This document shows, one piece after another, positions 1-8,127 of a DNA stretch of 8,127 bases; position 1 is the stretch's first letter, and every line of letters starts with the position of its first letter. Below the pieces are notes generated by a model. The model was given only the letters and a program-made list of their open reading frames with translations. It ran no database searches and had not been told where the DNA came from. The translations under genes were made by a program, and so were the position numbers. This DNA comes from a virus (taxonomy: Duplodnaviria; Heunggongvirae; Uroviricota; Caudoviricetes), in IMG/VR virus record IMGVR_UViG_2713896799_000002, positions 1 through 8,127 of that record, one strand, 5' to 3'.

Positions 1-1779
1 GAACACTCCAGAACGCGTCTTTCCAGAACGTTTCGTCACAGCCCGGAGGTCAGTAAGCGTCTCAGTCCTTCCCGTAATGACAACAACGTCCACGATAAAA
101 TGTTTCTTGACGGCTCCTTCCTGAAGATTGGCTGGCCGTCGATCACCGTATTTTCCTCCTCGGATTACCGTCGTGTGGCGCTGACGGATTATGACCGTTT
201 CCCTGAAAACGTGGACGGGGAAGGGGATGCCTTCACCCTGGCATCAAAGCGTACCACCACCTTTATGTCTTCCGGGATGACCCTGGTCGAGAGTTCACCC
301 GGGCGGGATATCACTGACACCAAATGGCGATGTGGCGGCACACATGAGGCACCCCAACAACGGGATCCTGTCCCTGTATAACCGGGAGACCGCCGTCGGT
401 GGTACTGGCCGTGTCCGCACTGTGGGGAATATTTTCAGCCGGTGATGGATAACATGACCGGTTACCGGAATAACCCTGATTTTGTGGCTGCCGGGCAGGC
501 GCCCCGCCTGATGTGTCCGCACTGCTGCGGCCTGATTGCTCCGGAACAGAAACGTGAACTGAATAACCAGGGGATCTGGCTTCGTGAAGGTGAACGGGCG
601 GCGGCGGACGGCAGTATCACCGGAACGCCACGAAATTCCCGGATTGCGTCATTCTGGATGGAGGGGCCGGCTGCGGCGTTTCAGACCTGGGAACAACTGA
701 TTTTTAAACTGCTGGCGGCAGAAGAAGAGTATGAGCGAACCGGCAGTGAAGAGACCCTGAAAGCGGTGGTGAACACCGATATCGGACGACCCTATCTGCC
801 CCGTTCAGCCACGGAACAGCGTAAAAGTGAACTGCTTGAACAGCGTGCCGAGCCGTTTCCCCGGCGATCTGTGCCGGATGGTGTGCGTTTTATTGAGGCA
901 ACGGTTGACGTACAGGGCGGTAAAAATCGCCGTTTTGTTGTGCAGATCACCGGATACGGAGAGCAGGGGGAACGCTGGATTGTTGATCGCTACAACATCC
1001 GGCATTCACTGCGCTGCAGTCCCAACGGTGAAAGTCTGCCGGTTGATCCGGCGGCATATCCGGAGGACTGGGATTTGTTGCTGACGGATGTGTTCCATAA
1101 AACATGGCCGCTGGCTTCTGATCCGGATGTGCGCATGCGTCTGATGGCCATGGCGGTGGATACGGGAGGGGAAGCCGGGGTGACAGATAACGCCTATCGT
1201 TTCTGGCGTCGTTGCCGGAGTGACGGACTGGGCAACAGGGTGTTTCTGTTCAAGGGGGATGGTCTTCGCCGTGACAGGCTGATTAACCGTACCTTCCCGG
1301 ATAATACCGGCAGAAGTGCCCGCCGTGCCAGAGCCAGTGGCGATGTCGCGCTGTGGCTGGTTCAGACGGATGCGTTTAAGGACCGTGTAAATAATGCCCT
1401 GTGGCGTGACACACCGGGGCCGAACTATATCCACTTTCCCGACTGGCTGGGGCGGTGGTTTTACGATGAGCTGACCTATGAAGAGCGCGGCAGTGACGGA
1501 AAATGGCGAAAACCGGGCAGGGGCGCTAACGAGGCGTTTGACCTGCTGGTTTATGCGGATGCGCTTGCCGTTCTGCATGGTTACGAAAAGATCCGCTGGC
1601 CCTCCGCACCGGACTGGGCACAGCGGGAAACGTGGCTCGTCTTCCCGCAGGAGCGTTCTGGTGAAACGGCATCCCCGGAACTGACGGCCGGGGCAGAAAA
1701 ACGCCGTCGCCGGAAGAAAAAACTGCGGACGGAGCGTGCGGAAGATAATCCATGGATAACATCAGGAGGCTGGTTGTGA
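1..1779 (+). CDS. Terminase large subunit (lambda gpA / GpA family); 5' end lies upstream of the window; reading frame interrupted by an in-frame TAA at 379-381
   Basis: Frame +1 is open from base 1 to 378 and again from 382 to the TGA at 1777-1779. The CPHCGE and CPHCCG motifs just downstream of the stop resemble the cysteine motif region of lambda gpA, and the gene sits directly upstream of W and portal. ORF track gives 100..381 and 442..1779 in the same frame. Confidence 0.8.
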
Positions 1780-1988
1780 GCACAGAAGAAGCCAGAGAAA
1801 TGATACAGCGGTACCGTGAAGCGGAAATGGCCGTACTGGAGGGGAAGTCTGTCACCTTCAACGGACAGCAACTGACGCTGGAAAGCCTTTCTCAGATCCG
1901 CGCCGGACGTCAGGAGTGGGAACGCAGGCTTGCCGCGATGGTGAGCCGCAGGCGGGGAAAACCGGGATTTAAACTGGCGAGGTTTTAA
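1776..1988 (+). CDS. W: Head completion / head-tail joining protein, gpW family
   Basis: About 70 aa with the C-terminal RRRGxxGF motif typical of lambda gpW. AGGAGG at 1764-1769 lies 6 nt before GTG 1776, and the GTG overlaps the terminase stop (GTGA). The track ORF starts at the in-frame ATG 1752, which is a less likely start. The stop TAA overlaps the portal ATG (TAATG). Confidence 0.8.
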   Translation: MSTEEAREMIQRYREAEMAVLEGKSVTFNGQQLTLESLSQIRAGRQEWERRLAAMVSRRRGKPGFKLARF

Positions 1989-3490
1989 TGGCAATTATTG
2001 ATGATGTGATAGGCGTGTTCTCTCCAGGCTGGAAAGCGGCCAGACTGCGTTCAAGGGCGTTAATCATGGCCTATGAGGCGGTGAAACCGACCCGGACACA
2101 TAAAGCCCGGCGTGAAAATCGATCTGCTGATCAACTCAGTAAATATGGTGCGGTTTCCCTGCGGGAGCAGGCCCGTTTTCTGGATATCAATCATGACCTG
2201 GTGATTGGTGTGTTTGACAAGCTTGAAGAGCGGGTGATTGGTGCCAGAGGAATTACTGTGGAGCCTCAGCCATTACGAAAAAACGGGGAAATGGCGGCAG
2301 AGCTGGCTGCGGATATCCGCCGGTTGTGGGCTGAATGGTCCGTGAGTCCGGATGTGACAGGGCAGTATACCCGTCCCGTGCTTGAGCGTTTACTGCTGCG
2401 GACCTGGCTGCGGGATGGTGAAGTGTTTGCGCAGATGGTCAGTGGTGCGGGAAACGGTCTGGAACGGACGGCGGGAGTGCCATTCTGGCTTGAAGCGATG
2501 GAGCCGGATTTTGTTCCCATGCACAGTGATGAATCCGCCGGGCTGAATCAGGGGGTTTTTCTTGATGAGTGGGGCAGACCGAAAAAATATCTGGTTTATA
2601 AAAATTATCCGGTCAGTGGTCGGCAGAGTGATACGAAAGAAATCGCCGCCGGAAAAATGATCCACCTGAAGTTCACTCGTCGTCTGCATCAGACGCGAGG
2701 CTCATCCATGTTATCGGGGGTGCTGATGCGGATCAGTGCCCTTAAGGAGTATGAGGATGCGGAACTGACAGCGGCGCGTATTGCTGCGGCGCTGGGACTG
2801 TATATCCGTAAAGGTGACGGACAGGACTATGAAGATCCGGGGATCAAAGAAACCGAGCGGGAAGTCCATATCACCCCGGGGATTATTTATGACGATTTGC
2901 GCAAGGGCGAGGATATCGGCATGGTCAAATCCGATCGTCCCAATCCCAACCTTGAAACTTTCCGCAACGGCCAGTTGCGTGCAGTGGCAGCTGGCAGTCG
3001 TCTGAGTTTTTCCAGTGCGGCGCGTAACTATAACGGCACCTACAGCGCCCAGCGGCAGGAGCTGGTCGAGTCCACGGATGGTTACCTGATCCTGCAGGAC
3101 TGTTTTATTGGTGCGGTAACCCGCCCGGTGTACCGGACATGGCTGAATATGGTGGTTGCGGCAGGTCTGCTGAAAATTCCGGCGGATGTGGAGATGAAGA
3201 CGCTATATAACGCGACGTATTCCGGTCCGGTGATGCCGTGGATCGACCCGGTTAAGGAGGCTGAAGCCTGGCGGATACAGATCCGGGGTGGTGCCGCGAC
3301 GGAATCCGACTGGATCCGCGCAGGCGGGCGCAACCCGGATGAGGTCAAACGTCGCCGTAAGGCTGAAACTGAGGAAAATCGCAGGCTGGGGCTGGTCTTT
3401 GATACTGACCCCGCTAACGACAAAGGAGGCAACAGTGCCGGAACTGAACAACAGCGTCAGCAGGCCACCGACAGCCAGCATGAAGAATAA
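1988..3490 (+). CDS. Phage portal protein
   Basis: Uninterrupted 500-aa ORF with the size and position expected for a portal (after terminase and W, before the protease) and an acidic C-terminal tail. Start is coupled to the W stop. Confidence 0.85.
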   Translation: MAIIDDVIGVFSPGWKAARLRSRALIMAYEAVKPTRTHKARRENRSADQLSKYGAVSLREQARFLDINHDLVIGVFDKLEERVIGARGITVEPQPLRKNGEMAAELAADIRRLWAEWSVSPDVTGQYTRPVLERLLLRTWLRDGEVFAQMVSGAGNGLERTAGVPFWLEAMEPDFVPMHSDESAGLNQGVFLDEWGRPKKYLVYKNYPVSGRQSDTKEIAAGKMIHLKFTRRLHQTRGSSMLSGVLMRISALKEYEDAELTAARIAAALGLYIRKGDGQDYEDPGIKETEREVHITPGIIYDDLRKGEDIGMVKSDRPNPNLETFRNGQLRAVAAGSRLSFSSAARNYNGTYSAQRQELVESTDGYLILQDCFIGAVTRPVYRTWLNMVVAAGLLKIPADVEMKTLYNATYSGPVMPWIDPVKEAEAWRIQIRGGAATESDWIRAGGRNPDEVKRRRKAETEENRRLGLVFDTDPANDKGGNSAGTEQQRQQATDSQHEE

Positions 3491-4499
3491 ATCCTGGTTC
3501 AGGATGCAGGCGGGTGGTCAGGGTGAGGCGGATATTTATATTTATGATGAGATTGGTTTCTGGGGCGTCACCGCGAAGCAGTTTGTCAGCGATATGAATG
3601 CCCTGGGTGATATCACCCACATTAATCTCCACATCAACTCACCGGGTGGCGATGTCTTTGAAGGCATCGCCATTTTTAATGCCCTGAAAAATCACGGTGC
3701 GGCCATTACCGTGTATGTGGATGGCGTTGCCGCCTCGATGGCATCCCTGATTGCGATGGCCGGTGACACGGTCATTATGCCGGAAAATGCCTTCATGATG
3801 ATCCATAAACCCTGGGGGATCAGCGGTGGTGATGCGGAGAAAATGCGCACTTATGCCGAACGTCTGGACAAACTTGAGTCGGTTATGGTGCCGGTATATG
3901 CGCAGAAAACCGGAAAAACCACCGATGAAATTGCCGCCATGCTGGCGGATGAGACCTGGATGTCCGGTGCCGAGTGTCTGGCACACGGATTTGCTGACCA
4001 GGTGACGCCAGCCGTTAAGGCAATGGCATGTATTCAGTCAAAACGTACAGAGGAATTTAAAAAGATGCCGGAATCCATCCGAAATATGATCACGCAGCCA
4101 CACAACAGTGCCCCGCGTGATACCACAGTGACAATCCCTGCACCGGCGGTAACAGAACCATCACCGGTACCGGCAGTGTCTGATGAGGCGACCATTCGCG
4201 CCCGCGTTATGGCTGAGCAGAAAGCCCGCATGTCAGGCATTAACGATCTGTTTGCCATGTTTGGCGGGCGCTATCAGGCGCTTCAGGCGCAGTGTGTGGC
4301 CGATCCTGACTGTTCGCTGGAAATGGCCCGCGAGCGCCTTCTGAATGAAATGGGCAAGGAGTCCTCGCCGACCAACAAAAACACACCGGCCCATATTTAT
4401 GCCGGAAACGGCAATTTTGTGGGAGACGGATCCGCCAGGCGATGCTGGCCCGTGCCGGATTTGAAAATGTCGAGAAGGATAATGTCTATAACGGGATGA
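3435..4499 (+). CDS. ClpP-like (S14) prohead protease with C-terminal scaffold-like region; probably the 5' part of a tripartite protease-scaffold-capsid gene split by a frameshift near 4428
   Basis: The N-terminal part (ADIYIYDEIGF...INSPGGDV...MASLIAMAGD) looks like a ClpP-family serine protease, followed by a Pro/Ala-rich then helical-looking region. AAGGAGG at 3424-3430 precedes GTG 3435; alternative starts are ATG 3480 (overlapping the portal stop) and the track's ATG 3288. The last ~20 aa before the stop at 4499 look like out-of-frame translation. Confidence 0.75.
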   Translation: MPELNNSVSRPPTASMKNKSWFRMQAGGQGEADIYIYDEIGFWGVTAKQFVSDMNALGDITHINLHINSPGGDVFEGIAIFNALKNHGAAITVYVDGVAASMASLIAMAGDTVIMPENAFMMIHKPWGISGGDAEKMRTYAERLDKLESVMVPVYAQKTGKTTDEIAAMLADETWMSGAECLAHGFADQVTPAVKAMACIQSKRTEEFKKMPESIRNMITQPHNSAPRDTTVTIPAPAVTEPSPVPAVSDEATIRARVMAEQKARMSGINDLFAMFGGRYQALQAQCVADPDCSLEMARERLLNEMGKESSPTNKNTPAHIYAGNGNFVGDGSARRCWPVPDLKMSRRIMSITG

Positions 4500-5458
4500 C
4501 CCTGCGTGAATGGGCTCGCATGTCACTGACCGAGCGTGGTATTGGGGTGGCCAGTTATAACCCCATGCAGATGGTCGGGCTGGCGCTGACGCACAGCACC
4601 TCTGATTTTGGCAATATTCTGCTGGATGTGTCGAACAAGGGGCTGATCCAGGGCTGGGAGGAATCAGAAGAAACCTTCCAGAAGTGGACCCGTAAGGGAC
4701 GCCTGTCAGACTTCAAAACAGCGTATCGCGTGGGGATGGGCGGTTTTGGTTCTCTGCGTCAGGTTCGTGAAGGGGCGGAGTATAAATACATCACCACCTC
4801 AGATCGCAAGGAGACCATTGCTCTGGCCACTTACGGGGAGATTTTCTCCATCACCCGCCAGGCCATTATCAATGATGACCTGAATATGCTGGTTGACGTG
4901 CCGATGAAGATGGGGCGTGCGGCGAAGGCAACGATTGGTGACCTGGTCTACAAGGTGCTGACGGATAACCCGAAACTGTCAGACGGTAAGGCGCTGTTCC
5001 ATGCCGATCACAAAAATATTGCCACCGGCGGGATCTCCGTTTCCGGACTGGATGCGGCCCGTCAGATGATGCGCCTGCAGAAAGAAGGCGATCGCGCCCT
5101 GAATATCCGCCCGGCCTTCATGCTGGTCCCTGTGGCACTGGAGACGGTGGCGAACCAGACCATCAAATCGGCCAGTGTGAAAGGGGCGGATGCAAACGCC
5201 GGTGTCATTAACCCTATCCAGAACTTTGCTGAGGTGATTGCGGAAGCGCGTCTTGATGCGGCAGATCCGAAAACCTGGTATCTTGCGGCGGCACAGGGCA
5301 CCGACACCATTGAAGTGGCCTGGCTCGATGGTGTGGACACGCCATACATTGATCAGCAGGAAGGTTTCACCACTGACGGCATTGCCACAAAAATCCGTAT
5401 TGATGCCGGAGTGGCACCACTTGACTGGCGCGGGCTGGTGCGTTCGTCGGTGGCCTGA
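4442..5458 (+). CDS. Major capsid protein segment; likely the 3' part of the protease-scaffold-capsid gene
   Basis: 338-aa ORF ending in a tandem stop TGATAA at 5456-5461 and followed by a terminator. Its frame stays open upstream of ATG 4442 back into the end of the protease ORF (reads ...GRRIRQAMLARAGFENVEK), and ATG 4442 has no good RBS. Confidence 0.75.
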   Translation: MLARAGFENVEKDNVYNGMTLREWARMSLTERGIGVASYNPMQMVGLALTHSTSDFGNILLDVSNKGLIQGWEESEETFQKWTRKGRLSDFKTAYRVGMGGFGSLRQVREGAEYKYITTSDRKETIALATYGEIFSITRQAIINDDLNMLVDVPMKMGRAAKATIGDLVYKVLTDNPKLSDGKALFHADHKNIATGGISVSGLDAARQMMRLQKEGDRALNIRPAFMLVPVALETVANQTIKSASVKGADANAGVINPIQNFAEVIAEARLDAADPKTWYLAAAQGTDTIEVAWLDGVDTPYIDQQEGFTTDGIATKIRIDAGVAPLDWRGLVRSSVA

Positions 5459-5480
5459 TAACCGCGTTATCACAATCACT

Positions 5481-5499
5481 GCCCGAAAGGGCTTTTTTT
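5481..5499 (+). terminator. Putative Rho-independent terminator or attenuator after the capsid gene
   Basis: GCCC-GAAA-GGGC hairpin (4-bp GC stem, GNRA-type loop) followed directly by a run of seven T, 23 nt after the capsid stop. Confidence 0.5.
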
Positions 5500-5510
5500 A
5501 TGCCTGAAAA

Positions 5511-5528
5511 ACAGCCCCCGGGGGCTGT
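5511..5528 (+). repeat. Perfect 18-bp palindrome ACAGCCCCCGGGGGCTGT between the terminator and the next gene's RBS
   Basis: Read directly from the sequence. It contains a CCCGGG core and sits about 3 nt upstream of GGAGAG (5531-5536) and ATG 5545. Confidence 0.45.
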
Positions 5529-5544
5529 CCGGAGAGACAGCATT

Positions 5545-5870
5545 ATGGCGAAAAATTTTGTACAGGACGGTACCACCATTGAACTGGTGAATGCCGGAGA
5601 TCAGACCATTCTGAGCGGTGCCGCGGTGGTGGTCGGCAGTATGGTGGCAGTGGCCATTACCGATATTCCTGCCGGGGATGTCGGTGACGGTTTTGCCGAA
5701 GGCGTGTTCCTGCTGCCCAAACAGTCTGCTGACGATATTCAGGCCGGTGCGGTGGTTTATCTGAAGGACGGGGCTGTGCAGCTGCTGCAGACGGTGCGGT
5801 GGCAGCGGGAGTAGCCTGGGAAAATGCTCCAGCAAACACCGCCACTGTGGCGGTAAAAATCAATGTCTGA
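5545..5870 (+). CDS. DUF2190-like small head-associated protein (putative decoration/cement-type), frameshifted near 5770-5790
   Basis: Begins MAKNFVQDGTTIELVNAG, with GGAGAG 8 nt upstream of ATG 5545. The frame +1 part stops at TAG 5812-5814, but the -1 frame from about 5775 to TGA 5868-5870 reads AAAADGAVAAGVAWENAPANTATVAVKINV, a plausible C-terminus. The track's ATG 5500 abuts the terminator T-run and lacks an RBS. Confidence 0.55.
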
Positions 5871-6144
5871 TCTGTTTGCGCGAATGTGTTGCCGGATGGA
5901 CGTGGCGACCGTTCGGATGATGGGCAAACAGGCGGAGATTAACGGCGTCGTGTATGACGTGATGCCGGAGGAAGAGTCTGCGGATATGGGGGCGCTTTCC
6001 GGCAGTCAGTTGTCACTGGTGGTGTTTTCAGCGCAGTACCGGCCGGCCCGCGATGATGTGGTTGTGTTTGACGGTCGCTCACTGGTGGTGACCCGTTATG
6101 ACACGTACAACGGTAAACCCCGGATTTTTGTCGAGCAGGAATAA
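5863..6144 (+). CDS. Head-tail attachment protein, lambda gpFII-like
   Basis: Intact 93-aa ORF. Its N-terminal half (LFARMCCRMDVATVRMMGKQAEI) parallels lambda FII as I recall it (LFDAAIARADETIRGYMGTSATI), and it sits immediately before Z. ATG overlaps the upstream stop (ATGTCTGA). Confidence 0.55.
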   Translation: MSDLFARMCCRMDVATVRMMGKQAEINGVVYDVMPEEESADMGALSGSQLSLVVFSAQYRPARDDVVVFDGRSLVVTRYDTYNGKPRIFVEQE

Positions 6145-6146
6145 GT

Positions 6147-6738
6147 ATGGCGATAAAAGGAATGGCTCAGGCCATGCGAAATCTTGATGCGCTGGATCGC
6201 CGTGCCGTTCCCGTGCGGCAGCCACCACGCTTAATCGTGTGGCGGAGTCCATCATCGCGAAAACGGCCTCTTCGGTTGCCCGTGAACTGGCGGTTCCACG
6301 CCGTCTCATCCGTGCCCGTATCCGCCTGCAACGGGCACGGGCCGACAAGGTCAACGCAAAGGTTTACATCACACCGGTAATCTGCCCGTCATAAACTGGG
6401 GAGGCCCGCGTGAGGCTTTCCCGCAGAAAGCGGCGAAAGAAAGGTGAGCGTTCGGTCACGAAAGGCGGTGGCAGTGTGCTGATTGTCGGGAAACGGCGGA
6501 TCCCGAATGCTTTTATTACCCGGCTGGAAAATGGCCGGTGGCATGTGATGCAGCGTATGCCGTGGGCATCGTCGTCCACCGGTGTTGACCGTAAAGGCAG
6601 GCCGAACCGTCTGCCGATTGAAGTGGTGACACCGACGACCGCTGGCGGAACCTTTGAGCGCGAACGTGACCGGATGTACCGGGAGAATTACCGGAACAGC
6701 CATGGCGTATCAGTTACGTTATGAAACGAAAACTGTGA
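6147..6738 (+). pseudogene. Z: Minor tail protein Z (lambda gpZ homologue), broken by at least four frameshifts
   Basis: Lambda Z-like sequence can be followed across three frames: MAIKGMAQAMRNLDALDRRAVP (frame 0), AAATTLNRVAESIIAKTASSVARELAVPRRLIRARIRLQRARADKVNAKVYITP (frame 2), GNLPVI (frame 1), EARVRLSRRKRRKKGERSVTKGGGSVLIVGKRRIPNAFITRLENGRWHVMQR... (frame 2), ...LPEQPWRISYVMKRKL (frame 1, stop TGA 6736-6738). Track ORFs 6147..6380 and 6410..6724 are fragments of it. Confidence 0.8.
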
Positions 6739-7133
6739 GGAGGTTGAAACACCGGGAAATACGGGCGGCCGTTCTGTCAGCCCTGAAGAAAATATTTTGA
6801 GCGGGGGACATGGTTTGACGGGCGACCTGCTTTTATTGACGAGCTGGAACTTCCGGCAGTGGCGGTCTACCTGACGGATGCGTCGGCAGCTGACGAGTTC
6901 GTTGATGAGGACCTGGGGGGTACTGCATATCGAGGTTTTCTCAGGCGAAAGAAACGGATTCGGCACTGGATATGTGGATGGAAGAGAAAATCCTTCCTGC
7001 GCTGGAGGCGGTTCCCGGCCTCAGTGCGTTACTGCTGAAGATGAATCTTCAGGGGTATGACTACCGCCGGGATGATGAGTTTATGATGTGGGGATCGGCA
7101 GATCTCCTGTGGAAAATTACCTACGAGATGTGA
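6735..7133 (+). pseudogene. U: Tail terminator protein U (lambda gpU homologue), broken by at least three frameshifts
   Basis: GTG 6735 overlaps the Z stop (GTGA). Lambda U-like segments: RRLKHREIRAAVLSALKKIF (frame 0, stop 6798-6800), WFDGRPAFIDELELPAVAVYLTDASAADEFVDEDLGG (frame 1), VLHIEVF (frame 2), then ...[55 protein letters not shown] ending at TGA 7131-7133 (frame 0). Track ORF 6878..7060 is a fragment. Confidence 0.75.
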
Positions 7134-7140
7134 GGACGAT

Positions 7141-7889
7141 ATGGCAATACCAAATCCTCTTGAGCCGGTGAAAGGTTCCGGCACCACACTATGGGTGTAC
7201 ACCGGCACTGGTGATGCTTATGCCAACCCGTTGTCAGACGATGAGTGGACGCGCCTGGCAAAAATAAAGGATCTGACCCCCGGCGAGATGACGGCAGAAT
7301 CCTACGATGATAACTATCTGGATGATGAGGATGCTGACTGGGTATCCACCGGGCAGGGGCAGAAATCTGCCGGTGACACCAGTTTTACGCTGGCCTGGAA
7401 GCCGGGCGAGAAAGGGCAGCGCGATTTGATCGCCTGGTTTGACAGCAGTGAGACCCGGGCCTACAAAATCCGTTTCCCGAACGGCACGGTGGATGTGTTC
7501 CGTGGCTGGGTGAGCGCCATTGGTAAAGCGGTGACCGCCAGAGAGGTGATCACCCGTACCGTGAAGATCACCAATATCGGCCGTCCGTCGCTGGCGGAAG
7601 ATCAGGGGACATCACGCCGGTCACCGGTATTACCGTGACGCCATCAACGGGCAATGTGGCAAAAGGTCAGAATATCACCCTGACTGTGGCCGTTCAGCCG
7701 GAAGGGGCGACGGATAAAACCTTCCGCGCCACGTCAGCGAATCAGAATTTCGCCACCATTACCGTGAAAGGGAACACGATCACGGTGAAAGGTGTTGCGG
7801 CCGGTAAAGCGCAGATCCCTGTGGTGACCGGAAATGGTCAGTTTGCGGCAGTGGCAGAAATTACCGTCACGGATGGTGCTGCGGGTTAA
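7141..7889 (+). CDS. V: Major tail tube protein V (lambda gpV homologue), with a frameshift at the GGGG run 7605-7608 separating the C-terminal Ig-like domain
   Basis: Residues 1-160 are highly similar to lambda V as recalled (PNPxxPVKGxGTTLWVY...[18 protein letters not shown]). GAGG sits 5 nt before ATG 7141. Track ORF 7635..7889 (...[10 protein letters not shown]...[23 protein letters not shown]) corresponds to the lambda V C-terminal Ig-like domain in the -1 frame. Confidence 0.85.
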
Positions 7890-7909
7890 GCTGAGGGAGT
7901 GATAAAAGC

Positions 7910-8127
7910 ATGTTTCTGAAAACAGAACAATTTGAATATAACGGCGTGTCCGTCACCCTTTCCGAACTGTCTGCGCTGCAGCGTATTGAGCATCTTGCCC
8001 CTCCTGAAACGGCGGGCAGAAGAGGCTGAAGCCAGCGGCAACCTGCAGGTGAGCGTGGAAGACCTTGTCAGAACCGGGGCGTTTCTGGTGGCGATGTCCC
8101 TGTGGCATAACCATCCACAGAAAACGC
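7910..8127 (+). CDS. G: Tail assembly chaperone G (lambda gpG homologue), 3' end beyond the window; frameshift at the CCCC run 7998-8001
   Basis: GAGGGAG at 7893-7899 precedes ATG 7910. MFLKTEQFEYNGVSVTLSELSALQRIEHLA (frame 2, stop 8027-8029) then LLKRRAEEAEASGNLQVSVEDLVRTGAFLVAMSLWHNHPQKT (frame 0, open to the window end) is near-collinear with lambda G as recalled. Confidence 0.75.

Follow-up and report, generated by a model that had tools for sequence, protein, structure and literature searches.

Frame disruptions in a prophage contig of Escherichia coli IH57218 as probable missing-base consensus errors

The window analysed here is the entire contig LFZJ01000007.1 (8,127 bp) from the genome assembly of E. 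coli O2:H27 strain IH57218. We conclude that the frame disruptions in its phage genes are very probably consensus errors in which bases are missing, and not mutations or gene decay. We favour an artefact because the contig comes from a PacBio RS assembly without described polishing, because its private indels outnumber its private substitutions, the opposite of what 26 natural relatives have in the same module, because the lesions are unique to LFZJ01000007.1 in the collections searched, and because the ORFs are perfectly restored by reverting the indels. Moreover, the artefact is not purely a homopolymer effect.

Results

The genes of the window are all on the + strand, as are the lesions within them. 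Z, U, V, G and the terminase and protease-capsid genes were identified by full-length profile matches above curated cut-offs, using the repaired proteins and, for the terminase, protease and capsid, the fragments; indels were called in alignments to 18-28 intact relatives. The gene for the gpA-type terminase large subunit, terL (1-1779; Pfam GpA_ATPase at 1-378 and GpA_nuclease at 445-1779), is truncated at its 5' end by the contig start and contains three 1-nt deletions (net -3), i.e. in a C-run at 352-355, which is C5 in all relatives and C4 in the window, and in two G-runs at 362-364 and 384-386, both shortened from G4 to G3; the run at 384-386 is the terminase site given in the first-pass annotation. 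The TAA stop codon at 379-381, which closes an ORF at 1-381, is in frame solely through the two upstream deletions, and the frame is recovered after 386. Compared to the L001 allele, terL has 2 mismatches over 1776 nt and 3 gaps.

The following DUF6148-type small gene (1776-1988; gap-free with 0-1 mismatch) and the portal gene (1988-3490) are intact, and the exact 500-aa portal sequence is present in many intact prophages (223 blocks of the searched collection). The gene at 3480-5458 encodes a fusion of a ClpP-like prohead protease and the major capsid protein (CLP_protease and Phage_capsid_4 matches; 659 aa after repair) and is split by a 1-nt deletion (G3 to G2) at 4428-4429. This site, initially described as a protease/capsid junction, is thus internal to one fusion gene and does not separate two genes. 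The DUF2190/Phage_cement_2 head decoration gene (5545-5870; 108 aa after repair) has a 1-nt deletion at 5783-5784 (GG to G), while the subsequent Gifsy-2 family (PF13856) gene (5863-6144) is intact and its exact product was found on LFZJ01000007.1 alone, by which the source of the window was recognised.

Tail gene Z (6147-6738; 208 aa after repair; Minor_tail_Z 1-190/190, E = 1e-53) has lost 35 nt altogether in ~10-13 deletion events. In its 5' part, these are at 6211-6213 (C4 to C3), 6371 (AA to A) and 6393-6403 (two of 1 nt), and in its 3' part after 6605 (-6), 6628 (-3), 6636 (-5), 6648 (-1), 6685 (-1), 6699 (-10) and 6717 (-5). In the tail terminator gene U (6744-7133; 132 aa after repair; Phage_tail_U 1-130/130), a 4-nt deletion at 6744 takes part of the ATG, further losses are at 6787 and 6796, and seven single bases are missing at scattered positions in 6910-6945; U differs from the intact L004 and L014 alleles by 1-4 mismatches only. 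The major tail tube gene V (7141-7889; 249 aa after repair; Phage_TTP_12 with a C-terminal Big_2 domain) has a 1-nt deletion (G5 to G4) at 7605-7608. Finally, the gene for the tail assembly chaperone G (7910-8127; Phage_TAC_2) is truncated at its 3' end by the contig end and has a C4 run at 7998-8001.

In total, comparison of the window with the relatives gives 24 indel events with affine gaps, or up to ~34 with linear gaps, and ~55 bases have been lost. At least 23 events are deletions versus 1 insertion (P = 1.5e-6 against 1:1), which is the change from C3 to C4 at 7998-8001 in G. Fourteen events involve a single base and ten involve 2-10 nt (e.g. -6, -5, -10, -5 and -4). The first-pass annotation, made from the sequence alone, had listed 12 frame disruptions and put their number at "at least 12". 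All 12 sites have a real alignment gap within ~10 nt when compared to intact relatives, but the true count is 24 or up to ~34, depending on the gap model; the sites overlooked include 353, 361, 6605, 6628, 6636, 6648, 6699, 6717, 6744 and 6787. Similarly, the disruptions had been described as single-base, which is incorrect for 10 of the 24, and as both contractions and expansions; one expansion does occur, but the implied balance is misleading given 23 deletions.

The disruptions had also been placed nearly all at homopolymer runs, which is incorrect. Single-base events are indeed concentrated there, with 9-10 of the 14 in runs of >=3 (background 17%; P = 1e-4), but this does not apply to the multi-base events, none of which (0/10) lies in such a run, so that runs of >=3 account for only ~10 of the 24. 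The multi-base deletions are flanked by microhomology of 0-3 nt, too short to be informative. Deletions fall in patches that are variable among paralogs in 44% of cases against a background of 25% (P = 0.005 by column and 0.17 by event), an overlap that is to be read with the tendency of aligners to favour gaps at mismatching columns.

The only non-coding event, C6 to C5 relative to the L001-type allele, lies at 5515-5519 in an intergenic palindrome (CAGCCCCC/GGGGGCTG) for which a hairpin was seen. In the inspected alignments, the lengths of coding runs agree among the relatives and only this intergenic run varies by allele type. These data bear on regulated or programmed frame changes, i.e. 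phase-variable tracts or ribosomal frameshifting. Lambda-like tail modules do have one programmed -1 frameshift (G/GT), which lends such a reading some plausibility; the affected runs, however, are just 2-6 nt long, many events lie outside runs, and all 26 natural relatives (CP022407.1 loci excluded) keep the genes in a single frame, by which this reading is effectively refuted, and we consider its probability negligible. With respect to the individual candidates, phase-variable tracts were rejected on runs of 2-6 nt in the intact alleles and on the window alone deviating at each indel site, and programmed ribosomal frameshifting on the single frame of each of terL, capsid, DUF2190, Z, U and V in the relatives and on the G/GT heptamer GGGAAAG, which does not occur on the window's + strand. 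A real G/GT site would fall past the window end.

As first counted, the private differences of the window comprised 23-24 indels versus 9-10 substitutions, and only 2 private substitutions (502 and 6806) survived re-alignment. By the identical count, the 26 relatives (the two CP022407.1 loci left out) have 363 substitutions versus 1 in-frame indel (Fisher P = 2e-28 against the window). Thus, the private differences of the window are overwhelmingly indels. Reverting the indels alone made terL, the 659-aa fusion, DUF2190, Z, U and V all full length, and after this reversion neither nonsense codons nor IS elements nor large deletions were found in the window, in line with the initial impression of almost no nonsense substitutions. 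Moreover, where substitutions do distinguish the window from its relatives, most are synonymous changes at third codon positions; therefore, the underlying allele is under purifying selection.

In pseudogene decay, substitutions are expected to arise at least as fast as indels. Genuine pseudogenisation, in which the IH57218 prophage would be decaying by real small deletions under the bacterial deletional bias, is difficult to reconcile with at most 2 credible private substitutions versus at least 24 indels where relatives have 363 to 1, with the lack of relaxed-selection substitutions, nonsense codons, IS elements and large deletions in the window, and with three deletions within 30 nt of an otherwise identical terL. 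In its favour, a bias towards deletions of varying size (1-10 nt) is reminiscent of how pseudogenes decay in bacteria, and 5 of the 17 prophage regions of IH57218 were scored incomplete in the strain's genome paper. Also, a frameshift in estIa of the sister strain IH53473, assembled by the same pipeline, was Sanger-checked by the authors and is real; therefore, frameshifts in these assemblies are not all errors. Altogether, we regard pseudogenisation as highly unlikely.

The events are strongly clustered, with 17 of the 24 inside 6209-6942 (Z and U), i.e. 9% of the window (P = 3e-13), and none in the ~4 kb at 387-4427 in the alignment to relatives. Compared to the intact L004 allele, 6625-7000 lacks 38 nt in 14-18 deletion runs but has a single mismatch and 0 insertions, while 7001-8120 has 0 mismatches. 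In the dense Z/U patch, ~10-13% of the bases are gone with 0 insertions and at most 1 substitution, and when gaps are scored linearly, much of the cluster breaks up into dispersed losses of one base. As judged from these alignments, the patch is what would be expected of a consensus that was poorly corrected and biased towards deletions, and not of homopolymer slippage. Such strong clustering and losses as long as 10 nt differ from textbook homopolymer error and count against an artefact; also, with ~4 kb free of indels in the same contig, an error model would have to assume very uneven local support.

Isolated 1-nt run events and clustered multi-base losses do look like two classes, and it could be argued that the former are sequencing errors and that the dense cluster at 6200-6950 is real local damage. 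This mixture is nevertheless very unlikely, as the cluster differs from an intact allele by 1 mismatch, 14-18 deletions and 0 insertions, and linear gaps turn it largely into single-base losses, i.e. the same error at higher density. To our knowledge, no natural process in E. coli removes ~10% of the bases over 350 nt without substitutions. Likewise, we consider it extremely unlikely that IH57218 truly carries the copy as deposited, with a local burst of at least two dozen small deletions essentially without substitutions; if it did, ~700 bp of prophage DNA would have been subject to a novel process of mutation or editing that acts by deletion only.

Comparison with sister genomes, as proposed in the first-pass annotation, revealed no shared lesion in any collection searched. 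Four lesion-specific products, looked up exactly among 153 billion gene positions, were absent or present on LFZJ01000007.1 only, and the deletion junctions (23/24-mers) were absent from GTDB representative genomes, IMG/VR and JGI metagenomes. Thus, none of the independent assemblies searched reproduces the lesions, and the lack of any lesion in common with a sister genome argues further against inherited decay, the compared genomes being other strains without the exact allele. Among 5,426 complete genomes of E. coli, the best match to the window had 97% identity, and look-ups of the portal and of a 78-aa protein for another IH57218 copy gave matches in other strains only.

The region 5520-6630 (DUF2190 to Z) has at most 93% identity to any of the 5,426 complete genomes and ~96% to the L004 type, and is probably a natural allele that is elsewhere unsampled. 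In a copying model, the window needs 43 panel segments, ~37 of them within 5520-6630. A chimera, in which the consensus would mix two prophage paralogs of the same cell, is unsupported as an explanation: most switches correspond to derived alleles of the clonal L004 group and, among sites polarised with outgroup alleles, 35 were B+O versus 5 B-exclusive. Because L004-derived alleles are found at most switches, the pattern reflects ordinary phylogeny, the window representing a sister allele that has not been sampled.

According to the strain's genome paper, IH57218 was sequenced on a PacBio RS with P4/C2 continuous long reads and assembled in 2015 using HGAP pre-assembly, PacBioToCA and Celera Assembler (CA 7.0), giving 17 contigs with 17 prophage regions and one misassembly; the PacBio reads are in the SRA under PRJNA269579. 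The platform described is indel-prone, and no polishing of the consensus, with short reads or otherwise, is mentioned; the paper does not contain the words Quiver, polish or Illumina, although their absence does not prove that this step was omitted. Residual errors in long-read assemblies are chiefly short indels that pseudogenise genes (the Kastor paper, PMC12007338), and Watson & Warr 2019, as cited there, is the source for indel-dominated consensus errors that fragment genes in unpolished long-read assemblies. The contig size of 8.1 kb is about one read length, and the head/tail module is usually multi-copy in E. coli, with a median of 2 matching places per genome.

Discussion

The initial proposal of homopolymer-length sequencing errors is borne out in part: a technical origin is strongly, if indirectly, supported, while a homopolymer mechanism covers only ~10 of at least 24 events. 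A plausible scenario is that a single corrected read, or very few of them, gave rise to LFZJ01000007.1, and that correction voted out random insertion errors while missing bases persisted. This could have left isolated one-base contractions in G, C and A runs over most of the contig and, at ~6200-6950, a poorly corrected patch in which ~1 base in 10 is absent. The true sequence beneath the errors would then be an ordinary intact lambdoid prophage module.

The finding is ordinary, i.e. it is a data-quality warning and neither new biology nor a real feature. LFZJ01000007.1 is in GenBank within the genome of a pathogen. On the window, naive ORF calling yields ~ten spurious small proteins and automated annotation a series of false pseudogenes, and including the contig would distort the number of pseudogenes, the "intactness" scores of prophages and the gene clusters of pangenomes. 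Counting private indels versus private substitutions, with the relatives counted as a control, is a cheap test that does not require reads, and it also flagged CP022407.1 as a second suspect record.

The gene order and families of the window are shared with a prophage of E. coli 08-00022 (CP013662, 1349419-1358150), the Stx2a phage Stx2_14744 (LC567820) and the L004 group, i.e. the order gpA terminase, portal, ClpP-capsid fusion, cement protein, Gifsy-2 family, Z, U, V and G of Stx-converting and other lambdoid modules. The window has 99.7-100% identity to intact lambdoid modules over 400-4400 and 7001-8120; those modules are uninterrupted, whereas the window is broken. Cryptic E. coli prophages resemble the window in having broken morphogenesis genes and more deletions than insertions; however, real decay adds substitutions, nonsense codons, IS elements and large deletions, which the window lacks. 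Among the 28 sequences, E. coli O121:H19 16-9255 (CP022407.1, the copy at 1.81 Mb) is the sole other one with many private indels (12 versus 9 private substitutions), in which PGAP calls terL, capsid, V, G and the tape measure gene "frameshifted"; its 9 deletions and 3 insertions are nearly all of 1 nt and dispersed, whereas those of the window are clustered. More generally, the window is unlike typical residual error in its 350-nt patch with ~10% of bases lost, its losses of up to 10 nt and its near absence of insertions, but it shares with unpolished long-read assemblies private short indels, homopolymer-enriched single-base events, almost no substitutions, and spurious frameshifted pseudogenes that become full length on indel reversion.

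Gene content of the module

ORF listing and DNA similarity place the window in a lambdoid prophage, where it covers late genes for head and tail of the kind that Stx-converting phages carry. It encodes the terminase large subunit (terL, 1-1779, its 5' part cut at the window start), a small DUF6148 gene (1776-1988), the portal (1988-3490), a ClpP-like protease/major capsid fusion that is one single gene (3480-5458), a DUF2190/cement protein (5545-5870), a Gifsy-2-family gene (PF13856, 5863-6144) that is intact and has a product of 93 aa, the tail genes Z (6147-6738), U (6744-7133) and V (7141-7889), and the start only of G (7910 to the window end). Pfam confirmed every family, both from the fragments as they stand in the window and from repaired translations, i.e. 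with the indels reverted to the relatives' state; moreover, repaired Z, U and V matched their profiles end to end.

RefSeq calls the product of the PF13856 gene a 'DNA breaking-rejoining protein', and Pfam has 'ATP-binding sugar transporter'. Its place, with the head decoration gene on one side and tail gene Z on the other, suggests a role in head-tail joining, and both names therefore look like legacy misannotations. The capsid-DUF2190 spacer contains two hairpins, at 5482-5500 and 5511-5529. One, GCCCgaaaGGGC followed by T7, resembles a plus-strand terminator, but its stem is shorter than the scanner requires. The second hairpin, the palindrome CAGCCCCC/GGGGGCTG, has CCCCCC, CCCCACA or CCCCACT at its centre depending on allele class, and the scanner scored a terminator-like site there on the minus strand only.

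Across 5,426 complete E. coli genomes, identity to the stretch from DUF2190 to Z (5520-6630) does not exceed 93%, and to the type of the L004 group of intact relatives it is ~96%, while the flanking sequence matches known prophages at 99.7-100%. The idea of a chimeric consensus built from two paralogs was considered here, with ~37 apparent switches between two allele classes, and was dropped after polarising the sites with other alleles because most switches are sites at which the clonal L004 group has its own derived bases (at 35 sites the window shares its base with the B class and other alleles, versus 5 shared with the B class only). An unsampled sister allele would produce such switches, and 5520-6630 is thus best read as a genuine natural allele, rare among public sequences.

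Source and uniqueness of the contig

The window is the entire 8,127-bp contig LFZJ01000007.1 of assembly GCA_001264215.1. The source is the E. coli O2:H27 STEC/ETEC hybrid strain IH57218, which was sequenced on the PacBio RS platform (P4/C2 chemistry, continuous long reads) and assembled by HGAP pre-assembly, a second correction by PacBioToCA and Celera Assembler 7.0; Quiver, polishing and Illumina are nowhere mentioned in the text, and 17 contigs, 17 prophage regions and one misassembly were reported (PMC4551483). With one end within terL and the other within G, the 8-kb contig has a length that one corrected read can reach. E. coli genomes carry copies of the module at a median of two places and at up to 11.

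In exact look-ups, the 93-aa Gifsy-2-family product was found on LFZJ01000007.1 only, the terL fragment (445-1779) likewise had its sole occurrence there, and the lesion-specific products (the Z fragment, truncated V and truncated protease-capsid) were not on record. Two deletion-junction oligomers had no match in GTDB representative genomes, and the junction of the 10-nt deletion had none in IMG/VR or JGI metagenomes either. The best overall match among the 5,426 complete E. coli genomes was 97%, and all such matches were intact.

Indels relative to intact relatives

We aligned the window with three intact relatives and then with panels of 18 and 28 sequences. The first-pass annotation had listed 12 frame disruptions, and a true gap was found within a few bases of 12/12. 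With affine gap costs, however, there were 24 private events, of which 14 were single-base and 10 removed 2-10 nt, and with linear gap costs, which split several multi-base gaps into scattered single-base losses, up to ~34; the 12 listed sites, described as single-base, were thus too few and too uniform. The multi-base events are losses of 2 nt at 6395, 6 at 6605, 3 at 6628, 5 at 6636, 10 at 6699, 5 at 6717, 4 at 6744, 2 at 6910, 3 at 6920 and 2 at 6942. As the first-pass annotation had guessed (A and G runs at 6393-6400, net 2 nt), the loss at 6395 became two separate losses with linear gaps; similarly, 6900-6960 then contained seven single-base losses and no substitution.

In total, ~55 bases are lost. 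The proposal that both contractions and expansions occur is contradicted by a bias of 23 deletions to one insertion (P = 1.5e-6), the latter being C3 to C4 at 7998-8001. Among the 14 single-base events, nine or 10 affect runs of at least three identical bases (background 17%, P = 1e-4); the idea that nearly all events are at homopolymers fails because no multi-base event lies in such a run. The events are clustered, with 17/24 in 6209-6942, i.e. 9% of the window (P = 3e-13), and none in 387-4427.

In terL, three deletions (352-355, 362-364 and 384-386) sum to -3 and therefore return the frame, and the TAA at 379-381 is read inside the frame-shifted stretch. Moreover, the 4-nt loss at 6744 changes the U start region (6735-6750) from GGAGGTGGAATGAAA to GGAGGTTGAAA, removing the A of ATG and leaving TTG directly behind the U ribosome-binding site; errors of this type can destroy start codons besides shifting frames. 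The near-absence of nonsense substitutions was fully borne out, since reverting the indels alone reopened all genes at normal length. The first-pass observation thus stands in part: the record does contain the disruptions, but their number was underestimated and their character misdescribed.

Substitutions and the origin of the disruptions

Substitutions separating the window from its relatives are mostly synonymous and at third codon positions (synonymous:non-synonymous, portal 9:1, capsid 10:2, U 21:9, V 17:5), so the underlying allele evolved under purifying selection and is not noise. Against 18 relatives, nine window bases were absent from all others; seven of these abut gaps and were removed by re-alignment, leaving private substitutions at 502 and 6806 against at least 24 private indels. 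As a control, we ran the identical count on each member of the 28-sequence panel. Private indels were absent from 25/28 sequences, and the relatives, with the two loci of the suspect record CP022407.1 left out, totalled 363 private substitutions to a single private indel, a 3-nt deletion that keeps the frame, versus 10 and 23 in the window (Fisher's exact P = 2e-28; 2e-20 without the most divergent relative). Mutation-accumulation work in E. coli puts spontaneous indels at roughly one-tenth the frequency of base substitutions; even against 1:1, the 24:3 seen here has P = 2e-5.

Locally, relative to the intact L004 allele, 6625-7000 carries 14-18 deletion runs (38 nt) with a single mismatch and no insertion, and the following 1.1 kb carries one deletion, one insertion and no mismatch; 1-6149 has 14 mismatches and six single-base deletions. 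We are aware of no natural E. coli process that strips one-tenth of the bases from 350 nt without substitutions. Losses of up to 10 nt and extreme clustering are not typical of homopolymer error and count against an artefact; moreover, one frameshift from the same pipeline (estIa, sister strain IH53473) was Sanger-checked by the authors and is real, and the assemblies are therefore not uniformly unreliable (PMC4551483). Real decay, of the whole module or of the Z/U patch only, is nevertheless very improbable even with both forms taken together, because neither explains why substitutions are almost lacking, why no nonsense codon occurs or why terL has three deletions within 30 nt of sequence that is otherwise identical. 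Phase variation and programmed frameshifting are excluded: the affected runs are short and of equal length across the relatives inspected, each gene is in one frame in the relatives, and the lambda G/GT slippery heptamer is absent from the window's plus strand.

Errors in single-molecule reads are mainly insertions and deletions. In long-read assemblies, leftover errors are predominantly short indels, often in homopolymers, and pseudogenise genes (PMC12007338). Residual error of an apparently never-polished long-read consensus is the best explanation of the frame disruptions, which are almost certainly no biological feature. The isolated contractions in runs, found over most of the contig, are what such error would leave. 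The Z/U patch, by contrast, was probably a stretch with very few supporting reads, resolved by a rule discarding weakly supported bases; such a rule would remove random insertions, whereas missing bases would be kept and added. This patch is where co-resident prophage copies diverge most, and read recruitment during correction may have failed there, a possibility that drew no support from the chimera analysis. Deleted columns were somewhat enriched for those that vary between relatives (by column P = 0.005, by event 0.17), an excess that may also come from aligners favouring gaps at mismatching columns. The initial attribution to sequencing error holds in substance, its mechanism only in part.

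Related copies in other E. coli genomes

In the record of E. coli O121:H19 16-9255, labelled a complete genome, one copy (L022, CP022407.1 1810346-1830582 reversed) has 12 private indels (nine deletions and three insertions, nearly all of 1 nt) versus nine private substitutions, and carries the PGAP label 'frameshifted' on terL, the capsid fusion, V, G and the tape measure. These lesions, too, probably stem from consensus artefacts of this kind, in a prophage that is repeated. The second copy (L023) has one private indel only within the aligned module, and its tape-measure gene farther downstream is likewise fragmented in gene calls.

Strain 06-00048 has at least three paralogous copies, three of which are each the best match to a different part of the window, illustrating the mosaic and repetitive nature of the module. 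In one of its copies (L014 504-2627, CP015229.1 1683680-1685803), terL is annotated as a pseudogene with an internal stop; unlike the indels of the window, this lesion is of the substitution type, in a module that is otherwise intact.

What the first reader, a model, noticed from the sequence alone, without database searches (positions are those of the whole stretch)
281..442. Terminase large subunit is interrupted just upstream of its cysteine motif region
Frame +1 carries an in-frame TAA at 379-381 between the upstream terminase segment and WYWPCPHCGEYF. Frame +2 is open across the stop (281-436, reading ...NNGILSLYNR), and one extra G in the GGG run 384-386 would join it to GDRRRWYWPCPHC. 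So the gene is either a nonsense mutant or carries two compensating indels (a second one somewhere in about 300-380). Either way an intact terminase is not encoded as written, which would block DNA packaging.
Basis: partly seen in the sequence, partly recalled or inferred. Interest (0 to 1): 0.45.

Follow-up and report, generated by a model that had tools for sequence, protein, structure and literature searches.

The report
Terminase gene broken by sequencing errors
The stop codon inside this prophage terminase gene comes from three missing single bases in short C and G runs on a small, apparently unpolished PacBio contig, so it is almost certainly a sequencing error and not a real broken gene.

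Summary
Frame +1 has TAA at 379-381, and frame +2 is open from 281 to 442. The cause is neither a nonsense mutation nor two compensating indels. The window lacks three single bases within 35 nt, each from a homopolymer: C5->C4 (352-355), G4->G3 (362-364) and G4->G3 (384-386). The true reading frame therefore runs +1 -> +3 -> +2 -> +1. Putting the three bases back restores the invariant HEAPPTTGILSLYNRGDRRRWYWPCPHCG core of the GpA ATPase domain, and 591 of 593 residues then match intact 707-aa homologues.

The window is the whole 8,127-bp contig LFZJ01000007.1 of E. coli IH57218. That genome was sequenced on PacBio RS (P4/C2) and assembled with HGAP pre-assembly and Celera Assembler; its paper describes no polishing. 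Against its nearest relatives the contig has 30 indels (28 of them deletions) and 37 substitutions. In the first 5.5 kb it has 4 private homopolymer deletions and 2 substitutions, while 11 independent copies of that stretch show no indels among themselves. The deleted version was not found in any other collection searched. Verdict: a long-read consensus artefact (about 0.88), not a real feature. The gene underneath is an ordinary lambdoid GpA-type large terminase.

The parts
1..1779 (+). Large terminase subunit gene (GpA type). Its 5' end is cut off by the start of the contig. As written it is split into 1-381 and 445-1779.
   Evidence: Pfam GpA_ATPase matches 1-378 and GpA_nuclease matches 445-1779. 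The stretch is 99.7% identical to the intact 707-aa gene of E. coli 08-00022. The source record calls genes at 1-381 and 445-1779.
352..355 (+). C run of 4 where all relatives have 5 (deletion 1). The true frame moves from +1 to +3.
   Evidence: Alignments. The gap is private to the window.
362..364 (+). G run of 3 where relatives have 4 (deletion 2). The true frame moves from +3 to +2.
379..381 (+). TAA in frame +1. It is an out-of-frame reading of the conserved TAT AAC (Tyr-Asn of GILSLYNR).
384..386 (+). G run of 3 where relatives have 4 (deletion 3). The true frame returns to +1.
388..441 (+). In-frame codons for DRRRWYWPCPHCGEYFQP, including the first CxxC of the cysteine motif. In the source record's annotation these fall between the two called genes.
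4426..4430 (+). A fourth private 1-nt deletion, in a G run before GGATCC, of the same kind as the other three. It splits the ClpP-protease/major-capsid fusion gene.
   Evidence: Relatives carry an intact 659/674-aa gene.

Best explanation
The interruption is a consensus error in a long-read assembly, not a property of the phage DNA. The window is a complete 8.1-kb leftover contig of a PacBio RS (P4/C2) draft of E. coli IH57218. It was built from HGAP/PacBioToCA-corrected reads with Celera Assembler, and no consensus polishing is described. At a locally poorly supported spot the consensus under-called three G/C homopolymers by one base each. That moves the terminase reading frame +1 -> +3 -> +2 -> +1 and exposes an out-of-frame TAA. 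The real gene is inferred to be an ordinary uninterrupted 707-aa GpA-type large terminase: an N-terminal packaging ATPase plus a C-terminal cos endonuclease, in a lambdoid prophage. Shown here: the three deletions, that they are private to this contig, the contig-wide excess of deletions, and the sequencing method. Inferred: that the reads or the DNA carry the missing bases.
For: (1) All three lesions are 1-nt losses from G/C runs of 4-5 within 35 nt. Three of the four G/C runs of at least 3 in that stretch are shortened. The chance that 3 of 4 randomly hit runs fall within 40 nt is about 0.0005, which points to one locally bad patch.

(2) Against the nearest relative the contig has 30 indels (28 deletions, 57 nt lost; 2 insertions) and 37 substitutions. 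In 1-5500 there are 4 deletions and 2 substitutions.

(3) As a control, 11 independent copies of the same 5.5 kb have 26 variable columns and 0 indels. All 4 gaps are private to the window.

(4) Putting the three bases back gives a protein identical at 591 of 593 residues to intact homologues. It restores HEAPPTTGILSLYNRGDRRRWYWPCPHCG, which is invariant even in mEp460 and Fels-1 at about 73% nucleotide identity.

(5) The 444-aa truncated product occurs on exactly one contig among about 15 billion proteins, and that contig is this one, LFZJ01000007.1.

(6) The 54-nt deleted version has 0 hits in IMG/VR and 0 in the metagenome contigs. The intact version is found in IMG/VR.

(7) All 10 contigs that carry the identical portal protein have an intact 707-aa terminase.

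(8) The source paper (PMC4551483) describes PacBio RS P4/C2 sequencing, HGAP pre-assembly, PacBioToCA and Celera Assembler. The words Quiver, polish and resequencing never occur in it. It reports 17 prophage regions, so the late-gene region is probably repeated within the genome, and a misassembly was noted for this strain.

(9) Homopolymer deletions that fragment genes are the known main error of long-read assemblies (PMC12007338; PMC4853030).
Against: No reads or quality values could be inspected, so the absence of the deletions from the real DNA is inferred. Positions 1-351 and 387-4427 are clean, so the errors are not explained simply by closeness to the contig end. STEC genomes do carry many truly defective lambdoid prophages.
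Confidence: 0.88

Rival explanations
1. The gene is a real pseudogene. One of the many lambdoid prophages of IH57218 truly carries three -1 frameshift mutations in its terminase, plus the other indels on the contig, and cannot package DNA.
For: The sequence as deposited has the lesions. The paper reports 5 of 17 prophage regions as incomplete. Homopolymer slippage is also a real mutational mechanism (general knowledge).
Against: There are 2 substitutions and 4 deletions in 5.5 kb, while 11 relatives show 26 variable sites and no indel. Decay that produced 30 indels should have left many more substitutions. Deletions outnumber insertions 28 to 2, and 6600-6950 holds a burst of about 20 deletions. 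These fit read error, not evolution. The portal protein is still 100% identical to that of many strains. The lesion is not found in any other collection searched.
Confidence: 0.08
2. The terminase is genuinely split. An ATPase fragment ending at 378 and a separately translated nuclease protein starting at 442/445 act together.
For: The source annotation calls two genes, and Pfam puts the ATPase on the first and the nuclease on the second.
Against: The break lies inside the GpA_ATPase domain: the first fragment matches only profile positions 71-178 of 247, whereas the domain reaches residue 308 of the intact protein. The invariant PTTGILSLYNRG would be lost, and GDRRRWYWPCPHCGEYFQP would be left untranslated. 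No homologue is split at this point: all copies inspected in detail and all 40 listed top hits align without a break or carry a single-gene annotation; the other ~650 records were not inspected.
Confidence: 0.01
3. Translational recoding: ribosomes shift frame three times, or read through the TAA, to make full-length terminase.
For: None beyond the fact that frames +3 and +2 carry the right residues over short stretches.
Against: It would take three successive -1 shifts within 35 nt with no X XXY YYZ slippery heptamer in register (sequence read directly). Homologues simply have one more base at each site, so no frameshift is conserved.
Confidence: 0.01

Closest known systems
Large terminase subunit of lambdoid and Stx-converting prophages of E. 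coli (e.g. WP_040091147.1 of strain 08-00022; BCI49012.1 of phage Stx2_14040; CP-1639; VT1-Sakai)
   Same: It is 97-99.7% identical in DNA over 1-1779. It has the same neighbours, a W-like gene, portal and ClpP-protease/capsid fusion downstream, and a DUF1441 small terminase upstream in the relatives. After repair, 591 of 593 residues are identical.
   Different: The window lacks three single bases (352-355, 362-364, 384-386) and has two private substitutions, A->P from base 502 and S->P from base 1021.
Phage lambda gpA family (Pfam PF05876 GpA_ATPase + PF20454 GpA_nuclease)
   Same: Both domains are detected, with E-values of 1e-81 to 1e-84 in the intact relative and in the window fragments.
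   Different: As written, the ATPase domain is cut at profile position about 178 of 247. The Walker A region lies upstream of the contig start.
Gene-fragmenting homopolymer indels in long-read (PacBio/nanopore) assemblies
   Same: The lesions are single-base deletions in runs of 3-5, mostly deletions, private to one assembly, and they create false pseudogenes.
   Different: Three errors within 35 nt is an unusually dense cluster for a stretch that is otherwise clean for 350 nt upstream and 4 kb downstream.

Membership tests
GpA-type terminase large subunit | N-terminal GpA_ATPase domain (PF05876) | tested here: met
   Window 1-378 scores 111 bits (cut-off 25.6) over profile positions 71-178. 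The intact relative covers 2-247.
GpA-type terminase large subunit | C-terminal GpA_nuclease domain (PF20454) | tested here: met
   Window 445-1779 scores 284 bits over the full profile 1-294.
GpA-type terminase large subunit | One uninterrupted reading frame joining both domains | tested here: not met
   TAA at 379-381 in frame +1. The feature is met once the three bases present in all relatives are restored.
GpA-type terminase large subunit | Lambda-like late-gene neighbourhood (small terminase, W-like gene, portal) | tested here: met
   The window has a W-like ORF at 1776-1988 and the portal at 1988-3490. Relatives have the DUF1441 small subunit directly upstream.
Long-read assembly indel artefact | The lesion is private to one assembly while close relatives are intact | tested here: met
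Long-read assembly indel artefact | Single-base homopolymer indels, a bias to deletions, and more indels than substitutions | tested here: met
   28 deletions against 2 insertions. In 1-5500 there are 4 deletions and 2 substitutions, and all four deletions lie in G/C runs of at least 3.
Long-read assembly indel artefact | Error-prone platform and no consensus polishing | tested here: met
   PMC4551483 describes PacBio RS P4/C2, HGAP pre-assembly, PacBioToCA and Celera Assembler 7.0. It does not mention Quiver or polishing.
Long-read assembly indel artefact | Reads or independent sequencing show the missing bases | not testable with these tools
   The reads (PRJNA269579) cannot be reached here.
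Programmed ribosomal frameshift | Slippery site in register, and the frameshift conserved in homologues | tested here: not met
   There is no X XXY YYZ heptamer at the three sites. Homologues are in one frame.

The most novel reading that the evidence does not exclude
The three deletions are real and arose together, as one clustered mutational event: for example a short patch of error-prone synthesis that makes -1 slips in G/C runs. That event would have inactivated the terminase of one of the 17 prophages of IH57218 very recently, before substitutions could build up.
Probability: 0.06. Interest if true: 0.2.

Novelty: not a real feature. Interest (0 to 1): 0.04.

Why it matters
It matters only for data quality. 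This contig, and probably the whole LFZJ assembly, should not be used to call prophage genes defective or to count pseudogenes. The deposited 126-aa and 444-aa 'terminase' products (the latter KOA27461.1) are artefactual fragments of one ordinary 707-aa protein. Nothing new about terminases or phage biology follows from it.

Tried and rejected
A nonsense substitution is rejected: the TAA is the TAT AAC of the homologues read out of frame.

Two compensating indels are rejected: the alignment shows three deletions.

A split terminase and programmed frameshifting are rejected by the homologues.

I looked for an independent copy with the same lesion by exact-pattern scans of IMG/VR and the metagenome contigs, and by an exact protein look-up. 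Only the source contig turned up.

A 101-nt megablast against the complete E. coli genomes returned only two records, both intact. It says little about the other genomes, because SNPs break the 28-mer seeds.

I checked whether the deletions track GATC/GGATCC sites. Two of the four sit just 5' of GGATCC, but GGGATC occurs 7 times and GATC 47 times in the window, so there is no convincing link.

I looked for a second IH57218 contig carrying the same region, through the portal protein and the 93-aa Gifsy-2-family protein. None surfaced, so I could not test whether this contig duplicates part of a larger one.

Full report
**Observation.** The window begins inside a large terminase gene. Frame +1 reads ...SSPGRDITDTKWRCGGTHEAPQQRDPVPV* with TAA at 379-381, then continues PGDRRRWYWPCPHCGEYF... 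to a stop at 1777-1779. Frame +2 has no stop from 281 to 442 and contains NNGILSLYNR.

**What the lesion is.** Over 1-1779 the window is 99.7% identical to the terminase gene of E. coli 08-00022 and 97-98% identical to those of Stx-converting phages, CP-1639 and VT1-Sakai. In all of the listed full-length hits the 1,779 nt align to 1,782 nt.
- A three-way alignment shows three single-base gaps in the window. One C is missing from a C5 run (window 352-355), one G from a G4 run (362-364) and one G from a G4 run (384-386). Global alignments to two different references confirm this.
- The reference reads ACA CAT GAG GCA CCC CCA ACA ACG GGG ATC CTG TCC CTG TAT AAC CGG GGA GAC, which is THEAPPTTGILSLYNRGD.
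- In the window the correct frame is therefore +1 up to the C run, +3 for ACA ACG GG (357-364), +2 for ATC...CGG (365-385), and +1 again from 388.
- The TAA is TAT AAC read out of frame. It lies before the third deletion, so the net -3 does not rescue translation.
- Restoring the three bases gives a protein identical at 591 of 593 positions to the intact 707-aa homologue. It also recreates HEAPPTTGILSLYNRGDRRRWYWPCPHCG, which is invariant even in mEp460 and Fels-1, whose genes are only about 73% identical in DNA.
- Pfam places the break inside the GpA_ATPase domain. The first fragment stops matching at profile position 178 of 247, whereas in the intact protein the domain runs to residue 308. 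The GpA_nuclease domain follows.

**Where the sequence comes from.** The 444-aa product of 445-1779 exists in the 15-billion-protein collection as KOA27461.1. It is seen on a single contig whose length is 8,127 bp. That contig is LFZJ01000007.1 of GCA_001264215.1 and is identical in extent to the window.
- The accession belongs to E. coli IH57218, a STEC/ETEC hybrid strain (PMC4551483).
- It was sequenced on a PacBio RS with P4/C2 chemistry. Reads were pre-assembled with HGAP, corrected again with PacBioToCA and assembled with Celera Assembler 7.0 into 17 contigs.
- The paper never mentions Quiver, polishing or resequencing. It notes a misassembly in this strain and reports 17 prophage regions.
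- The submitted annotation calls only five genes on the contig. The rest could not be called as intact genes.

**Is the lesion biological?** Several independent lines say no.
1. Against the nearest relatives, which are contigs carrying the identical 500-aa portal protein, the contig has 30 indels and 37 substitutions. Of the indels, 28 are deletions that remove 57 nt and 2 are insertions. In 1-5500 there are 4 deletions (352, 362, 384, 4428), all of one base and all in G/C runs of at least 3, against only 2 substitutions.
2. Eleven independent copies of that 5.5-kb stretch differ among themselves at 26 columns and have no indel at all. All four gaps are private to the window.
3. All ten contigs with the identical portal protein encode an intact 707-aa terminase and an intact 659/674-aa protease-capsid fusion.
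4. The exact 54-nt deleted version has no match in IMG/VR or in the metagenome contigs. The intact 57-nt version is found in four IMG/VR contigs.
5. Three of the four G/C runs between 350 and 390 are shortened. Such clustering has a probability of about 0.0005 if the errors hit runs at random, which points to one locally bad patch of consensus. A much worse patch, with about 20 deletions of 1-10 nt, lies at 6600-6950.
6. Homopolymer deletions that create false frameshifts are the characteristic residual error of long-read assemblies. PacBio users are advised to treat such frameshifts with suspicion (PMC12007338; PMC4853030).

**Rivals.**
- A real pseudogene cannot be excluded without reads. 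It would require many indels to have accumulated with almost no substitutions and with a 14:1 deletion bias, in a prophage whose portal is still identical to that of many strains. I give it about 0.08.
- A genuinely split terminase is contradicted by the homologues. The break also lies inside a domain and leaves 19 conserved codons untranslated.
- Programmed frameshifting would need three -1 shifts in 35 nt without slippery sites, and it is not conserved in the homologues.

**Comparison with the known.** The gene underneath is an ordinary member of the lambda gpA family of large terminases, which combine a packaging ATPase with a cos endonuclease. It sits in the usual lambdoid late operon: W-like gene, portal, ClpP-protease/capsid fusion, head-tail and tail genes. 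The 'interruption' belongs to the well-known class of gene-fragmenting indel errors in long-read assemblies that have not been consensus-polished.

**Verdict.** This is not a real feature, and interest is very low. The decisive test is to map the SRA reads (PRJNA269579), or to Sanger-sequence 250-500 from the strain.

Noticed in passing
window 4428 (gene 3480-5458): A private 1-nt deletion in a G run just before GGATCC splits the ClpP-protease/major-capsid fusion gene into ORFs 3288-4499 and 4442-5458. Relatives have one 659/674-aa gene.
   Followed up: partly
window 6600-6950: A dense burst of about 20 deletions of 1-10 nt, seen against two different references. It destroys the Z-like and U-like tail genes and looks like a very low-quality stretch of consensus.
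   Followed up: partly
window 5519, 5784, 6210, 6371, 6393, 6398, 7605, 7998: More single-base indels, mostly homopolymer deletions, in the intergenic hairpin after the capsid gene, the decoration gene and the tail genes. The source record calls no genes in 3490-5863 or 6144-8127.
   Followed up: partly
window 502 and 1021: Two private substitutions in the terminase gene, G>C and T>C, both creating proline (A->P, S->P). They may also be consensus errors.
   Followed up: no
window 5863-6144: The 93-aa Gifsy-2-family head-tail protein is unique to this contig in the 15-billion-protein collection. The 5500-6650 region differs by about 3% from the best relatives, so it is either a rarer mosaic module or carries more errors.
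   Followed up: partly
window 362-368 and 4428-4433: Two of the four deletions in the clean 5.5 kb sit directly 5' of GGATCC (which contains a GATC Dam site). GGGATC occurs 7 times and GATC 47 times in the window, so this is probably coincidence.
   Followed up: yes
window 1752-1988: The source record calls a 78-aa gene from the ATG at 1752, which overlaps the end of the terminase gene. RefSeq relatives start the same gene at the GTG equivalent to 1776, giving 70 aa.
   Followed up: no

Follow-up and report, generated by a model that had tools for sequence, protein, structure and literature searches.

A Gifsy-2-type protease-scaffold-capsid gene broken by a single missing base, probably through a sequence error

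The head genes 3' of the portal gene in the window, that is the whole stretch of 8,127 nucleotides that was analysed, raise the question whether a protease and a capsid protein are encoded there by two genes or by one fused gene that has been split, and in the latter case by what. A preliminary description had placed a protease, a scaffold-like region and a capsid domain consecutively at 3435–5458 and had assigned them to one gene of the Gifsy-2 type. This arrangement is borne out by the Pfam domains and the open reading frames (Table 1), and, judged by its sequence, 3435–5458 is a copy of the already described Gifsy-2-type tripartite capsid gene, a kind of gene that PGAP names routinely. A single uninterrupted frame for all three parts is absent from the sequence as given and present once one G is restored.

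Table 1. Positions of the features of the fusion gene and its 3' neighbourhood in the window.
Feature	Position	Strand	Remarks
Shine-Dalgarno AAAGGAGG	3422–3429	+	5 nt 5' of GTG 3435; sequence inspection
Protease-scaffold ORF, current form	3435–4499	+	354 codons, frame 0, stop 4497–4499
ClpP-like (S14) prohead protease domain	3567–4007	+	Pfam PF00574 CLP_protease, E 6e-37, residues 45–191
Central segment: Pro/Ala-rich linker, then scaffold-like region	4008–4429	+	colinear with the middle of the Gifsy-2 protein
GG where all homologues examined read GGG; frame-breaking single-base deletion	4428–4429	+	
Capsid-domain ORF, HK97 fold	4442–5458	+	338 codons; Phage_capsid_4 PF25209, E 3e-57
ATGA, shared by the stop of the shifted protease ORF and a Met codon in the capsid frame	4496–4499	+	sequence inspection
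Terminator-like hairpin GCCC-GAAA-GGGC, then T7	5481–5499	+	just 3' of the capsid stop; sequence inspection
Head decoration/cement gene (DUF2190, Phage_cement_2)	5545–5814	+	PF09956, E 6e-15

The fusion gene likely starts at GTG 3435, the start used for Stx2_95 and in several Logan/NCBI gene calls (674 aa); ATG 3480, an alternative start, is the choice of PGAP (659 aa). The N-terminal part is predicted to be a catalytic ClpP-like serine protease, its domain scoring 220.8 bits against NCBIfam NF045542 ('head maturation protease, ClpP-related'; cut-off 120) and matching PDB ClpP chains with E-values down to 4e-17. The central segment closes with the motif AGNGNFVGD, conserved in 26 homologues, and its putative scaffold role is suggested by analogy with the Gifsy-2 protein, as the work of Effantin et al. 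(2010) is reported in PMC12315714. The homologous fusion proteins carry the counterpart of 4442–5458 as their C-terminal third. An AlphaFold2 model of the capsid ORF (pLDDT 82.2) was compared with the PDB by Foldseek. Encapsulins and phage capsid proteins, HK97 among them (2fte, 3e8k, 2gp1), made up nearly all of the 50 listed matches, every one of which had a probability of 1.00; E-values were 6e-8 at best and mostly 1e-7 to 1e-6. Taken together, the HMM and structure searches (PF00574, PF25209, NF045540, Foldseek) recovered both the ClpP and the HK97-fold domain expected from the first reading of the sequence.

The interruption is confined to one position. At the junction the window reads GAC-GG-ATC, where CP-1639, Stx2_95 and ASU11 read GAC-GGG-ATC. 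It had been predicted that one extra G at 4428–4429 would give a single gene of about 675 codons, and addition of this base to the window copy of 2024 nt indeed yields 2025 nt, equal to 674 codons plus stop. The repaired gene is nucleotide-identical to the intact genes of four E. coli assemblies (L006, L010, L014 and L015), so that across 3435–5458 the missing G is the sole difference from the L006 gene. Against NF045540 ('ClpP-like prohead protease/major capsid protein fusion protein', cut-off 475 bits) the repaired product scored 995.5 bits over profile positions 2–651 of 652. Each unrepaired ORF spans about half of the profile: the protease ORF reached 415.7 bits, below the cut-off, over positions 2–307, and the capsid ORF 558.6 bits over positions 314–651. 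The frame break at 4428–4429 therefore marks the window copy as a frameshifted or mis-sequenced member of the NF045540 family, and the difference of a single base from a large set of intact homologues is specific and not a chance pattern.

This set was drawn from several sources. Counting close matches that span the gene in one piece, we found a length of 2025 nt in 11 of the 12 phage records at an identity of at least 95% and in 58 of the 60 listed E. coli genomes, with three exceptions: the VT1-Sakai copy lies in two pieces owing to IS629 inserted within the gene, the H63 copy has 2024 nt and its own frameshift at another site, and the H85 match aligned only from query base 8. Furthermore, about 2,000 complete E. 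coli genomes match the fusion gene, 585 of them over at least 80% of the query length, and in the listed genomes among these 585 a single CDS bears the name of the fusion protein. The repaired protein is 99.3% identical to that of CP-1639, and all ten contigs with an identical portal protein carry an intact fusion gene of 659 or 674 aa. An exact-pattern scan of IMG/VR found the intact junction in 66 contigs, whereas the deletion junction gave no exact match in IMG/VR, in the JGI metagenome contigs or in the GTDB representative genomes; since the GTDB scan returned no intact allele either, its result shows only that the junction is absent from species-representative genomes. A search for proteins identical to the products of the split ORFs likewise returned no record. 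The 120 listed clusters of homologous proteins consist mostly of partial or fragmentary calls (215–588 aa), which makes their length distribution uninformative.

The surroundings of the fusion gene were analyzed in the same way. The gene order (terminase, W, portal, fusion gene, cement, FII-like, Z, U, V) is that of Gifsy-2, and the portal protein is identical to reference proteins. At the position equivalent to the hairpin 3' of the capsid stop, whose 4-bp stem lies under the threshold of the terminator scan, mEp460 has an annotated rho-independent terminator. In the cement gene, which has 108 codons in the reference, loss of 1 nt near 5783 shifts the C-terminus, and altogether six genes are broken, namely terminase, fusion gene, cement, Z, U and V. 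Compared with five close references, the window has lost 55 nt in 23 private deletion events, against one insertion and about 2–3 private substitutions. Besides 4428–4429, the 23 other indels lie at 352, 362, 384, 5518, 5783, 6209, 6370 and 6395, within 6605–6943, and at 7604 and 7998. The deletions are clustered, with three of 1 nt within 33 nt (352–384) and 14 events within 6605–6943, and 8 of the 13 one-base deletions fall in runs of at least three identical bases, which make up only 17.5% of positions.

Since private deletions far outnumber private substitutions across the window, a sequence-quality artefact is the most likely cause of the split. We consider it probable, though with considerable doubt remaining, that the fused gene is of the tripartite capsid type and that its split is not a property of the phage but a deletion error introduced where the source assembly is of low quality. 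One G would have been lost from the GGG run at 4428–4429 during base calling or assembly, producing the apparent two ORFs. The gene would then encode one polypeptide of 674 residues and about 73 kDa with a ClpP-like serine protease, a linker and scaffold-like middle and an HK97-fold major capsid protein. On the model of Gifsy-2, this fusion protein may assemble into a T=7 procapsid and lose its N-terminal two fifths to the built-in protease, and the resulting shell would be cemented by the DUF2190 protein encoded downstream.

About seven of the 23 deletion events coincide with sites that differ between two alleles of co-resident prophages (L006 and L008 types). A consensus collapsed from repeats was considered on these grounds and found weakly suggestive only; position 4428 is not among these sites.

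Slippage in homopolymers also occurs as genuine mutation, and E. coli lambdoid prophages do decay. It is conceivable, though distinctly less likely than an error in the sequence, that the frameshift is real, that slippage in GGG made the fusion gene a pseudogene in a decaying, defective lambdoid prophage, and that with terminase, cement, Z, U and V also broken no heads are formed. The same gene has been disrupted independently elsewhere, by the IS629 insertion in VT1-Sakai and in the RefSeq genome NZ_CP077531 by a G6-to-G5 frameshift, for which PGAP flags the gene as 'frameshifted' and a pseudogene. Fragmentary calls of the fusion gene occur on megabase contigs (e.g. P0040 and P0097), and the further broken genes in the window fit what is expected of a cryptic prophage. 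Moreover, natural pseudogene decay is said to be dominated by deletions, a bias in bacterial pseudogenes reportedly described by Mira et al. in 2001. In spontaneous mutation of E. coli, however, the indel-to-substitution ratio is about 1:10, from which some 24 private indels against 2–3 private substitutions depart roughly a hundredfold. Apart from this, the fusion gene and 5.4 kb of its surroundings are identical to intact copies and thus leave no time for decay, the dense clusters of deletions resemble a local failure of read quality, and no collection that was searched yielded the deletion allele. Were the split real, the prophage would be dead for several further reasons too, and would represent merely one more defective prophage.

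Far less probable is a functional arrangement of two ORFs, either by programmed −1 ribosomal frameshifting or as a protease-scaffold protein and a capsid protein acting in trans like lambda C/Nu3 and E, with the capsid starting at ATG 4442 or at the ATGA. As had been noted in the preliminary description, the capsid frame is open 5' of ATG 4442, namely for 93 nt as far as 4349, so that the geometry of the overlap would permit a −1 shift; in addition, the stop of the shifted protease ORF shares an ATGA with a Met codon in the capsid frame, at which translation might re-initiate provided that the split is real. In lambda and HK97, protease and scaffold are able to act in trans. Against this, the overlap 4349–4499 contains no slippery heptamer of the form X_XXY_YYZ, the local RNA folds no better than shuffled sequence (z = 0.51), and an Rfam search gave no match; on these grounds, and for want of conservation of the layout in two frames, programmed −1 frameshifting was rejected. 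The weak ribosome-binding site claimed for ATG 4442 was confirmed, its context (ccaggcgATG) offering a poor Shine-Dalgarno sequence with a weak AGG 2 nt before the codon, and ATG 4496 likewise lacks a good one. Neither is the Met conserved: none of the homologues has a separate capsid gene or begins a gene at MLARAGF, the Met of the window aligning with L, V, I or Y. Just 5' of MLARAGF, the motif NGN-x-VGD is nearly invariant in the fused frame of homologues and would be parted from the capsid domain by the split, and the final 23 codons of the protease-scaffold ORF (4430–4496) are out of frame with respect to homologues. A naturally separate capsid gene was consequently rejected as well, conservation crossing the junction. 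The two-ORF layout is kept in no homologue examined, the few interrupted copies being broken at other sites, and the window contains further essential genes that are broken. Least probable of all is a real and tolerated deletion that converted the fused gene in one step into a lambda-like pair, with the capsid protein made by re-initiation at the ATGA and the scaffold acting in trans, which would offer a natural snapshot of fused and split head-gene architectures interconverting.

The finding as a whole has little biological weight; the fused protease-scaffold-capsid gene has been known since the 2010 work on Gifsy-2 and has a dedicated NCBIfam model. The practical value of the finding is that of a quality flag for this source: in view of the deletion-dominated error signature, the split terminase, Z, U, V and capsid ORFs should not be taken as biology without reads.

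Compared with known systems, the closest relatives of the window gene are the NF045540 members of E. coli lambdoid and Stx prophages (CP-1639, Stx2_95, ASU11, mEp460 and cdtI), and nucleotide identities of 95–99% are reached with many Stx-converting and other E. coli prophages. The modules of lambda (C/Nu3 and E) and HK97 (gp4 and gp5, the latter with delta domain and capsid), namely maturation protease, scaffold and HK97-fold shell, are shared with the window, as is their position 3' of the portal gene, and the split ORFs superficially resemble the lambda order of a protease-scaffold gene followed by a capsid gene. By sequence, however, neither the lambda nor the HK97 protease is ClpP-like, and in both phages the genes are naturally separate and each has start signals of its own, whereas the window capsid ORF has neither a conserved start nor a ribosome-binding site.

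According to PMC12315714, which cites Effantin et al. (Virology 2010, 402:355), the genes for protease and coat protein are fused in Gifsy-2, and self-processing during maturation of a T=7 procapsid and decoration by a trimeric cement protein are attributed to the same study in PMC8538268 and PMC12315714. Alignment of the repaired product with Gifsy-2 STM1034.3n supports the assignment to this type, with 60% identity over 696 columns from end to end, colinear through the junction and unbroken over residues 195–340 between the protease and capsid domains. Both proteins have the order ClpP-like protease, scaffold-like centre and HK97-fold capsid protein, and the SMAS and MMIHKP motifs of the window protease domain recur in Gifsy-2. 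The neighbours are matched too, with a lambda-type portal upstream and DUF2190 cement, FII-like, Z, U and V genes downstream. Small indels at the N-terminus and in the linker account for the 22 residues by which the repaired window copy falls short of the Gifsy-2 protein (696 aa). The Gifsy-2 gene is uninterrupted, whereas the window copy as given is broken by the 1-nt deletion.

As outlined in the table, the 8.1-kb window corresponds to the module for head and proximal tail in a lambdoid prophage of E. coli type, and its gene order is also found in ten contigs encoding an identical portal protein.

Genes of the head and proximal tail module and their positions in the window
Feature	Position	Remark
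Terminase large subunit	to 1779	enters from left end; GpA_nuclease
W-like small gene	1752-1988	
Portal gene	1988-3490	lambda family
ORFs of the split fusion gene	3435-4499 and 4442-5458	
DUF2190/Phage_cement_2 gene	5545-5814	
FII-like gene	5863-6144	'Gifsy-2' family
Z/U region	6147-7140	fragmented
Tail tube gene V	from 7141 onward	

The first ORF of the split gene carries a ClpP domain (PF00574, residues 45-191, E 6e-37) and the second encodes a Phage_capsid_4 protein (PF25209, E 3e-57). The preliminary description had read both as one protease-scaffold-capsid gene (3435-5458) interrupted by a single lacking G, an observation that proved correct in all its details. Upstream of ATG 4442 the capsid frame stays open for 93 nt, from position 4349 on, the ATG itself is preceded by a poor ribosome-binding site (ccaggcg), and positions 4425-4432 read GAC GG ATC, compared to GAC GGG ATC in CP-1639, Stx2_95 and ASU11. 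Restoring one G at 4428-4429 results in a single gene of 674 codons plus stop, where about 675 codons had been estimated. A strong Shine-Dalgarno sequence, AAAGGAGG, lies 5 nt upstream of GTG 3435. Annotators differ in the start of the gene, which is set either at GTG 3435 (674 aa) or, by PGAP, at ATG 3480 (659 aa), the latter having no Shine-Dalgarno sequence.

Among close matches spanning the gene in one piece, its length was 2025 nt in 11 of the 12 phage records (≥95% identity) and in 58 of the best 60 RefSeq complete E. coli genomes, versus 2024 nt in the window; these genomes annotate one CDS, named 'ClpP-like prohead protease/major capsid protein fusion protein'. The exceptions were VT1-Sakai (AP000400.1; Stx1 phage of E. 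coli O157 Sakai), matched in two pieces with an IS629 within the fusion gene, and two E. coli matches, of which H63 (2024 nt) has its own frameshift at a different site and H85 has an alignment that does not begin until query base 8.

The product of the repaired gene shares 99.3% identity with that of CP-1639 and scored 995.5 bits (cut-off 475 bits) over positions 2-651 of 652 of NCBIfam NF045540, the profile of the fusion protein, on which the unrepaired ORFs cover positions 2-307 and 314-651. Solved ClpP structures were matched by the protease part in a sequence search. The capsid ORF is predicted to be an HK97-fold protein, its AlphaFold2 model (pLDDT 82) matching encapsulins, HK97 and other phage capsids in the PDB with probability 1.00. 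The Gifsy-2 alignment, the NF045540 score and the ClpP and HK97-fold domains identify a Gifsy-2-type tripartite gene, and the preliminary interpretation of such a gene split by one lost G is right. Homologues with protease and capsid in genes of their own and a conserved capsid N-terminus were looked for and not found: the motif AGNGN-x-VGD, which precedes the window's capsid ATG, is near-invariant in the fused frame in 26 homologues (56-84% identity), and these carry L, V, I or Y in place of the Met of 'MLARAGF'. Fusion is the ancestral state and is under selection. In public protein clusters, PF25209 was also seen joined to PF05136 (portal), PF05876 (terminase ATPase) or PF07278 (DUF1441) (P0030, P0037, P0039, P0042 and P0051; P0039 on 33 contigs), which may be deletion-fusion remnants of the head module in cryptic prophages.

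The closest references (L006, L010, L014 and L015) are 98.8% identical to the window. Since no substitution separates them from it between 1021 and 5520, the segment 3435-5458 differs from the intact gene only by the lacking G. Over the whole window only about 2-3 private substitutions (502, 6806 and a few alignment artefacts) and one private insertion were found against five references, compared to 23 private deletion events with a combined loss of 55 nt. Three one-base losses at 352, 362 and 384 (C5, G4 and G4 runs) lie no more than 33 nt apart inside the terminase gene (net -3) and create a TAA stop at 379-381, after which the frame is regained, and 14 deletion events, some of which remove 10, 6 and 5 nt, fall into 6605-6943. 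Runs of at least three hold 8 of the 13 one-base deletions but 17.5% of the reference positions. Six genes (terminase, fusion, cement, Z, U and V) are broken, yet the portal protein matches the reference proteins exactly. In natural mutation, each indel is accompanied by about ten substitutions. Here indels outnumber substitutions by about 10:1, almost all of them are deletions and they cluster tightly, a pattern characteristic of base-calling or consensus errors, and we therefore favour, with fair confidence, a sequencing or assembly artefact at 4428-4429, the single-base defect being probably technical. Exact matches to the junction with the deletion were absent from IMG/VR and JGI metagenome contigs, whereas 66 IMG/VR contigs carry the intact one.

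The main rival, a real split in a truly decayed prophage that could make no heads, package no DNA and build no tails, has a clearly lower probability. An independent G6-to-G5 frameshift, flagged as a pseudogene, occurs in the fusion gene of one RefSeq genome (NZ_CP077531), the IS629 insertion of VT1-Sakai is a natural, well-supported route of its inactivation, and bacterial pseudogenes are known for a bias towards deletions. A functional split or recoding is very unlikely: a programmed frameshift is opposed by the absence of an X_XXY_YYZ heptamer from the 4349-4499 overlap, a fold that does not improve on shuffled sequence (z = 0.51), no Rfam match for the region and the occurrence of this two-frame layout in none of the relatives examined, the only curiosity being the ATGA (4496-4499) that ends the shifted protease ORF and overlaps an in-frame capsid Met, where re-initiation could occur if the deletion were real.

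Further downstream, the Z/U genes (6147-7140) hold no fewer than 15 deletion events that set them apart from every reference (10 nt at 6697, 6 nt at 6605, 5 nt at 6636 and 6717), leaving both Z and U unreadable in the densest defect cluster of the window. Gene V (7141-7889), a single 249-codon gene in the references, has a G5-to-G4 deletion at 7604 that puts the tail-tube domain (ORF 7141-7638) and the C-terminal Big_2 domain (ORF 7635-7889) into separate frames. Within 5520-6622 the window departs from L006 at about 40 further sites, which are ordinary polymorphism, because all match the allele of two other references (L008/L005). They are finely interleaved with sites matching the L006 allele, and this stretch could represent either a naturally occurring allele of the cement-to-Z region, intermediate or mosaic in type, or a consensus in which two co-resident prophages are mixed. 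Between the cement start at 5545 and a hairpin resembling a terminator that follows the capsid gene (5481-5499) lies a perfect 18-nt palindrome, ACAGCCCCC/GGGGGCTGT (5511-5528), whose stem is kept and loop varied in the references (L006: CAGCCCC-ACA-GGGGCTG); it may serve as a further terminator or as a site of processing that sets the capsid-to-cement ratio.

The gene family is already known, and the single-base defect in the window is trivial. According to Effantin et al. 2010, as cited in PMC12315714 and PMC8538268, the Gifsy-2 protease and coat genes are fused. In analogy to Gifsy-2, a T=7 procapsid would be built from the 674-residue chain, whose middle segment would serve as a covalently attached scaffold similar to the delta domain of HK97; the ClpP-like domain would then remove the N-terminal part, and trimers of the downstream cement protein would stabilise the expanded shell. 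Of this route, the sequence reveals the domains and their order. Gifsy-2 has the same gene order as the window, and its tripartite capsid gene STM1034.3n aligns with the repaired protein over the whole length at 60% identity, the junction being unbroken (GNGNFVGDGIRQAMLARAGFE versus GNGNITGDAVRAAVMARAGYE).

Follow-up and report, generated by a model that had tools for sequence, protein, structure and literature searches.

Fragmentation of tail genes Z and U on a small prophage contig of Escherichia coli IH57218 is very probably an assembly artifact

In an 8,127-nt stretch of tailed-phage DNA (the window, analyzed here over its whole length), the lambda-type tail genes Z and U are broken into short reading frames, which raises the question of whether the genes have decayed in the prophage or whether the sequence, as deposited, misrepresents them. 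By exact-protein look-up, the window corresponds in full to contig LFZJ01000007.1 (contig 7) of assembly GCA_001264215.1, from E. coli IH57218, an O2:H27 Shiga-toxin/enterotoxin hybrid (PMC4551483). A preliminary description of the window had offered two readings: loss of tail-completion functions in a prophage whose head genes are comparatively preserved, or sequence artifacts caused by low coverage or unusual homopolymer content. Based on comparisons with related prophages, and with other contigs of the same assembly, we conclude that the fragmentation is very probably a consensus artifact of the deposited assembly and not a property of the prophage.

Gene content of the window and damage to Z and U

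The window holds a lambda-like head-to-tail block, all on the plus strand, with genes for terminase, a W-like protein, portal, protease/capsid, cement, an FII-like protein, Z, U and V, and the start of G (Table 1). The source name of the FII-like gene product, "DNA breaking-rejoining protein", looks like a misnomer for head-tail joining protein.

Table 1. Features of the window (positions in nt; contig 8 is LFZJ01000008.1)
Feature	Start	End	Strand	Remarks
Terminase large subunit	1	1779	+	5' end cut by contig end; GpA_ATPase and GpA_nuclease fragments
W-like small head gene, intact	1776	1988	+	70 aa in relatives; 100% identical to L003-type prophages; no indels
Portal protein, intact	1988	3490	+	500 aa; Phage_portal_2
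ClpP-like prohead protease/major capsid fusion	3480	5458	+	659 aa in relatives; split into two ORFs
Cement/decoration gene (DUF2190, Phage_cement_2)	5545	5870	+	Frame broken by 1-nt deletion at 5783
Gifsy-2/FII-like head-tail joining gene	5863	6144	+	93 aa; frame intact, hybrid protein
Tail gene Z remnant	6147	6738	+	627 nt/208 aa when intact
Tail terminator gene U remnant	6744	7133	+	399 nt/132 aa when intact
Major tail tube gene V, C-terminal Big_2 domain	7141	7889	+	249 aa in relatives; split
Tail assembly chaperone gene G, 5' part	7910	8127	+	Gene cut by contig end
Abnormal patch	5518	6943	.	Compared with contig 8, 41 substitutions and about 20 deletion events

As reference relatives we used the L003-type prophages (L003 and L006-L012), which were found by look-up of the exact portal protein. 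The L003 type is absent from the RefSeq complete E. coli collection (portal at most 99.4% identical); the closest entry there, CP015229 (locus L001), makes a poor reference, with an identity of only 90.9% in Z/U. Phage GenBank records reach about 86% identity at best and, being too distant, are not usable to place indels.

The Z/U stretch measures 987 nt in the window as opposed to 1035 nt in all intact relatives, and it is 1035 nt long in every one of the 533 complete E. coli genomes that match there. The 48 missing nucleotides form 16 events in a MAFFT alignment (14 or 18 by other alignments), of which at least 12 are frame-shifting, so that the earlier count of at least seven frame changes holds but is an underestimate. 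By MAFFT, Z has lost 35 nt in 10 deletion events (8 frame-shifting) and U carries 5 such events (4 frame-shifting), and neither gene is a single uninterrupted ORF; at the Z-U junction, a 4-nt deletion takes part of the spacer and turns the U start codon from ATG into TTG. Many of the lesions are multi-base deletions of 2-10 nt, mostly not homopolymer miscalls. They are also strongly clustered, with 16 of the 24 indel events of the window falling in 12.6% of its sequence (binomial P=1e-9), a density of 1 per 65 bp in Z/U versus 1 per 893 bp elsewhere.

Once the deletions are filled in, Z (208 aa) and U (132 aa) both read through at full length, with zero stop codons. The repaired ORFs bear out the assignment of the two genes made in the preliminary description, since they match the Pfam families Minor_tail_Z (PF06763; profile positions 1-190 of 190, E=1.4e-53) and Phage_tail_U (PF06141; 1-130 of 130, E=1.5e-49) over their full profiles. 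As written, Z yields only fragments matching Minor_tail_Z (positions 31-74 and 89-137), and U a C-terminal fragment (6972-7133) matching Phage_tail_U 80-130. The placement of U between Z and V follows the gene order of the relatives. With gaps set aside, repaired Z/U is about 97% identical to intact orthologues at the nucleotide level, and the differences of repaired Z from L003 comprise 19 nt in synonymous and 10 in non-synonymous codons.

Could the genes be expressed as they are written? In lambda, G-T, a part of the same gene cluster, is produced by ribosomal frameshifting, which is the sole analogy for a programmed recoding of Z and U. Such recoding would have to negotiate at least 12 frame changes within 1 kb, including 5- and 10-nt deletions. 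The comparison with orthologues, which the preliminary description had proposed as a check, shows that none shares the frame structure of the window; because each gene reads as one open frame in all of them, the copy within this assembly among them, programmed frameshifting can be set aside as vanishingly improbable.

The view that the head genes are preserved stands for the W, portal and FII-like genes, in none of which did we find an indel, but not for the terminase, protease-capsid and cement genes, which are frame-broken, as are V and G. The W and portal genes differ from the L003 type by 0 substitutions and 0 indels, and the exact portal protein is present in 223 blocks of a public collection. 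In the terminase gene there are 2 substitutions relative to the L003 type (502 and 1021) and three 1-nt deletions, at about 353, 361 and 383, each in a C/G run of 4-5. These deletions fall within 33 nt (353-386) and together remove 3 nt, after which the frame recovers; two terminase fragments (1-381 and 445-1779) are annotated because the shifted stretch holds a stop codon at 379-381. The lesions lie near the contig start, where support was probably thin. The protease and the major capsid protein are encoded by a single fused gene (659-674 aa) in all relatives, and the apparent two genes in the window (ORFs 3288-4499 and 4442-5458) result solely from the loss of one G in a GGG run at 4427, with 0 substitutions relative to the L003 type and to contig 8. 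A further deletion, at 5518, lies just upstream of the cement gene. V shows 0 substitutions and 1 deletion relative to the L003 type (a G at 7604, within a GGGGG run), and G carries a 1-nt insertion of C at 7998 in a C run.

Relative to the same L003-type prophages, Z and U together show 29 substitutions and 18 gap openings (48 nt); across the approximately 6.4 kb outside the abnormal patch there are only the 2 substitutions in the terminase gene. All 6 indels outside the patch are in G/C runs of at least 3 (8.4% of bases expected), and 8 of the 13 single-base deletions are in runs of at least 3 (17.5% expected). Over the whole window, 23 deletions are seen versus 1 insertion, and none of these 24 events is shared with any of the five relatives in the alignment. 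When the deletions of the window were sought in about 28 independent relatives and 533 E. coli genomes, none was shared; the 1-nt deletion at 6209, in a CCCC run, recurs solely in L018, which lies on a sister contig from this assembly. At the site of the 10-nt deletion, viral contigs match the intact version but not the deletion junction. An exact 50-mer across three deletions was unmatched in one-genome-per-species contigs, a collection that has little power here, with its single E. coli genome.

An intact copy on a neighboring contig

The neighbor of the window's contig in GCA_001264215.1, LFZJ01000008.1 (contig 8, 14,665 bp over its whole length; loci L014 and L036), carries an L003-type copy of the same module. 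The linkage of the two contigs was confirmed by look-up: the portal ORF of L014, truncated by an error, is KOA27451.1, and the terminase fragment of the window is KOA27461.1. The called genes for protease-capsid (659 aa), cement (108 aa) and the Gifsy-2 protein (93 aa) are intact on contig 8, and so are the tail genes Z (208 aa), U (132 aa), V (249 aa), G (143 aa) and T (134 aa).

Window positions 1024-8127 align to contig 8 positions 1-7146. Outside 5501-6950 no substitution separates the two sequences, and the only differences are 13 indels of 1-2 nt (3 in the window, 10 in contig 8); inside that interval we counted 41 substitutions, together with 20 deletion events that all fall in the window. 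The stretch singled out earlier as abnormal, Z and U at 6147-7133, is where the indels cluster, but the patch is wider, spanning 5518-6943, and includes the 41 substitutions. Because these genes are intact on the neighboring contig, within one and the same assembly, we interpret the frame breaks as assembly errors.

Contig 8 has indel patches of its own, one at 274-987, covering the end of the terminase gene, W and the start of the portal gene, and one at 10039-11892, where the genes affected are those for the tape measure and the distal tail; deletions there include some of 18, 5, 4 and 3 nt, alongside many substitutions of a second prophage type, L005. The same class of artifact therefore strikes different genes on different contigs. 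We considered whether the indels of contig 8 might be real, given that a Logan contig from an unrelated data set (L037, SRR25639095_424) has the same 474-aa truncated portal ORF, and rejected this: the Logan contig is the intact sequence truncated by unrelated upstream DNA, with foreign DNA at its positions 1-28 adjoining the 5' end of the portal gene. Those 28 nt may derive from an IS1 terminal inverted repeat, which they resemble, and L037 would then be a case of real insertion into the portal gene.

The principal alternative to an artifact is that the window represents a further, defective prophage copy in which the Z/U deletions are true, possibly following patchy gene conversion with a paralogous prophage. 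Shiga-toxin E. coli commonly carry defective lambdoid prophages, in which frameshifts interrupt morphogenesis genes as they do here, and bacterial mutation is deletion-biased. In the finished E. coli genome NZ_CP015229, the annotation gives the terminase large subunit gene of L001 (854-2977) as a pseudogene containing an internal stop, and this gene may serve, as a contrast, as an example of real prophage damage; in IH57218 itself, PHAST finds 17 prophage regions, 5 of them "incomplete" (PMC4551483). Against real decay, about 16 indels per kb adjoin flanks that show 0 substitutions relative to an intact copy in the same assembly. Spontaneous substitutions in E. coli outnumber indels roughly ten to one, so that the ratio of indels to substitutions observed here is not that of neutral decay. 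Real defects of cryptic prophages are typically few per gene cluster, go together with substitutions, large deletions or IS insertions, and are shared by inheritance among related genomes; the lesions in the window, however, are private to one contig, contradicted by the neighboring contig, and seen in no independent genome, the sharing at 6209 being with a sister contig. The terminase, capsid, V and G genes are broken as well, by platform-typical homopolymer indels, and sister contigs carry the same kind of patch in other genes. The proposal that tail completion has decayed while the head genes were kept does not survive these comparisons, and we consider real decay of Z and U very unlikely.

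A site-by-site mosaic of two prophage alleles

The substitutions in the patch can be traced to a second sequence in the assembly. Pattern scans of viral contigs had led both to L014 and to L018, an L005-type paralogue on a 27,735-bp contig of the same IMG genome; L005 represents another type of prophage, found together with the L003 type in other genomes, as with L004 and L005 in one chromosome. Relative to the L003 type, nearly all substitutions in the patch are L005 alleles, and all 41 that separate it from contig 8 carry the L018 allele. The other mismatches in the patch, including that at 6918, adjoin gaps, and the sole isolated private substitution is at 6806; private substitutions therefore do not outnumber indels, whereas in a real pseudogene they would be expected to. 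Both parental haplotypes, those of contig 8 and L018, are present in the same assembly and together account for 41 of 41 substitutions.

Within the patch, the foreign and contig 8 alleles alternate almost site by site, a pattern that also argues against real decay. The window mosaic breaks into 42 runs, the foreign ones averaging 1.9 informative sites, compared with 17 runs and an average of 9.75 in the natural recombinant L001, and many foreign tracts of the window are single sites with the other allele within 10-30 nt on either side. A chimeric 33-mer across one allele switch had no match in viral or metagenome collections; both parental 33-mers at this junction occur in the viral collection. 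The mosaic extends into the FII-like gene, where four isolated L005-type nucleotides in an L003-type background produce Ala6 and Asp41 (T6A and E41D relative to contig 8). The resulting hybrid protein, WP_072131787.1 (UniRef UPI00092D4F7F), was found on LFZJ01000007.1 only, as against 223 blocks for the portal protein, and is probably an artifactual database entry. From the comparison with contig 8 it follows that the window is the contig 8 sequence sprinkled with paralogue alleles and with bases missing.

Of the 12 indels in L018, 8 fall in the corresponding cement-FII-Z-U stretch (L018 positions 9062-10743), most of them insertions as opposed to the deletions of the window; together with the shared deletion at 6209, these fit cross-talk of two copies during consensus. 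At the Ig-like (Big_2) end of V (7696-7946) the L003 and L005 types diverge strongly, with 30 differences in 250 nt, yet in the window this segment is error-free and purely L003-type. Blending is therefore local and not general to divergent segments.

A mixed case deserves consideration, in which thin coverage led to erroneous deletions but the mosaic itself is genuine, a third allele that arose by natural recombination among the prophages of the strain, at a true separate locus and with functional Z and U. Natural alleles of the module are indeed mosaics of the same two types, as in L001; the foreign sites in the window are less scattered than random (42 runs versus about 62 expected), and the foreign tracts at 6325-6331, 6372-6390 and 6415-6434 coincide with L001 tracts. 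Weighed against this are the many single-site foreign tracts closely flanked by the other allele, an extent of the mosaic that is exactly that of the indel-dense patch, and a hybrid FII-like protein and chimeric junction that occur nowhere else, and we judge the mixed case to be unlikely. It is exceedingly unlikely that contig 7 is, deletions included, a faithful record of a third locus, in which recombination with an about 10% divergent paralogue and then patchy mismatch repair generated both the mosaic and a burst of small deletions, limited to the tail-completion genes; if true, the patch would be the localized scar of an illegitimate gene conversion between prophages.

Origin of the patch and its significance

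The sequencing history of IH57218 is consistent with a consensus artifact. The reads were obtained on a PacBio RS instrument with P4/C2 chemistry, an error-prone platform, and were processed by HGAP pre-assembly and PacBioToCA correction before assembly with Celera Assembler 7.0 (PMC4551483). This resulted in 17 contigs, in which optical mapping revealed one misassembly; a polishing step goes unmentioned in the text of PMC4551483, where neither "Quiver" nor "polish" appears. The window is a small leftover contig of this unpolished assembly. Passages in PMC8812927 and PMC12007338 describe residual homopolymer errors that persist in long-read-only bacterial assemblies, with repeat regions the hardest to correct and with genes pseudogenized by such errors.

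In several respects, the errors of the window resemble the residual indels and the collapsed or chimeric repeat consensus of other unpolished PacBio CLR bacterial assemblies: (i) in platform and pipeline, deletion bias and G/C homopolymer miscalls outside the patch; (ii) in the gathering of errors, with fragmented genes, in a repeated element, here paralogous prophages; and (iii) in the presence of a redundant small contig beside a better copy. The patch differs from them in its many multi-base events and its density, given above, relative to the background, which point to allele blending or very thin support and not to ordinary residual error. Of the artifact reading put forward earlier, the core is supported by the mosaic and by the intact contig 8, but a homopolymer cause fits the clean errors outside the patch and not the mostly multi-base lesions of Z and U.

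We propose that two prophage copies contributed reads, or pre-assembled reads, to one pool at the stage of read correction or unitig consensus. Pooling would be harmless wherever the copies do not differ, and the consensus there would be correct save for occasional length errors in G/C homopolymers. Over the roughly 1.4 kb from the cement gene to U, where the copies differ by about 8-18%, the consensus would flip between alleles, and columns without majority support would be dropped, leaving deletions. The exact mixing step (read correction or unitig consensus) and the low coverage in the patch are what we infer.

Allele conflict would not account for every lesion. The idea that each deletion coincides with a paralogue difference was rejected, as only about half do; the remainder sit where both parents agree, for example AGATGATGAA at 6697 and GGCCA at 6636. 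A second component is therefore likely, either thin coverage or a burst of deletions in one read. Also to be weighed against the artifact reading, natural prophage alleles are themselves mosaics, as L001 illustrates, and the clean V segment at 7696-7946 requires either that the real second copy matches the first there or that the mixing was local. The strain could also have the L003-type module twice, contig 7 and contig 8 being different loci. Taking the evidence together, the window patch is almost certainly a chimeric, poorly supported consensus and not a biological feature.

Compared with the lambda-type Z and U genes of Stx-phage-like E. coli prophages, the window has the same order of FII-like, Z, U, V, G and T genes and differs in that neither Z nor U is a single open frame and only fragments reach Pfam thresholds. 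Z and U here are ordinary members of the lambda family, and their fragmentation belongs to a known class, long-read consensus errors in repeats, of the kind described in passages of PMC8812927 and PMC12007338. The finding has no bearing on phage biology, and its value lies in data hygiene. Scans for gene decay that rely on frame breaks will go astray on small contigs that derive from repeats in unpolished long-read assemblies, and products of this patch have entered public protein databases, WP_072131787.1 being an example. A cheap screen is to seek a second contig of the same assembly over the locus and to test whether apparently private substitutions are paralogue alleles.
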